In this document: positions 1-64,000 of the stretch, piece after piece | How the letters are laid out: each line of letters starts with the position of its first letter | Numbering within the stretch: position 1 is the first letter of the stretch | Assembly: GCA_963664225.1 (NCBI GenBank) | Contig: OY760937.1 | Span: 5,600,001 to 5,664,000, forward strand | Length of the DNA stretch: 64,000 bases | From: Verrucomicrobiia bacterium | GTDB lineage: Bacteria > Verrucomicrobiota > Verrucomicrobiia > Limisphaerales > UBA1319 | Reading direction: 5' to 3' | Position numbers and translations under genes: made by a program | Notes under the pieces: model-generated | Databases searched by the model: none | The model's input: the letters and a program-made list of their open reading frames with translations, nothing else | Told to the model about the DNA's origin: nothing

Positions 1-543
1 CAGGAACCATCGTCCCTGCTCATTGCGAAAAAGCCCTGTTATTTCTGGGTCGGATTGAGAATCGATGCGTTCCGACAACTGCGAAAATTGCTGGACCAAG
101 TTGGTCGATGATCCAGAGGTGGAATTTTCCCGGGTCCATTGAATGAGGGCGATTTGATTGCGCCACCATGCATTGGTTTGGTGGGTCTCAATATTGAGCG
201 CGGCAGCCATCAACAAATTGCTCTGAGCGGATTGCGATTGATACAACTCCCGTTGTGCCTGCGCGAGATTATGCAGGGCCGCGGCCTGAGAGACCAGATC
301 GTTGAGAGCCGCAAAGCGTTCGGCGGTCACACGCCATTGTCGCGCCGCGGCGGACCAGTTTTCAACCGAGGTGAGTCGGGTGGCGGTGTCAGCCATGATT
401 CCCGCCTGGAGCCTGGCGGGTGGAAGCGCCGCAGGAGGCGGGGCGCTCGAACAGGCGGTCAGGAGCAGGCAGAGCAACGCCATGCCAAGACAGGCGAACC
501 AGGATGGATCGATCTGCGCTGCCGAAGGTGAGTTCATTTTCAT
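1..543 (-). CDS. Putative lipoprotein with TPR-like helices, partial (runs off the left edge); follows mlaD in the Mla-type cluster
   Basis: Not in the ORF track. ATG at 543 overlaps the mlaD TGA (ATGA). Manual translation MKMNSPSAAQ...GMALLCLLLTAC-SSAPP shows a lipobox, followed by helical AAALHNLAQAQREL. Frame is open to position 1. Confidence 0.65.
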   Translation of the reverse strand, partial: MKMNSPSAAQIDPSWFACLGMALLCLLLTACSSAPPPAALPPARLQAGIMADTATRLTSVENWSAAARQWRVTAERFAALNDLVSQAAALHNLAQAQRELYQSQSAQSNLLMAAALNIETHQTNAWWRNQIALIQWTRENSTSGSSTNLVQQFSQLSERIDSQSDPEITGLFRNEQGRWFL

Positions 544-1679
544 CGGGCACCTCCGGCACTGGGTTTGACGATGCTCTGGAGGGGAGAATTCGTTGCTGGA
601 CGGAAGGAAGATTTGAGCAGCCAGTTGCGTTTGAGTCCCTGCACCAGGTCGTCGGCATTTACGATGAGACTGGAAATCTCGGTGAGCATCAGGCTGTTTG
701 CCTGCACCTGGGCGTTGAGATTGCTGGTGATATCCGCCAATTGGAACAGAGTCTGGTTAAGGTTTGAGCTGACGGTGTACAGGTTGGTGTCTGCGGTGCG
801 GATGGTGGCGTTTGCGGAGACCAGAGTGGTCTGAAGCTGGGAGTTGAGGTTAGTGGGGATGAGCCATTCGCCCAGGGAGCCATGAGGATCGCGGAGGCGT
901 TCCGAGATGGCCGCAAGATTGGTGACCAGCGGTTGGGCGCCGGACACGGTGTCATTGAGCTTTGCAAGAAGAGTGGAGCTTTTGGTGAGAGTGTCTGTGA
1001 CTTGATTGGTGAGGCTCAACACGCCGGGCATGGCTCTCTGAACTTCGGAAATGACCGACTCGAGCCGATCGGCCAAAGCCGGGGATTCCTCTGCAACCAG
1101 CCAATAGGGGGAGGCCTTTTCCCACTTTTGATTCTTTGTATTGAACTTTTCAAAGTTGCGGTTCAGCGCGATGTAATTGGTGGATCGTTCGCTAAAAACG
1201 GCGGTGATGATTGAATCCGGACGCAACTCACCCGAATCGGTGTTATCGACCTGATAAGTCGCGTGACCGTTGGTGCCCTTGGTCACCTCAAGAAAACGAT
1301 TTCCAAGAAAATCGCCCGAAGTGATTTTGACCTTTGAGTCGTCCCATAAATATCCGAAGTAGGGAGAACGAATGCGAAATCTTACGTAAACATTCCATTC
1401 CGGTTCGCTGGGGGGCATGGGGGTGATTTCGGTGATATCGCCGGCGCTAAAACCCATGAGCATGACCGGATCGCCCACCTTCAAACCGGAAGCAGATCGC
1501 AGGAAAGTGAAATACGGGGCATGGGTGATGAACCAGCCTTTGCGCTGGGCGGTGTTGTAGAGATAATAGGCGAAGCCGGCCAGGAGCAACAGCGTGGCCA
1601 TAAGCACAAACACACCCACCGCGCGCTCCATGCGGCTGAGGCGGGTGCGAAGTTGCGGGGTAAGATCTTGGAGGGCCAT
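540..1679 (-). CDS. MlaD/MCE-family substrate-binding protein
   Basis: N-terminal TM helix, MCE motif ASGLKVGDPVMLMGFSAGDI, GDFLGNRFLEV, long helical C-terminus. Confidence 0.9.
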   Translation of the reverse strand: MALQDLTPQLRTRLSRMERAVGVFVLMATLLLLAGFAYYLYNTAQRKGWFITHAPYFTFLRSASGLKVGDPVMLMGFSAGDITEITPMPPSEPEWNVYVRFRIRSPYFGYLWDDSKVKITSGDFLGNRFLEVTKGTNGHATYQVDNTDSGELRPDSIITAVFSERSTNYIALNRNFEKFNTKNQKWEKASPYWLVAEESPALADRLESVISEVQRAMPGVLSLTNQVTDTLTKSSTLLAKLNDTVSGAQPLVTNLAAISERLRDPHGSLGEWLIPTNLNSQLQTTLVSANATIRTADTNLYTVSSNLNQTLFQLADITSNLNAQVQANSLMLTEISSLIVNADDLVQGLKRNWLLKSSFRPATNSPLQSIVKPSAGGAR

Positions 1680-1687
1680 AATCGTAT

Positions 1688-2488
1688 TTAAGTATTTTCA
1701 GCCATTTTAGGAAGCACATCTTCCAATAACGGCTCCTTCCCAAGCAAAAGTTCAGGTGAGTCAGGCAGTGGGATCCAACGTTTTTGCCTGAGCAATCCAA
1801 ATTTCCGGCCAGGTTGCAGCCAGGGTCGAAAATCGTCCGTGGCCACCACCAGAGTGAGAGGTTTACCCCCGTAAAGCGCGTGGCCGCGCGACAGATCGTA
1901 TAGAAATTCCAACCACCAATTGGACTGCCTTGGATCAAGCCCTGTCAGGGGATTATCGAGCAGAAGCAACTCGGGACGCAGAATCAGGGCGCGCGCCAGG
2001 CTTGCCCGCTGACGCCAACTCCTGCCAAGGCGTCCCGCGTTATGGTACGCCAGAAAATCCAGTCCCGTGGCCTCAAGAAGATCATTAACCTGCCCCAAAG
2101 CGTCGTTTACAGCGCAGTCGTGTTGGTAGCACCAAGGCAGTGCGATGTTTTCGAGAACCGTGAGGTATTCAAAGATCCTGCCCCCATCCCCAAAAACCAG
2201 ACCAATCCGGCGCCTGAAACCGGCAAAGTCATCCCCTTCGATGTCGGAAGTTGCATGTCCAAACAATCGCAGCGAACCGCCGATCAACCGCGTGAGACCA
2301 ATCGAGGTGGTCAACAGATCGCTTTTACCGGAATTTGGGAGTCCACCCACGATCCAAAAATCGCCGGGCCGAATGGACCAATTGATGTTCTCCAAGAGAG
2401 GCGGTTCGCCATCGTGATGCGCGGCCACCGTTACGTCGATCATCTCAACGACCGGTTCTGCGAATTGGGTTGTCTGGTCCTGAGGCAT
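1688..2488 (-). CDS. MlaF-like ABC transporter ATP-binding protein with degenerate motifs
   Basis: Walker A GLPNSGKS, LARALILRPELLLLDNP. Likely start ATG 2488 overlaps the mlaE stop. Confidence 0.85.
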   Translation of the reverse strand: MPQDQTTQFAEPVVEMIDVTVAAHHDGEPPLLENINWSIRPGDFWIVGGLPNSGKSDLLTTSIGLTRLIGGSLRLFGHATSDIEGDDFAGFRRRIGLVFGDGGRIFEYLTVLENIALPWCYQHDCAVNDALGQVNDLLEATGLDFLAYHNAGRLGRSWRQRASLARALILRPELLLLDNPLTGLDPRQSNWWLEFLYDLSRGHALYGGKPLTLVVATDDFRPWLQPGRKFGLLRQKRWIPLPDSPELLLGKEPLLEDVLPKMAENT

Positions 2489-3315
2489 CAAAAAAGCAAA
2501 TAGAGAATAAAAAAGGTGTCCCAGAGGACGCAAAGTATCAAGCTGTAAACCACGGCGCGTGTGGCGGCCTGGGCGACCTCCTGCTGGCGCAGGGGCTTGG
2601 CAAGGCCTTCGTAACATGTGACCACGGCAATGGTGGCCCCGAAAAACATTGTTTTAAGGGCAAGAATCACAAAATCCTCCCAACGCAGCGCCAGGGCGAG
2701 CTGATTCATGTATTGGCCGGGCTTGAGGGGAACATCCTGGAGAAAGGCGAAAACAAAACCGCTGAAAAGGGCAATGAGAATGAGGTAAACCGTCAGCGAA
2801 AATATCGAGATCGACAATCCAATAACCCGCGGCACGACCAGATAATGAATGGGATCGATCCCAAGAGCCTCCAGGGCTTCAACCTGACCTGAAGCCCGCA
2901 CCTGGCCCAGCTCGATGACGGTGGCTGTTCCAACGCGCGCGAGCACGAGCAAAGCGGTAATCAGGGGTCCCAACTCTCGAACGACCGCGATGACCATGAC
3001 GGTGCCCGCATAATTCTGGGCGCCAAAGCGGGTGAGAATCGAAACAGTCTGGCCAATAACGGTGAATCCCAGAGCCAGTGCCATGAAGGCAATGATCGGC
3101 ATCATCCTGATCCCGGCTCTCCAGATTTGCTGTTGGATCAAGGGATGAATGACGTGAGAAGAAGTACTCCACTTGGACAGGGTCACCCCGAGAGTGATCA
3201 GAGAAAATGCGCCCAAACCGCGCGCCAATTCGCCCATGGCCAGCAATTGGCGTCCCATGAAGTTGAGATAGGACTGCGGCAGGCTAACTGGCAGCAGATC
3301 CAACCCACTCCTCAT
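2488..3315 (-). CDS. MlaE-family ABC permease
   Basis: VRELGPLITALLVLARVG and QVEALEALGIDPIHYLVVPR are MlaE motifs. Start uncertain (3315 or downstream). Confidence 0.9.
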   Translation of the reverse strand: MRSGLDLLPVSLPQSYLNFMGRQLLAMGELARGLGAFSLITLGVTLSKWSTSSHVIHPLIQQQIWRAGIRMMPIIAFMALALGFTVIGQTVSILTRFGAQNYAGTVMVIAVVRELGPLITALLVLARVGTATVIELGQVRASGQVEALEALGIDPIHYLVVPRVIGLSISIFSLTVYLILIALFSGFVFAFLQDVPLKPGQYMNQLALALRWEDFVILALKTMFFGATIAVVTCYEGLAKPLRQQEVAQAATRAVVYSLILCVLWDTFFILYLLF

Positions 3316-3448
3316 TCGTGTTTCATTGTCTTCGTCTTTTCCCACAATGCCAATGAGGCGGATGGTATGACGCCCCCAAATGCCGGTCAAAGAAGTTCTG
3401 AAAGATTGTAATCGACCAATGATCGCTGGGAATGCCAGACATAGTGGT

Positions 3449-4027
3449 TCAGGAGAGTTGTATCCAACGTTCGAGTTCCAGGCGCAGACGTTCGACTGGC
3501 AATCCGACGACATTGCTAAAGGACCCACTGATATTCGAGACGATCAGATCACCGTGTTCCTGAATGGCGTAAGCACCCGCCTTGTCGAGAGGATTGGTTT
3601 TGGTCAGATAATTGTCAATTTGGTCCTCTGATAGCGGGCGGAAGACCACCTCTGTGGAGTCGGCAAAAAGGCGTTCATTCCTGCCAGCCCGATGCATGAG
3701 ACAAACGCCTGTGATGACCTGATGTGATTTTCCCTGAAGAGTGGAGAGCATGGACCGGGCGTGCTCCATGTCGGCAGGCTTCCCGAAGGTCTCGTTTTCC
3801 AGGCAAACGACCGTATCTGCTCCAATGACCAGGGAGTCGGGATGACGACGGGCGATCAGGGCGGCTTTGCGATGGGCGTTCAGACGGGCGGACTCGCCGG
3901 GGGTCAAATGTTCCGGCTGCGACTCGGGGGCATTGCTGATGACGACGCGGAATTCCAAACCCATTTCCCGGAGCAACTGAACCCTGCGGGGTGAAGCTGA
4001 AGCCAAAATTAACGGCGGCAGAACCAT
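3449..4027 (-). CDS. maf: Maf-family nucleoside triphosphate pyrophosphatase
   Basis: LILASASPRR, IGADTVV, DKAGAYAIQ, SNVVGLP. Confidence 0.95.
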   Translation of the reverse strand: MVLPPLILASASPRRVQLLREMGLEFRVVISNAPESQPEHLTPGESARLNAHRKAALIARRHPDSLVIGADTVVCLENETFGKPADMEHARSMLSTLQGKSHQVITGVCLMHRAGRNERLFADSTEVVFRPLSEDQIDNYLTKTNPLDKAGAYAIQEHGDLIVSNISGSFSNVVGLPVERLRLELERWIQLS

Positions 4028-4129
4028 AATAAAGCCACCTTAATGGTCTGCACCGGAATTCGCAACGCGCATTTGAAACGCGGGAACCGTCCACAAACAG
4101 GCAAGGATGCCAAGAAAGGGGGAAGGCCA

Positions 4130-6096
4130 GTAGAGTAGAGAGGAGAGCACGGAATGAAAGGCGCAAAGGCCAATGACCGCCGCTCACCTCTCCCTCGTCA
4201 AACCGGACATGCAGATTTCCCACATCCGGCTTTCGCCAGAGTCGTCTTTTCCAGATTGCATTCACAATGCCTTCAGGCCCAGTGTTTCGAGATGGGCATA
4301 GAGCGTGACTCCCTGACGGACGCGCCAGCCCCGCTGGCTTCGTCGTCGCAGGTGTTTGCCCAGCCGCACTCTCACGAAGTGGTTGATCTGGCGAAAGGCC
4401 CGTCGGGGTTGTCCGAGGTTGAAGTAGTTGCTCCAACCCCGCAAATGACGGTTGATCCGCCCGATCAACTCCGGCAGCGGCGTATGACTTTGCCCGGCAT
4501 TGATCAGCAGTCGCAACGCCTGCCTCTCCCGTTCCATCGCCTTGCCCGAAGGACACAGGTTGAGGTAGTGAAACGCCCTGCCGAATTGATCCCGGTCATA
4601 CCGGAAGGTGTAGCCCAGAAAGTCCAGGCTTTGCTCGTTGACGTTGACCACCCGGGTTTTGTCCCGGTTGATTTCCAGTGTGAGCCAGCCCTCCAGCTTT
4701 TCCTCAATCCATGCTCGCAGCTTGGGACCCATATACCGGGCCATGACCACAAAGTCGTCCGCATAGCGAACGAGCCGGGCATCCGCCCAGTGCGCCGGTC
4801 CATCCGCCCTTTGGAACAGGTGGTCGAACCAGTGCAGGTATATGTTGGCCAGTAACGGAGAGAGGACTCCGCCTTGCGGCGTGCCCCGATCCCGGCGGTT
4901 GACCCGAGGCGGTTCCTCTCCTTGGGGAGGTTCCACCACGGGGGCCGCCAGCCATTGCCGGATGAGTCCCAGAACCGCGCCGTCCACCACGCGCATCCGC
5001 ACGCAAGCCAGAAGCTTGTCGTGTGGAATGCTGTCGAAGTATCCGGCCAAGTCCGCGTCATACACTGCGTTCTTCCCCTCCTTCAGGTGTTTTTGGAGGG
5101 TTTGCAATGCGTCGTGCGCCGACCGTCCGGGCCGAAACCCGTAGGAACAATCCTCAAAGTCCGCTTCGAAGATGGGTTCCAGAATCAGCAATACCGCCGC
5201 TTGCACCACCCGATCCTTCACCGTCGGGATTCCCAGTGGCCGCAGTTTTCCGTTTGCCTTCGGTATATAGACCCGCCGCACCGGTTGGGCGCGGTAGGTC
5301 TTGTCCCGCAGGCTCTGCCTGATCGTTTCCAGAAACGCCGCTTCATTTTCAGGTGTCGCGGTGATTCGGTCGATGCTCACTCCGTCCACGCCCGGCGCCC
5401 CGCCGTTGCGCCGCACCGCAGCCCATGCCGCTTGCAGCACCTCCGGCAGGAACACCAGTCCGTAGAGACTGTAGAAGCGGAATCGCTTCTCTTGTTTGGC
5501 TTTCCGGCCCAGCTTCTGTCTCAGTTCCTGAAGTTTGGGCGGCAGGATCGCTTCCCGAAAGGAAAGTTCCTCCACCGCTTGTTCTGTCGTGGAAGTTTTC
5601 ACTTCAATCAGCTCCAGTTCCCTCTGACTCGGCTTGACTCTGGCCAGGGCTCCTTGGCTCCATCCCGGCTTGACCGGGATTTCGCAGCTACTATGAGCCC
5701 GTCCGACTCCCTGATCCTGAGCGCCCGCCGGTTATGGCTTCCCGACGTGCGTTCCCCGGTCTCGGGACCGAGGTTCAGGCAGGGTCTCCCAAGTTCCTGA
5801 TGGTTGTTTGGGTACGCGCTGTCTCCTCTGACCCCGGGGAGCTTGAAGGGTGCTTCTGGTCGAATCTTCCCCTCCAATGCTGGCTTCACCTTCTCTGACA
5901 GGCTGGCCACTCCCGCTTTAGAGTAACGAGGCTGAATCGAGTTCGCAGACGCTACGGCTCGCACCTTTGCCTTGCCCAGCTTGAACGCGGCGGGTCGCCC
6001 CACCACGCTTTGGACGCGGCTACATGACTCTCGACCTGTTATCATGATCAACTCGTTGCATTTGACTACAGCCACCAAACTTTGCTTGGCGCTTTC
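4130..6096 (-). mobile_element. Group II intron 1 (RT-encoding, no endonuclease domain), in the gltA-maf intergenic region
   Basis: Domain V AAGCCGGATGTGGGAAATCTGCATGTCCGGTTTGACGAGGG and domain VI with bulged A ending ...CTACTCTAC at 4130. 5' end inferred as GAAAGCGCCAAGC at 6096 (uncertain by about 2 nt). Confidence 0.9.
4262..5602 (-). CDS. ltrA: Group II intron reverse transcriptase/maturase
   Basis: [49 protein letters not shown], maturase X domain (LRGWSNYF). No HNH domain. Confidence 0.95.
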
Positions 6097-6151
6097 CAGA
6101 TGGCTCAGATAAACACAGAGGGGGGACCGTGAATGATGGTTCGTTTAAATG

Positions 6152-6180
6152 AAAAAGGGGGAGGTTCGAGCCTCCCCCTT
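6152..6180 (-). terminator. Rho-independent terminator of gltA
   Basis: AAGGGGGAGG / CCTCCCCCTT 10-bp stem followed by a T-run on the minus strand. Confidence 0.8.
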
Positions 6181-6203
6181 GTCAGGAAACCGAAAGGTCT
6201 GTT

Positions 6204-7523
6204 TTATGCGCCGGGTTTCTTGGGCTCCGCGCGATCGAAGATGGACGTGTAATGCCTTAGGTTTTCGCCCATATAGACCTGCCGGGGCCGGTAAATGCGG
6301 GTTTCACGGGAGTCCATGATCTCTTTGAAATTCGCAATCCAACCCGGCATGCGCCCGATGGCGAAAATGACGGTGAACATTTCCAGCGGAATTCCCAGGG
6401 CGCGCATGATGATGCCGCTGTAGAAATCGACGTTGGGATAGAGCTTGCGCTCCACAAAATAGGAATCGTTCAAGGCCGCCTGCTCCAGACGCTTTGCAAT
6501 GTCGAGCAGGGGATCCTCGGTTTTTGTGGCTGCAAGCAACAAGTCGCATTGGCGCTTGATGATTTTGGCGCGCGGATCGTAGTTTTTATAGACTCGATGT
6601 CCAAAACCCATCAATCGCTTGCCGCTATTTTTATCTTTGACGGCATTGATAAAGTTGCTGCCGTCATCGCCCGTCTGGCGGATTTGCTCGAGCATTTCAA
6701 TCACGGCTTGATTGGCGCCGCCATGGAGCGGACCCCAAAGGGCGCAAACTCCGGCGGCCGCCGATGCGAATAGATTCGCATGACTTGAAGCAACGAAGCG
6801 CACGGTGGCCGTGGAACAGTTTTGTTCATGATCGGCATGGAGAAGAAAAATCAGGTCCAAGGCGCGAACGACATCCGGATGCAACGGGTAATCCTCGTAT
6901 GGATCCGAGAAGAGCATGTGGAGGAAATTGGCCGTGTACCTGTAGGACGGCTTGGGATAGATGATCGGAAGTCCCCGGGATTTGCGATAGGCAAATGCGG
7001 CAATTGTGCGCACTTGCGAGATCAATCGGGAGGCCACCAGGTCGAAAGTGGCCGGATCGTAGGGCTTCATCAACTCGGGATAGAAGCAACTGCTGGCGTT
7101 GATCATGGAGGACAGGATAGCCATGGGGTGAGCGTTCGAGGGAAAACCCTCGAAATGGAACTTCATGTCTTCATGGATATTCTCGTTCTTTGTCAGAAGA
7201 GTTGAAAAGTTCTTTAATTCATTCTCCGTGGGCAAATGGCCATAGATGATCAGGAATGCGGTTTCGATGAATGTGGAGTTTTCAGCCAGTTCCTCAATGG
7301 GTATTCCGCGATAGCGCAATATGCCTTTTTCACCGTCGATGAATGTGATCTGGCTTTTGCAGGAACCCGTGTTTGCATAGCCATCGTCCAATGTGATGTA
7401 ACCGCTGTTTTGCCGGAGGGTGGAGATGTCTATGGCAGACTCGTCTTCCACACCCACAAGTACTGGGAAAGTGAATTTCTTCCCGTCGATTTCCAGTGTA
7501 GCCGTTTTATTCATGTTAGTCAT
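6204..7523 (-). CDS. gltA: Citrate synthase
   Basis: HADHEQNCST, GPLHGGAN, MGFGHRVYKNYDPRA, YPNVDFYSG. Confidence 0.97.
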   Translation of the reverse strand: MTNMNKTATLEIDGKKFTFPVLVGVEDESAIDISTLRQNSGYITLDDGYANTGSCKSQITFIDGEKGILRYRGIPIEELAENSTFIETAFLIIYGHLPTENELKNFSTLLTKNENIHEDMKFHFEGFPSNAHPMAILSSMINASSCFYPELMKPYDPATFDLVASRLISQVRTIAAFAYRKSRGLPIIYPKPSYRYTANFLHMLFSDPYEDYPLHPDVVRALDLIFLLHADHEQNCSTATVRFVASSHANLFASAAAGVCALWGPLHGGANQAVIEMLEQIRQTGDDGSNFINAVKDKNSGKRLMGFGHRVYKNYDPRAKIIKRQCDLLLAATKTEDPLLDIAKRLEQAALNDSYFVERKLYPNVDFYSGIIMRALGIPLEMFTVIFAIGRMPGWIANFKEIMDSRETRIYRPRQVYMGENLRHYTSIFDRAEPKKPGA

Positions 7524-7740
7524 GTTCGATGCCGATGGAATTATACTTCAATCTGGCAAATTTGCGAGCAGAAAAGAATCAGATGTTGCGGGGAATTCGA
7601 ACCGGCCTGCATCGGAGGCAAATCAGATTCCGAAAACAAACAATGGCAATGACAATGGTAATGGCCTGGTTCGAATAATCCGGAGCAGGGGAGTCCCCGG
7701 ATTGTCGGGTTTCAAGCCGGGTAATAAGCAGAACCGGGGG

Positions 7741-8427
7741 TTATCTTCCGACAATGGCCGTGTAAACGGTTCGGGCAATGAGGGCGGCGCCTTCGGCATT
7801 CGGATGCACTTTGTCGGGGAATAACTCGGGGCGATTGCTCAACGCATCGTAAAGGTCGATGATGGGAACATGGGCTTCCTGCGCGGATTTTTCAATGAGA
7901 GGAATGACTTCCTTGAACAGGGTTTCGTCATTGATTCCCCATTGGGTTTGATAGACGGGCACGGGCAGGCAAACGAAGATTTTGGGTTTGTCTGGCAAGG
8001 CCAGGAAATGTGCCAGGAAATCCCTGTAGTCGCGCGCAAACTCGTCCTTATGAGCCCAGTTCTCTGGTTTTGTGTCATTGGTGCCCAGCTTGATGATGAT
8101 CACATCGGGTTTGGAAACCGAGACGGCGTTCATTTCAGGCAGGCTCCAATAAGGCAGGTTTCCTTTTTTAAGGAGCGTCGCTCCGCTGACGCCAAAATTG
8201 CGCACTTCGAATCGCGACCCCAGCATCCGACCCAAAACGGCGGGATAACTATTCGTTTCCCGGTTCTCCACGCCCGCGCCGAAGGTGATGCTGTCGCCAA
8301 TGCAGGCCACTTTGATCGTGCCTTCCTTGTCGTAGAGTCCGAATGCGGGCTGGCGGCTTGTCTTGCACGCGGTAAATAGCAGCAGGACACCCATCAATAC
8401 GGCCAGAGAACGAATAATTGACTTCAT
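7741..8427 (-). CDS. SGNH/GDSL-family esterase, lipoprotein
   Basis: Lipobox LFTAC; GDSITFG, GVSG, LGTND, DKVHP catalytic blocks. Confidence 0.9.
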   Translation of the reverse strand: MKSIIRSLAVLMGVLLLFTACKTSRQPAFGLYDKEGTIKVACIGDSITFGAGVENRETNSYPAVLGRMLGSRFEVRNFGVSGATLLKKGNLPYWSLPEMNAVSVSKPDVIIIKLGTNDTKPENWAHKDEFARDYRDFLAHFLALPDKPKIFVCLPVPVYQTQWGINDETLFKEVIPLIEKSAQEAHVPIIDLYDALSNRPELFPDKVHPNAEGAALIARTVYTAIVGR

Positions 8428-8478
8428 AATAACTTGCGCTGGTTGGCATTAAATGCGCACGCGGCGAATCGCGCAAAC

Positions 8479-8514
8479 AAAAACGGCGTGTCCGCGGTAA
8501 AACGGACACGCCGT
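8479..8514 (-). terminator. Terminator downstream of xylA
   Basis: ACGGCGTGTCCG / CGGACACGCCGT 12-bp stem plus T-run on the minus strand. Confidence 0.75.
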
Positions 8515-8535
8515 GAATTGAAAAGAACGACCGGA

Positions 8536-9852
8536 TCAGGCAATGAACTCGTTGATCAGGGCTTCCAGGTATTCCTGGCGACCGCTGACGCAAGGATCGG
8601 CTTCGCCCTTCTTGAGCATATAGGCTTCCAGGTCCTTGAAGCTGGACTTGCCCGCTTCAATTTTGGCGCCAACGCCCGAGTCCCAGGAGCTGTAGCGTTT
8701 CTTCACGAAGTCCGCCAGACGTCCATCCGCGCGGATCGCGGCGGCAATTTTCAGGCCGCGGGCAAAAGTGTCCATGCCGGCGACATGCGCGAGGAACAAG
8801 TCCTCGACCTCGAAGCTTTCGCGGCGGACCTTGGCGTCGAAATTAACGCCGCCAGTGGTGAAACCGCCCATCTTGAGAATGGGGAGCATGCACTGCGTGG
8901 TCAAATAGATGTCGGTCGGGAATTGGTCGGTGTCCCAGCCCAGCATCGGATCGCCGGTGTTGGCATCGATGGAACCCAGGGCGTTGGAGGCGACGGCGAC
9001 TTCGAGTTCGTGCTGCATCGTATGACCGGCCAGCGTGGCGTGGTTGGTTTCGATGTTGAGCTTGAAATCGTTGAGCAGGTCGTACTCCCGAAGGAAGTTC
9101 AGGCACGCGGCGGCGTCCGAATCGTATTGGTGCTTGGTGGGTTCCTTGGGCTTGGGCTCAATGTAAAACTGACCTTTGAAACCGATTTCCTTTTTGTAAT
9201 CGACCGCCATGTGCAGGAATTTGGCCAGATGATCGAGTTCGCGCTTGATATCGGTGTTCAGCAGGGTGGTGTAACCTTCCCGACCGCCCCAGAACACATA
9301 GCCTTCGCCGCCCAATTCGTGGGTGACTTCGAGGGCTTTTTTGACTTGAGCCGCGCCGAAGGCAAAGGAGTCCGCATTGCAGCTGGTGGCCGCACCGTGA
9401 ACGAAGCGGGGATTGGCAAAAAGGCAGGCTGTGCCCCACAAGAGTTTGACACCGGTGCGCTTCTGCTCTTCTTTCAGGACTTTGACGACCGCGTCGAGGT
9501 TTTTGTTGGACTCCTTCAGGGAAGCGCCTTCAGGGGCAACGTCCCGGTCGTGAAACGCATAATAAGGAGCGCCGAGTTTTTGGATGAAGTCGAGAGCCAC
9601 ACGCGCCCGTTTTTGGGCGTTTTCCACGGAGTTGGAGCCGTCATCCCAGGGGCGGATGGCTGTTCCAGCGCCGAACGGATCGGACATGGTGCCACGGAAC
9701 GTGTGCCAATAGACCACCGAGAAGCGGAGATGGTCCTTCATCGTCTTGCCTTCGACGATTTCGGCAGGGTTATAGTGCTTGAAGGCCAGGGGATTCTTGG
9801 ATTTTGGTCCTTCGAACGAAATTTTGGGAAATTTCGGGAGTGCTGATGCCAT
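8536..9852 (-). CDS. xylA: Xylose isomerase (class II)
   Basis: [51 protein letters not shown]. Likely start MASALPKF at 9852. Confidence 0.97.
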
Positions 9853-10024
9853 AAATTTCTTTGTTAGAGTTTTAGTCGCTTTTATGAGGCGCATTGCAAA
9901 GTTTCCAGCGTTTCAAGTCAAGCCCAAAGCCTTGGAATGGGGGTCCCCAATTTCGGGTAGGCCATGTTTTAACCCGCGTAGTTCTCTTTCAAGATTCGGT
10001 TTCAGGCGCATTGTTTGTCATGTT

Positions 10025-10918
10025 TCACTTGCGCGGGGAGGGTCGGCGGGTGGTTGTTTTTGATTTTGCCATGCCACGCAGGATGGCGAGGTTTTCGATG
10101 TCTTCGTGGAGATCCGGGGATTTGGGCGTTTCCAGACATCCGGGTGTGTTTTTGAACAGGGGATCATTGACGATATGGCGAAAGGCCTCGCTGCCGATTT
10201 TGCCCTGGCCAATGCCCGCATGGCGGTCCACGCGGGAGTTTAAATCCACCTTGGAATCGTTCAGATGAATGGCCAAAATTTCTTTTACTCCCACGGTGTC
10301 ATCGGCTTCCTGGATGGTGTTGGACCATCCTTTCGGGGTGCGAATGTCGTAACCTGCGGCGAAAAGATGGGCGGTATCCAGGCAGATTGCCAGGCGGGCG
10401 GGGGTATCGGCTGTGTCGTAAATCCTTTGGAGGTGGGCGAAACGATATCCGACGCAGGTACCCTGGCCCGCGGTAATTTCAAGGGCAATGCGAACCGGGG
10501 AGGAATGCGTGGCGCGAATGACTTCGTTCAAGCCGCTGGCTATTTGTTGAAAACCGGCTTCTTCGCCCTGACCGAGGTGAGCGCCCGGATGCAGAACCAG
10601 AAATGGCAGTTTAAGAACCGTGGCGATCTCGATTTCCTGGATGAGGGATTGAATGGATTTGTCGCGATTGGGTGAGGGCGACGCGCCCAGATTGATCAGG
10701 TAACCTGTGTGACCAAATATGCAGGCGAAGGGATGCTTGATTTGGAATTGTAGAAAGCGATCAACAATAGACGGATCGGGCGATTTTCCGAGCCATTGCA
10801 TGTTGTTCTTGACGAAAATCTGGACCACATCGCAGCCTATTGCGGCACCGCGTTCCAGGGCTTTGTCAACACCACCAATGGTGGGCATGTGAGCGCCGAA
10901 CATCATATCAGCGTCCAC
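10025..10918 (-). CDS. nfo: Endonuclease IV (AP endonuclease family 2)
   Basis: GAHM, HTGYLINL, VLHPG, LEITAGQG, CLDTAHLFAAGYD, HLNDSK, DRHA, LETP. Start may be 10906. Confidence 0.95.
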   Translation of the reverse strand: MDADMMFGAHMPTIGGVDKALERGAAIGCDVVQIFVKNNMQWLGKSPDPSIVDRFLQFQIKHPFACIFGHTGYLINLGASPSPNRDKSIQSLIQEIEIATVLKLPFLVLHPGAHLGQGEEAGFQQIASGLNEVIRATHSSPVRIALEITAGQGTCVGYRFAHLQRIYDTADTPARLAICLDTAHLFAAGYDIRTPKGWSNTIQEADDTVGVKEILAIHLNDSKVDLNSRVDRHAGIGQGKIGSEAFRHIVNDPLFKNTPGCLETPKSPDLHEDIENLAILRGMAKSKTTTRRPSPRK

Positions 10919-10954
10919 TATTCCTCATCGATGCAGGTGCTTCAACTGGTATTA

Positions 10955-11118
10955 ACCCGAAATCCGAAATAGGAACGGCCCATCTGACGCAATCATTTGG
11001 CCATCCATGGTTTGAAACCGGCTGTGGAGTATTGATTTAATACACCTTCGCCGATTGCAAATCATGGCTGTCTCAAAGCATTGCATCATCTTGACCATTC
11101 TTATTTCGGATTTCGGGT
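10955..11118. mobile_element. 164-bp MITE-like element: whole-length imperfect palindrome with TIRs and a TA duplication
   Basis: ACCCGAAATCCGAAATA at 10955 is the exact reverse complement of 11102-11118, and the arms stay alignable to the centre. Flanked by TA at 10953-54 and, after removing intron 2, TA at 13094-95. Confidence 0.8.
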
Positions 11119-13093
11119 GTGCGCCAGTGAAATTGGTAGCCTCGTGGGTGAAAGTCCCGCCGGTCGAATTAGACGGTTCACGACCGAAATGCAGCGTCCG
11201 GGACGAGGCCGTGAGGCCGAACCACAAGCGGGACGCTGAAAGAACTGTCGGGTCGTAACGAAAGTAAACCTCATCAAATGAGCTCCGAAACCGAAATAAC
11301 CGGTAAGCCGAGCCGCTACCCGAACGGCGAAGGCAGAAACGCGGCGTCATCAAATCGTCAAATGGGCGCTGTTGATTCCGGCGGAGTCAGCGAGGGCGAC
11401 ACGACAGGAAGGGAAACCAAGGTAAGCTGGGAGATCTCTGGAGGCGGGGCGATAAAGCCTCAACCGCCGGTGCAAGGAGGAACACCCTCCGAGGCCGCAC
11501 GGGCAGCCAGAGAAGTCGGAGTCTTCCATAGTAGCGAAGAAGCTGGGGCGACCAAAACCCCGGCGGAGCCAAGGGAAGGCACTTGGATCGAAGCGAATCA
11601 AAACAGCGAGGGACAGGGAGATGGCCTTGAGGGAGTGGAAACACTTTTTCAACGGATAACAACCCCGATAAAAGTTCAAAAGCTGCAGCGAGCGCTATAT
11701 TGCAAAGCCAAGGCTGAGCCGAAGTATCGGTTTTACAGCCTCTACGGAGAACTGCTGCGGAAGGACGTGCTGGAAACGGCAATGGCCTCCGTGGCGCACA
11801 ACAATGGCGCGGCTGGGATCGACGGGCAGACATGCGACGTCTATCTTGCCAGCGACGAAGCCTGGGACCAATGGCGGAACCAACTGCTGGAGGAGTTACG
11901 CACGAAGAAGTATCGGCCAAGCCCGGTGAAGCGTGTGTATATACCAAAAGGAGACGGGAAGCTGCGACCCCTGGGCATCCCGACAGTGAAAGACCGGGTG
12001 GTGCAGACAGCGGTGGTGATTGTATTGCTGCCGATTCTGGAAGCCGATAGTCATCCGAACAGTTACGCCTATCATCCCAAACGCAATGCCCACCAAGCAA
12101 TGGAGGCGATCAAGAAGGCTACGCTGACAGGACGCGTCGAAGTTATAGACGCGGACTTAAGCGGGTATTTTGACAGCATTCCCCACAGGCGTTTGTTGCG
12201 CATAGTGGCCAAGCGGGTCAGCGATGGAACAATTCTCAAGCTGATCGCAGGATGGCTGCGCGCGCCCGTGAATGAACCGCAAAGCGACACAGGGAAAGGC
12301 GGGACAAAGGGGGGGCAAGGTCAGAATCGACGGGGGACTCCGCAAGGCGGGGTTGTATCGCCGATTTTAGCCAATGCATACCTCAACCAGTTGGATTGGG
12401 AAGTCAACGAACGCTGCGAACTCAAACCCGTGATGGTGAGATACGCGGATGATTTCGTGATACTCGGACAGCCGGGGCAGGGACGGGAACTGATGGAACG
12501 ACTGGAACGATGGCTGAAGCAACGCGAGTTAGTGCTCAACGAGAAGAAGACCCGCTTGGTGGACCTCCGCCAGGATGGCATCAAATTCTTGGGATTCGCG
12601 CTAACAATGCGACAGGGGAAGGGGAAATGGAAATATCCGCATGTGGAACCCCATCCCAAGAGCCAGAAGAAGTTTCGAGACGGGATTCGGGAGAAACTCA
12701 ACCGAAGCACGCTATGGCGTGATATCGGAGAGGTGATTCCCGAGCTCAACAAGAAACTCAAAGGTTGGAAGGGTTACTTTCACTACGGGAACAGCACCAA
12801 GGTGATGGGCCAGATGAACGAATACGTCAGCAGCAAGTTACAACGATGGTTGTGGCGCAAACACGGATGTAGTCGGGCGCAATGGTCCACATACCCCAAG
12901 GAGGATCTCTATGAGCGTTATGGTTTATACCAAATGCCGGAATATGCGGCATGGAAACGATGACGTCGAAGCGATGCAACGTATGATCCCCGGAGAGCCG
13001 GATGCGGGAAAACCGCCTGTCCGGTTCGATGAGGGGCGAAATGCGACGGTCATTGGCCACGGCCATTCAATCCGTCCATTTCGCCTACTCTAC
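11119..13093 (+). mobile_element. Group II intron 2 (RT-encoding, no endonuclease domain)
   Basis: 5' GTGCGCC at 11119; EBS1 loop ACCCGA at 11318-23; domain V GAGCCGGATGCGGGAAAACCGCCTGTCCGGTTCGATGAGGGG; domain VI with bulged A ending CTACTCTAC at 13093. Confidence 0.95.
11635..12963 (+). CDS. ltrA: Group II intron reverse transcriptase/maturase
   Basis: [48 protein letters not shown]. The ORF is open from 11278, but that part overlaps ribozyme structure; start near GTG 11635 is uncertain. Confidence 0.93.
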   Translation: METLFQRITTPIKVQKLQRALYCKAKAEPKYRFYSLYGELLRKDVLETAMASVAHNNGAAGIDGQTCDVYLASDEAWDQWRNQLLEELRTKKYRPSPVKRVYIPKGDGKLRPLGIPTVKDRVVQTAVVIVLLPILEADSHPNSYAYHPKRNAHQAMEAIKKATLTGRVEVIDADLSGYFDSIPHRRLLRIVAKRVSDGTILKLIAGWLRAPVNEPQSDTGKGGTKGGQGQNRRGTPQGGVVSPILANAYLNQLDWEVNERCELKPVMVRYADDFVILGQPGQGRELMERLERWLKQRELVLNEKKTRLVDLRQDGIKFLGFALTMRQGKGKWKYPHVEPHPKSQKKFRDGIREKLNRSTLWRDIGEVIPELNKKLKGWKGYFHYGNSTKVMGQMNEYVSSKLQRWLWRKHGCSRAQWSTYPKEDLYERYGLYQMPEYAAWKR

Positions 13094-14310
13094 TAAAGCA
13101 ATTCGGGGGTGTTCATCAAATCGGCAATGCGACTGAGCAGGCGTCCCGCTGCGCCGCCGTCAATGACACGGTGGTCGAAACTCAAGGTGAGATTCGCTTC
13201 CATGATGGGGACGAATTGGCCGGATTTTTCATCCCAGAAGGGTGATTTGCGTCCGGCTCCCAGTCCCAGCACGAGAGTTTGTTCGGGCAAGGGAATGGGG
13301 GTTGCCCACATCAGGCCAAAGGTGCCGAAATTGGTGACGGTGGCAATGGATCCGCCGGTGGCGCCCTGGGGCAACTGGCGTTTACGGGCGAGTTCAACCA
13401 TGTCGCTGTAAGGTTGGATCAGATCCTTGAGCAGGGTTTGATCGACGTTTCGAAACACGGGCACCAGAACTCCGTCCTCTGCTTCGACAGCAAAACCCAG
13501 GTCAATCGATGCGGGATGCATGATGCGTTTGCCGACCAACCGTCCTGCAGGGGCGCTGTTTTCGGCCAGGGCCAGGGCCAGAGCGCGCAACGCGTAGAGG
13601 GTTGGACCGGGTTTGGGATTGCAGGCCTTGCGATGCGCCAGCATGGGGTCCAGGCAGACCGGCAGGCCCACGGTTGCAATGGGGCGCGTCCAACTGCGGC
13701 GCATGGCGTCCGCTACCGCGACGCGCATGGTCGATGCAGGGCTGGTTTTGTTTTTTTCAAGGCCGGACAGAAATTTCTCAAAATCCTCAATGGTGACGCG
13801 GCCACCCGCGCCGCTTCCGGCCACCCCCGCCAAGTCAGCGGCATTCAGACCCAATTCCATGATGCGCGCCTTCATGCGCGGAGACATGTAACTCGCCCCG
13901 CGTGCATGGGCGGGCACGGGCAAGCCGTTGACGGTGGGTTCGACAATGTGTTGCGGCAGGCTGCCAGCGGGCGACCCGGGCAATGGGCCCTGGTTGTTTG
14001 AAGGAACAGATGTCGCAGAGGCATTTGCCGGCTGCTGGTCCAGGCCCAGTTTTGCGGCTTCCTCAATGCTGGCATCTAGATATCCCAACACAACGCCAAC
14101 GGGATAGCTTTGATCGATTTCCACCAACCAGCGGGCGATCGTGCCTGCGCAGGGGGCGGTGACGGTCATGGTAGCCTTATTGGTCTCCACTTCGAGGACA
14201 TCCTGACCGGAAGCGACCCATTCACCTGGTTTGACGAGAAGGTTGACGACCTTGGCCTCAGCGATGGATTCACCGAGTTGAGGCATGATAATGGGAACGG
14301 GAAGCGTCAT
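13093..14310 (-). CDS. 2-oxoacid dehydrogenase E2 (dihydrolipoamide acyltransferase)
   Basis: MPQLGESIAEA, lipoyl motif EVETNKA, E1/E3-binding GSGAGGRVT, catalytic FDHRVIDG. Confidence 0.92.
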   Translation of the reverse strand: MTLPVPIIMPQLGESIAEAKVVNLLVKPGEWVASGQDVLEVETNKATMTVTAPCAGTIARWLVEIDQSYPVGVVLGYLDASIEEAAKLGLDQQPANASATSVPSNNQGPLPGSPAGSLPQHIVEPTVNGLPVPAHARGASYMSPRMKARIMELGLNAADLAGVAGSGAGGRVTIEDFEKFLSGLEKNKTSPASTMRVAVADAMRRSWTRPIATVGLPVCLDPMLAHRKACNPKPGPTLYALRALALALAENSAPAGRLVGKRIMHPASIDLGFAVEAEDGVLVPVFRNVDQTLLKDLIQPYSDMVELARKRQLPQGATGGSIATVTNFGTFGLMWATPIPLPEQTLVLGLGAGRKSPFWDEKSGQFVPIMEANLTLSFDHRVIDGGAAGRLLSRIADLMNTPELL

Positions 14311-14326
14311 GGCGATTGAGATTGGT

Positions 14327-15292
14327 TTAGGTGCGCAACATTTGGCGTGCGGCGTCTGCGATGGCGCGCGCGGTCGGACGGTGAACCCCCCATAGATTGG
14401 GGTGATACGGTACGGGAGTATCCTTGGCGTTGAGGCGCTGTGGGGGGACATCGAGCAAGTCGAGTCCTTCCGTGGCCACGCGGGCGATCACCTCGGCGGT
14501 CACACCACCCCAAGGCCAGCTTTCACCCACGCACAAGAGACGACCCGTGCGGGCGACTGAGGCCATCACCGTATCGGTGTCCAAAGGTTTGATGGAACGC
14601 AAATCGACGATTTCGATCTGGTAGCCTTCCAAAGCCAGTTCCTCGGCGGCAGCCAGGGCCTCATGCACCATGGCGCTGTAGGCGACGATGGTCATGTCGC
14701 GTCCGGGAAGGGCCACGCGCGCCTTGCCCGCTGGCAGGGCGGTGGTCGGCAGCGCCTCGGCCTTCAGATGGTAATAAAGGAATTTATGTTCAAAAAAGAT
14801 CACAGGATCGTCAATCGCCACGGCTTCCAGGAGCATGCTATAGGCGTCCTCCACCGTTGCCGGGGTAAAGGCGATCAAGCCCGGATAATGCGCGTAGATT
14901 GCTTCCAGACTCTGACTATGAAATGGACCGCTGCCCGACGTGCCGCCCGAAGGCAGACGGATGGTAATGGGGCAGGGCACGCCCGTTCGCCAGAAGAGAG
15001 TGGAGGCCTGGTTGACAATCTGGTTGAGGCCCACTGTGGAAAAGTCCGCAAATTGGATTTCAATGATGGGACGCATGCCCTCGATGGCCGCGCCAACCGC
15101 CGAACCGATCATCGCATCTTCGCTAATTGGGGCGTCAATAACGCGTCCGGGAAATTGTTGAGCCAGATTCTTGGTGGCCTTGAAAGCGCCTCCAAAAGCG
15201 CCCACATCCTGGCCGTAAATATAAACGCGCGGATCATCCGCGAGGGCTTTGGCCTGCGCGGCGCGAATGGCATCCAAATAGGTGATACTCAT
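14327..15292 (-). CDS. 2-oxoacid dehydrogenase E1 beta subunit
   Basis: GQDVGAFGGAFKAT, DAPISE, EIQFADF, FHSQS, EHKFLY, DLRSIKPLD. Confidence 0.95.
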   Translation of the reverse strand: MSITYLDAIRAAQAKALADDPRVYIYGQDVGAFGGAFKATKNLAQQFPGRVIDAPISEDAMIGSAVGAAIEGMRPIIEIQFADFSTVGLNQIVNQASTLFWRTGVPCPITIRLPSGGTSGSGPFHSQSLEAIYAHYPGLIAFTPATVEDAYSMLLEAVAIDDPVIFFEHKFLYYHLKAEALPTTALPAGKARVALPGRDMTIVAYSAMVHEALAAAEELALEGYQIEIVDLRSIKPLDTDTVMASVARTGRLLCVGESWPWGGVTAEVIARVATEGLDLLDVPPQRLNAKDTPVPYHPNLWGVHRPTARAIADAARQMLRT

Positions 15293-16344
15293 GCGTTGGA
15301 TGCGTTGGATATGTTGGATATGGATGGTGTTTCACTCAGGCGTTGTGTGGCCAGAGCCTGCCAATTCTCCCCGTATGGGTCGGGAGTGGGTTCCCTTTGC
15401 ACCTGAGAGACGGCTTCCTCGACCTGCCTGATAAAATCCGAGCGTCCAGCGGCCAAGGTTGAGTGGGTCGCCCAGTTTTGGTTCAGCATGATATTTTCAG
15501 CCACTTCCAGACAATCGCGCCCCAAGGGGGATTCCTTGAGCTTGGGATCGATATAGCCTGCATCGTCATGCTCACCGTGTCCACAGAGGCGAAGAAGCGA
15601 GGCGACGACCATTTGGGGTCCCCGACCTGATCTTGCGTTTTCAATGGCTTCATGGAGTGTGACGAGGCAGGCGTGGAGATCGGTACCATCCACAACAAAA
15701 GATGTCATACCGTAACCCGCCGCGCGGTCTGCCAGAGAGTGACAGGCAAACTGACGCGATGTGGGAACGGAGTAAGCGTATTGATTGTCTGCAACCACCA
15801 CGACCAGAGGCAGTTTTTCAATGGAGGCCTGGTTCAACGCCTCATGAAAAGCGCCTGTGGAAGTCATGCCGTCTCCGGCGCTGGCAACTCCGACCATGCC
15901 AGACTGGCCTTTGAAGCGGCGGGCCATCAGCATCCCATTGACCACGGAGACCATGGCCCCCAAATGGCTAATCATGGGCAGCAAACCGGATTTCGGATTG
16001 CCGCGATGCACGTTCCCGTCACGGCCGCGCATGGGGCCAAGCGAAGATCCCATATAAGTGCGGACCGCATCGAGAATTGTTTCGCCGAAGGCCAGCCGAC
16101 CTGCGGCATCGCGAATTAAGGGTGCAAAAACGTCGCCTTTGCGCAAATTGACGCCGATTGCCGAGCTCAAGGCCTCCTGACCCCGTCCGAGAAAAACGCC
16201 GCCATGGATTTTGCCAGTCCGATAAAGGCTGGCAAACTTGTCATCCATAATGCGCGCCAGCAGCATCCAGCGATAGGCCTGCTCAAACAAGAGCTGGCTT
16301 TCAGGATCAATCCTTTGCGACTGGCTGTTTTCATTCCCAGACAT
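15289..16344 (-). CDS. 2-oxoacid dehydrogenase E1 alpha subunit
   Basis: GQEA, TPP motif GDG...FHEALN...DNQYAYS, RLCGHGEHDD. Confidence 0.93.
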   Translation of the reverse strand: MSGNENSQSQRIDPESQLLFEQAYRWMLLARIMDDKFASLYRTGKIHGGVFLGRGQEALSSAIGVNLRKGDVFAPLIRDAAGRLAFGETILDAVRTYMGSSLGPMRGRDGNVHRGNPKSGLLPMISHLGAMVSVVNGMLMARRFKGQSGMVGVASAGDGMTSTGAFHEALNQASIEKLPLVVVVADNQYAYSVPTSRQFACHSLADRAAGYGMTSFVVDGTDLHACLVTLHEAIENARSGRGPQMVVASLLRLCGHGEHDDAGYIDPKLKESPLGRDCLEVAENIMLNQNWATHSTLAAGRSDFIRQVEEAVSQVQREPTPDPYGENWQALATQRLSETPSISNISNASNA

Positions 16345-16410
16345 ACCCACTTATTTACATCCCAAGGGCTTCGTTGTGAATCGGTTTCTTTGACCGGTTC
16401 AGGATTATGG

Positions 16411-16698
16411 TCATTTTTTAGTGCGAATGACGACAGAACCTTCTTTCGCACGCGTTGAACAGGCCAGACGGAAGGTTTCCGGATCCTTGTTCCATTCGTC
16501 CAAGACTTCCAATTCCTGCGCGGTGGGCGGTTCCAAATGATCGCCACCGGACAGAATCTCGACCACGCAAGTGCCACAGAGGCCATTGAAGCACCCGGCC
16601 TCCATTTCCACGCCCGCCCGTTGGCCCGCTTTCAGCAGGGTTGTCCCGGGTTCCACCTCGATGGTTTTATTGGCAGGCATCACTGTAATCATGGGCAT
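16411..16698 (-). CDS. 2Fe-2S ferredoxin
   Basis: C-x4-C-x2-C (CFNGLCGTC) and RLAC. Confidence 0.9.
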   Translation of the reverse strand: MPMITVMPANKTIEVEPGTTLLKAGQRAGVEMEAGCFNGLCGTCVVEILSGGDHLEPPTAQELEVLDEWNKDPETFRLACSTRAKEGSVVIRTKK

Positions 16699-16982
16699 AG
16701 GTGAACACTTATATAAAGACCCTGAAAAACCAAAAAAGACCGTTTAAGGACGATCCATACGCGATGGAGATGCCACATGGTTTTGAGGGCACGCTCCCCA
16801 TATTCAACATGGCATTATTTTTGCCTCAAAGGCAGGCCGATTGCGAGCGATTTGTTTGATCGCCATGAATGGCATGCGCCTGCGTCAGATTCATTTAGGT
16901 TTTTATTGTATTTCAATCTTGGTTGCATTTTAATCACCGCGTCACCCGAGATGCTTTATTTGGAATAACTGTCTGAATTCTG

Positions 16983-18299
16983 ATGCCTATGAATACTGTG
17001 CAATGTGGTCGGCGGCAATTTTTGCGGAAATCAGCCAAGGCGGTTCTTGGCGCTGTGGCCATTCCAACCATCATCCCCGGTTCGGTACTGGGAATTAACG
17101 GCGCTGTGGCGCCAAGCAACCGAATCGTGATGGGCTTTATCGGGGTTGGGGGGCAGGGGACTCGGGGCATGGCCGGCGGTATTTGGGCACCGGAAGGCGG
17201 ATTTATCGGGCGCAAGGAAGTTCATGGAGTGGCCGTTTGTGATGTTAACGCGAACAACCGTAATAACGCGCGCGACATTATCAATCGCAAGAATGGCAAT
17301 AAAGACTGCTCGGTGTACGGAGATTTCAGGGAATTGCTGGCCCGCAAGGATATCGATGCGGTGTTGATCGCCACCGGGGATCGGTGGCATCCGCTGATCA
17401 GCATGGCCGCCGCCAAGGCCGGGAAGGATATCTATTCCGAGAAACCGATGTCAGTGACGATTCAGGAAGCCAAAGCCCTGAGAGAAACCATCAATCGTTA
17501 TGGCGTTGTCTATCAATTGGGCACGCAGCAGCGGTCCAGCTACAGCTTTCGATATGCATGCGAACTGGTGCGCAACGGACACATCGGAGACGTCAAAGAA
17601 GTGATTGTGGCGGTGGGCGGGACGCCTGGGATTCGTGTGCCCGCGCTTCCAGCGGAGCCTGTTCCCGATTATCTGGACTACGACATGTGGCTTGGGCCCA
17701 TTCCCTGGAGGCCGTACAACTCGCAATTCGTCGGTGGCTGGATGTCATTTCGGGACTGCTCCGGCGGTGAAATGACGAACTGGGGTGCGCATCATTTTGA
17801 CATCGCGCAATGGGGGCTTGGGATGGACGACAGCGGACCGGTGGAGATCATTCCGCCGGACGGCAAGGAGATTAAGACGATTACATACCGCTATGCCAAT
17901 GGGGCTGTCATGACGCGGGATCCCGAGCGGATGCGCCAGATCTGCGGCCAGGATAACGGCGTGGTCTTCATTGGCACCAAAGGGCAGGTGGCGGTATGGC
18001 GGTATGAATTGCGGACGTGGCCCGAGGGGCTGATCCGCCATAAAACCGGTCCCGGTGAAATTCATCTGCACGAGTGCGACAACCATCACACGGATTTTCT
18101 AAACTCTGTGCGGAATCGAACCAAACCTGGAAGCAATGTGAATATCGGATGCCGGTCCATCACCACGGCGCATTTGGGCAATATCGCCTACGAATTGGGG
18201 CGTCCGCTGAAATGGAATCCGGTCCGGGAGGAGTTTGAAAACGATGACGAGGCCAACCGGATGCAATTCCGGCAAATGCGCAGTCCCTGGCATTTATAA
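16983..18299 (+). CDS. Tat-exported Gfo/Idh/MocA oxidoreductase
   Basis: GRRQFLR twin-arginine signal, GFIGVGGQG, DIYSEKP, NWGAHHFD. Confidence 0.92.
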   Translation: MPMNTVQCGRRQFLRKSAKAVLGAVAIPTIIPGSVLGINGAVAPSNRIVMGFIGVGGQGTRGMAGGIWAPEGGFIGRKEVHGVAVCDVNANNRNNARDIINRKNGNKDCSVYGDFRELLARKDIDAVLIATGDRWHPLISMAAAKAGKDIYSEKPMSVTIQEAKALRETINRYGVVYQLGTQQRSSYSFRYACELVRNGHIGDVKEVIVAVGGTPGIRVPALPAEPVPDYLDYDMWLGPIPWRPYNSQFVGGWMSFRDCSGGEMTNWGAHHFDIAQWGLGMDDSGPVEIIPPDGKEIKTITYRYANGAVMTRDPERMRQICGQDNGVVFIGTKGQVAVWRYELRTWPEGLIRHKTGPGEIHLHECDNHHTDFLNSVRNRTKPGSNVNIGCRSITTAHLGNIAYELGRPLKWNPVREEFENDDEANRMQFRQMRSPWHL

Positions 18300-18320
18300 G
18301 AGAACCTTGGAGCCTGAATA

Positions 18321-20903
18321 ATGAAAAAGCTCAACAAACAGATTTCCATGAATAAAACACGTCATTTCATTGGCTGGTGGTTTGGATTGGCCGCCAGCAT
18401 TATTCTCATCACGCCAACTTTGGGTGCAGCCACCATGGACGAAGCCATTGCCAAATTGCAACGGTTTCAAAACGGCCAGAGCCAGCAGGTGTTGGAGGAT
18501 GTCGATCAATATGTAAACGCCGCCACGGCGCAGACAAGTCCATCAGGCGATAGAGCTGAATTGGCTCGCCGCCTGGGGACGCTGCTGGAGACCGATGCTT
18601 CGTTCGAGGCCAAACAATTTGTCTGCCGTCAACTGGCGAAGATCGGAACGCCAAAGGAAGTGCCAGCGCTGGCAAAATTGTTAACGGACGAGAAATACTC
18701 GGACATGGCATGCTACGGATTGGGCTCGATTGCCGGATCGGAAGTGGATGCGGCATTAAAGGCGGCTCTGGGCCAGACTCAGGGAAAGGTCCGGATCGGG
18801 ATCGTCAGCACGATGGCTTATCGGCGGAACCAGGAGTCGATTTCGGTGCTGATGACATTAATCACGGATGCCGACAAAGAGCTGGCCAGGGCGGCTCTGA
18901 CCGCTGTGGGGCATATCGGAGGACCGCAGGTTGCGGAAGCTTTGGTTAGGGATTTGTCCGCCGCCAAGCCCGAGGACCGTTTTATGGTTGCCGATGCGCT
19001 TCTGGCCTGTGCGGATGGATTCGTGGCGCAGGGGCAAAAGGACAAGGCATCTGAGTTGTATGCCTCGATGCTGAAGCCGGAAATGCCTGTGCTGACGCAG
19101 GCTGCGGCATTGCGCGGTCTGGCGGCCATGGGGGCACCAGGGGCGATCAGTCAGGTTCTGACCGCGCTGCGTTCTGGAGAGCCTGTGATTCAAAAGGCTG
19201 GGATGAGCTACATTCAATTGATGAAGGGTTCTGAAATAACGCAGGCATTCGCGAAAGAAATTCCCAATTTGCCTGCGAACGCCCAGGTCGTGCTGTTGGA
19301 GGCGCTGGGGGCGCGTGGGGATGTCACGGCATTGCCGGAATTGAAAAAAGCGCTGAGCAGCTCGGATCTTCAGGTGCGCGTTGCAGCCCTGCGCGTTCTC
19401 GGACAACTGGGAAACGCTTCGAGCGTGGAAGCGCTGATTGCCGCGGCAGGCGCCTCGAATGCCGAGGAACGCGCGGCGGCACTTGGGAGCCTGCGTGTAT
19501 TGGGAGGCGATGGGGTGGAGGCCGCATTGATTTCCAGCCTGACCACGGCGCCAACGAGTGTGCGTCCATCGATTGTTCGGGTCCTGGTGGATCGTAATAT
19601 CGTTGGGGCGGTTCCCTCGTTGATGAAAATGGCGTCCGATGTGGATGCGCGCTCCGCCATCGAGGCCTTGAAAGGACTGAGCGCGATGGCTGACGAGAAG
19701 GCGATGCCCGCGTTGCTCCAACTTTTGGCGGAGGCGAAGGATGACGGAGTCAGGGAAGCCGCTGAACAAACGGTTACGACGCTTGCGCACAAAATATCGG
19801 ATCAATCCAAACAGGCGGAGTCCACACTGGTGGCGTTGGCTGCAGAGAAACAGGAGAAGATACGCTGCGCGTTAATTCGGGTTCTTGGGGGCATTGGCAA
19901 TACGCCCGCATTCGAAGCGGTGCGCGGGGTTCTTGATGATAGCAGCGAAATGGTTCGCGAAACGGCCGTGCGCGCCCTGGCACAATGGCCTGATACCGCC
20001 GCCGAAGAGGTTTTGTTGAAGGTTCAGCAAAACAATCCAAACCAAACCCTGCGCACGCTTGCATTGCGCGGATTGGTTCGGTTGCTGGGGACGGATGGCG
20101 GGCGTTCATCGGCCAGTCTGGTCGAGACCTACAAGCAGATCCTGACGCGCGTAAATGATGCGGAAGAAAAGAAATTGGTTCTGTCGGGCCTCGCTGGAAT
20201 CCCTGATGTGAATGCCTTGAAACTGGTGGAACCGTTTTTAAAGGATGATGCGGTCAAAGCAGAGGCGGCATTGGCCATGCTGCAAATAGCGGCTGGATTG
20301 TCCGGAACCGATTCAGGGACAACGAAGCAGGCCGTGCAGAAGGCTGTGGCCGCAACGGATAATCCCGCCGTGCGACAAAAGGCTCAGGAAGTTCTGAAAG
20401 CGGTCGAACAAATGGAGGATTTCGTAACAGTATGGCGGGTGGCCGGTCCGTATATGAAGGAGGCAACGGGGTATGCGCAGCTTTTCGACGAGGTGTTTCC
20501 TCCGGAACGCGAGGGGGCGCAAGGGGTGGAGTGGAAGGTGATCCCGGCGGCGACCAATCCGGAAAAGCCCTGGCTGCTGGATTTGCTCAAGACGTTGGGT
20601 GGTGAAAGCCGGGTGGCCTATGCGCGCACCTTCATTCATGTGGACGAGGAGCAAAAAGCGTGTTTCGAGATGGGCAGCGACGATGGATTGAAAGTTTGGC
20701 TGAATGGTCAATTAGTCCATGCCAACAACGCCGCGCGCGCCATCACTCCGGGTTCGGACCGGGCTAATGTGACTCTGGCCAAAGGTTGGAATACGGTGCT
20801 GCTGAAAATCACGCAAAACAACCAGGGCTGGGAATATTGCCTGCGCCTTCGCAAGGCCGATGGCACTCATTTGGACGGCGTCCAGATCAGCGCGACCCGA
20901 TAA
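18321..20903 (+). CDS. Exported HEAT-repeat protein with a C-terminal beta-sandwich domain
   Basis: Signal peptide, many HEAT-like repeats (VRVAALRVLG, VRETAVRALA), C-terminal GSDDGLKVWLNG...LAKGWNTVLLKI. Confidence 0.85.
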   Translation: MKKLNKQISMNKTRHFIGWWFGLAASIILITPTLGAATMDEAIAKLQRFQNGQSQQVLEDVDQYVNAATAQTSPSGDRAELARRLGTLLETDASFEAKQFVCRQLAKIGTPKEVPALAKLLTDEKYSDMACYGLGSIAGSEVDAALKAALGQTQGKVRIGIVSTMAYRRNQESISVLMTLITDADKELARAALTAVGHIGGPQVAEALVRDLSAAKPEDRFMVADALLACADGFVAQGQKDKASELYASMLKPEMPVLTQAAALRGLAAMGAPGAISQVLTALRSGEPVIQKAGMSYIQLMKGSEITQAFAKEIPNLPANAQVVLLEALGARGDVTALPELKKALSSSDLQVRVAALRVLGQLGNASSVEALIAAAGASNAEERAAALGSLRVLGGDGVEAALISSLTTAPTSVRPSIVRVLVDRNIVGAVPSLMKMASDVDARSAIEALKGLSAMADEKAMPALLQLLAEAKDDGVREAAEQTVTTLAHKISDQSKQAESTLVALAAEKQEKIRCALIRVLGGIGNTPAFEAVRGVLDDSSEMVRETAVRALAQWPDTAAEEVLLKVQQNNPNQTLRTLALRGLVRLLGTDGGRSSASLVETYKQILTRVNDAEEKKLVLSGLAGIPDVNALKLVEPFLKDDAVKAEAALAMLQIAAGLSGTDSGTTKQAVQKAVAATDNPAVRQKAQEVLKAVEQMEDFVTVWRVAGPYMKEATGYAQLFDEVFPPEREGAQGVEWKVIPAATNPEKPWLLDLLKTLGGESRVAYARTFIHVDEEQKACFEMGSDDGLKVWLNGQLVHANNAARAITPGSDRANVTLAKGWNTVLLKITQNNQGWEYCLRLRKADGTHLDGVQISATR

Positions 20904-20946
20904 GTCGCACCCGCTGTTTCAGAAGAGGCGGAGTGTTTTTTATAAT

Positions 20947-20978
20947 ATGTGGATTCACCGACAGCGGTGAATCCACAT
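20947..20978. terminator. Perfect 14-bp hairpin between convergent genes, probable bidirectional terminator
   Basis: ATGTGGATTCACCG-acag-CGGTGAATCCACAT. Confidence 0.65.
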
Positions 20979-20985
20979 CGAATTA

Positions 20986-23196
20986 TTATTCCACGTCAAT
21001 CCACTGACCTTCAGGCTTGTTGGCATATTCCAGAAGCAAAGTGCGCGTGGATGCATCCCACTGCTTCTGTTTGTCGGTGGCGTTGGTTCCGTCGATTTTG
21101 ACCGAGCGGGGTTCCGAGGGAAGCGACAGTCGCGTGGCTGAGGTGGTGGCTTGGGGGCCTGTGGCAAAACAGCGGACGCCATGACCTGAGGCTTTGAACG
21201 AGGTGATTTTGGCCGCTGAAGCCAGCACCATTGGGCGTCTTGTTGTCCGCCAGTCCAAATCGTAAAGGAAGACACGGTCGCCGGGATTGAGAGAGACGGA
21301 ATCGACTACATTCAGGGTGGGGGAGAAGAGGTTGATGAAATGGCCTTTGATGGTCTTCACACCTGCAACCGGGCTCTCATCCAGGCCGGCTCCGATGACG
21401 TAGGGGCCGCGCTTAAGAACCAGATAGTTTTTCTCCATCCAACTCGCTCCAGCCTCTTTGCAGGCCTCGCGGGCCAAGGCCAGAACCTGATCGGCTCCGG
21501 ATTTGTTTTGAGTCAGGGCTGCCGGGCTGCGCCGACTGTAGATCACGGCGCCACGGCCGACGGAATGCCGACCCTCCGGCAAATCCGCACTCAGATTGAG
21601 TTTTTCAAAAAGATGCGCCCTTGGCAGCGAATAGTGCATCGGTGTCGTGTTCCACCAATCTGTGACGGTTTGATATGGATCTGCGTCGTCGTCCACGAAA
21701 ACCAGGACGCCGCCGTTCTTCACCCACTCGGAGAGGCGGTCGTGAAGGGCCGCCGTGGGAGGTTTCATTCCTTCATACGTCAGGAACAGAACGCGAAAGG
21801 GCTTCAGGTAATCGGCCAGTCCGATGTTTTCGTATTGAACCGGCTGAACCGGCTGGCCGGATTTGAGCAGGGGCATGGCCAGGCCATAGAAGGAACCCAT
21901 GTGCGGATCGCTGGGATTAGGCTCGCCGCGCTGGAACATCATGGTGTCGGCGACTAAAATGCCCATACCTTCGGTCCCGCAGTCCCAGGAAACCTTGGGC
22001 TGGCGCATCTCGTTGAGGGCATTAAAGACCGTGAGCAATTCGGTGGCATACGCCTGCGAAATGGTTGCGCGTTCCGTTTTTTCACCGGGCTTGCGATCAG
22101 CCTTGTCCTTGACGGGATAGGAACCCATAAATGGGCGTTCAGGCCATGGGGCGACCTCGTAATGCGATACGTCAGGCCACAGCAAAGAGGCGACCAGGGT
22201 GCATTCCCAATTCCGCTGGTAATCGGCCCATGTGTGATCAGGATTATCCTCGACTGGGTCATTGAGGAAGTACATCCGGCGTCCCGTGGCACGGACCTGG
22301 TTTTGAAGGGCGCCGTATTCGAAAAATGCGGTTTCAAACGTGCGTTCCTTGAGCACACCGGAAAAGCGATTTGGTGTTCGCGCGGTGCCGGTCCAGACCT
22401 GACCGATGTAGCCGTCGCAGCCTTGAAGTTGGACGAGGCTTTGTTCCGGGCTGACGATTCCCCAATGGGCGTAATTGATCATGCTGTGTGTGGGCACGTA
22501 GCAACGAACCTGGAGTTGATGCTCCTTGTTTTGGACGTTGACGTAGTCAAACACCTGCTGAAGCGCGCGCCGGTAGAGGAAATACTTGAGTTTGGAGGCC
22601 CGATATTGGGCGTCGGGGGAGGTATGCGGAGCAATCCATGGTTCGTTGTAGTAACTCTGCCATTCCCGTTTGAAGCTGGGGCTGTAACCGGCCCGCACCC
22701 AGAATTCGGGTTCCTCGAGATGAACAGCTTCCGCCCCCGCGTCAATGGCCTTTTGCACTCCGAGGCAGAGGTATTTCCCGTAGGTTTCGGAGGGCGCCAC
22801 GTAGGGAATGCCCACCCCGTGGCCGATTATGTTTCCCGCCTTGTCCGTCTGGGATTCGTCCTCGTGGTTTTTGCCGTCCCATTTGCCGGTGAAATAGTCC
22901 TGATATTCGCCCCACGCCACGCCGGTCATGAAATGAATTTTATAGCCATGCTTTCGCCAACCCTCAATCCGGTTTGTGACATTTCCTTGAAAACCATAAA
23001 CCAGGGCGACGTCCGAGCGGATATCGACTTTTGGATTGTAGGGAGCGGAGGTTTGAAAGCTGGTGCGTTCCTTGTCCTGATCGGGATCCAGCGCGGGATT
23101 GGCAGGTTCCGCGGAATGGGCCAGCGGAAGCAACAGTTCACAAACGAGCGCAAGGCTGCCGATGCGGGTCGCCAGGTTCATGGTTTGAGACATCAT
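20986..23196 (-). CDS. Secreted hypothetical protein, possibly glycoside hydrolase-like (TIM barrel plus GATase-like domain)
   Basis: Signal peptide (AHS-A), aromatic and acidic-rich N-terminal domain (HLEEPEFW), LSEWVKNGGVLVFV resembling the beta-galactosidase trimerisation domain. Confidence 0.6.
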   Translation of the reverse strand: MMSQTMNLATRIGSLALVCELLLPLAHSAEPANPALDPDQDKERTSFQTSAPYNPKVDIRSDVALVYGFQGNVTNRIEGWRKHGYKIHFMTGVAWGEYQDYFTGKWDGKNHEDESQTDKAGNIIGHGVGIPYVAPSETYGKYLCLGVQKAIDAGAEAVHLEEPEFWVRAGYSPSFKREWQSYYNEPWIAPHTSPDAQYRASKLKYFLYRRALQQVFDYVNVQNKEHQLQVRCYVPTHSMINYAHWGIVSPEQSLVQLQGCDGYIGQVWTGTARTPNRFSGVLKERTFETAFFEYGALQNQVRATGRRMYFLNDPVEDNPDHTWADYQRNWECTLVASLLWPDVSHYEVAPWPERPFMGSYPVKDKADRKPGEKTERATISQAYATELLTVFNALNEMRQPKVSWDCGTEGMGILVADTMMFQRGEPNPSDPHMGSFYGLAMPLLKSGQPVQPVQYENIGLADYLKPFRVLFLTYEGMKPPTAALHDRLSEWVKNGGVLVFVDDDADPYQTVTDWWNTTPMHYSLPRAHLFEKLNLSADLPEGRHSVGRGAVIYSRRSPAALTQNKSGADQVLALAREACKEAGASWMEKNYLVLKRGPYVIGAGLDESPVAGVKTIKGHFINLFSPTLNVVDSVSLNPGDRVFLYDLDWRTTRRPMVLASAAKITSFKASGHGVRCFATGPQATTSATRLSLPSEPRSVKIDGTNATDKQKQWDASTRTLLLEYANKPEGQWIDVE

Positions 23197-23256
23197 GGAT
23201 TTTGGGTTTGGGATTTGGTTAGGTGGATTTTAACAATGCGTTGCCGAATTTGTTCA

Positions 23257-24297
23257 TTACTTCGGCAGGGCCGGCTTTTCTTCCATAGCGATCAATTGAT
23301 TTGCGATGGATTCGCCTAATCGCTCAGGCTGGGCGGTGGAACCTTTATCCCCGGCATGAAATGCAGGCCCCTTACGAAACGAGACGGCCTGCAGGTTGAG
23401 GCGCCCATGGACAATGGTGGCCCAGGCCGCCACCGGGCTCTGACAGCCGCCGCCCATCGCTTTCAAGAAAGCGCGTTCCGCAGCAACGCAGCAAGCCGTT
23501 TCCGGGTGGTTCAAGGACTGACAAATTTCCGCGATGAGGGGGTCGTCTGAGCGGGTTTCAATGCCTATGGCTCCCTGGCCCACGCAGGGAATCATGGTCG
23601 CGGGATCCATGGGGGAGGCCATCAAACCGTGTGGCAGGGGATCGTCGTGCCCGGCGCGGTTTTGAGTGGATCCATGCAAGGAGCCATCGGCCAGAACCTG
23701 AAAATTAAGACGGCCCAGTCCCGCAGCGGCCAGAATGGTGGCGGCGATTTCGGGATTTTCATGGAGTTTCCGAAGGCGGGTGCCGACATTTCCCCGGACG
23801 GGTTGGATTTTGAGGTCGGGGCGCAAGGCGAGCAATTGGGCCTGGCGTCGTGTGCTGCTTGTGGCCACGGTGGCGCCCTGGGGCAGGTCCTGAAATTTCA
23901 GTCCCGTGGCAAATCCATTTTTCAAGGACGAACCGCGGTAGATCAGCATATCCCTGGCGTCGGCTCGCTCACAAACAGCGCCCAGATGGAGCCCTTCCGG
24001 CAAATCCGTGGGGAGGTCTTTCAGACTGTGAACGGCCATGTGGGCCTGTTTTTCGAGAAGGGCCTGTTCGAGTTCCTTGGTGAACAAACCTTTGGTGGAG
24101 GACATACCCGGATTTGCCAGGGCGGCGGTCTGGAGTTTGTCCCCCGTCGTTTTAATGATTTTGACTTCGAAATTGAGGTGTGGAAAGGCTTCGCGACACC
24201 TTGCCATGACCCAATGGGTTTGAACCAGGGCCAAAGCGCTGCCGCGTGTCGCCAGGACGATCTTGTTGGATTGGGTGGGTTCAGTGGTGATCATCAC
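23257..24297 (-). CDS. hemC: Hydroxymethylbilane synthase
   Basis: ATRGSALAL, KGLFTKELE, AVHSLKDLP, TSSTRR, RGNVGTRL, GGCQSP. Confidence 0.96.
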   Translation of the reverse strand: MMITTEPTQSNKIVLATRGSALALVQTHWVMARCREAFPHLNFEVKIIKTTGDKLQTAALANPGMSSTKGLFTKELEQALLEKQAHMAVHSLKDLPTDLPEGLHLGAVCERADARDMLIYRGSSLKNGFATGLKFQDLPQGATVATSSTRRQAQLLALRPDLKIQPVRGNVGTRLRKLHENPEIAATILAAAGLGRLNFQVLADGSLHGSTQNRAGHDDPLPHGLMASPMDPATMIPCVGQGAIGIETRSDDPLIAEICQSLNHPETACCVAAERAFLKAMGGGCQSPVAAWATIVHGRLNLQAVSFRKGPAFHAGDKGSTAQPERLGESIANQLIAMEEKPALPK

Positions 24298-24341
24298 ATT
24301 CTAACTTTGGACGGACGCTCCCTTTATAAAATAATAACTCC

Positions 24342-25400
24342 TCAGGAATGCTGCATCGATAGATCCCCTCCAGCGCTGTGCTGATGGGAGGAACCGCCGT
24401 TGAGCAACGCCTTGACTTTCTCGCATATAATGTCTTCACACAAGGCGATTTGCTTTTGGCGCTCTTTGAGGTAGTCATTGGCGATCAATTGCAGATCGTC
24501 GATATTGTAAAGGTAAACATTATCCAGGTAATTTACATCAGGGTCGATATCGCGGGGGACGGCAATGTCAACCAGCAGGAGCGGATGATTGTGCCTGAGT
24601 CGCATCAAGGGCTCAAGCTTGGGCCGGTCGAGTATGTAACGTCCGGCAGAGGTGCTGCTGACGATGATATCGACGCGTCCGAATTCCGATTCCCATTGGT
24701 CGAATGGAACGGCATGGCCGCCCAGAAGGGTGGCCAGCGACTGGGCATTTTCCAGAGTGCGATTGGTGACCAGGAGATTTGCAGCGCCGCGACTGAGCAT
24801 GGCGCGCGCGGTTTTTTCGCTGGTATCCCCGGCGCCAATCACCATTACGGTGCGGTGTTCCAGCGAGTTAAACACTTTCTCGGCCAACTCGACAGCCACG
24901 CTGGCGACCGACACGCTGCCTTTTTGAATGCCGGTATCCGTGCGGATTTGTTTGGCGACGTTGAAGGCTTTTTGAAAGGCCTTGTTCAAGCGACTGCCGG
25001 TGTATTTATGGCGCAGGGCAAGATCATAGGCCTGTTTGAGCTGGCCCAGCACTTCGGTTTCCCCCAGAACCATGGAGTCCAAGCCGCTGGCCACCCGAAA
25101 GAGATGTTCCAGGCTTTGCGGTTCGCCCAGGGTGTAAACGACATCGTCCATGGGCTCGATTTTCGCGTGCTCCTGGAAAAAGAAATGGCACAAGCGCTGG
25201 AAGGACTCGGCATTATTGGAGTCGGTGGCGGCGTAAATTTCTACACGGTTGCAGGTGGAGAGGATGACAGCCTCACTGGCCAGGCCGGACTGGCGCAAAT
25301 GCTCGAGAGCCTGGGGAATGCGGGATTCCGGGAATGCGAATTTTTCCCGCAGGGTGACCGGCGCGGTGCGATGATTGATGCCTACAACAATGACAGACAT
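24342..25400 (-). CDS. hemA: Glutamyl-tRNA reductase (short form, apparently lacking the C-terminal dimerisation domain)
   Basis: LSTCNRVE, SGLDSMVLGETEVLGQ, IGAG, DIAVPRD. Confidence 0.95.
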   Translation of the reverse strand: MSVIVVGINHRTAPVTLREKFAFPESRIPQALEHLRQSGLASEAVILSTCNRVEIYAATDSNNAESFQRLCHFFFQEHAKIEPMDDVVYTLGEPQSLEHLFRVASGLDSMVLGETEVLGQLKQAYDLALRHKYTGSRLNKAFQKAFNVAKQIRTDTGIQKGSVSVASVAVELAEKVFNSLEHRTVMVIGAGDTSEKTARAMLSRGAANLLVTNRTLENAQSLATLLGGHAVPFDQWESEFGRVDIIVSSTSAGRYILDRPKLEPLMRLRHNHPLLLVDIAVPRDIDPDVNYLDNVYLYNIDDLQLIANDYLKERQKQIALCEDIICEKVKALLNGGSSHQHSAGGDLSMQHS

Positions 25401-25404
25401 AAGC

Positions 25405-26229
25405 TCATGGATGATGCACGGGGGAAAGCAGGAAAAACCCCCAGAATGTCAGCATAAGAAACAGAAAAGCTCCGACCGCACTGTGCGCAAAGCGGCGTCC
25501 CCTGATGCCAAATTCCAGATGCAGGAGCAGCAGGACCAGATAAAACAACCAGATGAGAACCGTCCAGAGTATGATGGGGTCGTGCTTTACGTAGGCGCCC
25601 TGGGAGCTTTTGAGCCATAACGATCCCGAGGCCATGCCCAGCGTAAGCAGGATAAACGCCGTGATCATGGCGATGCCGGTCACCCGTTCCAACCTTTCAA
25701 TGGAGGGCAGAAGAGACGCCACGGCGCGTAATTTGTTAAACTTCAAATTATACGCCTGCGTTAGAAACATCAGGCTGGAAGCGGCCGAAAGGCCAAACCC
25801 GCCGCACGCGAGCAGGGTCAATGCGGCATGGAGGCTGCGCATTTCATGGGCGGGTTGTGCCGCAATGGGATTGGTATCCAGGGCGGGCATCATTGCAAAA
25901 ATGCCGATACCGAACAGGAGGGGTGAAAGGAACGCACCCAAAAACCGGAGACGCGGCCACAAACCCACCACCATGTAAACCGCGCACATGGTCCAGACAA
26001 TGAAGGCGGTGGCCTCGTAAAGGTTGTTGATGGGACAGCGTGAAAAAGAGGCCCCCCTTTGAACCATGGACCAGGTATGAAGCCCGAAACCGGAGAGCAA
26101 CACAGCGTAAATAATGTGATCGGCCCGGCGAAATCCGCCGCGCCACAGAAATATGGAATAGAGCGCCCCTAATCCATACATGAATACGGCGGCCAAAAAC
26201 CACTGCCTGTCATTTAGCAAGAACACCAT
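25405..26229 (-). CDS. Cytochrome c assembly protein (CcsA/CcmC/HemX family)
   Basis: About 8 TM helices, RCPINNLYE, conserved His (SLH), GSLWL...DP..LW; upstream of hemA. Confidence 0.85.
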   Translation of the reverse strand: MVFLLNDRQWFLAAVFMYGLGALYSIFLWRGGFRRADHIIYAVLLSGFGLHTWSMVQRGASFSRCPINNLYEATAFIVWTMCAVYMVVGLWPRLRFLGAFLSPLLFGIGIFAMMPALDTNPIAAQPAHEMRSLHAALTLLACGGFGLSAASSLMFLTQAYNLKFNKLRAVASLLPSIERLERVTGIAMITAFILLTLGMASGSLWLKSSQGAYVKHDPIILWTVLIWLFYLVLLLLHLEFGIRGRRFAHSAVGAFLFLMLTFWGFFLLSPVHHP

Positions 26230-26366
26230 TAACACGTTACCCGGAAGACGTTTCCCTGCAAGGCTGAATTCAATCATTAGCCACAGTTATGAACTTGCGA
26301 AGAAACGCATCTAATCTGACGCCATCGCCCTTCGAAACGAACTCCGGGACGCCATTCGCCCCGTCA

Positions 26367-28160
26367 TCAAGCGGAATGCACTTCCAATGATTCCGGTTCG
26401 ACCCATTTACCGTGATCGCGAATCAAATCAACCAATAGATCGACAGCCTCGGTTTCCGGAATGTTGAATTTGACCGGTTTTTTGCCGACGTAGAGGTTGA
26501 TTTTTCCCGGGGCTCCGCCGACGTAGCCAAAGTCCGCATCGGCCATTTCGCCGGGACCATTGACAATGCAACCCATGATCGCAATTTTCACGCCTTTGAG
26601 ATGCTCGGTGCGTTTCTTGATGCGCGCCGTAACCGTTTGCAGATGGAACAATGTTCGTCCACACGATGGGCAGGCGACATAGTCGGTTTTAAAGGAGCGA
26701 CAGCCCGCGGACTGGAGAATGTTAAAAGCCAGTTTAAGAGTTCCTGGCGCGGACGATTCATTACGGACGAGAATGGCGTCCCCGATGCCGTCAGCCAGCA
26801 AAGAGCCGATGACCGCTCCTGATCGCAATTGAGCGATATTGGAAGGCAGCGGATCCGCTGATGACGGAACGGTGAGGCAATCCTTAAGCAGAATAGGATT
26901 CTGCATTCCCTGTTGGTCCAGACGATGCGCCAGCAAGCGGAAGGCCGCAATGGTCGGAAGCGGGGCATTGTCTTTTACCGTAACCAACTGGGTGGAACAT
27001 GGAACCGTGAAATCAAGGGTGGGATCAATCTCGCAGAGATTCAAATCCTCGTAAACCGCTTCAGGCCGGACATCATCCCTTGGATGGATTTTGGGCGAGA
27101 CAAGGTCGAACACCGGGCAGGTGACGACGACACGCATGGTTTGCTCACCACCGCAATGGACGCCTGGCGCCAATTCGATTTCCGGAGTCTGGCGACGTTG
27201 AAAAACAAAGGGATCGAAAGGCGGTTTGATCTGGTTTTTGAATGAAGGCGATGCACTGGCCAAAACCGGAACTTGGGCGAGAAGATCCCGACAAACGGGA
27301 ATTTCGTAGGGGGAATCCTCAGTAAGCGAGACGCGAATCGTGTCGCCCAGACCATCCGCGAGCAGGGAGCCTATGCCAATGGCGCTCTTGATGCGGCCAT
27401 CCTCGCCTTCACCCGCCTCGGTCACTCCCAGATGCAGAGGATAATTCCAGTCCGGCCCCAATTCGGTCAGCCGCGCGGCGAGCAGGCGATAACTTTCGAT
27501 CATCACCTTGGGGCTGCTGGCTTTCATTGAGAAGACCAGCGCGTGGAAATTGTGACGGCGGGCGATACGGGCGAATTCGAGCGCGCTTTCCACCATGCCA
27601 GCGGGGGTGTCGCCGTAGCGGTTCATGATGCGGTCACTCAAAGAACCGTGATTGGTGCCGATTCGCAATACGCGACCGAGTTCCTTGCAAAGCTTCACCA
27701 AAGGTGAAAAGACCTCCTCGATTCTTGCCAATTCCTCGGCGTATTGAGTGTCGTTGTATTCCTTGACGGCGAATTTCTTGGAGTCGGCGAAATTTCCAGG
27801 ATTGATGCGGACTTTTTCCACCCATCGGGCGGCTTCCAAAGCGGCTTCCGGTTTGAAGTGAATATCGGCGACAATGGGCACCAGGCAGTTCTGGCTGCGG
27901 AGCTCAGCGACGATGTTCTGCAGGTTGGCGGCGTCCTTGATCGTGGGAGCGGTGATGCGCACAATCTGGCAGCCGACCTTTACGAGGGCCAGCGTCTCGC
28001 GCACGCACTCGGCCGTGTCCATGGTGTCGCAAGTGATCATGGACTGGACGACGATCGGATGATGGCCGCCCATGATGACACCGCCGTGAGCGGGGTCGCC
28101 GACGACCACTTCCCGGGTCTGGCGTCGATGGTAGGAATATGGAGAGTCGCAATAGGTCAT
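26367..28160 (-). CDS. ispG: HMBPP synthase, long three-domain form
   Basis: VADIHF, RINPGN, RIGTNHGSLS, HLGVTEAG, DTIRVSLT, ACPSCGR, MGCIVNGPGE. Confidence 0.96.
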   Translation of the reverse strand: MTYCDSPYSYHRRQTREVVVGDPAHGGVIMGGHHPIVVQSMITCDTMDTAECVRETLALVKVGCQIVRITAPTIKDAANLQNIVAELRSQNCLVPIVADIHFKPEAALEAARWVEKVRINPGNFADSKKFAVKEYNDTQYAEELARIEEVFSPLVKLCKELGRVLRIGTNHGSLSDRIMNRYGDTPAGMVESALEFARIARRHNFHALVFSMKASSPKVMIESYRLLAARLTELGPDWNYPLHLGVTEAGEGEDGRIKSAIGIGSLLADGLGDTIRVSLTEDSPYEIPVCRDLLAQVPVLASASPSFKNQIKPPFDPFVFQRRQTPEIELAPGVHCGGEQTMRVVVTCPVFDLVSPKIHPRDDVRPEAVYEDLNLCEIDPTLDFTVPCSTQLVTVKDNAPLPTIAAFRLLAHRLDQQGMQNPILLKDCLTVPSSADPLPSNIAQLRSGAVIGSLLADGIGDAILVRNESSAPGTLKLAFNILQSAGCRSFKTDYVACPSCGRTLFHLQTVTARIKKRTEHLKGVKIAIMGCIVNGPGEMADADFGYVGGAPGKINLYVGKKPVKFNIPETEAVDLLVDLIRDHGKWVEPESLEVHSA

Positions 28161-29566
28161 GGTTTACTGGGGGCTGTGGCTGGCGTAGCTGATGTGGACG
28201 GTGAATCCACCTGTTCGATCTGCGAAGGCTGCTTGAACATGGAACGGAAAAGAGACCAACGCTTGAGATCGAAGAAAGTGACGTAAAGCATGAAGGAGAT
28301 CAGCAACGCCGCAAATCCCGTGGTGGTGTATTCAACGATCTTCTGGCTCATGGGACGGCGGCGGATGCGCTCGATAATGGCCATCAGGATGTGGCCGCCA
28401 TCCAGAACGGGCAGGGGAAGCAGATTGAGAATGCCCAGGTTGATGTTGAGCAGCACGAGAAACTTCAAGGCGAGCCGATAATCCGTGTTTACCTGGACTG
28501 CGAGCATGGTGAGAATGCCCACCGGACCGCTTAAATCCTTTGCGCCCACACCGGTTTGTTTGGAATGAATGAGCGCGCTGAAAGTATCGACGGTCTGGTT
28601 CCAGACGTCGGAGATTTGGTCCCAAGGCAGGGGTCCCGGGCGTTGAACCTGATAGACATTGGCAGAGCGGTTTCCCAGGCTTACGCCGATGCGGCCCACC
28701 TTGGTGGAGGGGTCTTCCTTCGGGGTGATGGAGAGGGCAAGCTTCTCAGTGCCACGCTCGATGCGAATCTCGCTGGTTTTGCCGCCTCGCTTTTGAATCA
28801 AGCCGATCAGTTGCTCCCTGCTGGCGACAGGAATGCCATCGAAAGCCAGGATGACATCCTTGGATTTTAATTGGGCTTTTTCAGCCGCGCCGTCCGCCAT
28901 GACCTCAATGATTTCTGGGTGATCCCGGGGTTCGAGATTCAGCATTTTCCATTCAAGGGTCGGATGCACGTTGGCCTTGAGTTGGTAGGTTTTGCGAACA
29001 CCGTTGCGCTCGAGGACCACCGGCAAAACATTAGTGCGGGCAAGAATGGTGGTCATCTGGACATCCTGCCAGGATTTGACCGTCTTTCCATCCACCTCCA
29101 CAACCATGTCGCCTTCACGTATGCCAAGAGAGGCTTCGGCGGAGGCGGGATCGACATATCCGATGATCGAGGGGTTGACCAAAACAGGCAGGCCGACCAG
29201 GTAGATGACGCAGGCGATGACGAAAGCAAAAACAAAATTCATGAAGGGTCCGGCAAAGGCCACCAGCATCTTGGACACGGGAGGAGCGGGGGGCACGTCG
29301 GAAGCGACTTCGCCCTCAATGGCATCCGAGGTTTGCATCTGCGGCAACTTCACAAAGCCGCCGGCCGGAATCCATCGAAAGGAGTATTCGATGCCATCGC
29401 GAGTCCATGAGAAGATTTTGGGGCCAAAACCAATGGCAAAAGCCTCGACTTTCAAGCCGCGGCGGCGGGCCACCCAATAGTGCCCAAATTCATGCACAAA
29501 TACTGCGGCGCCAAACAGAAGAACGACCGCCGCCGCAACATAAACAATATTAAATATGAACGTCAT
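28157..29566 (-). CDS. rseP: RIP metalloprotease RseP
   Basis: HEFGH, FAIGFGP, AGPFMN, two PDZ domains, NLLPLPVLDGGH. Confidence 0.95.
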   Translation of the reverse strand: MTFIFNIVYVAAAVVLLFGAAVFVHEFGHYWVARRRGLKVEAFAIGFGPKIFSWTRDGIEYSFRWIPAGGFVKLPQMQTSDAIEGEVASDVPPAPPVSKMLVAFAGPFMNFVFAFVIACVIYLVGLPVLVNPSIIGYVDPASAEASLGIREGDMVVEVDGKTVKSWQDVQMTTILARTNVLPVVLERNGVRKTYQLKANVHPTLEWKMLNLEPRDHPEIIEVMADGAAEKAQLKSKDVILAFDGIPVASREQLIGLIQKRGGKTSEIRIERGTEKLALSITPKEDPSTKVGRIGVSLGNRSANVYQVQRPGPLPWDQISDVWNQTVDTFSALIHSKQTGVGAKDLSGPVGILTMLAVQVNTDYRLALKFLVLLNINLGILNLLPLPVLDGGHILMAIIERIRRRPMSQKIVEYTTTGFAALLISFMLYVTFFDLKRWSLFRSMFKQPSQIEQVDSPSTSATPATAPSKP

Positions 29567-29677
29567 TTGTATAAATCATCGTCCGCATCGCTGCGGAGCA
29601 GTGAACGTCCCGAATATAACGGGAAATCTTCGGCTGGCAACTCGGTAACGCCCCCGCCTTTTTACGAAAGCGGCTCT

Positions 29678-30334
29678 TCAAGCAGCATGACGGCTTCGCA
29701 GAAGGGTCTCCACAACCCCCCAGGCCTGGGTCTGAACTTGTTCGATGGATTGCGTGGCATCGATGCGTTTGATGCGGGAGGGTTCCTGCAGCGCGATGGC
29801 GTTGTAGCCATTCTCCACCTTGGCAAAGAATTCGCGGCCTGCCTCTTCGAATCGGTCGCGCTCCGCAGGCAAACCGGTCTGCCGGGATTGACGCCGCTGC
29901 TCGCTGATGGCGATCGGCACCATGAAAAGGAGGGTCAAGTCGGGTTGAGTGCTTCCGACGGCAAATTGGGTGATTTGACGGATCGTTTCCAAATCCAAAC
30001 CCCGCCCATAGCCCTGATAAACGGTGGTGCTGTCAAAAAAACGATCGCAAAGTACGGTTGTACCCGCCTCTAAGGCGGGTTGGATGACTTCCCGGACCAA
30101 TTGGGCGCGGCTGGCGCTCATCAGAAGCAGCTCGGTTTCAGGGGTCATGTCCCGGCTTTTTGCGCTGTGCTTCAGAATGTGGCGGAGTTCTTCGCCAATC
30201 GGCGTGCCCCCCGGCTCGCGGAGGAGTTTGACGGGATGACCCAGTGATTGCAACCGGCTGGCCAGGAGGGATATTTGCGTGCTTTTGCCACTGCCCTCCG
30301 TGCCTTCAAAGGTAATGAACACACCCGGATTCAT
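29678..30334 (-). CDS. tmk: Thymidylate kinase
   Basis: FITFEGTEGSGKSTQ, REPGGT, CDRFFDST.YQG. Confidence 0.96.
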   Translation of the reverse strand: MNPGVFITFEGTEGSGKSTQISLLASRLQSLGHPVKLLREPGGTPIGEELRHILKHSAKSRDMTPETELLLMSASRAQLVREVIQPALEAGTTVLCDRFFDSTTVYQGYGRGLDLETIRQITQFAVGSTQPDLTLLFMVPIAISEQRRQSRQTGLPAERDRFEEAGREFFAKVENGYNAIALQEPSRIKRIDATQSIEQVQTQAWGVVETLLRSRHAA

Positions 30335-31320
30335 TGCGCGGGTGGCAGGGGTGGCATATCGGCGTTTGTGGTGGCGGGCGTTTCAAAATTGCCAATGGGA
30401 GGCGGGAGAGTCGGAGCCGGTTGAACAACGACCCGTCTTTGCTTGATGAAATCCGAGGTCAGATAGGCGACGAGGGATTCGATTTGCTCTTGTGATAGGA
30501 CGCCTCCTTCGCTGTAGGCGAATGCTGGCATCAGGGTTCCAGGTTTGCCCCGGGTAATCCAGGAACGCCAATAATCCCGGTCTTTGGTTTTTTCGACCGC
30601 CGCCAAATCCGGCACCATGGTCGCCCGGTGGAGGGATTCATGACAGATGGCGCATGCGGTGCGGAAGAGCGGTTCTCCGCGTTTGCCAGCGGTGGGTTGG
30701 ACATGGCAGCGAACGCAGTCGCCCTTGAAAACGGCCTGGCGATCAGCCATGGAAGTCATCAGGTTGCGCGTGCGCATGTCGGCGACGTTGGTGGTTGGAA
30801 GTTCTGGAATGATGACTGCAAAAGTCAGCATTTTCATTCCAGCGGAGGTATCCACCGACAGATATTTGTTTAAGGTGCCGCGTTTTCCACGGAGATCGAT
30901 GGTTGCCTCGAGTTTGCCTGATTCATTTGGGGCCAGCACCCAGGGCGATTTTGGCAGTTTTGCCACAGTACACCCACAAGATGGCCTGACGGCTTTGATA
31001 ATGACTTCCGCGGACGAAATATTCGTGACGCTGTAAACCACGGTTGCCTCTGTGGCGCCCGATGTGACATCGATCTCTTTTCTCATGGCATCCCATGCCA
31101 ACGGTTCCGGACCGGCTGGTTGTGGATTCAGGGGATCTTTAACCCGGGCCGGTTGAGACGGATTGGAGAAAACCACATGAGGGGTGATGATCGTCACCGG
31201 CGGATTGGTGAGGGGTGACTGGGCCTGCGTAAATATCGGAATGCAAAGAATAACCCAAAGAGCCAGCAACTGCTTTTTGCGTCTATACGGACGCCTTAGC
31301 ACCAAAATGTTCACAAACAT
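30331..31320 (-). CDS. Exported DUF1573 (Ig-like) domain plus diheme cytochrome c
   Basis: Signal-like N-terminus, PSCGCT motif, CVRCH and CAICH heme sites, distal MPAF. Confidence 0.8.
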   Translation of the reverse strand: MFVNILVLRRPYRRKKQLLALWVILCIPIFTQAQSPLTNPPVTIITPHVVFSNPSQPARVKDPLNPQPAGPEPLAWDAMRKEIDVTSGATEATVVYSVTNISSAEVIIKAVRPSCGCTVAKLPKSPWVLAPNESGKLEATIDLRGKRGTLNKYLSVDTSAGMKMLTFAVIIPELPTTNVADMRTRNLMTSMADRQAVFKGDCVRCHVQPTAGKRGEPLFRTACAICHESLHRATMVPDLAAVEKTKDRDYWRSWITRGKPGTLMPAFAYSEGGVLSQEQIESLVAYLTSDFIKQRRVVVQPAPTLPPPIGNFETPATTNADMPPLPPAQ

Positions 31321-31370
31321 AGCCTTAACCGTTTCAATCTGACACCGCATAAGCATTCGGTCCAGTTGTG

Positions 31371-31778
31371 CTAAGTATTTGAAGTGCCAAGCAACCGCGC
31401 CCAAAATGAATGGGATTGGTTTTGACGTTGCTGGACTTTGAGCTGGCCCAATATGGATTGCCAACTGATGAATAGTTTGTGCCATTGGTTTTCCAGACCG
31501 CGTTGGGAGGACTCGGCCATTTCACTGACAAAGCGGATGGATGGGGCGCTGCTGAGCAGGTTGTGCATGTCATCCTTACCGGGCGCGCCGCTTTCAATGG
31601 AGGCCAGGATCAGCTCCAACTCCTGGGCGATGACGCTTTTGACATCCAGAAACTGGGTTTCGTCCTCGGGGGTGAACGTCTTACTCCTGGCCATGTTGAG
31701 GTATTTGTTAAACTGTTTCCAGCACTCCAAAAAATTTTCCACTTGCAGGATAAGCTGGTTGATATTCTTGATGCTCAT
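31371..31778 (-). CDS. Hypothetical helical protein with a C-terminal amphipathic segment
   Basis: Overlaps the upstream gene by 4 nt; helical composition; ends SFWARLLG. Confidence 0.7.
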   Translation of the reverse strand: MSIKNINQLILQVENFLECWKQFNKYLNMARSKTFTPEDETQFLDVKSVIAQELELILASIESGAPGKDDMHNLLSSAPSIRFVSEMAESSQRGLENQWHKLFISWQSILGQLKVQQRQNQSHSFWARLLGTSNT

Positions 31779-32101
31779 ATTTGGGAGTTTTCCTTTAATG
31801 GCTCGGTCTGGACCGGTTGGGATGGGGCCAGAAAGACAATCGCCCCCCCTCGAAGCTCTCTGGCGGTTATTTTCACGGCAGGATAAGTGATTTGAATTTC
31901 GTTAAAAATGAGCTGCGCCTGGTGCGCGCTTTGAAAGGCGACCAAAACAGACTGGCCAATTTGCCTGATCATTTCGGGTGAAAAGGCCTGCGGCAGGGTT
32001 GAGGAAATGAGGCGTCCATCCCGATCAATCGTAAAGCAGCCAACAGGGAATGCCTTGATGGCCTTGTCCAAAGGTTTGGATTTAACGGTCAAGAGGCCCA
32101 T
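31775..32101 (-). CDS. Small protein, probable Roadblock/LC7-like fold
   Basis: GCFTIDRDGRLISSTL - helix - ITARELRGGAIVFL pattern; coupled to neighbours. Confidence 0.6.
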   Translation of the reverse strand: MGLLTVKSKPLDKAIKAFPVGCFTIDRDGRLISSTLPQAFSPEMIRQIGQSVLVAFQSAHQAQLIFNEIQITYPAVKITARELRGGAIVFLAPSQPVQTEPLKENSQI

Positions 32102-33186
32102 TTTGAAGTCAGCTCATTCATGGTTTTCCGGATTTGGGCGGGGGACAGCGACCTCTCGAATCCTATGCACAGGCATGCCGAAGGGGATCCGCTTATGGCG
32201 ACGTGGCGCTGGATTCCCAAGGCCAGAATCTGGGATGGCTGCCCAAGACGCAATTGCGCTCCCAATCTGGAAAAACCATCGAGGGTTTGCCGGGTCCAAA
32301 TGGCCAGAGATTGGGGATTTTCAACAGCCCAGCACTGGGGCGCCTGGCCTGAGGGATCCATGGCCAGCACGAATTCCACACCGGGGTGGCCGCCGATTTC
32401 CTGGACTCTGGAGGATGCAGGCGCGGGCGTGGGTGCGATGGCCGCGGCTTCCAGGGCTTGTTGCGGGGATGGACCAACTTGGTAAGCTGCCAGGTTTTCA
32501 TCCTGGGCCTGGGCTGTTTCCAGCAAAAGGCCCTGATAGGAAACAAAAATGGCGCGCGGATGATTTGGTTCCGCCGGAAGAAGTTCGAAATTACCTGTTC
32601 TCCATGATAAAATCAGATGGAAGGCCGGTTCCCCCGAGAGGTCTTCGGTCATCGCGTCCATGACCTCGCCATTTTGAAACCAAATGCGGCCTTCGCGGAA
32701 GCCATTGTTGATGCGCAGGACGGCTGAACTTTGGGAGAGACATTCCAGTTGAACAATGTCCACAAGGCTTTTGCTTTGCATGCCTCGAAAGCCCGCATGG
32801 GTTTCCTGGCCGAGGAGAGCTTCGATGCAATCCAGAAACAACTGAGTGGCTTGCGTTGTACTGGGTTTCTCCAGATACAGATCCAGTCCCATTGCGTATG
32901 CGCGTGTGCGGAACTGAGGGTCGTTCAGGGAGGTCATCACGGCCGTGCGCATTTGCGGAAACTTCCGGCGAACGATGGATAGGACCTCCAATCCGTGCAT
33001 CTTGGGCATGTTCAAGTCGGACAGGAGGAGGGCGAAGGGTTCAGATTCAAGGAGGGCAATGGCCCGAGCCCCACTATTGGTTGTGCGCACCTCCGGCTGG
33101 CTGGGCAGGCGCGACAGCATTTCCTGGTAGAGTTCGAGCAAGTCCGGATCGTCGTCCACCAAGAGGACTTTAGGGTGCTGGACCAT
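32089..33186 (-). CDS. Response regulator: REC + DUF4388 (PATAN-like) + C-terminal Roadblock-like domain
   Basis: VLLVDDD, SDLNMP, MTS, EKP; GFRGMQSKSLVDIVQLECL...GRIWFQNGEVMDA...WRTGNF. Confidence 0.85.
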   Translation of the reverse strand: MVQHPKVLLVDDDPDLLELYQEMLSRLPSQPEVRTTNSGARAIALLESEPFALLLSDLNMPKMHGLEVLSIVRRKFPQMRTAVMTSLNDPQFRTRAYAMGLDLYLEKPSTTQATQLFLDCIEALLGQETHAGFRGMQSKSLVDIVQLECLSQSSAVLRINNGFREGRIWFQNGEVMDAMTEDLSGEPAFHLILSWRTGNFELLPAEPNHPRAIFVSYQGLLLETAQAQDENLAAYQVGPSPQQALEAAAIAPTPAPASSRVQEIGGHPGVEFVLAMDPSGQAPQCWAVENPQSLAIWTRQTLDGFSRLGAQLRLGQPSQILALGIQRHVAISGSPSACLCIGFERSLSPAQIRKTMNELTSKWAS

Positions 33187-33298
33187 GGCAATCACATTAA
33201 AGACTGCCATCCTTTATATGCACCCGCTTAAAACAATGCAAGCCAGCATAAAATTATCGACGTCCCCGGGCGTTCGTGCCAGAATAAATTCAAAATCG

Positions 33299-35164
33299 AT
33301 GTTTGCCGCTCTTAAAAAGTTTTTTTCAAGAGGTGCGACCACGAGCGAATCGGCGTCGGTGCCGCCTCCTCAGCCGCAGGTTCCATCTCAGCGCTCCACC
33401 ACCATCTCAAGTCGGACCGCGAGTTCGCCAGTCGCACCGCACATGGGTTCGGCTGTATCGGCATCTCCACCGGCCACGCATGAAGCGCCTCCCAGGGTGG
33501 CTTCTCCATCAGCGGGGAACGCCGGTTACAAGTTTGCCCCGGTCCCGTCAGCCTCGCCTGGAACCGGTGTTCCGCGTGCTCCGATTGCACCGATTGCTCC
33601 CGTGTCCACCGGCGCAGGTATGGCGTCCCCTAATCCTCCCGCATCGGGGGGGGAGACGGTCAGCCTGCCATTGTCTGAATTATTGAAGAGTTTTCCTGAA
33701 CTGATCCAGGCCGGGGTCTTGCGCAAGCCTTCCGCTGATACCTTGATATCCCTGCCCCTGTCTCTTGTTTTGCCGCAAGTGTCCACTGGAGCTATAAAGT
33801 TACCGTTTGGACAGTTTCGCGTTGTTTGTCCGGAGGGGACATTCCCTAATTCCAATGCGCTGGACCAAACCATGGTCACACTGCCATTGGCTCTGATATT
33901 GCCGCGGATCAATCCGGCTTTTCTGGCGCGGCGCTCCAGTCAGCGACGCATTGTCGATCCTGAATCGTTTGAATCCGTATTTGCCCGGGGAGGGCAGCCG
34001 GGGAGTTCCCTCGCGCCATCAGCCGCCATCGGGATGCAGGAAAAACCGGTTGAAGCGCCCTTACCGAATGCGCCAGCAACTCAGCCCCATGTCGCCAATC
34101 CGTTCACACCGGTCGCAGCCTCGGATCCGGCCCCCATACCGATGTCCACCCATCTGCCGTTTGCCAAGGCAGCGCCGCTTCCCAATGCTCCGATAACACC
34201 GTTGCGCGCGTCAGCACCATCTGTTCAGGCTGTGCGTTTGCCTGGCACGCTGCCGACGCCTTCAGAGCAGGCGAAGCTGGCGGAAAGCCTCTGGATCCCA
34301 TTGCACCTTCTGTCTGCGCACTTACCATCAAATGTGCAAATATTATTGGCGGATAATGCGTTTGCCACCAGCAATGTCGGTATTCCGGTGTCCGAATTGG
34401 AAGCGGGACTCAAGCAAGGGAGACTGGTTTTTACATGGAATCAATTGCGAAATTGGATTGAACCCACCCCTCCGGCAGGGGGAGTGGCGGAGGATTCGCT
34501 GGTGCCATTACCGTTACAGTTCATTGTCCCTCTGTTTTTGGCGAAACGCAGCGCAGGCAAGGAAGGTTCCCATAAGAAGGTTGTCCTGGATCAGAATATT
34601 CCCGATGTTTTTGGCTCGGTGGCCACGGATAAAAGAGCCGCCACGGATGTCCCTGCGTCGCCTGCAGCCAGCGAATTGCCGATTGTTGAGACGCCATCCC
34701 AAATTCCACAAGCTCCGGCACGGGCCGCTGTTGCCTTGAAAGAAGAAGTCCCAGCCAAAGCTGCGGGGATGGAGAATTTGGGGGCGATTTTTGGACAACC
34801 GGACAAGGCAACCTGGACACCGTTGGAAATTGTTCGCAATACAGCAAGGCTGCCAGGGATGGTGGGATCCCTTATTTCGCTTCAGGATGGCTTATTGGTA
34901 TCAGGACAGGTGCCGGGTGGCATCAATGCGGAGACGGTTGCCGCTTTTATCCCGCAGGTATTCGGGCGCATGGCTCATTATACCAGGGAACTGAAATTTG
35001 GCGAACCTTCGTATGTCGGGCTTGTGGTTTCGGAATATTCGCTTCACATCTTTAAAACGGGGAGCGTTTATTTTATGGCGATGGGGCGTGCAGGGGAACA
35101 GCCGCCATTGAAGCAACTGAATGAAATTGCGTTGCAAATAGAACGACAATCCAAAACCAATTAA
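33299..35164 (+). CDS. Pro/Ala/Ser-rich protein with two repeated domains and a C-terminal Roadblock/LC7 domain
   Basis: C-terminus LPGMVGSLISLQDGLLVSG...AAFIPQVF...LHIFKTGSVYFMAMG. Likely start MFAALKKFF at 33299. Confidence 0.8.
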   Translation: MFAALKKFFSRGATTSESASVPPPQPQVPSQRSTTISSRTASSPVAPHMGSAVSASPPATHEAPPRVASPSAGNAGYKFAPVPSASPGTGVPRAPIAPIAPVSTGAGMASPNPPASGGETVSLPLSELLKSFPELIQAGVLRKPSADTLISLPLSLVLPQVSTGAIKLPFGQFRVVCPEGTFPNSNALDQTMVTLPLALILPRINPAFLARRSSQRRIVDPESFESVFARGGQPGSSLAPSAAIGMQEKPVEAPLPNAPATQPHVANPFTPVAASDPAPIPMSTHLPFAKAAPLPNAPITPLRASAPSVQAVRLPGTLPTPSEQAKLAESLWIPLHLLSAHLPSNVQILLADNAFATSNVGIPVSELEAGLKQGRLVFTWNQLRNWIEPTPPAGGVAEDSLVPLPLQFIVPLFLAKRSAGKEGSHKKVVLDQNIPDVFGSVATDKRAATDVPASPAASELPIVETPSQIPQAPARAAVALKEEVPAKAAGMENLGAIFGQPDKATWTPLEIVRNTARLPGMVGSLISLQDGLLVSGQVPGGINAETVAAFIPQVFGRMAHYTRELKFGEPSYVGLVVSEYSLHIFKTGSVYFMAMGRAGEQPPLKQLNEIALQIERQSKTN

Positions 35165-35169
35165 GGCAT

Positions 35170-35784
35170 ATGGCGATCATTAATCAGGCCACAAAAGAGC
35201 TGCAGGTCAAAATTGTTTATTACGGTCCGGCGTTATGCGGCAAGACGACCAATTTGCAGCAGGTGCACGGGCAGGTGCAGACCGCGCCGGAGAACAAAGG
35301 CAAACTGGTCTCGCTGGCCACCAGTTCGGACCGGACCTTGTTTTTCGATTTTCTCCCGATTGAATCGTTGTCCATCAAAGGTTTCAAAACGAAGTTCCAG
35401 CTTTATACCGTGCCGGGCCAGGTGATTTACAATACCACCCGGCAACTCGTGCTGCGCGGAGTGGATGGGATTGTGTTCGTGGCGGATTCACAATACGAGA
35501 AGATGGCGGAAAACGTGGAGAGTTTTTCCAATATGGAGGAAAATCTCAGATCCTTGAAAATGAATCTGGCCGAAATTCCATACGTGCTGCAATTCAACAA
35601 ACGGGATTTGCCCAATGCGGCTCCAATCGATTACATGGAGTTTCTATTGAACAACCGCGACATTCAAGTGCCCTCGTTTAGCGCTTGCGCCCACAAGTGC
35701 GAAGGTGTGTTTGAAACGTTGAATATGATCAGCCGTCTCTTGTTGCAGAAATATTTGACGGAAACTTCCCGTAAAATCGCCTGA
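35170..35784 (+). CDS. mglA: MglA-family small GTPase
   Basis: KIVYYGPALCGKTTNL, DRTLFFDF, LYTVPGQV, GVDGIVFVADS, NKRD. Confidence 0.95.
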   Translation: MAIINQATKELQVKIVYYGPALCGKTTNLQQVHGQVQTAPENKGKLVSLATSSDRTLFFDFLPIESLSIKGFKTKFQLYTVPGQVIYNTTRQLVLRGVDGIVFVADSQYEKMAENVESFSNMEENLRSLKMNLAEIPYVLQFNKRDLPNAAPIDYMEFLLNNRDIQVPSFSACAHKCEGVFETLNMISRLLLQKYLTETSRKIA

Positions 35785-35785
35785 T

Positions 35786-36265
35786 ATGTTTACACTGCCC
35801 CGTTTGATTCAGGAGGACATGGACCGGATGGAGGCCGCGTTGGACGAATTAATCGCCCGCAGCGAAGCTTCCAACGCCGCCATTCTTGACAAGGGCGGTT
35901 TTATTGTGGCGTCCCGAGGGGCGTTGGAATCCTACGACCTGACGACGCTGGCCGCGCTGGCCGCCGCTTCGTTTACGGCCAATCAAGCGATTGCCAATCT
36001 GATTCACGAGACCAATTTTTCCAGCGTTTATCAGCAGGGGGAGAGCTTCAGCATGCTCGTCAACAACGTGGATGAGCAGTGTCTGTTGGTGGTTATTTTT
36101 AAGGCGCAATTAAGCGTGGGCGCCGTCAAATATTACGCCCGGGACACCATCCTAAGGGTGATTGACCAAATGGAAAAAGCCCGCAAACGGACGCCGGAAG
36201 AGGGCGTTGACCTGGCCATGCTGAATGTGAGCGATACGTCCCAGGTGTTTCGCAAGAAAGACTGA
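35786..36265 (+). CDS. mglB: MglB-family Roadblock/LC7 GTPase-activating protein
   Basis: ILDKGG, DLTTLAALAAASF.A..AIA.LI.E..F...YQQGE, LLVVIF....SVGAVK. Confidence 0.88.
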   Translation: MFTLPRLIQEDMDRMEAALDELIARSEASNAAILDKGGFIVASRGALESYDLTTLAALAAASFTANQAIANLIHETNFSSVYQQGESFSMLVNNVDEQCLLVVIFKAQLSVGAVKYYARDTILRVIDQMEKARKRTPEEGVDLAMLNVSDTSQVFRKKD

Positions 36266-36345
36266 GTTTTCCCGATAATATGCACGGGATTAGCCCGTGT
36301 ATAGCAGACTTGCCAAAGGTTGATCCGATTTGGTTAAATCCCCGC

Positions 36346-37701
36346 GTGTTGAATCAACAAACGCTTCGTGAGCCAGTGAGCTTTGCCGGCATTGGCCTGC
36401 ATAGCGGGAATGGGGTCGAAATGACCTTGCTGCCCGCCGCGCCGAACACCGGCATCCGTTTTCGCCGCGTGGATCTGGACGGCAAGCCGGAAATTGAGGC
36501 GCGGATTGAAAACGTGAGTGACACCACGCGCTCGACCACTTTATCCAAAGGCAATGTCAAAATCCATACCGTGGAGCATGTTCTTGCGGCCTTGGCGGGA
36601 TTCGAAATCGACAATGCCATTGTGGAACTCAACGCAAACGAGCCTCCCATCGCGGATGGCAGCGCGAGGGAGTATTGCAAGTTGATCCAGTCCTCGGGCA
36701 TTCAGGCGCAGTTGGATGCGCGGGATGTGTTCAAAATTGAGGCCCCCATTGAAATTACACTGGGGGACACCGTCATGTCGGCGTTCCCTTATGACCGCTT
36801 GAAGGTTTCCTGCGTGAGCGTCGATAAACGGGGCCAGCACACCCAGCATTTCAGCGTGGAGGTCAATCCAGAGACCTGGCTAAAGGAAATATCCGCGGCG
36901 CGGACTTTTTGTTTTTATGAAGAGATCGAGCTGCTGATCAAGAACGGTTTGATCAAGGGAGGCAGCCTTGAAAATGCGGTCGTGATCCGGGATGATGCGA
37001 TCCTGACAACCGAGCCGCTCCGATATCCAGAGGAATTTGTTCGGCACAAAATATTGGATATCTTGGGCGACCTTTCGCTCCTTGGCCGACCGATTCGCGG
37101 ACACATCATGGCCGTCAAGCCAAGTCATGCGGCCAATTGCGAACTCGTGCGTCAGATTGCCGCGCAGATGCGAAAGCCGTTGGTGGCCGCGCAGTCTTTT
37201 GCCCCACCGCCCGCAGCGCCATCCGTTTCGGACAAGCCCAAGACCGAGGATGAATTGGTTGTTCGTGACGGCTCGCGCTTCGATATTCTGCAGTTGCTTA
37301 AAATTTTGCCACATCGTTACCCGTTCGTCATGGTGGACCGGGTCATCAAGGTGGAAGGAAACAAGATTACGGCCATCAAGAACGTGAGCATGAACGAGCC
37401 GTATTTTCAGGGACACTTTCCAAATCATCCCATCATGCCCGGGGTCCTGCAACTGGAGGCCATGGCCCAAGTGGCGGGCATTCTGATGCTTCGACAGGCG
37501 GAGAATCTGGGCAAGCTCGCCTATTTCATGGCGGCCGAAAACGTCAAATGGCGCAAGCCTGTGCGTCCGGGCGATCAATTGGTCATTGAGATCGAACTGA
37601 CGAAGATTCGCGGCAAAATTGGCAAGGCCAGCGGGGCTTGCAAGGTCGATGGCGAAGTGGTCAGCGAGGCTGAAGTGACTTTTATGCTGGGCGATGCCTG
37701 A
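36346..37701 (+). CDS. lpxC/fabZ: Bifunctional LpxC/FabZ fusion
   Basis: GIGLHSG, TVEHVLAAL, ARTF, RHKILD..GD, then LPHRYPF, FQGHFP..PIMPGVL.LEAMAQ. Confidence 0.95.
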   Translation: MLNQQTLREPVSFAGIGLHSGNGVEMTLLPAAPNTGIRFRRVDLDGKPEIEARIENVSDTTRSTTLSKGNVKIHTVEHVLAALAGFEIDNAIVELNANEPPIADGSAREYCKLIQSSGIQAQLDARDVFKIEAPIEITLGDTVMSAFPYDRLKVSCVSVDKRGQHTQHFSVEVNPETWLKEISAARTFCFYEEIELLIKNGLIKGGSLENAVVIRDDAILTTEPLRYPEEFVRHKILDILGDLSLLGRPIRGHIMAVKPSHAANCELVRQIAAQMRKPLVAAQSFAPPPAAPSVSDKPKTEDELVVRDGSRFDILQLLKILPHRYPFVMVDRVIKVEGNKITAIKNVSMNEPYFQGHFPNHPIMPGVLQLEAMAQVAGILMLRQAENLGKLAYFMAAENVKWRKPVRPGDQLVIEIELTKIRGKIGKASGACKVDGEVVSEAEVTFMLGDA

Positions 37702-37705
37702 TGCC

Positions 37706-38479
37706 ATGAGCGAGATTCATCCATCGGCGGTCATCGATTCCCGGGCGCAGATTGGCCAGGATTGCATCATTGGGCCCTACTGCATCATCGGAGCGGATGT
37801 GGTGCTGGGGGATCGTTGCCGTCTACATTCGCATGTGGTGATTGAGGGTCACACGGTCCTGGGGGCGGATAACGAGATTTACCCGTTTGCCTGCATCGGT
37901 TTGAAGACCCAGGATTTGAAATGGAAGGGTGGGCTGACAAGAACTGAGATCGGAGCGCGCAACACGTTTCGCGAATACGTGACCATTCACAGCGCCACGG
38001 GCGATGGTGAAGTGACACGGGTGGGATCAGAGAACAACCTGCTGGCCTATTGCCATGTGGCCCACAATGTGACCATGGGCAACCGCATCATCATGTCCAA
38101 CGTGGCCACATTGGCGGGGCATGTGACCGTTGAAGATTTCGCCATTGTCGGGGGATTGGCGGCGGTGCATCAGTTTTGTCGCATTGGAAAAATGTCGATC
38201 ATTGGCGGATGCTCGAAGGTGGTGCAGGACGTGCCTCCATTCATGCTTATTGATGGCAATCCGGCTCAGACCCGAACAATCAACAAGGTGGGGATGGAGC
38301 GCAATGGAATCTCCGAGGATGCGCAGTCGGCGATGAAACACGCCTACAAGATTCTGTTTCGCGAAGGGCTGACCATATCCAATGCCCTGACCCGGATTGA
38401 GGCTGAATTGCCGCCTTTGCCCGAAATCAAGCATCTCGTCGAGTTTGCCCGGTCAAGCGAGCGCGGATTGAGCAAGTGA
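37706..38479 (+). CDS. lpxA: UDP-GlcNAc O-acyltransferase
   Basis: IHPSAVID hexapeptide repeats, QDLK, REYVTIH, HVAHN, LAGHV, VHQFCRIG. Confidence 0.96.
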   Translation: MSEIHPSAVIDSRAQIGQDCIIGPYCIIGADVVLGDRCRLHSHVVIEGHTVLGADNEIYPFACIGLKTQDLKWKGGLTRTEIGARNTFREYVTIHSATGDGEVTRVGSENNLLAYCHVAHNVTMGNRIIMSNVATLAGHVTVEDFAIVGGLAAVHQFCRIGKMSIIGGCSKVVQDVPPFMLIDGNPAQTRTINKVGMERNGISEDAQSAMKHAYKILFREGLTISNALTRIEAELPPLPEIKHLVEFARSSERGLSK

Positions 38480-38502
38480 GCAGGGATGGTGTAGCGCGGT
38501 TT

Positions 38503-39240
38503 TTACCGGCGACCGTCATACCAGATATAGCAGTCTTTGCGGTCTTTCAGACTGCGACCACGACGTATGATGGTTTTCCAGAAAAGGGAGAAATAGTCGC
38601 CCAATGTATAAAGGTGGAGCTTCCTGGATGAGGTGACGAGGGGGTGTTTATGGAGGATGACGATTTTGCGTTTCATCCGGCGTGCCTCAGCCTTCAACCG
38701 CCTGCTCAGGTCGAGTTCTTCCGACGCAAATAATTCGAGACTGAATCCGCCGATCTGGCGAAAAACAGACGTTTCACAAAAGATAAATGAGCCGGCCATC
38801 CATCGAATGCAGCGGCTGAGCCAATTCCACAAGGGAACGAATTGGGCCGCCAGCTTGTTGCTGGCATCGAATTTCAGAAGGCAACCCCCCGCCAGGGTTT
38901 GCCCACCGGCAATTTCATCGGCCACTTCCTGGAATAATTCGACGCTTGGAAACGAATCCGCATCGACAAACACCAACCAGTCACCTGTGGTGGCGGCGGC
39001 ACCCGTGTTACGCGCGCGTGAAATCTGGTTAATTGGCTCAAAAACGACGGTGACCCCGGCGGCGCGAGCCACTGCGGCGGTGCCATCGGTGGAATTATTG
39101 TCGCAAACGATGATCTCCCGTTCCCAGCCACGGGCATCCAATGCGGCACAGGCCGCCTGAACGCTCCGCAGCGTATCTGGCAGCAGTTTTTCCTCGTTGT
39201 ATGCGGGTATGACAATGGATATTTTCAAGTGCAGGGCCAA
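38503..39240 (-). CDS. Glycosyltransferase family 2
   Basis: SIVIPAYNEE, DNNSTDGT, RARNTGA, FVDAD, TSSRK. Confidence 0.92.
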   Translation of the reverse strand: MALHLKISIVIPAYNEEKLLPDTLRSVQAACAALDARGWEREIIVCDNNSTDGTAAVARAAGVTVVFEPINQISRARNTGAAATTGDWLVFVDADSFPSVELFQEVADEIAGGQTLAGGCLLKFDASNKLAAQFVPLWNWLSRCIRWMAGSFIFCETSVFRQIGGFSLELFASEELDLSRRLKAEARRMKRKIVILHKHPLVTSSRKLHLYTLGDYFSLFWKTIIRRGRSLKDRKDCYIWYDGRR

Positions 39241-39392
39241 AGTCGTTTGTCGGAGGGCCGTCGTAAAGAAGAAAAGGGAGACTTTGGTTCCTCAAGAACT
39301 AGTTGCAGGCTTGTAGTGCTTGCATTGTGGGCACAATCCTGTGATGGCGGCGCGGATGGAGCAAAAAATATTTCTTAACGTCTAATCATCTG

Positions 39393-42300
39393 ATGAAACC
39401 GAAAACTCAACGGTATGCGGGGAAGATTGAAGCAACTTCGGCCATTTTATTTCATGCTCCTTACGCCGGTCATGCATGCAGATTGATTTGTTGCATATTA
39501 TTCGTTCTGGGGCTGCTTTTGCCGGGGCGTTCCCTGGCTCAAACTCTCATCAACGTCGATTTTGGTGTCGGCAAGTCGAGTCCCAAGACTGGCTGGGCTG
39601 CCACCGGACAAAGCAGCAATGATTTTTGGAATCTTTATCGCCACTATGACCCGAAGTTTTCCCCGGGCATGCCCCTGGTGACCAACGGACTTCTTGCCGA
39701 GGTCAAATTTTCAGACGGCTCCGCTTCACCCGTGTCCATTGCCGTTTCCAACGCGCCGGGAGTCTGGGGAAACACCACCGGGGACGCCATGCTTGATTCG
39801 TATCTGTTTTCGATGAACGGGAGCAATATCACGGCGACGATCAGCAACCTACCCGCAGGCCGATACCATTTTTATCTGTATGGGCACGCGGATGCGGACG
39901 TTACAGGAGAACAGAACAGTCTGTTTACGATCGAAAGCGGAACAAACCGGTTTGGACCCTTGACTTCCGAATTGGGAACCAGGAAGGCGTCGATCAACGA
40001 GCCTGGAGTCTCCATCCATGCCGGAGAATCGCGGGAAAGTTATCCATTCGCTCTGTTTCGAGATGTGCAAGTTTTCGAAGGAATTCCAGTGAACCTGGTG
40101 GTATCCGCAGGTCCCAATGGCGTGCCAGTGCTCAATGGAATGCAGATCGCCTCCCGCGGAACCAGTCCTCCTGGATTACTCGCGGCCGGACCCTTGCTTC
40201 CCGTTGACACCGCAACGAATCTGTTGTTTCGCGAGGTGCGTTACGAGGGAACGGTCACTGACGATGAGGCGCGGTTTCATGTGAACCTGACCGTGGAGTC
40301 CCGGAGCACCAATGAGATTACCGGGATGCTGTTTGAAGGAGATGTCGCAATTCTCGATGCAAAGATGCCTGAGAAATTACGGCTGATGGCTCAACCCAAG
40401 GGCGCCTTGATAGTGGCCAGCGCGCCGGGAGTTTATGAAGTGTCGTTCGATGCCGTGGTCAAAATCCAGCGTGCCGAGCCTTGGAACCAAATCACCTTGA
40501 TCGGTCCGCCCGCTGCCATTGCCTCGGTGAATGCGCGGGCCGCCGGAGCGGATGTGGAGATGCAGCTTCTAAGCGGAACTCTCGTTGATTTGCAGAAGGC
40601 GGACAAAGCATCGGAAGTTCATGGTTTGATCGGGCCGGATCGCATCCTTTTTTTACGGTGGCAAAGCAAGGCCGCGGAGGTTCAACGCAGGTCGTTTGTC
40701 ACGGTCGATACGTTGGCGGGTATTCAAATCACACCCACGGTAGTCCGGTTCAACACCCTCTTTAAATATGACATTCTTCAGGCGACCATCGCCCGTCTTG
40801 TCATTTCGCTTCCCACAAACCAATCCTTGATTCGGCTTCAGGGCGAGCAAATTCGCGACTGGCGCGTGACACCGGACAACGACGCTTCCTTGTTGACGGT
40901 TGAATTCCTCAAGCCGATTGAAAAAACCTATCAACTGACACTGTTAAGCGAGCAAACGGTCGAGTCCACATCCGCTGCCCAGGCTCTGGGAGTGCCGCGT
41001 CCGCAGAAAGTCGAGCGGGAGTCAGGATCGATCAATCTCGCGGTCGATGACACTGTTGCGGAGGTTCAAAGGGCGGAAGGCTTGCGGCAGGTCAACACTC
41101 CGGCAGGCGCAGTGGCTTCGTATCGTTTCAATGCGCGCCCCTTCGCTTTAAGCGCACGCATCCGGCGCATCGAACCGATGATCGAAATTTCCGACCGGGT
41201 GACGGCGCGTTTGGAGGAAAGTCGTTTTCTTGTCGATCATTCCATGAATCTGCAAGTCACAAAGGCTGGCGTGTATTCCATCGAGTTGTCTCCACAAACC
41301 GGTTTTGCAGTCGCAAATGTTACCGGGGAGGGTGTCGATGATTGGAAACTGATCGACGGAAAATTACGCGTCAATTTCACAAGTCGAGTTCTTGGAACGC
41401 GTCCGCTGCGAATTCAATTGGAACAGGCGCTGAAGGAATTTCCCGCGCGGGTGGTGGTCGATCCGCTTCGGCTGACCGGTGCAGCGACTGAAACGGCGGA
41501 AATAGGGGCGGGTGCATTATTCGGATTGCGTGTGAAAACGGCGGAATTGGCGGGCCTGCGCGAAATACCGATCGACCGCCTCAGCCAGCGAACGGATGAA
41601 CTGCTGGCTTATCAATCGGATCAGGCGGCCTGGAGGTTGACGCTTGCAACTGAAAAACTCGCCCCAAGGGTGGTTGCCGACATCTTCAACCTGGTGACGG
41701 TGGGCGACGGTCTGGTGGGCGGCAGCGCCACGATGCGCTTTGGCATCATCAATCAAGGCGTGCGGGAGTTTCATATCAAAGTGCCGTCGCATTGGAAGAA
41801 TGTCGATTTCACCGGGCCAGGGATCCGGCGCAAGGAGCAAACCACCAACGATTGGATCATTGGCCTGCAGGATAAGGCGTGGGGCGGTTATACACTGGTC
41901 ATTACCTATGATTTTCCATTCGATCCCAAAGGTGCGGCATTGGCCGTGGGCGGTGTTCACGCTGCGGATGTGGAGCGGGAAACCGGGAGCATCGCACTGA
42001 CCAGTTCCTCGGGGTTGCGGCTGGACGCGAGGCCCGTTTCGGAGCCGTTACGGCGCATCGACGAGATGGAACTGGCCGCCGAGGATCGCGCATTGATCAT
42101 GCGCCCCGTGATGCTGGCCTACCAATACACCGGCGTGGCCTACGATCTGACCCTGGATGTGGCGCGCTATGAACCTGCGCGCATGCTGGAGGCGGTCGCG
42201 GATCGCACTCAATTGACCACGGTAGTCACCGAGGCGGGCCAGATGCTTACGCAGGCCTCCTTCATGGTTAAAAATAATGAGAAACAATTTCAGCGGTTCC

Positions 42301-45300
42301 GGCTTCCCGAGGGCGCGCAATTCTGGTCCAGTTTTGTCAATGACAACGCGGTGAAGGCCGAACGCGATGGGGACTGGGTGCTGGTGCCCTTGCCTCGCCA
42401 GGATAACCGCGATGCAACCTTCGCCGTGGATCTGGTGTACGCGCAAAAAATGGGTGCGTCGGGAGCCATGCGAGGGAAGACGGTTTCGCTGGAAGCTCCG
42501 CGCACCGATATTCCGAACACCTACGCTGAATGGCAGGTTTACGCGCCCAAGTCACGCCGATTGAGCGGATTTGGAGGCACGATGACCATTGCGCAAGGAA
42601 CAGTTTACGGATGGCATGAGGCTTGGAACCAGTTTTTTGCATTCTATGCAAGGATGGAGAAAGAAATGGCTTTTGAAGCGCTCTTTTTTGGCGGCCTGTT
42701 TTTGCTGTTGTTTGTGATGATCGTTGCATTCAAGCGACGCGGTTTCAGGGGCCTTGCAAGCGGATTGGCGGTCTTCGCCTTGATGCTCTTATTAGGCGCC
42801 ATGTTACTTCCGGCACTTTCCAAGTCCAAATCCAGAGCATCAAGCGCGTCCCTCACTGCCATTGGAGGCAGGAATGCAGGCAGGACGGATGTCAACGGTC
42901 CGGCGCCTGCGGTCGATACACTGAGTTTGGAAGATAGCAAAAGTGCCGGGGACAGAAGTGACTTGAGTGTGGAGCTAAAAAAGAAGGCGGATGGTCAAAC
43001 CGGTTCTCAAAGGATTCCAGAACGACCGGCAATCGTGCCTGCGACCCCAGTGCCGAGTCAGGTTCCTGCTGCGGCACCAGTGGCGTCCGAAACGCTACAG
43101 CACGGTATTGGATTGGTGAACACGGACAAGGAAACTGCGGGGTTATTTGGGGGAGGCGGAGGTATCGGTGGATTCGCCGGTCGCGCGATGGTTCCGATGG
43201 GGAAAGTGGTGGAGAGCGGAATCAACCCGATACGCATCGATATTCCACGCGAAGGCCGGTCCTATTTGTTTACCAAGGTTCTCAATGTGGGTGGCGAGCC
43301 CCTTACAGTGCGGGCGCGTGACATGGATGCCACCGGATACCTGGTTGCGCGTGGAATACTTGAGACCATTGCTTTTCTAGCGGGACTCACTTTGGTGTGG
43401 ATGCAATGGCGGAAGCCGTTTCGCAATGCGTTTTGGCTCACAGTGGGAGTGGTGCTTTCATTTGGAGCAGTGGCGCATTTGTTGATTGCATGGAGAGTTT
43501 TGCATCTGGGTTTGATCGTTTTTGCGCCGTTGATTGTGCTGTTCATTCTGGTTTGGATCGTGTGCAGAATTCCAGGACGCAAAACTGTTTCAGCCGGGAA
43601 TGCGGTTCCTCCCATGCTCGCACTGTTGGCGATGCTGGTTTGGCCACTGGGCGCTTCGGCGCAAACAACCGGGGCTGCAGGGACCAATGCGGTTTCGATC
43701 ACCTCGGCCATTTACAAAGGAGAGGTGAGGGGACAGGTGGCCGCTTTCGATGTGGCTCTCCGTGTGCAAACCTTCCGCACCAACGCACTCGTGCGTTTGT
43801 TTGGCCCGGAGGTCGCGGTGCAACAGTTCTCCTCGGACACCCCATCGGTGCAATTGGTGCGGGACGGGACATCGGTCTGCGCGGATTTGGGCACGGCGAG
43901 CTCGGCCGGATTAACCCTGAAAATCATGGTTAAAATTGGTGGCGAGGTGACACAACGGCAGCTTGCGTTTGGAATTCCCCAGTCCCTTTACAGCCAGTTC
44001 GTGTTGGATATCGACGAACCTGATGTCGAGGTCGATGTTCCCACAGCCGTTTCCGTCAGGCACGCCACCATTGAAGCAAAGACTCATATCGAGGCGATTA
44101 TCGGCCCCGGAGCCGGAGTGGATTTGCGGTGGACGCCACGGGTCAAACGGGCTGCCGAAATTGCCGCCACGATTTTTTGCGAGAACACGTCCCTGGTTAC
44201 ACTTGGGAACAGCGTGGTGGGCGTGCGCTCTGTGCTGGATTACCAAATCACACAGGGGGAATTGCGTCGGGCCTCGGTTCGATTGCCAGCCGGCCAGCGA
44301 CTGGTGCGCGTCGAAGGCGAGATGGTTCGCACCTGGGAACAGCGTGATGAAGGGGACGCTTCGATCGCCGTTGTGGAATTGCTGAAGGGCGTTTCCGCGA
44401 ATTGGCGCCTTACCCTGGAGACTGAAAAGCCTTTGGATCCATTGCCAACGGTTGTGAAAGTGCTCGTGCCGCACGCAATGGAGGTTCAGCGCGAGACGGG
44501 TGTGGTGGGGCTGGCGGGCGCCGAAGAACTGGGGCTTAACATCGAAGCCCCATCGCTTCAACGCGTGGATGGCGCTGAATTTGGGAAAATTGTCGGGCGC
44601 AAGGTGGAGGGTTTGTCGGGCGCATTCCGATTCCTAAAACCCGATTTCAACTTGTCCGTGGGCGTCGAGGTGATCCGGCCTGAGATTGAGGCGGTCGTGC
44701 ATAATCGTGTCACGGTGGGATCCGACCAGACCGTGCTGGCGGCCCAGGTGGATTACCAGATTAAAAAGGCAGGGGTGTTTTCCCTGAGGCTTTTGTTGCC
44801 GAAAGATTATCGTGTGGAAAAAATTGCTGGCAGCAAAGGGGCAATCAATGGGCGCGTGCTGCCGGGAACGGATATTTACGAGGCCAATCTCGGTGAGCGT
44901 GTTCTGGGCGCCTGCACGATACGCATGACGCTGACCAAGTCCGGGAATGAGCCGCCCAAGCATGTCAATATTGTGGGGGTGCATCCATTGGATACGGCGA
45001 AACTGGCTGGATTTGTATCTGTTTCCTCGGAATTGGGTCTTGTCTTGAAAACCGAGGAGTTCGAGGGACTGTCGGAGATTCCCGCGACAGGTCTGCCGGG
45101 GTTGCTACAGGAACCTCAAGAACCGGGCGGCAGGAGCATTGAACCGGCACCAGAGGCATTAAGTGGGAGCACGCTGGCTTTCAAGCGCATCGCCACCCAG
45201 CCTGGAGATGTGCCGGATTGGAAATTGGTCGTCACGGCGGAACAAGTGGAGCCTTGGATTCGGGCCGAGATCGTCAACACCTACAACATCACCGACACAC

Positions 45301-46859
45301 TGGTGAATGGTCGCGCCATTGCCCGTTTTGAAATAGCCAATGCTCCCATCCGGGAGCTGAAGTTGAATATTCCAAAAGCCTTTAAGAACGTGGAGATCAC
45401 GGGGGCAAACATTCGCCGCCGGGATCAGGATGGCGAACAGTGGCGGGTGGAGTTGCAGGGCAAAACGCGTGGAATCTATTTGCTGACCGTCACATGGGAA
45501 CAGCCGCGTTCAAGCCAGACCAACGCGTTGGAACTTGAAGGAGTCTCTGCCACGGGAGTGGAGCGTGAAACGGGGATGTTTGCGATTGTGGCGCGTCCGC
45601 CATTGCAGGTTTTGCCCCAAACCATGGGGGACATGCTCAAAGCTGACCCGCGCGAATTGCCTGAATGGGCGGGTCGTCCAGATACAGCCACTGTTTTGGC
45701 ATTTCGATATTTGCGATCCGGAGCGAAACTTTTGGTGGATGTAAAACGATTCGAAGAAGTGTCGGTATTGCAGGCCCTCGTTGATAATGGACGCTTTACG
45801 ACCGTCGTCGCCGAGGACGGCCAGACCATGACGGAAATGGTCCTGGCATTGCGAAATAATGGACGCCAGCATTTGGAACTGGAGTTGCCGAATGGGGCGC
45901 AAGTCTGGTCGGCATTTGTCGGTGGCCAGCCAGCCCAGCCCAGCCGACGGGATGGCCGGATACTCCTGCCGGTGGAGCGGAGCGCCGCTGGAAGCCGGGC
46001 CACGATTTCAGTGGAATTAATTTATGTGAACACAAACAAATTCCCTGGATTGCGGGGATCGCTGGAACTCGTTTCTCCAAAGTTCGATGTTCCCTTGAAG
46101 AACATTCGCTGGGAATTGTATTTACCTCCCAATTACACCTATTCGGAATTTGGCGGGAGCATGAATATCATTGTACCGGAGGTGGTGTTCGCAAGATCCC
46201 TTTCCTCTGTTGATTCCCGGTATTCCATTGATGAATACAAACGGCAGGAAACGCAGAAACAGGAAGTCATCCAATCTGAAGTGCAGTTCAACTTGCATAG
46301 TGCCCAGGAGAAACTTGCGGAAGGTAACATCAAGGAGGCCGTGGAAAATTATCGCCAGATAAGATCCGGGAAACAAGGATCGGTTGCTGCCGAACCTGGA
46401 ATCAAGCAGTTGGAGAAGGATTTGCGCCGGGTTCAAAGCAGCAATTTGCTGGCGCGTCAGAACACCTTCAGCGCGGCCAATGGTGTGGTGATGGATGCCC
46501 AGGTGGATCAAAGAGGGCAGAATGCCAGTGCCACAAGAAACTCGATGCTCTTTTATAATGATTCCACGGTGGCTGAGCAGCAATGGAGCAAACTGCAGCA
46601 GGCGCAGGAGGTCACGGTGGCGCAAATCCAACCGTTGCGGGTCAATCTGCCGATTCGCGGGGCGCACTACGAGTTTTCGCAGGTTCTTCAGACGGAAACC
46701 GGAAAGCCCATGACGATTCACCTCCTGGCGGCAAAGTCAGGGGCCGGAGGCGTCGTTGGAAAAGTCATCCTTATAACGGGTGGATTTCTCTTCCTGTGGC
46801 TGTTGCTGAAGCTGCTCTTCGGAACGTCCAAACGGCGTGTCCCGGCCGCGCAGGCATAA
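39393..46859 (+). CDS. Giant (2488 aa) internally duplicated membrane-anchored protein of unknown function
   Basis: Single long ORF with signal peptide (RSLA-Q), LINVDFG beta domain, two homologous halves, central TM bundle and C-terminal TM. Confidence 0.85.
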   Translation: [2488 protein letters not shown]

Positions 46860-46865
46860 AAAAGA

Positions 46866-46909
46866 GGCGCCTCTAATGAAAGGGGCGCCTCTAATGAAAG
46901 GGGCGCCTC
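46866..46909. repeat. 18-bp tandem repeat (2.4 copies) forming alternative hairpins; probable terminator between convergent genes
   Basis: GGCGCCTCTAATGAAAGG x2 plus GGCGCCTC, with an A-run on the left. Confidence 0.75.
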
Positions 46910-46934
46910 CTGATAATTCAGTGTTCGGACTGTC

Positions 46935-48233
46935 TTAGACAGCCTTGTCCCAAGGCGTCCGGTTCTTCCGGCCCAGCCATGTGTTTGCTTCGGCATCGCC
47001 AATGAATTGTTCCTTTTCAGGATCCCACTTCAATTTGCGGTGATTCCAATAGGCAAGATTGCCCAAGTGACAGACTGAGGCCGAGCGGCAGCCGATTTCC
47101 ACATCGCAAATCGGTTTTTCGCGGGAACGGATGGCTTTGACGAAATCGTCGTAATGGTTGGTGCTCTTGTAGAGCTTGATTTTGTTGTCACCCAAGGGTT
47201 CCTTTTCGATTTCCACCGGAGTGGCCTTGAACATGCCGCGATTAACGAGAATCGTGCCGTTTTCGCCGATGAATGTGACGCCGCCACCACCGGTGTGGAT
47301 CATTTCCACTCCGTTGGCGTAAATGTAGCGCAGGCCTTTGGTGGCCTTGGGATCTTCGGGGGGGATGATTTCCACAGGGCCACTGTTGTCCATGCCCAAG
47401 GCCCATTGCGCGATATCGAAGTGATGAGCGCCCCAGTCAGTCATCATGCCGCCCGAATACTCGCGATAATTGCGCCAGTCAGGAAAGTTCTGATGCACGC
47501 CACGGGGACTGAGAATGGAATTATAAGCGCGCATGGGGGATGGCCCGAGCCACATGTCCCAATTCAAGCCGGGTTCCATCTTTTCCTCGGGCAGGTCACA
47601 CCACTTGGAGGAGGGACCGACGTCCACAAGCACTTGCTTGATTTTGCCGATGCGGCCATTTCGGACGAGTTCGCAGGCTTTGTGAAACTCGCTGCTGCTG
47701 CGCTGCATCGAACCGGTCTGAAAAACACGGTTGTTCTTCCGAGTGGCGTTGACCATGGCGCGCGCCTCGGGAATGTTCAGAGAGAGCGGTTTTTCGCAAT
47801 AAATGTCCTTGCCGGCGTTGGCTGCGGCTATGGCAAGGATGGCATGCCAATGGTCGGGAGCGGCGATGACCACGGCGTCGATATCCTTGCGGGCGATGAC
47901 CTCGCGAAAATCCGCATAGGCTTCGCAACTATTATATTCCTTGCCGGTCTTGGCGGTGTAGAAATCGTTCGCTTTTTTCTGGTGAAATTTGCGGCGGTTT
48001 TCGTCCACATCGCATACGGCAACGACCTGCACGCTGGGGTGAGGCAGAAAGCTGTTGAGCAGGTGGCGTCCCTGCGTGCCGGTGCCAATGTAGCCAAATA
48101 CGATTTTATCGTTCGGCTTGGCCTGGCCTTCCGCCGCCCATATATGGGATGGCAACAGGAACGGTGCGGCAGCCGCCGCCGTCGTGGCCGCCTTTAAGAA
48201 ATGGCGGCGTGAAACATCAGTTCTTTTACTCAT
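46935..48233 (-). CDS. Tat-exported Gfo/Idh/MocA oxidoreductase
   Basis: SRRHFLK, GYIGTGTQG, PDHWH, DIYCEKP, DWGAHHFD. Confidence 0.93.
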   Translation of the reverse strand: MSKRTDVSRRHFLKAATTAAAAAPFLLPSHIWAAEGQAKPNDKIVFGYIGTGTQGRHLLNSFLPHPSVQVVAVCDVDENRRKFHQKKANDFYTAKTGKEYNSCEAYADFREVIARKDIDAVVIAAPDHWHAILAIAAANAGKDIYCEKPLSLNIPEARAMVNATRKNNRVFQTGSMQRSSSEFHKACELVRNGRIGKIKQVLVDVGPSSKWCDLPEEKMEPGLNWDMWLGPSPMRAYNSILSPRGVHQNFPDWRNYREYSGGMMTDWGAHHFDIAQWALGMDNSGPVEIIPPEDPKATKGLRYIYANGVEMIHTGGGGVTFIGENGTILVNRGMFKATPVEIEKEPLGDNKIKLYKSTNHYDDFVKAIRSREKPICDVEIGCRSASVCHLGNLAYWNHRKLKWDPEKEQFIGDAEANTWLGRKNRTPWDKAV

Positions 48234-48527
48234 AGTACTCTGATTAATCAGTTTTTGGTGATAGGTAACATGCGATAAATGGCATTTATCAGCGCCGACG
48301 TCAATAAGGACGCTAAATTACGACAATTCAAAGGTTTGCAGAAAACCTCCACGATTCTGTGCGTGGACCTTTATCCTGTCGGATTCCATCTTTCACGGTT
48401 TACTTTGTTTAGACCGAAAATACGTCAGGTTATTCATAAAACTCCACTGAACCGGCGTTTGGCGACCGAGGGTCTGATTGTTTTTGTTTTATTCGGGAAA
48501 CCGTCCTGGTTAGTATGTGGCCGTCTT

Positions 48528-49196
48528 ATGACATTTAATTTGGAACCCGAGATATTGGCTCAACATATCGAGTCCACCTTGCTGCGACCCGACGCGACCC
48601 ATGAGGATGTCGAGCGCTTGTGCTTGCAGGCGCGAGAATTTGGATTTGCAGGCGTGTGCATACAGGGTTCGCGTGTGGTCGAAGCCGTTCATTTTCTGCA
48701 AGATAGCGATGTGAAGGTGGTCACCGTGGTCGGTTTTCCATTGGGAGGCATGGAGAGGGACGTTAAAAGGTATGAAACCGAGACGGCCATCGACAATGGC
48801 GCGAGTGAAATCGATGCCGTGATGAATATCGGCTGGTTTAAAGAGGGTAAAGACAAGGCTGTTTTCTGTGAATTACGCGACATCGTTGAGTCTGCCGATG
48901 AAAGAATGGTTAAAATCGTTATTGAGACCGCTCTATTGACCCCGGAAGAGATCGGCCGCGCGTGCAAATTGGCGATCGATTCGGGAGCCCATTTTGTGAA
49001 GACATCGACAGGATTCGCGAGTCGCGGTGCGACTGTGGAGGATATTGAAGTGATCCGGGCTGCAGTAGGCCCCGATTTCGGCATCAAGGCAGCGGGCGGC
49101 ATTCGTGACACCACAACAGCGCTGGCCCTGATCGAAGCGGGCGCCAACCGCCTGGGGACCTCGAGCGCGGCAATGGTTTTGCGGGGCGCGGCTTAA
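48528..49196 (+). CDS. deoC: Deoxyribose-phosphate aldolase
   Basis: TVVGFPLG, EIDAVMN, KIVIET, FVKTSTGF, IKAAGGIR, RLGTS. Likely start 48528. Confidence 0.93.
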   Translation: MTFNLEPEILAQHIESTLLRPDATHEDVERLCLQAREFGFAGVCIQGSRVVEAVHFLQDSDVKVVTVVGFPLGGMERDVKRYETETAIDNGASEIDAVMNIGWFKEGKDKAVFCELRDIVESADERMVKIVIETALLTPEEIGRACKLAIDSGAHFVKTSTGFASRGATVEDIEVIRAAVGPDFGIKAAGGIRDTTTALALIEAGANRLGTSSAAMVLRGAA

Positions 49197-49753
49197 TTCC
49201 AGGAGAGGTCTTCGGGGCTTTCTGCGATCAGGCGTTGTTTCCAACTCTTTTGGCGCATGATCATTTGCCAGATATGCGCTGGATCCTCGTGAAAGATCCA
49301 ATCCAGTGAACCGGGATGGCAGAGCCAGGCGTCACGTTTCATTTCCGCCTCCAATTGCCCTGCGCTCCAGCCTGAATAGCCTGCAAAGATCCGGATTTGT
49401 CTTGAAATGGCGTGATCATCCGCTAATTCAATCAAGGTATCCAGCGAATGGCCCAATTCCAGATCGGGCAGAACGTTTGCATCTTTAAGAGACTTTCCTG
49501 CAACCAGATAACTTAGAGCGGAGGGTTGAACCGGCCCACCAAGAAATAAAGGCTGGCCCTGGAGTGAATCTGGAAGATTGGAGGGCAGCACGTCGCCGAC
49601 TATTGTTCCGCTCGCACGGCCAAGCACCAAACCGAATGCCCCGTCTGCGTCGTGCTGACAGATGAGAACGACGCTCCTGTGAAAAAAGGAACCCTGCAAC
49701 ATGCCGCTGTCCAGCAGCATCTGTCCCTTAAGGGATTGGAAGGTTTTCGCCAT
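49193..49753 (-). CDS. YqgE/AlgH-family protein
   Basis: F.RSVVLICQH...GAFGLVL, GGPV, FAGYSGWSAGQLEAE. Confidence 0.93.
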   Translation of the reverse strand: MAKTFQSLKGQMLLDSGMLQGSFFHRSVVLICQHDADGAFGLVLGRASGTIVGDVLPSNLPDSLQGQPLFLGGPVQPSALSYLVAGKSLKDANVLPDLELGHSLDTLIELADDHAISRQIRIFAGYSGWSAGQLEAEMKRDAWLCHPGSLDWIFHEDPAHIWQMIMRQKSWKQRLIAESPEDLSWN

Positions 49754-49801
49754 GCGTCTGCTCGCTTGCCAACACTATAAATTTGGTTTAGTCCATTTGC
49801 C

Positions 49802-49918
49802 ATGACAAAAATCATCATGTTGTGTTTGCTCGCGGTAACCCTGCTGGCCGTTGGATGTTCAAGTCCCTCAGGCAGTCAGGAGTTTAAACCGGGCAAAGGC
49901 TGGACGCCGGTCAAGTAG
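49802..49918 (+). CDS. 38-aa putative lipoprotein (not in ORF track)
   Basis: MTKIIMLCLLAVTLLAVG-CSSPSGSQEFKPGKGWTPVK*; clean lipoprotein signal, followed by a terminator hairpin. Confidence 0.65.
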   Translation: MTKIIMLCLLAVTLLAVGCSSPSGSQEFKPGKGWTPVK

Positions 49919-49931
49919 GCTCGCGTTCAGT

Positions 49932-49967
49932 AAAAAAGCCGATGGAAGTCATATTCCACCGGCTTTT
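49932..49967. terminator. Bidirectional terminator between the small lipoprotein gene and tkt
   Basis: AAAAAAGCCGATGGAA...TTCCACCGGCTTTT. Confidence 0.75.
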
Positions 49968-49995
49968 GAATCGCTCGTCAGGATTCTAGATCAAA

Positions 49996-51831
49996 TCAAA
50001 TGGATTTGACCTTCAGTACGATCGCGGCCGCGTCGATTCCGTATTTGGCCATCAATTCTTCAGGTTTGCCGGATCTGGGCAGTTCGAAAATCGCCAGTTT
50101 GTGCACTTTGATGCCGTCCTTGCTCAACGAACCCGCCACAGCGTCACCCAAACCGCCTTCGGGATAGTGATCCTCCACGGTTAGCACCAGGTTATTGGTC
50201 TTTTGAGCGGCGGCCCGAATGACATCCGCGCCAATCGGCTTGACGGAGTAGGCGTCAATGACGGTGATGCCAATTCCCTCCTTGGCAAGGGTATCCGCAG
50301 CCTGCAAGGCTTCGAAGAGCGTCACACCCGCGCCTACCACGGTGATTTTGTCCCCCGCCTTTTGCCTGAGCACCTTGGCGCCGCCGATGGGGAATGATTC
50401 GTCGTTTTTATAAATAACCGGTGTCTTGGGGCGGCTGGTGCGCAGGAAGGCCACACCCCGGTGCTGGGCCATCTGTTCGACCAGTTTTTCAGCGCACACG
50501 GCATCGCTGGGGTAAAGAACCGTGCTTCCTGCCACCGCGCGCATGATGGCAATATCCTCCAGGCCCATCTGGGAGCCGCCATCTTCACCGATGCTGACGC
50601 CCACATGCGATCCAACCAGCTTGAGGTTCGCCAACGAAATGCCCGCCATGCGGATTTGATCAAAAGCGCGTGCGAAGAAGGCGGCAAAGGTCGATACGAA
50701 GGGCGTCTTGCCTCGTGTGGAAAATCCGGTCGCCACACCGACCATGTTTTGTTCGGCGATAAAGCATTCCGTGAACCGCGCCGGAAACTTCTTCATGAAT
50801 TTATCGGCGTAGGTTGAATTCTTGGTGTCGCCGTCCAGAGCGACGATGCGCGTATCCACCTCGCCAATGCGGGCGAGGGCAACGCCATAGGCTTCACGGG
50901 TGGCCACTTTGTCCCCCAATTTATAATTGAGCGGCGGGTAATTTGTTGAAAACTCGTTTTTTGGGGCCTCCAATTGGCTGGGCTTGGGTATGGGAACGCC
51001 CAAACCAGTCTTCGCCTTGGGCTGCAATTCAGCAATGGCCATGGCGGCTTCGTCTTTGGATAGGGCTTTCCCATGCCATCCATCCTTGTCCTGGATGAAA
51101 GAAATCCCGGCGCCTTTGAGGGTTTTTGCGATGATGGCCAACGGCTGGTCGCCTTTTTTGGCGGCCGCCAGGGCCTTTACAATTTCCTCCATGTTCTGGC
51201 CGTCCACGATCTTGACGCGCCAGCCAAAGGCCTTGAAACGGTCCGCATAGACTTTGAGGTCGTGGCCAAAGGCGGTCGCCTGGCTTTGCCCGAGGCGGTT
51301 GACATCGACGATGGCCACCAAATTGCCCAATTTATACACGCCAGCCAGGGAAGCGGCTTCCCAAACGCTGCCTTCGGCGCACTCGCCGTCACCCATCAGG
51401 ACGTAGGTGCGGAAATCCAATTGATCGAGACGCGCACACAGGGCCATGCCGACTCCGACGCCCAAGCCCTGGCCCAATGAGCCGGTGGCGACATCCGCAA
51501 ACGGAAGGCGCGGGGTGGGGTGGCCTTCGAGGTCGTTGCCCAAAACGCGAAGCTTGAGAAGCTCGGACGTCGGGAACAGCCCCGTTTCGGCCCAGGCGGC
51601 GTAGAGCAGGGGTGCTGCGTGACCCTTGGAAAGGATAAAGCGGTCGTTGTTGTAAAAGTGGGGATTCTTTGGGTCATAACGCATGTGCCCAAAAAAGAGC
51701 GCCGCAACAATATCCGCCGCTGAGCAGCAGGATGTGGGATGGCCGCTGCCTGCAGCCGTGGTGGCTGCAATCGAATGGATGCGCAACTGATTCGCAATAG
51801 CCGACAAATTTTCAATTAAAGCTGTTTTCAT
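49996..51831 (-). CDS. tkt: Transketolase (short single-chain type)
   Basis: SGHPTS, DRFILSKGHAAP, ATGSLGQG, GDGE..EGSVWE, IAEQNMV, GEDG.SQM. Confidence 0.95.
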   Translation of the reverse strand: MKTALIENLSAIANQLRIHSIAATTAAGSGHPTSCCSAADIVAALFFGHMRYDPKNPHFYNNDRFILSKGHAAPLLYAAWAETGLFPTSELLKLRVLGNDLEGHPTPRLPFADVATGSLGQGLGVGVGMALCARLDQLDFRTYVLMGDGECAEGSVWEAASLAGVYKLGNLVAIVDVNRLGQSQATAFGHDLKVYADRFKAFGWRVKIVDGQNMEEIVKALAAAKKGDQPLAIIAKTLKGAGISFIQDKDGWHGKALSKDEAAMAIAELQPKAKTGLGVPIPKPSQLEAPKNEFSTNYPPLNYKLGDKVATREAYGVALARIGEVDTRIVALDGDTKNSTYADKFMKKFPARFTECFIAEQNMVGVATGFSTRGKTPFVSTFAAFFARAFDQIRMAGISLANLKLVGSHVGVSIGEDGGSQMGLEDIAIMRAVAGSTVLYPSDAVCAEKLVEQMAQHRGVAFLRTSRPKTPVIYKNDESFPIGGAKVLRQKAGDKITVVGAGVTLFEALQAADTLAKEGIGITVIDAYSVKPIGADVIRAAAQKTNNLVLTVEDHYPEGGLGDAVAGSLSKDGIKVHKLAIFELPRSGKPEELMAKYGIDAAAIVLKVKSI

Positions 51832-51972
51832 TCGTACTTATTTTAAATTTCTCCGCCTTAATTTAAATATTATCATCAAAAAATGAAAGCTCGATTTCGG
51901 CATTGGACCTTCCCCGGATTAGGGGGGGTGTCCATAATTGTGCTGCGACCCGTTTCCTCGCAGTGGGTTAAT

Positions 51973-53829
51973 TTATTGGCCCTGGGTGGCGATTCGATAA
52001 AAGCATGCTGTGTCGGTGGACTGAAAATCGGTGAAAGCGGCTGTGTTTGTGACACCAACCACCTCGCCTATTTTTGTCCATACGCCTGAATCAAGCGCCA
52101 CTTTTTTGAAGATGGAATAAGTGTCTCCAACTCGCGCGTCCCACCGGAGCGTGAATTGCATTGGACCGGAAAAATAAACGCGATTAATGCCCAGTGGGGG
52201 TGCCGCGGGCAGCACAAAGACCTGAAGGGTTTTTACAATGTAGGTTGAAGCGTTCTGGGCAAACATCCAGTCCATGTAATTGCCCGCCCGATTGCCGATT
52301 CCTATGTCGGCCACACCGCCGATCCCGCCCCAACGATTAAAAGCGAGGAGCACTTGACGGGCATCGTGATTGTGGATCTGCATGGAACCGTAATTACCTG
52401 CGGATTGACTGTCGCCCCAATCGTAAGCCGCGTTGCTGGCGTTGGTCACTCCGGCGGAATTGGCGGGACTGGTGCTAGAAGGCCAGAACTCGAGGTTGCC
52501 ACCGGAAAGGTTCGTGCCTGCGATAATCTGTGCCACACTCGACAGGACATTCATGTTGGTGACTGGCTGTTGGAAAACGGCACCGCTGGCCAGTGTCGGG
52601 ACGCCAATTTGGTTCACATCCCTGGTGAACGCATCCATCGAAACCCATACATAGCTCAAAGGACCGCCGGCTTGCTGAAGTTCCAGGTAATAGGCGATCC
52701 GGTTGAAGTCGTGCACCTCGGCGCGACGATCCTGGTTGTAGGTCAAATTGTCGGCATAATTGGGCTTATCAGGAATCTCCAGCGAGTAAACCAATTGGTA
52801 GTTGGCAGATTCCGGGACGTTGATGATGGCACCACGACCGGCGAGCGAGGTGAAGGCTATGGTGGAGTTGGTGGCGATTTCCGTTTGCGCGGTGGTCCGG
52901 TCATGGATTCCGTTTACAGTCACTGTGTAAGTGGTGGATGGCTTTTGGGGTGAGGTCGAAAGGGTTATCTGTTGCCTGGTTGCCGTGTCGAGAACGGCGT
53001 CGATAACCTCAAGGCCACCGCTGAGGGTGAAGTTGGTGGGGTTCGCTGAATCGTCAGCAAGTGGTTTGCTAAAAACGACGGTCATATTTGTGAGTCCCAC
53101 CCAACCGTAGGCGCGCGCGATGGCCGGTGGAGATTTGCTGCCTTCCGGGGTAAACAGGTTGGTGATGGCTCCAAACCAGTTCGTGGCCATTTTGGCATAA
53201 CCGAGAGCGCCGGGATGGAGCTGATCGGGAAAGTCTGTGAGCGGCACCGCACTTCTGATGTCATCAAAATAGACCTCCCGGCCCAAGGCCCGCTGGCGCT
53301 GAACCATGGCCGGTATGAGAGGATTGAAGGTGGCTTGGATCTGGGTGTTGTAGGGTTCTCCGCGGACGAGCAAGTTTCCAACGATGATCTTGGCGTAGGG
53401 GCGGTTGGTGGCCATCCTGGCAATGAGGTTTTCAAGGCGGTTGATGGCGTGCGGGGTATCGTAACCCGTGCCATAATCATTCGTGCCGATCAGGAGGAGA
53501 ATCACGTCAGGATCACTCACCTTGGCAAACACGCCTTCCATGATGGAGTCGATCTGACCAATGAGCCAGCCGGAGTGTCCCTCGTGATCTGGATCAGGGA
53601 GTCCGGGCGCGCTGTTGTCGGTGAGGGTCCCGACAAAATCAACATTAAAGCCGGCATTGGTCAACAGGCTGTAGAGCCGGGCGCGATAGCCGCCGGGCGC
53701 GCCCGCACCATCCGTAATCGAGTCGCCCAGCGGCATGATGCGAATCGGAGGTTGTGCCGCCGCCAAGTCCATTCGAAAAGCTACAAGAAAAAGGAATGCA
53801 GCCAGGCAGAGTTTGAACAAGTATTGCAT
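51973..53829 (-). CDS. Secreted SGNH esterase + Ig-like domain + one ~205-aa repeat domain + C-terminal FYR domain
   Basis: IMPLGDSIT, HEGHSGW, IGTND, DQLHP; then YQLVYSLEIP...WVSMDAFT domain. Confidence 0.85.
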   Translation of the reverse strand: MQYLFKLCLAAFLFLVAFRMDLAAAQPPIRIMPLGDSITDGAGAPGGYRARLYSLLTNAGFNVDFVGTLTDNSAPGLPDPDHEGHSGWLIGQIDSIMEGVFAKVSDPDVILLLIGTNDYGTGYDTPHAINRLENLIARMATNRPYAKIIVGNLLVRGEPYNTQIQATFNPLIPAMVQRQRALGREVYFDDIRSAVPLTDFPDQLHPGALGYAKMATNWFGAITNLFTPEGSKSPPAIARAYGWVGLTNMTVVFSKPLADDSANPTNFTLSGGLEVIDAVLDTATRQQITLSTSPQKPSTTYTVTVNGIHDRTTAQTEIATNSTIAFTSLAGRGAIINVPESANYQLVYSLEIPDKPNYADNLTYNQDRRAEVHDFNRIAYYLELQQAGGPLSYVWVSMDAFTRDVNQIGVPTLASGAVFQQPVTNMNVLSSVAQIIAGTNLSGGNLEFWPSSTSPANSAGVTNASNAAYDWGDSQSAGNYGSMQIHNHDARQVLLAFNRWGGIGGVADIGIGNRAGNYMDWMFAQNASTYIVKTLQVFVLPAAPPLGINRVYFSGPMQFTLRWDARVGDTYSIFKKVALDSGVWTKIGEVVGVTNTAAFTDFQSTDTACFYRIATQGQ

Positions 53830-53941
53830 AGAAGGAGAACGGAGAGGAATAATGAAAATGGTTTTCCGGCCCGCCCGAATCGGACAGGCCGGAAACCGTG
53901 GGTCATGAATCAGTAATTTTCGTTTGTAACCGCGTTATGAC

Positions 53942-53975
53942 AAAAGGCGATGAGAAATCAGCATTTCTCATGGCC
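53942..53975 (-). terminator. Probable terminator of the 1253-aa gene
   Basis: GGCGATGAGAAAT-cagc-ATTTCTCATGGCC with a T-run on the minus strand; a second hairpin lies at 53860-53897. Confidence 0.55.
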
Positions 53976-53988
53976 ATTGAGTCAACGA

Positions 53989-56900
53989 TCAGGGCGTACG
54001 AACTTCGTAGAAGCTCGCCGCGTTGGTGGCCTGTGTATCAATCAACGATACCGTATTCGCCGTGGCGGTGGCTTCAGCAACCTTGGTCCATGTGCCAGTC
54101 CTCAGGTCGAGCTTTCGCCAGAGGGAGTAAACTGAGCCTGATTTGGCCTCGCAAGTCACCTTGAAATTCCCAGCGGACTGAAATCCCCGGCTGAGAATGT
54201 TGAACGGCTTTTGATCCAGAAGCACATAAACCTGGAGTGTTTTGACTGCGTAGCTTGAGGCGTTTCCTGCAAAGGTCCAGTCCGGCTGGCCCGTGGGGTT
54301 GTTGCCGATGCCCAGGCAGGCTGTGCCGCCGGAGCCACCCCAGTTGTTGAAGGCGAACAGGACCTGGCTGGCGTCGGCATTGTGCACCTGCATCGAGCCA
54401 TAGTTGCCCGGTGTGATCGTATCGCCCCAATCGAATGTGGTGTCGCTGGCATTAGGCACTCCTGCCGCATTGGGTTCGCTGTAATTGGAGGGCCAGAACT
54501 CGAGATTCCCGCCCGCTAGGTTTTGGCCGGTGGTGATGCTTTCGACGCTGGATGCCACGTTCATTTTGGCCACAGGCAGCTGAAACACTTCTCCGCTCGG
54601 CACTGTGGGAACTCCAATGCGGCTTGCATCATTTGTAAAGGCATCCATGGAGACCCAGATGTAATTCAGAAGACCCCCAACTGGCTGCAGTTCCAAATAA
54701 TAGGCCACCCGGCTGAAGCTCGTCATTGCCGCGTGGTGATCCACGTTATATGTAACGCCATTCAAGTAATTGGCCTCGTTTGGAATATCCAGTGAATAGA
54801 CCAGCGTATAGTCCGCGGCTTCCGGCACGTTTAAAACGGCGCCGCGTCCTGCAACGGAAGTCTTAAAGGTGGCCGTCGAATTCGGAGCCACCTCGAGATG
54901 CGCCGATGTCTGGTCGCGAACGCCGTTCACAGTCACCGTGTAGGACGTCAGCGGTTGCTGCGCAGTGGTGGTCAGAGTGACCATAAGTCTGTTGACCGGA
55001 TCCAAGGTCGCCTTGAGAACGTTGATTCCCCCATTCAGCGCGTAATGTGCCGTATTGGTGGCGTCATCTTCCAATGGCTTGCTGAAGGTGAGGACGACAT
55101 TCGTCAGCCCTGAAAGTCCCTTCGCCCCAGCCAATGCGGGGGGAGTGGCGCTGCTCGAAGACAAGACATAAACCTGAAGCGTTTTAACAGTGTAACCTGA
55201 GGCGTTGGCGGCAAAAGTCCAGTCAGGTTCGCCGTTGGGATTATTGCCAATGCCAAGATCCACAATTCCACTGGCACCGCCCCAGCGGTTAAAACCAAAG
55301 AGCACCTGGCTTGCCTCGGCGTTGCACACCTGCATTGAACCGTGGTTGCCGCCGGTCGCCATGTTGTCACCCCAATCGAACGCAGTTTCGCTGGCATTGG
55401 GAACGCCCGCAGTGTTGGCCGCGTCGTAATTGAAGGGCCAGAACTCGAGATTGCCTCCGGTCAGATTGGTGCCTGTGACAATCGACGCGACGCTGGATGC
55501 CACGTTCATGTTCGCCACGGGCTGTTGGAAGGTGACGCCGCTGGCCACAGTAGGCACACCGATCTGGTTGATGTCCGTCGTGAAGGCATCCATGGAAACC
55601 CAGACATAATTAAGCGCGCCGCCGGCTTGCTGCAATTCCAGGTAATAAGCCACCCGACTATAGCTCGTGACGTAATTTCTAAGGTCAATGTCGTAAACGA
55701 TTCCGCCGCTATAATTGGCTGAGTCGGGGATGTTGAGAGAATAGACCAGATCGTATGTTCCTGCCTCAGGGGCGTTATGCAGAGCGCCCGGGACGCGGGA
55801 CGCGGTAAATGAAATGGTCGAATTAGGCTCGATGGGAGTTTTGAAACCGGACCGCTCGAACACTCCGTTGACGGTTGCAATGTAAGCGGTCTTCGGCTGT
55901 TGTGCCGTGGTGGTCAGGGTAACGGTTGCCTTGCCCAAAGGATCCAGCGCGGCGCTTAGCACGGTGATGCCGCCGTCGATGGCGTAATGGCTGGTGTTAG
56001 TGGCGCTGTCATCGAGAGGCTTGCTGAAAGCGATCACCACATTGGTCAGGCCGCCAACCCCGATGGCGTTTAGTATCGTTGGCCGGTTGGTATCGTAAAC
56101 TGGAACGACATAAACCTGGAGCGTTTTGACGGAATAGAGCGAGGCGTTGCCCGAAAAAGTCCAGTCCGGCTCGCCGTTGGGTTTGCTACCGATGCCAACA
56201 TCGCCGATGTTGCCATTGCCGCCCCAGTTGTTGAAAGCCATTAGGACCTGGCTGGCATCGGCGTTGTGGATCTGCATGCAGCCATATTGTCCGGGTGTGG
56301 GCATATCTCCCCAGTCGTATGCAGTGTCACTGGCATTGGGCACGCCCGCTGAGTTGGTGGCCTGGTAATCGGTGGGCCAGAACTCAATATTTCCTCCGGC
56401 CAGGTTTTCGCCGACGGTGACGCCCGCGACGCTGGAAGCCACGTTCATTTTGACGACTGGCTGCTGGAACACGACGCCGCTGGGCACTGTAGGCACCCCG
56501 ATGCGGTTCACATCGTTGGTAAAGGCATCCATGGAAACCCAGATATAATTCAACAATCCACCGGGTTTTTGCAGTTCCAAATAATAGGCTATCCGGCTGA
56601 ATCCGGAAATCTCAGAGCGTTGGTCCACGTTATAGACCAGACCGGTTTTGTAATTGGCCGTATCGGGGATATCGAGTGAATAGACCAGCTTATAACCAGC
56701 GGCTTCCGGCACGTTCACAGCGGCGCCGCGTCCTGCGACGGAAGACTTGAAGTTGACCGTCGAGTTGGGAGCCACCTGGAGGTGCGCCGTCGTCTGGTCG
56801 CGAACGCCATTCACGGTTACCGTGTAATCCGTCAGCGGAAGTTGCGCGGTTGTGGTCAGCGTCACTTCAAGCTTGTTGATCGGTTCCAAGCTCGCATTGA

Positions 56901-57750
56901 GGACATTAATTCCGCCACTAATAGCGTAGTGGGCTATGTTTGTGGCATCAGGTTCCAACGCCTTGCTGAAGGTCAGGACCACATTCGTAAGTCCAGTAAG
57001 TCCAGTCGCCCCCGCGATCGCGGGCGGGATATCGCTGCTCGACGGCATGACGAACACCTGGAGCGTTTTGACAGCATAGCTCGAGGCGTTTTGGGCAAAG
57101 GTGTAGTCGGGATTACCGTTCGTATTGTTGCCAATGCCGACATCGACGACGCCACCAAAGCCGCCCCAACGGTTGAACGCAATGAGCATCTGGCTTGCTT
57201 CGCTGTTGCACACCTGCATGCAGCCGTAATTGCCGCCGCTGGACATGTTGTCGCCCCAGTCAAAATTGGCATCGCTGGCATTGGGCACACCTGCCGCATT
57301 AAGCCCGTCGTAATTGAAGGGCCAGAATTCGAGGTTGCCTCCGGTCAGATTGGTGCCGGTGACAATCCCCGCCACGCTGGAGATGACGTTCATGTTGGCC
57401 ACCGGTTGTTGGAAGGTGACACCGCTGGCCACGGTTGGAACGCCGATTTGGTTGGCGTCCACGGTAAATGCATCCATGGAGACCCAGATGTAATTGAGCG
57501 GGCCGTTGGTTGCCTGCAATTCCAGATAATAGGCCACCCGGCTGAAGCTGGTGGCGTAATTTCTAAGATCGATGTCGTAAGTGACCCCGCCGCCATAATT
57601 GGGCGCATCGGGGATGTTCAATGAATAGACCAGATCGTATTTTCCCGCCTCAGGGACGTTATTCAGAGCGCCCCGTTCGACAGCCATCGCAGCCGATGCC
57701 AGAAGCAAAAACGACACAGCAGGGAACAACCGCAGAAGAAACTTTAGCAT
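53989..57750 (-). CDS. Secreted multidomain protein: four ~205-aa repeat domains separated by three Ig-like domains
   Basis: Signal peptide AMA-V; four copies of VPEA..Y.LVYSL.IP...R.AYYLELQ...WVSMDAFT...EFWP...DWGD...KTLQV; spacers with LTFSK.L...Y.V.VNGV.D. Confidence 0.88.
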   Translation of the reverse strand: MLKFLLRLFPAVSFLLLASAAMAVERGALNNVPEAGKYDLVYSLNIPDAPNYGGGVTYDIDLRNYATSFSRVAYYLELQATNGPLNYIWVSMDAFTVDANQIGVPTVASGVTFQQPVANMNVISSVAGIVTGTNLTGGNLEFWPFNYDGLNAAGVPNASDANFDWGDNMSSGGNYGCMQVCNSEASQMLIAFNRWGGFGGVVDVGIGNNTNGNPDYTFAQNASSYAVKTLQVFVMPSSSDIPPAIAGATGLTGLTNVVLTFSKALEPDATNIAHYAISGGINVLNASLEPINKLEVTLTTTAQLPLTDYTVTVNGVRDQTTAHLQVAPNSTVNFKSSVAGRGAAVNVPEAAGYKLVYSLDIPDTANYKTGLVYNVDQRSEISGFSRIAYYLELQKPGGLLNYIWVSMDAFTNDVNRIGVPTVPSGVVFQQPVVKMNVASSVAGVTVGENLAGGNIEFWPTDYQATNSAGVPNASDTAYDWGDMPTPGQYGCMQIHNADASQVLMAFNNWGGNGNIGDVGIGSKPNGEPDWTFSGNASLYSVKTLQVYVVPVYDTNRPTILNAIGVGGLTNVVIAFSKPLDDSATNTSHYAIDGGITVLSAALDPLGKATVTLTTTAQQPKTAYIATVNGVFERSGFKTPIEPNSTISFTASRVPGALHNAPEAGTYDLVYSLNIPDSANYSGGIVYDIDLRNYVTSYSRVAYYLELQQAGGALNYVWVSMDAFTTDINQIGVPTVASGVTFQQPVANMNVASSVASIVTGTNLTGGNLEFWPFNYDAANTAGVPNASETAFDWGDNMATGGNHGSMQVCNAEASQVLFGFNRWGGASGIVDLGIGNNPNGEPDWTFAANASGYTVKTLQVYVLSSSSATPPALAGAKGLSGLTNVVLTFSKPLEDDATNTAHYALNGGINVLKATLDPVNRLMVTLTTTAQQPLTSYTVTVNGVRDQTSAHLEVAPNSTATFKTSVAGRGAVLNVPEAADYTLVYSLDIPNEANYLNGVTYNVDHHAAMTSFSRVAYYLELQPVGGLLNYIWVSMDAFTNDASRIGVPTVPSGEVFQLPVAKMNVASSVESITTGQNLAGGNLEFWPSNYSEPNAAGVPNASDTTFDWGDTITPGNYGSMQVHNADASQVLFAFNNWGGSGGTACLGIGNNPTGQPDWTFAGNASSYAVKTLQVYVLLDQKPFNILSRGFQSAGNFKVTCEAKSGSVYSLWRKLDLRTGTWTKVAEATATANTVSLIDTQATNAASFYEVRTP

Positions 57751-57932
57751 AATTCCACTCCGTTAGATTACATTTTTTATGAGAACGAACTAATCCTACA
57801 TCTTGTTGTCCCCCAGCGTCAAACGCAAATGTGGCGAAGTACATGAAGAGCCAAACACGATGGAGACATCATGGATATCAGCGATCCAGACACGCCTGAT
57901 CTGGCAGAGTGGGGACAGGGATGACGCACCCG

Positions 57933-59210
57933 TCAGCTCAACTTCCAAGGGCTGCGCATCGGTCTCGACAATAAGGAATTGGCTTCAGAATCGTTTTCGA
58001 ACAGTTCGGTTTGCGGATTCCATTTCAGCTTCCGACCAAGCTTTATGGAAAGGTTGGCCAGGTGACAGACTGAAGCAACACGGTGGCCAATATCGACGGG
58101 AAAATAGGGATCTTTGCGGGTTTTGACGCACTTCAGGAAATCAGCATGTTCGCCCTCTGGATTGGTATATAGGTGGATTTCGTTGGCCCCAATGGGCGAC
58201 TTTAGGATTTTTTCAGTACTGGCTTCAACCGCACCCAGCCATCCGCGATTGCCAACCCAGCCATCCGTGCCGATGAACTTAATACTTGGATCCCCGGGAA
58301 CGCAAGTCATGACCACACCATTGGCGTATTTGAAGGTGACGTCGTAATCTTTGACTGTGTTGTAGAGCCCGCCTTCCCAATAGCTGCCTTTGCCGACGAC
58401 CTCGATCGGGCCGCCGCGTTCAGAGTCATTGGCCCATTGAGCGGTATCGAATAAGTGCGCTCCCCAGTCGCAGATAATGCCGCCCGAATAGTCCTGAATC
58501 CATCGAAAGTTGAAATGAACACGGTCCTTGGTGTAAGGGGCAAAGGGTGCCGGTCCAAGCCACATGTCCCAGTCCAATTCAGGCGGAACGGGTTGAGGAG
58601 TGGGGTCACCGGCTGTCCCTGGCTGTTTGGGCAGGATCACTTCGATCTTCTGAAGCCTGCCAATCCGGCCATTACGAACCAGTTCAGCCATGCGGTGATA
58701 AACCGGAACCGAGCGATCCTCAGTGCTGGTTTGAAACACCCGGCCGTATTTCCTCATGGTTTCGATCAGGATTTTTCCTTCATTGATGGTGAGCGTGGGC
58801 TTCTCGCATTGCACATCCTTGCCGGCGCGCGCCGCCATTACGCTGATCAAGGTATGCCAGTGATCCGGTGTGGAGATCATCACCGCGTCGATATCCTTGC
58901 GGGCAAGAACCTCCCGGAAATCCCTGGTCACAGAGCAGTCCTTGTTCATGTACTGCTCATCCACGATTTCTTTGGCCCGCTTCATCCGATTGCCATCGAC
59001 ATCGCAGACGACCGCAACACGGGCTTCCTTGAGCTGGAGATAACGGCGGAGATTCCAACTCGTGCCATGATCTCCGACGCCGATGAAACCGACGTTGATC
59101 TTGTTGCTGGGGGCATCGGCGCCCAGCAATCGAGACGGAACGAGCAATGGCATGGCAATGGCAGTGGACCCCATGCGCATGAAAAGACGTCTGGATATTG
59201 TTTTTACCAT
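57933..59210 (-). CDS. Tat-exported Gfo/Idh/MocA oxidoreductase
   Basis: SRRLFMR, GFIGVGDHG, TPDHWH, CEKP, DWGAHLFD. Confidence 0.92.
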   Translation of the reverse strand: MVKTISRRLFMRMGSTAIAMPLLVPSRLLGADAPSNKINVGFIGVGDHGTSWNLRRYLQLKEARVAVVCDVDGNRMKRAKEIVDEQYMNKDCSVTRDFREVLARKDIDAVMISTPDHWHTLISVMAARAGKDVQCEKPTLTINEGKILIETMRKYGRVFQTSTEDRSVPVYHRMAELVRNGRIGRLQKIEVILPKQPGTAGDPTPQPVPPELDWDMWLGPAPFAPYTKDRVHFNFRWIQDYSGGIICDWGAHLFDTAQWANDSERGGPIEVVGKGSYWEGGLYNTVKDYDVTFKYANGVVMTCVPGDPSIKFIGTDGWVGNRGWLGAVEASTEKILKSPIGANEIHLYTNPEGEHADFLKCVKTRKDPYFPVDIGHRVASVCHLANLSIKLGRKLKWNPQTELFENDSEANSLLSRPMRSPWKLS

Positions 59211-59317
59211 AAAGCCTGGATGAAAGAGTTGACGTGCGATCCGTGCGGTCTATTCAACGACGCGGGACAAAATCCCGTCTGACAGAGGCGCGCCGCTTAT
59301 CTTCAAATGCTCAGAAT

Positions 59318-60739
59318 TCAGGTCGGTTGGATCGTGTTTGCCGAGGTTCCCGTTCCATTTGCCGATAGTTGTTTGGCCAGGCTCAACAGGGAAGTGCCTC
59401 CCGCGACTTGCTGTTCCGCATCACTAATGCGGGTCACTTCCTGGAGGACAGGAGCGCGGCTGGCATCATCCCGGGTTTGCACATCCACTCCGCTTCCAGA
59501 TCGCATCGCGTGAAGGATGTCATGACAGGTGATGGCATCCAGAGGCCGTGACGGGGTATAGGAAACATCAATGCCCGCAACCTCGATCAGCAAACCCGCT
59601 TTGAGAAGCGTCTGCATGACAGATGAAACCAGACGGGACGGCACCGCCAGTTGCGCGCACAATGCCTGCATGGGCAACGGCTTCTGTCCCCGGTAAAAAG
59701 AGTTTCCAATAAGGACCATTAATCGCATGGCGACAAACTCGCGGCTGCGCACATTGACATTATCTGCAAGCTTGCCCTGCAAATAGGCGCGCTGGTTTTG
59801 ATAAGCGTAAGCCACTTGCGCTCCAAAAAGCACGATCACCCAGGAAAAGTACATGCCGACCAGGAAGACCGGGACCATGGCGAAGCTGCCGTAAATCTTA
59901 CTGTAGGTCACCACTTTGGAAACGTATATGACGTTGAAGAGGTTGTTCGACTGCCAAAGTATGCCACCCACAGCGCCACCGACCAATGCCGCCTTCCAAT
60001 GAACCCGGGTGTTGGGCATGATGGCGTAAAATAATGAGAAACCGCAAATCAACAGGATAAAAGGCAGCAGCCCGAACAGCAGACTGCCGATGATGGGTAC
60101 ATAGGAGAGCAGTTTATGCGTGGCCAAAAAATAGGGGCCCGAAGTGAGTGCGATGGCAATGATGATAAAGATCGGTCCCAAGGTAATCGCGGCCCAATAT
60201 TGGACCACACGGGCGAACCAACTTCGTCCGCGCGTGACTCCCCAAATGTCGTTAAAGGTGGTTTCAATGGTGCTGAGCATCATGATTGCAACGAGGATCA
60301 AGGAAATAAAGCCGGTAGCCCCCAGGGTTCCGCTTCGGATATTGGCGACATATTCGGTGATTTTTTTGACAATCTCCCGCTGTCCCGAGGTGTCACCGGT
60401 TTTTGGGATAAGCCCCACTTGCGGCGCCGCGGTATCCACGAGGGTATTGATGAGTTGCTCAATGGGTTTTTCCCCCTGGCTTTGCAGCAGGCTAGTGGAT
60501 ACGCCGATAATGAGTGCCAGCAACGGGATCAAGGCAAGCAAAGTGGTATAGGCGAGGGCTGAGGCACGGACCGGACAGCGATTGCGTATGAAACTTTTGA
60601 TGACCATGAGCCAGAAGTGCGCAAATCGCAGGCCGCGCGACATCTGCGCCTCGTCTTTGGATTCCAAACCCTGCTCGCTCAGAAAAGCCTCGGCTTTAGC
60701 TTGGAGTTGCCCCCATTTTCCCATTGGTTCATTGGCCAT
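59318..60739 (-). CDS. YihY/BrkB-family membrane protein with a C-terminal HTH-like domain
   Basis: ASALAYTTLLALIP, IETTFNDIW, IYGSFAMVP. Start uncertain. Confidence 0.88.
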   Translation of the reverse strand: MANEPMGKWGQLQAKAEAFLSEQGLESKDEAQMSRGLRFAHFWLMVIKSFIRNRCPVRASALAYTTLLALIPLLALIIGVSTSLLQSQGEKPIEQLINTLVDTAAPQVGLIPKTGDTSGQREIVKKITEYVANIRSGTLGATGFISLILVAIMMLSTIETTFNDIWGVTRGRSWFARVVQYWAAITLGPIFIIIAIALTSGPYFLATHKLLSYVPIIGSLLFGLLPFILLICGFSLFYAIMPNTRVHWKAALVGGAVGGILWQSNNLFNVIYVSKVVTYSKIYGSFAMVPVFLVGMYFSWVIVLFGAQVAYAYQNQRAYLQGKLADNVNVRSREFVAMRLMVLIGNSFYRGQKPLPMQALCAQLAVPSRLVSSVMQTLLKAGLLIEVAGIDVSYTPSRPLDAITCHDILHAMRSGSGVDVQTRDDASRAPVLQEVTRISDAEQQVAGGTSLLSLAKQLSANGTGTSANTIQPT

Positions 60740-60931
60740 ACTTTTTACAATCGAATGATCGATCCTGGAAAACATCGTTTCCGGCTCTTTCCATGCCTCC
60801 AGACTGGTCACAGATGGTTGATAAAGTCAACGCAGCCGGTTTTAAGATGAACATGGCGCGCTTTTGTCGAATTCCTCACAAAACTTATAAATGCTTGTCC
60901 CAAGACGATTTTTTAATAAGTTTTCAAGCCA

Positions 60932-62242
60932 ATGAAGTCGAAATTAGAAAATCTGTATTTTGCGGTTCTGGCGGTAATGGGTGCGTTGCTGGTATGGACT
61001 GTTTGCGCCAGCGCTCAGACTAATGCGACCAATGCGACCGCGGGAATGACGAATCAAACCGGGTTGGAAACCACCAACAGGCCGTCGATGAATCTGCAGC
61101 ACATGCTCGAAAATACCGAGCCGCTGACTTTCGGATTGGACCGAGTGCCGTTCCTGCAAACTCATTTGTTCGGAAATCCTTTATGGAAGTATGCGGCGTC
61201 GCTCATTTACATTTTTCTGGCGTTTTATGTTTCCAAAATAATCGATTGGATCGTGCAGGTTTGGCTGAAGCGTTGGACGGCAAAAACGAAGACTAATTTC
61301 GACGATCTCTTGCTGGGATTGTTGCACGGTCCTATCAAAGTCGTCAGTTTCGTCATCCTGCTGCATATTGGCCTGAACCTGTTCATCTGGCCGGCCTGGG
61401 TTAATAATTACATCTCCAAAGCACTTCAATTAATCGTGGCGGGATCATTGACTTATGTGGGGTTGAAATTCATCGATCTGCTGATCAGTTATTGGAAGAT
61501 TCGCACCGGCAGGGAGGAGGATAAAGTCTTTAATGAAATGATTTTTCCCATGCTCGGCAAGGCGCTTAAAGCCTTTCTCGTCATCGTTGCCATTCTCGTC
61601 ACCGCTCAGAATCTGAATTTTAACATCACAAGCGTCCTGGCTTCACTTTCCATCGGTGGTCTGGCCCTTGGTCTCGCCGCTCAGGACACCGTGGCCAACC
61701 TGTTTGGCGCAGCGGCAGTTTTCATGGATAAGCCGTTTCGAATCGGGGACCGTATCAAACTTGAAGGTGGTGTGGATGGTGTGGTGGAAACCATCGGCCT
61801 GCGCAGCACGCGCGTGCGTAATTTGGATGGGCATTTGATTACGGTGCCTAATAAAACCATGGGTAACGCCACCATCACCAATGTCGCGATGCGACCCACA
61901 ATCAAGACGGAGATGGTCTTTGGCCTGACTTATGACACAAGCGCCGAACGGATGCGCAAGGCACTTGCCATTCTTAATGAGATATACCGTGGTCATCCGA
62001 TGACCCATGATGTGACCATCGCCTTTACGCAGTTTGCCGATTCTTCGCTCAATATTCAGGTGACCCACTGGTGGAAGAATACGGATTACAGGGTTTATTT
62101 ATTGGAGATGCAGGAAATCAATCTTGCCATCAAACAACGGTTCGATGCCGAGGGTCTGAGTTTTGCATTCCCGTCCCGCACTCTCTATGTCAAACAGGAT
62201 TCGGAGTGGCGCGTGGCGACTCCACCCGTTGCCAAAGCATAA
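60932..62242 (+). CDS. MscS-family mechanosensitive channel
   Basis: GGLALGLAAQDTVANLF, DKPFRIGD, IGLRSTR, VPN, FAFPSRT. Confidence 0.93.
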   Translation: MKSKLENLYFAVLAVMGALLVWTVCASAQTNATNATAGMTNQTGLETTNRPSMNLQHMLENTEPLTFGLDRVPFLQTHLFGNPLWKYAASLIYIFLAFYVSKIIDWIVQVWLKRWTAKTKTNFDDLLLGLLHGPIKVVSFVILLHIGLNLFIWPAWVNNYISKALQLIVAGSLTYVGLKFIDLLISYWKIRTGREEDKVFNEMIFPMLGKALKAFLVIVAILVTAQNLNFNITSVLASLSIGGLALGLAAQDTVANLFGAAAVFMDKPFRIGDRIKLEGGVDGVVETIGLRSTRVRNLDGHLITVPNKTMGNATITNVAMRPTIKTEMVFGLTYDTSAERMRKALAILNEIYRGHPMTHDVTIAFTQFADSSLNIQVTHWWKNTDYRVYLLEMQEINLAIKQRFDAEGLSFAFPSRTLYVKQDSEWRVATPPVAKA

Positions 62243-62290
62243 AACAAGAGACGACTGGCGCGATTCAAAGGCTGGATTACTTTAACGACA

Positions 62291-63361
62291 ATGAAAACCA
62301 AAGCGTTGGAATTTTTAAAAACCCTGGTCAATACACCCAGCCCTTCCGGACACGAATTTCGCGGGCAACGGGTCTGGCTGGACCATGTCAAAACCTTCGC
62401 CGACGAGACCTTCACCGATGCTTACGGAAATGCGGTTGCCGTCCTGAACAAGGGCGGATCCCCCCGGCTGATGCTCGCGGCACATGCCGACGAAATCGGG
62501 ATGGCCGTCAATTATATCAGCGAGGAGGGGTATATTTATGTGCGAAAATTGGGGGGGATAGACGCCGCCATAACCAAGGCGCAGCGTGTGGTCATCCATA
62601 CCCGAAAAGGTCCAGTGAAAGGAGTTGTCGGGAATGTGGCTCCCCATTTGACCAAGGATGAGGGCGAGAAAAAAGCGCCTAAAATTCACGATCTGTTTAT
62701 TGATATCGGCGTCAAAGACAAGCGTGAAGCCCAGGAATTGGTGCGGGTCGGAGATCCCATGACGTTGGACGATCAATTCGAGTTGCTCCGCAACAATCTG
62801 GCCATCGCGCGGGCGTTCGACAACCGGATCGGCACTTTCGCCGTGGCCGAAGCGCTTCGGATTCTTAAGGAAGACAAGATCAAACTCAAAGCCGAGATTT
62901 GCGCTGTTTCGAACATCATGGAGGAAGTTGGCCTGCTCGGGGCCCGCCAGATTGCCTATTCCTTGAAACCTGACGCTGCGTTGGTTGTGGATGTGACCCA
63001 CGCGACCGATTATCCCACCGTGAGCAAGGCTCAACATGGAGATATAAAAATCGGAGCCGGCCCGGCCATCACGCACGGTGGCTGCAATCATCCCGCCATT
63101 GTTGATCGCATCGAAGAAGTGGCGAAAAAGATGAAAATACCGCTTCAACACGAAACGATGTCCGCCAGCAGTGGGACGGATACGGATGTGATATTCTGGA
63201 CTCGTGGAGGCATTCCCAGCGGCTTGATCAGCCTCCCGGATCGCTACATGCATTCCTCGGTCGAGTTGATCAGTCTTGATGATCTTGATCAGGTGACGGA
63301 ATTGCTGGTCGGTTTTTCGGCCTCCCTGAAATCCGGGGAAATGTTCAAGGTCAAGATTTGA
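62291..63361 (+). CDS. M42-family metallo-aminopeptidase
   Basis: SPSGHE, AHADEIG, FDNRIG, EEVGL.GA, VDVT, GTDTD, RYMHS. Confidence 0.93.
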   Translation: MKTKALEFLKTLVNTPSPSGHEFRGQRVWLDHVKTFADETFTDAYGNAVAVLNKGGSPRLMLAAHADEIGMAVNYISEEGYIYVRKLGGIDAAITKAQRVVIHTRKGPVKGVVGNVAPHLTKDEGEKKAPKIHDLFIDIGVKDKREAQELVRVGDPMTLDDQFELLRNNLAIARAFDNRIGTFAVAEALRILKEDKIKLKAEICAVSNIMEEVGLLGARQIAYSLKPDAALVVDVTHATDYPTVSKAQHGDIKIGAGPAITHGGCNHPAIVDRIEEVAKKMKIPLQHETMSASSGTDTDVIFWTRGGIPSGLISLPDRYMHSSVELISLDDLDQVTELLVGFSASLKSGEMFKVKI

Positions 63362-63466
63362 AGGGTATGCCTGGCGCACCCCGGCTTGATTGTTCTCGAT
63401 ACGGAGTGTGAGAATGTGTAAAGCCCGGGTGCCTCGTTATGGTGAAATGAAAAACGGAGAGAAGTG

Positions 63467-64000
63467 ATGCGCAAACAAGCGTCGATGAGGATTTTGGCCA
63501 AGATTCTATCGTTGGCGGTGTTCACAATGGCGACGGTGTTGGCTGCGGCCTTCACAGTGCCGCCTTATGGAGCTCCGACTCCGGTGGAATTGCGATGCGA
63601 GTATTTGAAGAATCCGCTTGGGATCGATGATCTCCATCCGCGCCTGTGTTGGAAAACCGACACAACAAAGGATGGGTGGCAATCCGTGCGCGGAATCATG
63701 GAGTCGGCGTATCGCATTCTGGTGGCCTCGTCGCCGGAAAAGCTCTCCAAGGAGGAAGGCGATCTGTGGGATAGCGGGAAAGTGGTGTCTGAGCAAAGCC
63801 AGAACGTCGAGTATGCCGGGAAGCCCATGGCGACACGCCAACGCTGCCATTGGAAGGTGAAGATATGGGATCCCAACGGCAGGGTGTCGGCATGGAGCGC
63901 GCCGGCGCAGTGGACGATGGGATTGTTGAACGCGGAAGATTGGCAGGCACACTGGATCACCGCGGATAAAAGAAACAATGCGCCACTCCAGGGACTGCCA
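63467..64000 (+). CDS. Alpha-L-rhamnosidase-like (GH78-type N-terminal domain), partial; not in ORF track
   Basis: Manual translation: signal peptide, then LRCEYLKNPLGIDDLHPRLCW...AYRILVASS...DLWDSGKV...YAGKP...WKVKIWD. Confidence 0.85.
   Translation, partial: MRKQASMRILAKILSLAVFTMATVLAAAFTVPPYGAPTPVELRCEYLKNPLGIDDLHPRLCWKTDTTKDGWQSVRGIMESAYRILVASSPEKLSKEEGDLWDSGKVVSEQSQNVEYAGKPMATRQRCHWKVKIWDPNGRVSAWSAPAQWTMGLLNAEDWQAHWITADKRNNAPLQGLP

Follow-up and report, generated by a model that had tools for sequence, protein, structure and literature searches.

Identical group II intron copies at the inverted-repeat tips shared by an IS1380-family element and its MITE in a Verrucomicrobiia bacterium

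Introduction

Homing of a group II intron into the inverted repeats of an insertion sequence (IS) has a precedent in RmInt2 of Sinorhizobium meliloti GR4, a class D (IIB3) intron whose homing sites are the ISRm17 inverted repeats (PMC4615759). In the one RmInt2 locus that was fetched, the insertion is some 20 nt into the repeat; the intron reads inwards and interrupts the IS. RmInt1, also of class D, homes into the multi-copy ISRm2011-2; its target reportedly lies inside the transposase gene and not in the repeats. RmInt1 prefers the lagging-strand template, according to the relevant parts of PMC8914252 and PMC1802570. Introns of the IIE/IIF type are characterized, in the sections of Nagy et al. 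(2013; PMC3753933) devoted to them, by a 5-nt domain V loop, a ribozyme of 450–700 nt and a structure that is IIB-like in other respects, domain Id containing both EBS1 and EBS2. Finally, IIC and IIC-attC introns are found behind inverted repeats that belong to other mobile elements or to terminators, as outlined in PMC1702495, and IIB introns just after attC-like stem-loops are mentioned in PMC7923331.

No relevant prior description combining a group II intron with a MITE was found in the literature examined. The corresponding search with repetitive extragenic palindromic sequences returned only a table entry (2/9) for a P. putida intron, and titles and abstracts retrieved for group II introns and IS1380 contained no prior description. 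Here, a group II intron is described from a 64,000-nt stretch of a Verrucomicrobiia genome (the window, i.e., the whole stretch of DNA analyzed), where it adjoins a MITE related to an IS1380-family element. What is said below on splicing and mobility, and on the part played by replication, is inferred from sequence.

Results

The window contains the following features:

10952–10954, no strand assigned: TTA flanking the MITE on the left, one of the two copies of the target duplication; only its TA recurs on the right here
10955–11118, no strand assigned: MITE of 164 bp with no ORF (TIR-L 10955–10975, TIR-R 11098–11118)
11101–11109, + strand: predicted IBS2, TTATTTCGG, exon positions -18 to -10
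11112–11118, + strand: IBS1, TTCGGGT, the 7 bases that end the TIR (exon positions -7 to -1)
11119–13093, + strand: complete group II intron of 1975 nt, 5' GTGCG, 3' CTAC
11291–11299, + strand: predicted EBS2, CCGAAATAA, situated upstream of EBS1 in the large internal loop of domain I
11318–11324, + strand: EBS1, ACCCGAA, located in the loop that caps the domain Id3 hairpin (Rfam consensus)
11623–12963, + strand: intron-encoded protein (IEP) of about 442–446 aa, which has an RT and a maturase (X) domain but lacks an endonuclease domain
12995–13093, + strand: domains V and VI with the 3' splice site, inside the RF00029 match at 12993–13093
13094–13096, + strand: TAA, start of the 3' exon and right copy of the duplication; T 13094 is position +1 and candidate IBS3

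As the initial annotation had it, the intron abuts the MITE without a gap: its 5' GTGCG begins at 11119, directly after ...TTTCGGGT, which ends at 11118, and its terminal CTAC at 13093 is followed by TAAAGC. The element shows the traits of a mobile group II intron, namely a GUGYG 5' end, an AY 3' end, the catalytic triad of domain V, a domain I–IV ribozyme fold, an RT-maturase ORF in domain IV and an EBS1 that pairs with IBS1 in the 5' exon. This is illustrated by Rfam matches to RF02005 (D1-D4-6; 11151–11396, model positions 1–225, 54.9 bits, gathering score 49) and to RF00029 (domains V/VI; 49.3 bits against 40). The IEP matched RVT_1 (1e-34), GIIM (7e-14) and TIGR04416 (357 bits, cut-off 300). 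As in endonuclease-less lineages, no HNH (D/En) domain following the maturase domain was detected at E ≤ 0.01, and the protein stops about 25 aa past GIIM. Its true start is uncertain, since the frame is open from 11278 and the first in-frame start once domain IV begins is GTG at 11635.

Classed by these features, the endonuclease-less intron appears to be IIB-like, with IIE/IIF-type features. Domain V carries the AGC triad, which the initial annotation had rightly read as unlike IIC, and the hairpin GCGG-GAAAA-CCGC, i.e., a 5-nt GAAAA loop. The ribozyme part amounts to about 634 nt (504 + 130 nt outside the ORF), and these values, together with the IIB-like structure and the lack of an endonuclease domain in the IEP, are those of IIE/IIF introns as far as the account in PMC3753933 goes. 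By contrast, group IIC does not agree with a 7-nt EBS1, a 9-nt EBS2 candidate and 6 hairpin-free sites out of 19. The intron also falls outside class D as defined by the ribozyme family and IEP clade of RmInt2: the latter matches RF01999 (107 bits) instead of RF02005, and the two IEPs are only 28% identical. A PDB search with the IEP gave IIC-type RTs as best matches (7uim, 8e-53), which leave the class undecided; no class label is attached to the best relatives on plasmids, about 40% identical, and a literature search with the Rfam family name led to the Rfam release papers only.

Public sequencing runs and a promoter scan were also considered. In one metagenome run (X6), a contig of 1911 nt corresponds to the intron and shows 7 differences from it. 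Among the contigs of four public runs covering 10500–13600, none joined across the intron and hence no empty-site allele was seen; contig depth in these runs is not readable as copy number, none of the RNA runs was usable (shares ≤0.06), and these data have no bearing on expression or mobility. A scan for sigma-70-like promoters, uninformative for this organism, found no site in the MITE or the 5' part of the intron and two sites against 1.3 expected, both within or just past the ORF.

The MITE is short, has no ORF, is bounded by TIRs of 21 nt (20/21 matching positions in the window copy) and by a target duplication, and shares its tips with an autonomous IS. Of the 22 full-length copies in the genome, three have an IS inserted in them; identity to the window copy is 93.3–99.4% for the 18 others that are uninterrupted. 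A Rfam match to MIR8007 over the MITE (37 bits against 195) was sub-threshold and reflects only its long hairpin. The MITE DNA had no match outside G000 among 21 genomes (G000 and 20 relatives). The autonomous partner is a 1534-bp element whose transposase matched NF033539 (227 bits, cut-off 180) and PF13701, which places it in the IS1380 family. The 13-mer TCGGA(T/G)TTCGGGT forms the tip of both elements, identical except for T or G at -8. Duplications in the IS1380 family are reportedly 4–5 bp long (ISfinder); here, 3-bp TTA/TAA duplications flank all five IS copies, and TNA was found at 24 of 26 paired elements plus one read by eye. Two elements depart from this, among them the MITE of the window, which has TTA as left flank and TAA as right flank. 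The TA duplication initially annotated thus stands for this copy but does not describe the family, whose rule is 3-bp TNA.

The genome holds 19 copies of the intron, all 100% identical over 1975 nt. In every one of them the 5' exon ends with the 13-mer and the 3' exon starts with T(A/T)AA, so that +1 is always T, and +3 and +4 are always A. As 19/19 identical introns sit after the same 13-mer, the match is far beyond chance. The initial annotation had proposed mapping the copies onto TIR/duplication junctions and had presumed a multi-copy target: all 19 are at a TIR tip, and the tip census comprises 58 ends. Introns occupy 19 of 51 exact tips and none of 7 mismatched ones. Both ends of the elements are used (8/22 right and 5/22 left MITE ends; 3/5 and 1/5 for the two IS ends; 2/4 others), and no element carries an intron at both. 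Seventeen copies adjoin recognizable elements, while those at 2,063,462 and 3,974,269 adjoin just a 13–21-nt tip with no element body; these two solo tips may be remnants or chance sites, composition alone predicting some 0.4 occurrences of the exact 13-mer in a rough estimate. The intron is thus specific for one site, and that site is a multi-copy target.

Recognition of this target was examined through the loops of domain I. The position initially proposed for EBS1 lies in the expected loop, and EBS1 covaries with the 5' exon in all five relatives of known exon, which sit in other targets. Against their own exons, the six introns give runs of 7, 7, 7, 8, 7 and 7 nt, whereas 26 of 30 cross-pairs give 3–4 nt; the remaining four (5, 6, 6 and 7) involve targets that resemble each other, or G-U pairing. 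The stem of the EBS1 hairpin is kept through wobble and one compensatory change. Such covariation demonstrates the predicted EBS1/IBS1 pairing. EBS2 forms a 9-nt run with its own MITE exon, and its runs with the five other exons do not exceed 4 nt. Covariation of EBS2 was looked for and not found in four of five relatives, with own-exon runs of only 4, 3, 3 and 4 nt in L016, L019, L020 and L005. Part of its pairing also uses A/U-rich sequence matched by the loops of other introns. The only part of IBS2 common to all 19 targets is the core TCGG (-13 to -10, 11106–11109), separated from IBS1 by a 2-nt linker (-9, -8) that contains the variable T/G position. The EBS2 pairing probably matters. From the broader candidate originally given for EBS2 (11284–11299), 11291–11299 was retained as the variable part, whereas TCCGAAA (11284–11290) lies mostly in a stretch conserved across relatives.

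Occupancy depends strongly on strand. Exact tips co-oriented with the expected lagging-strand template are occupied in 18 of 26 cases, against 1 of 25 for anti-oriented tips (Fisher p = 1e-6). This count uses a replichore model with dnaA at 2.99 Mb and a switch in skew and gene orientation at about 1.3–1.4 Mb. The model is uncertain because the GC skew is atypical: most of the + strand shows positive values, which drop to nearly zero between 1.8 and 3.6 Mb. Strand choice is block-wise: the six minus-strand copies form one contiguous block (p = 7e-4). The single copy on the wrong strand under the model, at 2,986,270, is about 4 kb from dnaA. The strand choice probably reflects priming at the replication fork.

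Discussion

Taken together, it is very probable that this endonuclease-less intron retrohomes by EBS1/EBS2 pairing to the TIR tip of an IS1380-family IS and its MITE. The EBS1 and EBS2 loops would pair with the last 13 nt of the TIR common to both elements, and reverse splicing would insert the intron directly behind the last TIR base, ahead of the first T of the TNA duplication, leaving it just outside the transposon and reading outwards. Each element presents the target once per strand, and the intron would use the copy on the lagging-strand template, as RmInt1 and RmInt2 do. The neighboring transposon would presumably stay mobile.

Three other explanations were weighed. The first, very unlikely but the least so of them, is that the intron recognizes the base of the MITE hairpin in a IIC-like manner, sequence pairing being secondary. 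As single-stranded DNA, the MITE with 10 nt of flank on each side folds into a long hairpin (-44.4 kcal/mol) whose 3' base is the intron site; among the relatives, the insertion site of L019 coincides with the 3' base of a 75-nt hairpin and that of L020 lies 3 nt inside the base of one of about 130 nt, and insertion after stem-loops is the habit attributed to IIC introns in the relevant part of PMC1702495. A hairpin is not required, however, since the four copies at ends of the 1534-bp IS and the two at solo tips lack one, and the stem-loop insertion suggested in the initial annotation is consequently not the mechanism. The sites of L018 and L005 are also devoid of a hairpin. Moreover, six of the seven unoccupied mismatched tips belong to full-length MITEs, and three mismatched tips lie on the permissive strand (0/3 against 18/26, p ~0.015, hand calculation). 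A folded hairpin would also mask IBS1 and IBS2, and the AGC domain V and 7-nt EBS1 speak against a IIC-like ribozyme.

A transposase cut at the TIR/flank boundary could instead supply the nick or 3' OH to an intron that lacks its own endonuclease, in which case the insertion site would simply be the cleavage position. The insertion point indeed coincides exactly with the expected transposase cleavage site, and the IEP has no endonuclease domain. Nevertheless, a transposase cuts both ends alike, which is at odds with the occupancy by strand, and the two occupied solo tips have no second end. To our knowledge, no mechanism of transposase-assisted intron integration has been described, and we consider this reading quite improbable.

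Composite transposition, in which the transposase would move MITE and intron as a unit and introns would spread as DNA, is hardly credible and already contradicted by the data: although the 3-bp duplication brackets the whole MITE-plus-intron unit as this model also predicts, and ISEcp1, like the present IS a member of the IS1380 family, moves adjacent DNA by one-ended transposition, the introns are identical while their MITEs have diverged, they sit at either end of MITE and IS and at solo tips, EBS1 shows complementarity to the tip and, in relatives, covariation with the exon, and a block-wise strand choice along the chromosome is not expected of a transposase.

Retrohoming by EBS pairing, the preferred reading, can then be set against the known systems. 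It reveals no new mechanism, and the use of a repeat family as target, which the initial annotation had put forward, is supported here but was already published for RmInt2 and ISRm17 (PMC4615759). Like RmInt2, the intron is endonuclease-less and has its copies confined to inverted repeats, both repeats being used (17 of 19 at elements, 2 at solo tips); with RmInt1 it shares the lack of an endonuclease and the homing into a multi-copy IS. It differs from RmInt2 in the IS family, in having a MITE as main target, and in lying outside the last TIR base, before the duplication, and reading outwards, whereas RmInt2 lies inside the IS. What is new is this position at the junction of tip and duplication, together with MITEs as targets. 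The location behind inverted repeats of other elements recalls IIC, IIC-attC and attC-adjacent IIB introns, as far as these are covered in the sources cited above, but recognition here involves a 7 + 4–9 nt pairing and needs no hairpin.

It is possible, though we do not quite lean towards it, that transposition itself makes the target, IBS1 and IBS2 coming from the tip and the T at +1, along with the A at both +3 and +4, from a TNA/TTAA-like preference of the transposase. If so, each new IS or MITE insertion would offer two fresh intron sites, an intron outside the tip would never disable its host element, and transposase, MITE and intron would form a self-renewing three-tier chain. Endonuclease-less introns of IIE/IIF-like type may also tend more generally to specialize on palindromic-repeat arms, the relatives L019 and L020 being examples here. 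Invasion of a naive genome could be tested, since the 13-nt tip occurs at no fewer than 28 sites (at least) in a related genus in which the intron was not found. Besides, the locus family provides an unusually clean natural data set on target choice by an endonuclease-less group II intron, with 19 identical copies, 51 exact targets offered on both strands and near-saturation of one strand. It extends the published strategy of homing to IS inverted repeats beyond rhizobial class D introns, to another intron lineage, to IS1380 and to non-autonomous MITEs, with a placement at the junction of tip and duplication that leaves the transposon uninterrupted.

The intron and its setting

The following features were delineated in the window:

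10955–11118, ORF-less 164-bp MITE upstream of the intron, with 21-nt terminal inverted repeats (TIRs)
11119–13093, plus strand, complete group II intron of 1975 nt, starting with GTGCG and ending with CTAC
11151–11396, Rfam match to RF02005 (D1-D4-6), 54.9 bits (gathering score 49)
11291–11299, EBS2 CCGAAATAA, variable centre of a large internal loop
11318–11324, EBS1 ACCCGAA, terminal loop of the domain Id hairpin according to the Rfam consensus
Intron domain IV, ORF of ~446 aa (P0001, the intron-encoded protein, IEP), RVT_1 1e-34, GIIM 7e-14, TIGR04416 357 bits
12993–13093, Rfam match to RF00029 (domains V/VI), 49.3 bits (gathering score 40)
4127–6098, minus strand, intron of a second group II family, RF02005 70.4 bits, RF00029 43.1 bits

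On its 5′ side the intron directly adjoins the last TIR base and on its 3′ side the target duplication, so that it is placed outside the transposon: GTGCG immediately follows ...TTTCGGGT, the last exon base being 11118, and TAAAGC comes after ...CTAC (13093). Its domain V carries an AGC triad and a 5-nt GAAAA loop, and a domain search of P0001 found no endonuclease domain. As single-stranded DNA, the MITE is predicted to fold into a long hairpin. Two genes, both on the minus strand, flank MITE and intron; one encodes a 2-oxoacid dehydrogenase E2 acyltransferase, the other a xylose-isomerase-like TIM-barrel protein. At 13093–13095 the insertion overlaps the stop codon of the acyltransferase gene (13093–14451); this codon is now TAG, made of the duplication TA and the last intron base, and would be TAA with the MITE alone, as at the empty site.

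The second intron family comprises four copies, ~99% identical (1,676,532, 2,329,487, 5,161,411 and the window). The unit they share begins TGGAAAGCGCC and lacks GUGYG where it would be expected. None of their flanks is a TIR tip; upstream, the sequences have T-rich ends, ...TC/TT before TGG.

Host elements and target duplication

The outermost 13 nt of the TIR (the tip) are common to the MITE and to a 1534-bp insertion sequence (IS), present in five identical copies in this genome. Its 474-aa transposase belongs to the IS1380 family (NF033539 at 227 bits, cut-off 180; PF13701). A matching 3-bp duplication was found in 24 of 26 paired elements (TTA or TAA in 23, TGA in one), and one further MITE, read by eye, has TCA/TGA flanks. 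The two elements without one are the window copy, with TTA left and TAA right, and that at 264,553. The "duplicated TA" initially described is indeed present on both sides, but it is what the two sides of an imperfect TNA duplication have in common, because the element family makes 3-bp duplications. Three MITEs are interrupted at their centres, two by copies of the IS1380-family IS and one by another IS with a DDE_Tnp_1 transposase (1.86 kb, 545-aa transposase), the latter in the MITE at 264,553 that lacks a matching duplication. The centre, around TTAAT, is an insertion hot spot itself (828001–831676, 2984654–2988329 and 264553–266581).

Recognition of the transposon tip

The loop initially proposed as EBS1 is complementary to the last seven exon bases, and the same loop covaries with the exon in five relatives, each inserted in a different target. 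Four of these (L016, L018, L019 and L020) are ORF-containing introns, ~83–87% identical in the 5′ 420 nt; the fifth, L005, is an ORF-less derivative of ~700 nt from a genome of the same order. Loop and exon of the same intron are complementary in 5/5:

L016, ACCTGAA with TTCAGGT
L018, TCCTGAA with TTCAGGA
L019, CCACGGAT with ATCCGTGG
L020, GCATCCA with TGGATGC
L005, GCCGTAA with TTACGGC

Over the six introns, own-exon pairing runs span 7, 7, 7, 8, 7 and 7 nt. Cross-pairs reach only 3–4 nt in 26 of 30 combinations, the other four (5, 6, 6 and 7 nt) involving similar targets or G-U pairs. L005 (G034:C102, minus strand, ~13087–13781) shows 71% identity across the first 508 nt and carries an EBS1/IBS1 pair of its own; a long perfect palindrome lies ~80 nt upstream of its target.

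The EBS2 candidate had been drawn more broadly. TCCGAAA (11284–11290) is for the most part conserved in all relatives, while the part at 11291–11299 is complementary to TTATTTCGG (–18 to –10, counting backwards from the intron) in MITE right ends. The IBS2 part common to all 19 targets is only TCGG (–13 to –10), separated from IBS1 by a 2-nt linker (–9, –8) of which –8 is a variable T/G position. Covariation of EBS2 across the five relatives gave no support, own-exon runs being 6 nt in L018 and 3–4 nt in the other four.

Occupancy of tips in the genome

The window is G000:C1:5600001–5664000 of a single 5.78-Mb contig, and the census covered the whole genome. It returned 19 intron copies, each 100% identical across 1975 nt. 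All 19 follow TCGGA(T/G)TTCGGGT, and the 3′ exon starts with TAAA in 10 and TTAA in nine. A scan for the 13-mer with up to two mismatches, retaining hits with an exact motif or an upstream context matching an element, yielded 58 tips. Occupied were 8/22 MITE right ends, 5/22 MITE left ends, 3/5 and 1/5 of the two ends of the 1534-bp IS, and 2/4 others. By sequence, occupancy was 15/41 with T at –8, 4/10 with G at –8 and 0/7 with a mismatch elsewhere. No element of this genome carries introns at both ends.

Two copies adjoin a 13–21-nt TIR-like tip alone (2063462–2065436, minus strand; 3974269–3976243, plus strand). One is preceded by the end of a unique coding region. The other is inserted in a copy of a different repeat family, and the paralogues of that copy diverge after ...TCATTAATAATT. 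These solo tips may be remnants of lost elements or chance sites.

The initial annotation likened the placement to that of IIC introns at the base of a stem-loop. Hairpin geometry does fit the MITEs; moreover, the insertion site of L019 (IEP 76% identical) coincides with the 3′ base of a 75-nt hairpin (L019 2406–2480) with arms of tandem 9-nt units, and L020 sits 3 nt inside the base of a ~130-nt hairpin. Guidance by such hairpins nevertheless fails for the four IS-end and two solo-tip copies, which have no such hairpin, as well as for L018 and L005, and mismatched tips stay empty (0/7), which makes it improbable.

Strand choice and replication

Intron copies are on the plus strand at 0.045–0.95 Mb (five), on the minus strand at 1.66–2.19 Mb (six) and on the plus strand at 2.99–5.61 Mb (eight). 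Contiguity of the six minus-strand copies on the circle has a chance probability of 7e-4. Replichores were modelled from intron-independent markers, with dnaA (2,990,590–2,991,069) as origin and, as terminus, the point at ~1.3–1.4 Mb where GC skew and gene orientation switch. Under this model, 18/26 exact tips are occupied when the target strand is the lagging-strand template, against 1/25 on the other strand (Fisher p = 1e-6). The lone wrong-strand copy is ~4 kb from dnaA, and an origin-side switch anywhere in 2.19–2.986 Mb gives 19/26 versus 0/25. The model is itself presumptive because the skew is atypical: from 3.6 Mb across position 0 to 1.3 Mb, a span of ~3.6 Mb, the plus strand is G-rich, and skew is near zero at 1.8–3.6 Mb. 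With dnaA at 2.99 Mb, the genome has either two highly unequal replichores or replichores that were rearranged recently.

Assistance of integration by a transposase cut does not predict this strand asymmetry and appears very improbable. Transposition of MITE and intron as a unit is scarcely credible, because identical introns stand beside non-identical MITEs (93.3–99.4% identical to the window copy), and the intron adjoins either end of two element types as well as two solo tips.

Comparison with known introns

Recognition of the tip by base pairing, the core of the initial reading, holds together with the underlying observation, with three corrections: the TNA duplication, EBS2 at 11291–11299 and a dispensable hairpin. 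Judged from sequence, the intron would be mobile by retrohoming. The homing strategy is already published for RmInt2 of Sinorhizobium meliloti. According to PMC4615759, all RmInt2 copies lie within ISRm17 inverted repeats, which doubles the targets and ensures one on the lagging strand; a 2-nt IBS linker and tolerance of a 4-nt EBS2 pairing are also described. At one RmInt2 locus (NC_019848, from its supplement), the intron is inserted at a depth of ~20 nt in the left repeat and is oriented towards the IS interior, whereas the window intron lies outside the tip and reads outwards. Because RmInt2 matches RF01999 instead of RF02005 and the IEPs share 28% identity, the window intron does not belong to class D. 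With a 5-nt domain V loop and a ribozyme of ~634 nt, it fits the IIE/IIF description in PMC3753933, a putative assignment by features; its IEP lacks an endonuclease domain. Relative to the open-access literature, what is new is an external placement precise to the junction, MITEs as targets, an intron lineage and an IS family other than those of RmInt2, and a strand asymmetry expressed in numbers.

Age and spread of target and intron

In G003, a 93% complete genome (560 contigs) from another genus of the same family, the IS transposase is 90% identical and 28 exact copies of the tip are found at the ends of that IS. A search for the intron there gave no match; G003 can thus be regarded as a naive genome full of targets. 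Neither MITE nor intron was found in the same-genus genome searched, G001 (93% complete). From these distributions, the target family is older and wider than the intron; the latter seems to be a recent arrival and would have nearly filled its permissive sites.

Follow-up and report, generated by a model that had tools for sequence, protein, structure and literature searches.

Among bacterial examples of Ras-like spatial control, MglA-type switches are understood best, and nearly all mechanistic work on them has been done in Myxococcus. In the polarity module of Myxococcus xanthus, which comprises MglA, MglB, MglC, RomR, RomX and RomY, a complex of RomR, MglC and MglB is reported (PMC10329633), and RomX is described as a three-helix bundle that bridges RomR-REC and MglA-GTP (10.1101/2024.02.20.581209). 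The roles of RomR/RomX and of MglC are, by the account in PMC13408092, still debated. The actinobacterial conservon (CvnA-D) is described as a conserved cassette that brings together an input of the kinase type, a Roadblock protein, an unknown protein and a GTPase of the MglA family (PMC4316618).

A second line of work concerns the PATAN domain, which is reported as an output domain that binds PilB1 and PilC in Synechocystis; cyanobacterial PatA-type regulators are defined in the same source by an N-terminal PATAN followed by a C-terminal REC domain (10.1101/2021.06.11.447907). MglA/MglB genes are stated to lie 'occasionally' near PATAN-domain genes in diverse phyla (Wuichet and Sogaard-Andersen 2014, PMC4316618; Makarova et al. 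2006 as cited there). A general MglA/MglB-PATAN link is already published in what these sources report (PMC4316618, 10.1101/2021.06.11.447907). Here we describe a divergent locus in a genome of Verrucomicrobiota that combines these elements in a fixed form.

Layout and conservation of the cassette

All six open reading frames claimed by the earlier note are present in the window, that is, the whole stretch of 64,000 nucleotides that was analysed, and they form a single divergent locus of 4.9 kb. The minus-strand operon encodes a REC-DUF4388 regulator (373 amino acids, 32089-33210 as the longest ORF), the 108-residue protein r108 (31775..32101) and, as its last gene, the 135-residue protein h135 (31371..31778). 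The plus-strand operon encodes the Pro-rich protein P659 (ORF 33185-35164), the Ras-like small GTPase MglA (35170..35784) and the Roadblock/LC7 protein MglB (35786..36265). Ortholog alignment places the likely start of the regulator at 33186 rather than at the longest-ORF start 33210. The likely start of P659 is at 33299, where an alignment of 12 orthologs shows a conserved MFGFLKKLF-type N-terminus, giving a protein of 621 amino acids (33299..35164). With these starts the divergent intergenic region between the operons is 112 bp long (33187..33298), in agreement with the spacing of about 110 bp proposed before. A scan of this region for promoter-like elements found 4 with 3.1 expected, which is not above chance.

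Co-conservation of the two operons, on which the proposal had been staked beforehand, is what we observe. Within 8 kb on either side of mglA, all six genes are found in the same divergent order in 17 of 20 loci. When loci are anchored on h135, the trio of regulator, r108 and h135 is present in 77/80, and all six genes are present in 37 of the 45 loci that extend 6.5 kb or more upstream; one more lacks only a hit to P659. Since the six-gene arrangement recurs in both sets of related loci, it is not due to chance. The cassette is kept across one order of Verrucomicrobiota (Limisphaerales/Pedosphaera-type). Of the envelope genes said to flank it, an LpxC-FabZ fusion stands downstream (NF009667, 518 bits, cut-off 465), but the flanking envelope genes are not conserved, and outside the same-genus locus the local neighbours do not recur. 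The 5.78-Mb genome has just two Pfam Robl_LC7 matches, one DUF4388 match, which is the regulator, and one MglA match with the window MglA as query (one candidate at E<=1e-20). All of these lie inside the cassette, which from its gene content appears to be a self-contained small-GTPase switch.

The two operons might nevertheless be functionally separate, with MglA, MglB and P659 as one system and the receiver-PATAN trio as an unrelated two-component output that is a long-standing neighbour. The trio does occur without mglA within about 9 kb in 7 of the 45 loci, 9 of the 43 genomes that have both mglA and the trio (detected by h135) have them on different contigs, and neither r108 nor the regulator tail resembles MglB at the sequence level. 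We consider this separation very unlikely. Across 61 same-order genomes, MglA and h135 are both found in 43, neither is found in 12, h135 alone is found in 5 and MglA alone in 1; these genomes are related and not independent samples, so that the counts overstate the case, and the 6 discordant ones are mostly fragmented assemblies. The divergent pair is also conserved where the surrounding genes are not. Furthermore, the trio would supply Roadblock-fold proteins, and the known bacterial partners of this fold are MglA-type GTPases. Neighbourhoods of MglA/MglB and PATAN genes are reported to recur in other phyla (PMC4316618).

The GTPase, the Roadblock domains and h135

Members of the MglA family have as hallmarks a P-loop GxxxxGKT, a switch-I Arg-Thr, a TxxGQ motif in which Thr replaces the usual Asp, and NKxD. 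This threonine is stated to be a feature of the family in PMC3000849. The motifs named in the earlier note are all found in the window MglA, in which the P-loop GPALCGKT, the switch-I DRT of DRTLFFDF, TVPGQ and NKRD align with M. xanthus MglA. The alignment with the solved M. xanthus protein runs residue for residue over 193 residues (1-193, E 1.2e-65), and T. thermophilus MglA is matched at E 7.2e-60. Among 16 orthologs the GTPase is 79-89% identical, with a mean column identity of 88%. As judged by sequence, the MglA of this locus is canonical and close to the Myxococcus type.

The earlier note counted up to four Roadblock domains in the cassette. Three of them are firm (MglB, the P659 C-terminus and r108), and the fourth, the regulator tail, is probable only. 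MglB is firmly recognised by the Pfam Robl_LC7 model (1.4e-7, 31.6 bits, cut-off 23) and matches MglB in the PDB at 1.1e-13. The Thermus-type NCBIfam MglB model NF052242 scores it at 5.4e-23 and 81.8 bits, under the cut-off of 200, and by this model the window MglB is a relative and not an equivalog. It has a conserved C-terminal extension, and the C-terminal residues D142, L143, N147 and F155 are invariant. By analogy, MglB is the presumed GAP of MglA.

P659 begins with a short motif of basic-hydrophobic character. Pro-rich linkers and a domain of about 100 amino acids that occurs twice (33644-33964 and 34271-34570) follow, and the protein ends in a Roadblock domain (about 34757-35161). By hhalign the two copies are homologous to each other (probability 97.7%, E 2.2e-12, 93 columns), and no convincing match to them was found in Pfam or the PDB. 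The Roadblock domain that had been claimed for this protein is firmly supported by profile comparison. A C-terminal profile of 18 orthologs matches the PDB Roadblock chains 7f8f (2.7e-8), 7f8m (3.6e-7) and 7yh1 (1.3e-5). A search for related proteins gives 107 at E<=1e-3, and among the matches listed several have PF03259 or a Roadblock/LC7/MglB name. As a single sequence, the C-terminus scores 0.019 and 15.1 bits with Pfam Robl_LC7, under the cut-off of 23.

In the case of r108, it is the predicted structure that identifies the fold. The protein has no Pfam hit at E<=0.1 and so no PF03259 match by sequence; hhalign against the local MglB profile gives a probability of 14%, out of register, and there is no significant profile similarity to MglB or to the regulator tail. 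Its AF2 model (pLDDT 83.6) has the element order b-b-a-b-b-b, which is the alpha-beta-beta-alpha-beta-beta-beta sandwich save for the missing helix alpha1. In VIA-align the top structural matches are Roadblock/LC7 chains with Z 11.7, 9.9 and 9.8, including LC7 9y6s (Z 11.7, rmsd 3.3, 81 aligned) and Odinarchaeota Roadblock 7f8f (Z 9.8). MglB 6hjm follows at Z 7.9, and the chains of Roadblock, LC7, LAMTOR and MglB proteins span Z values of 11.7 to 7.6. Foldseek returns Roadblock 7yh1 at E 5e-5 with probability 1.00 and 17 matches at E<=1e-3; every match listed down to that level is a Roadblock, LC7 or LAMTOR chain. The Roadblock fold claimed for the 108-residue protein is thus borne out by its model, and we firmly assign r108, as modelled, to minimal Roadblock/LC7-fold proteins.

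The regulator has the domain order REC (residues 15-120; 32851..33186 from the likely start codon on), PATAN/DUF4388 (148-238, 32497..32769) and tail (262-373, 32092..32427). Its receiver is matched by Pfam Response_reg at 4.3e-21, and the structural matches of the regulator model to solved receiver domains reach a Z of about 20. The acidic pair, acceptor Asp, Thr/Ser and Lys are all kept: D19, D20, D65 and K115-P116 are invariant in 15 orthologs and T93 is nearly invariant. With its acceptor residues intact, the receiver is predicted to be phosphorylatable. The PATAN domain is matched by DUF4388 (PF14332) at 1.1e-14 and 54.9 bits (cut-off 25). None of the 15 regulator tails has a Pfam hit, and the tail has no significant profile similarity to MglB or to r108. 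Its AF2 secondary structure is a-b-b-a-b-b-b-a, with a block pLDDT of mostly 78-87. A tail profile of 83 sequences has Roadblock 7f8f as its sole PDB hit at E<=1, at a borderline E of 0.0093 with 82 residues in register. A fold search with the full regulator model was filled by receiver domains, and protein-atlas feature scores of 0.86-0.88 to Robl_LC7 clusters are leads only. Model and profile together suggest that the tail is probably a Roadblock-like domain.

In 64/66 distinct loci the regulator gene and r108 overlap by 13 nt, the ATG of r108 preceding the regulator stop, and in the window the r108 stop overlaps the h135 start as ATGA. From this arrangement r108 reads as translationally coupled to the regulator gene. 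The exactness of the overlap fits a 1:1 co-synthesis of regulator and r108, although it is suggestive only. It raises the question whether the two Roadblock-like parts pair with each other, or whether r108 and the tail are each homodimeric, as MglB and MglC are, and the overlap reflects mere operon compactness. The second possibility is one we would keep in mind without expecting it. The fold matches of r108 include solved homodimers, for example entries titled Roadblock2 and Roadblock3 homodimer, and the r108 and tail profiles are unlike each other. But besides the constant overlap, the closest fold matches of r108 also include Roadblock heterodimers, namely MP1-p14 and further Ragulator pairs.

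The remaining protein, h135, is an uncharacterised family and nearly order-specific. It has no hit in Pfam or NCBIfam, and its profile finds nothing in the PDB at E<0.1, with no chain, the solved RomX entry included, below E 0.18. A profile search gives 5382 proteins at E<=1e-3 among 5766 candidates. Among the best 120 relatives all named ones are 'hypothetical', and they belong to Verrucomicrobiota or Limisphaerales except for one Candidatus Sulfotelmatobacter. The gene is found in 48/61 same-order genomes and in 1/70 other genomes of the phylum, where the sole h135-like gene has no mglA within 9 kb on either side. Across 17 orthologs the mean column identity is 68%, and 24 residues, C19 and H100 among them, are invariant. 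Its sequence pattern suggests that h135 is probably helical.

Proposed mechanism, input and output

On balance we think it probable that the locus is an MglA switch cassette with MglB as GAP, P659 as scaffold, a phospho-gated platform of regulator and r108, h135 as adaptor and type IV pili as output. MglB would act on MglA as a GAP, as in Myxococcus and Thermus. P659, tethered to the membrane or to a site, would offer its Roadblock domain to either MglB or MglA. Made 1:1, the regulator tail and r108 would pair into a further Roadblock platform, this one a heterodimer, which would correspond in fused form to the RomR/MglC arm in Myxococcus. An unlinked histidine kinase would phosphorylate D65 of the receiver and so change the contacts of this platform and of the PATAN domain with MglB, MglA and the output machine, which would set the place and time of permitted MglA-GTP. 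The adaptor h135 may be RomX-like and act between the receiver and MglA-GTP.

A more specific version of this proposal can be offered only tentatively. Here the receiver-PATAN protein and the co-translated r108 would form a heterodimeric Roadblock platform whose affinity for MglA/MglB is switched by phosphorylation, and h135 as adaptor and the duplicated P659 domain as site-tethering scaffold would be new MglA-pathway families. If this is true, the cycle of a Ras-like GTPase would receive a two-component signal directly, with no chemosensory system involved.

We infer the output by analogy. The placement or activity of type IV pili seems likeliest, from MglA elsewhere and from the binding of PATAN to PilB1 and PilC in Synechocystis, and four genes of the PilT family score above the curated cut-off in this genome. 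The conserved neighbours of the cassette include no pilus, kinase or chemotaxis genes, and the CheA dimerisation domain was not found in the genome. PilT is present in 61/61 relatives, and since 12 of these do not have the cassette, pili are independent of it. The spread of PilT and the absence of pilus genes from the conserved neighbours also suit the same MglA switch with another output. This could be the placement of division or growth sites, as for PatA in Anabaena, or an envelope machine of the proton-driven TolQR/ExbBD type, as for the Agl motor in Myxococcus gliding. PatA is reported at division sites, where it interacts with the divisome (10.1101/2021.06.11.447907). A TonB-like-ExbB-ExbD operon lies directly downstream of h135 in 16 of the 59 loci with room. 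In a genome with a more distant MglA (G018), a related operon is divergent beside a P659-like-mglA pair, with a C-terminal domain 29% identical (E 1e-19). We nonetheless regard a non-pilus output as rather unlikely. ExbBD-type operons are common, the adjacency is seen in only about a quarter of the loci and may be explained by sub-clade synteny, and in the genome of the window the TonB-like ortholog (4.00 Mb) is distant from the cassette (5.63 Mb). The known outputs of MglA and PATAN, as far as they are reviewed in 10.1101/2021.06.11.447907, are mostly pilus-related. Type IV pili remain our preferred output.

Comparison with known systems

The Myxococcus polarity module is similar to the cassette in several respects. 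Both have an MglA with the same switch motifs and a Roadblock MglB, the response regulator and extra Roadblock-fold proteins of the cassette parallel the RomR/MglC/MglB complex, and the small, probably helical h135, encoded with the receiver protein, recalls RomX, although no similarity between the two proteins is detectable. There are also differences. The Myxococcus regulators are scattered over the genome, whereas all parts of the cassette are in one locus. In the cassette the receiver shares one protein with PATAN and a Roadblock-like tail, where RomR has a linker and a helical C-terminus, and the extra Roadblock protein r108 is without helix alpha1, unlike the Myxococcus module. No Frz-type CheA was found in the genome of the cassette, and the gene order is mglA then mglB, whereas in Myxococcus mglB precedes mglA. 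We know of no counterpart in the Myxococcus module of a long Pro-rich scaffold with a duplicated domain such as P659.

In a lineage of common soil and freshwater Verrucomicrobia, a single MglA, a single PATAN protein and every Roadblock-fold protein, as predicted here, are encoded in one locus, and the six proteins would be a minimal, closed parts list for reconstitution. The natural receiver/Roadblock-like fusion could reveal how phosphorylation reaches the GTPase cycle. Both h135 and the duplicated P659 domain are uncharacterised families and candidate new regulators.

The cyanobacterial PatA-type (PATAN-REC) regulators PixG, PixE and LsiR share the PATAN/DUF4388 and receiver domains with the cassette regulator. 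We do not class it as PatA-type, because its order is reversed, REC then PATAN. It also has the tail as a third domain, and unlike the cyanobacterial proteins it is encoded with MglA/MglB and without a surrounding chemosensory operon. The predicted fold of r108 matches the Ragulator/LAMTOR and MP1-p14 heterodimers (Z about 8, Foldseek E 1.5e-4 to 9e-4), which are eukaryotic paired Roadblock platforms for small GTPases and to which a pairing of r108 with the tail would be comparable, but there is no sequence relationship (9-16% identity in structural alignments). The conservon likewise combines a Roadblock protein with a GTPase of the MglA family, whereas the cassette described here has no kinase, a Myxococcus-type MglA and different accessory proteins. 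In the literature searched we did not find its six-gene set, fusion, r108, h135 or P659, although supplementary table S2 of PMC4316618 may list such loci. What goes beyond the generic published MglA/MglB-PATAN neighbourhood is a fixed set of six genes, the fusion of REC, PATAN and a Roadblock-like tail, r108, the h135 family and the P659 scaffold.

A compact divergent mglA cassette

The six genes at 31371-36265 form a compact, conserved cassette with a putative regulatory role around MglA; support for it as a unit is good, and three of its components are uncharacterised. All six open reading frames named in the earlier note are present. The minus operon encodes a 135-aa protein (h135, 31371-31778), a 108-aa protein (r108, 31775-32101) and a 373-aa regulator (longest ORF 32089-33210), and the plus operon a Pro-rich protein that we call P659 (longest ORF 33185-35164), MglA (35170-35784) and MglB (35786-36265). 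Ortholog alignment places the likely start of the regulator at 33186 and that of P659, which has a conserved N-terminus of the MFGFLKKLF type, at 33299. These starts leave a divergent spacer of 112 bp, in agreement with the gap of about 110 bp noted before. The packing is tight: the P659 gene and mglA are 5 nt apart, mglA and mglB 1 nt, r108 and h135 overlap by ATGA, and the regulator stop and r108 start overlap by 13 nt. Promoter and terminator scans gave counts no higher than shuffled expectation. The window's genome is a single contig of 5.78 Mb, and its two Robl_LC7 Pfam matches, its one DUF4388 match and its one match to the window MglA all lie inside the cassette.

Among 61 genomes of the same order, 44 have a match to the window MglA and 48 have h135 by profile. 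Both are found in 43 and neither in 12, while h135 occurs without MglA in five, mostly fragmented assemblies, and MglA without h135 in one; these are counts only, from genomes that are related and not independent. For 20 of the 44 MglA-positive genomes we examined the 8 kb on either side of mglA, and 17 show all six genes in the identical divergent arrangement. In G005 and G060 the minus operon is absent near mglA and h135 is found on another contig. Starting from h135 instead, a scan in which each species is represented by a single genome gives 432 loci with relatives. The titles of the best 80 records mostly name Verrucomicrobiota, Limisphaerales, Pedosphaera or subdivision 3, with roughly twelve under other names, and 77 of the 80 have the trio of regulator, r108 and h135. 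Where at least 6.5 kb of upstream sequence is available (45 loci), all six genes are found in 37, only a P659 match is missing in one, and the trio stands alone in seven. The two operons, which the earlier note proposed as one module, are co-conserved. In the rest of the phylum h135 was found in one of 70 genomes (G064). The 9 kb on each side of that h135-like gene contain no mglA, and its only recognisable neighbour is histidyl-tRNA synthetase.

The genome with MglA and no h135 (G018) has a variant locus (L052:5930-9194), in which a P659-like protein, whose C-terminus is of the Roadblock type, accompanies a more distant MglA of 58-59% identity. The next gene is a 176-aa ORF without a Pfam match, and we find no match to the window's MglB in G018.

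We rejected a tie between the cassette and the flanking envelope genes lpxC-fabZ that the earlier note mentioned. The local flanks recur only in a genome of the same genus, and therefore we do not consider these neighbours part of the unit. The gene at 36280-37701 (plus strand) encodes an LpxC-FabZ fusion of 473 aa (NF009667, 518 bits, above the NCBIfam cut-off), and bifunctional fusions of this kind are a known type. On the other side, the minus-strand frame at 30331-31485 combines a DUF1573 Ig-like domain with a cytochrome c domain of the cbb3 type at its C-terminus. Taken at full length, this ORF would run into the end of h135, and translation therefore probably begins at a more downstream start. 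Further along, the plus-strand ORF at 39393-46859 (2488 aa) has halves that look alike by eye, with VERETG-like motifs in each; hydrophobic segments lie midway along it and at its end.

Roadblock candidates and the regulator

The MglA sequence is not divergent, judging by its alignment to solved MglA from M. xanthus (E 1.2e-65, residues 1-193) and Thermus (E 7.2e-60), in which the P-loop, DRT, TVPGQ and NKRD motifs are aligned. The earlier note counted up to four Roadblock domains in the cassette. Three of these hold, for MglB by Pfam and solved MglB, for the P659 C-terminus by profile and for r108 by predicted fold, and the fourth, in the regulator, is only probable. The identity of MglB is firm at the sequence level, with Robl_LC7 over the Pfam cut-off and a match to solved MglB at E 1.1e-13. 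As a single sequence the P659 C-terminus reaches only 15.1 bits against Robl_LC7, below threshold, and an 18-sequence profile of its last 135 residues finds Roadblock structures in the PDB (E 2.7e-8, 3.6e-7 and 1.3e-5). Despite these matches, it has no significant match to the local MglB profile.

For r108 there is no match in Pfam or NCBIfam, and the evidence comes from structure. The model built from r108 and 17 orthologs is confident (pLDDT 83.6) and has the order b-b-a-b-b-b; compared with the canonical Roadblock fold, the first helix is missing. The top ranks of a structural search are Roadblock/LC7 proteins (9y6s, Z 11.7; 7kzm, Z 9.9; 7f8f, Z 9.8), followed by Ragulator, MP1-p14, Mon1-Ccz1 and MglB chains (6hjm, Z 7.9; 3t1r, Z 7.6), and Foldseek returns 7yh1 at E 5e-5 and 17 matches at E<=1e-3. 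Profile-profile comparison pairs r108 with MglB at a probability of 14% and out of register, with the P659 C-terminus at E 0.073, and with the regulator at nothing significant.

The regulator consists of a receiver (Response_reg, 4.3e-21), a PATAN domain (DUF4388, 1.1e-14) and a tail of residues 262-373, in that order. This is the reverse of the PATAN-REC order described for the PatA type (10.1101/2021.06.11.447907). The receiver matches solved receivers at Z of about 20 in a fold search with the whole regulator model; D19, D20, D65 and K115 are kept in 15/15 orthologs and T93 in nearly all, and from these residues the receiver looks phosphorylatable. The tail is probably Roadblock-like. It is modelled within the whole regulator as a-b-b-a-b-b-b-a, and its 83-sequence profile has one PDB match only, to the Roadblock protein 7f8f from Odinarchaeota, at E 0.0093 with 82 residues aligned in register. 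Matches between the tail and the P659 C-terminus are in register and weak (E 0.0043 and 0.016). Searching 15 tails against Pfam gave at most scattered single-member matches and no Roadblock match, and the 50 best rows of the whole-regulator fold search all begin in the receiver, none being the tail alone. Neither the full regulator nor the 83-sequence tail profile has a significant match to MglB. Profile comparisons of r108 and the tail with the local MglB are not significant, and both would be distant Roadblock members at best.

In 64 of 66 distinct loci the stretch from the first base of the r108 ATG to the last base of the regulator stop codon measures exactly 13 nt. The overlap letters encode the conserved C-terminal W-A/V-S of the regulator and, in the other frame, the conserved M-G-F/L-L of r108, and this sharing explains why the disordered N-terminus of r108 is oddly conserved. 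The overlap is compatible with synthesis of regulator and r108 in equal amounts. Roadblock domains act as dimers, and together with equal synthesis this leads us to infer that the tail and r108 could pair as a heterodimer. They may instead each form homodimers. Complex prediction with the tail, r108 and h135, using MglA as partner, gave a score of 0.01 (mark 0.32), which counts neither for nor against binding.

The h135 family and the P659 internal domain

Across 17 orthologs h135 averages 68% column identity and has 24 residues that never vary, which makes it the most conserved accessory protein. Its family is large and unnamed, with 5382 of 5766 scored candidates reaching E<=1e-3. It has no match in Pfam or NCBIfam and no relative in the PDB (best E 0.18), and a protein-atlas search gives only unnamed Verrucomicrobiota clusters. 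We read h135 as helical, from long stretches free of Pro and Gly that break at three Pro-containing turns. Its invariant residues include a single cysteine (C19, in an ECWKQ motif) and a histidine (H100, in QWH), and a metal or redox site is conceivable. The h135 domain can apparently be repeated inside one protein: one open frame of 403 aa holds three tandem copies (G038:C2:126533-127654) and another of 273 aa holds two (G040:C9:63829-64566), both about 3 kb from mglA.

P659 contains two internal regions of about 100 aa that are mutually homologous (hhalign probability 97.7%, E 2.2e-12). A single-sequence search with this region finds five proteins only. The domain profile finds 107, and a number of those listed are annotated as Roadblock proteins, by Pfam or in the source record. 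Against the PDB the profile gives nothing below E 1, and 22 copies searched against Pfam give only scattered single-member matches, none convincing.

Possible output and known systems

The earlier note saw no kinase or motility genes adjacent to the six. Among the conserved neighbours we find no genes for pili, kinases or chemotaxis, and no CheA dimerisation domain was found in the window's genome. In PatA-type regulators of Synechocystis, the PATAN domain serves as output and has the pilus motor PilB1 and PilC as binding partners (10.1101/2021.06.11.447907). By analogy, and on weak evidence, type IV pili would be the most likely target. Four PilT-family genes are present in the window's genome and PilT is found in 61/61 relatives, with or without the cassette, so presence or absence gives no signal. 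PilT copies average 4.8 in the 43 cassette genomes and 2.75 in the 12 without, seven of which have two PilT-family genes only; genome size and relatedness confound this comparison.

At 16 of 59 loci with room (within L055-L128), an operon of TonB-like, ExbB and ~140-aa genes lies convergent to h135, 0.4-3 kb downstream. The TonB-like protein (about 361 aa) has a predicted membrane anchor, a Pro/Lys-rich linker and a conserved C-terminus; the ~140-aa gene is in the ExbD position, which Pfam confirms only in the G018 locus (L052). There a related operon (L052:3335-5662; 29% identity over 146 aa, E 1e-19) stands divergent beside the P659-like-mglA pair. The adjacency may hint at a proton-driven envelope machine as output. 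It may instead be inherited synteny, and in the window's genome the TonB-like ortholog lies at 4.00 Mb, not beside the cassette.

A 2006 study by Makarova reportedly noted MglA/MglB genes neighbouring PATAN genes. Such neighbourhoods have already been described in broad outline (PMC4316618; 10.1101/2021.06.11.447907). Our search of the main texts of the literature found no description of this Verrucomicrobial cassette, nor of a REC-PATAN-Roadblock fusion, h135 or the duplicated P659 domain.

In Myxococcus, the response regulator RomR is described as joining two Roadblock proteins, MglC and MglB, in a complex through which GAP activity is set at one of the poles (PMC10329633). RomX is described as a three-helix bundle linking the RomR receiver to MglA-GTP (10.1101/2024.02.20.581209). 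The likeness to these Myxococcus and Synechocystis parts leads us to suggest that phosphorylation of the receiver could gate how the Roadblock platforms and PATAN engage MglB, MglA and a target machine. Compared with them, the cassette looks condensed: one chain joins receiver, PATAN and Roadblock-like domain, r108 would be a mini-Roadblock made along with it, h135 a small and conserved partner, and P659 a scaffold that ends in a further Roadblock domain, next to MglA and MglB.
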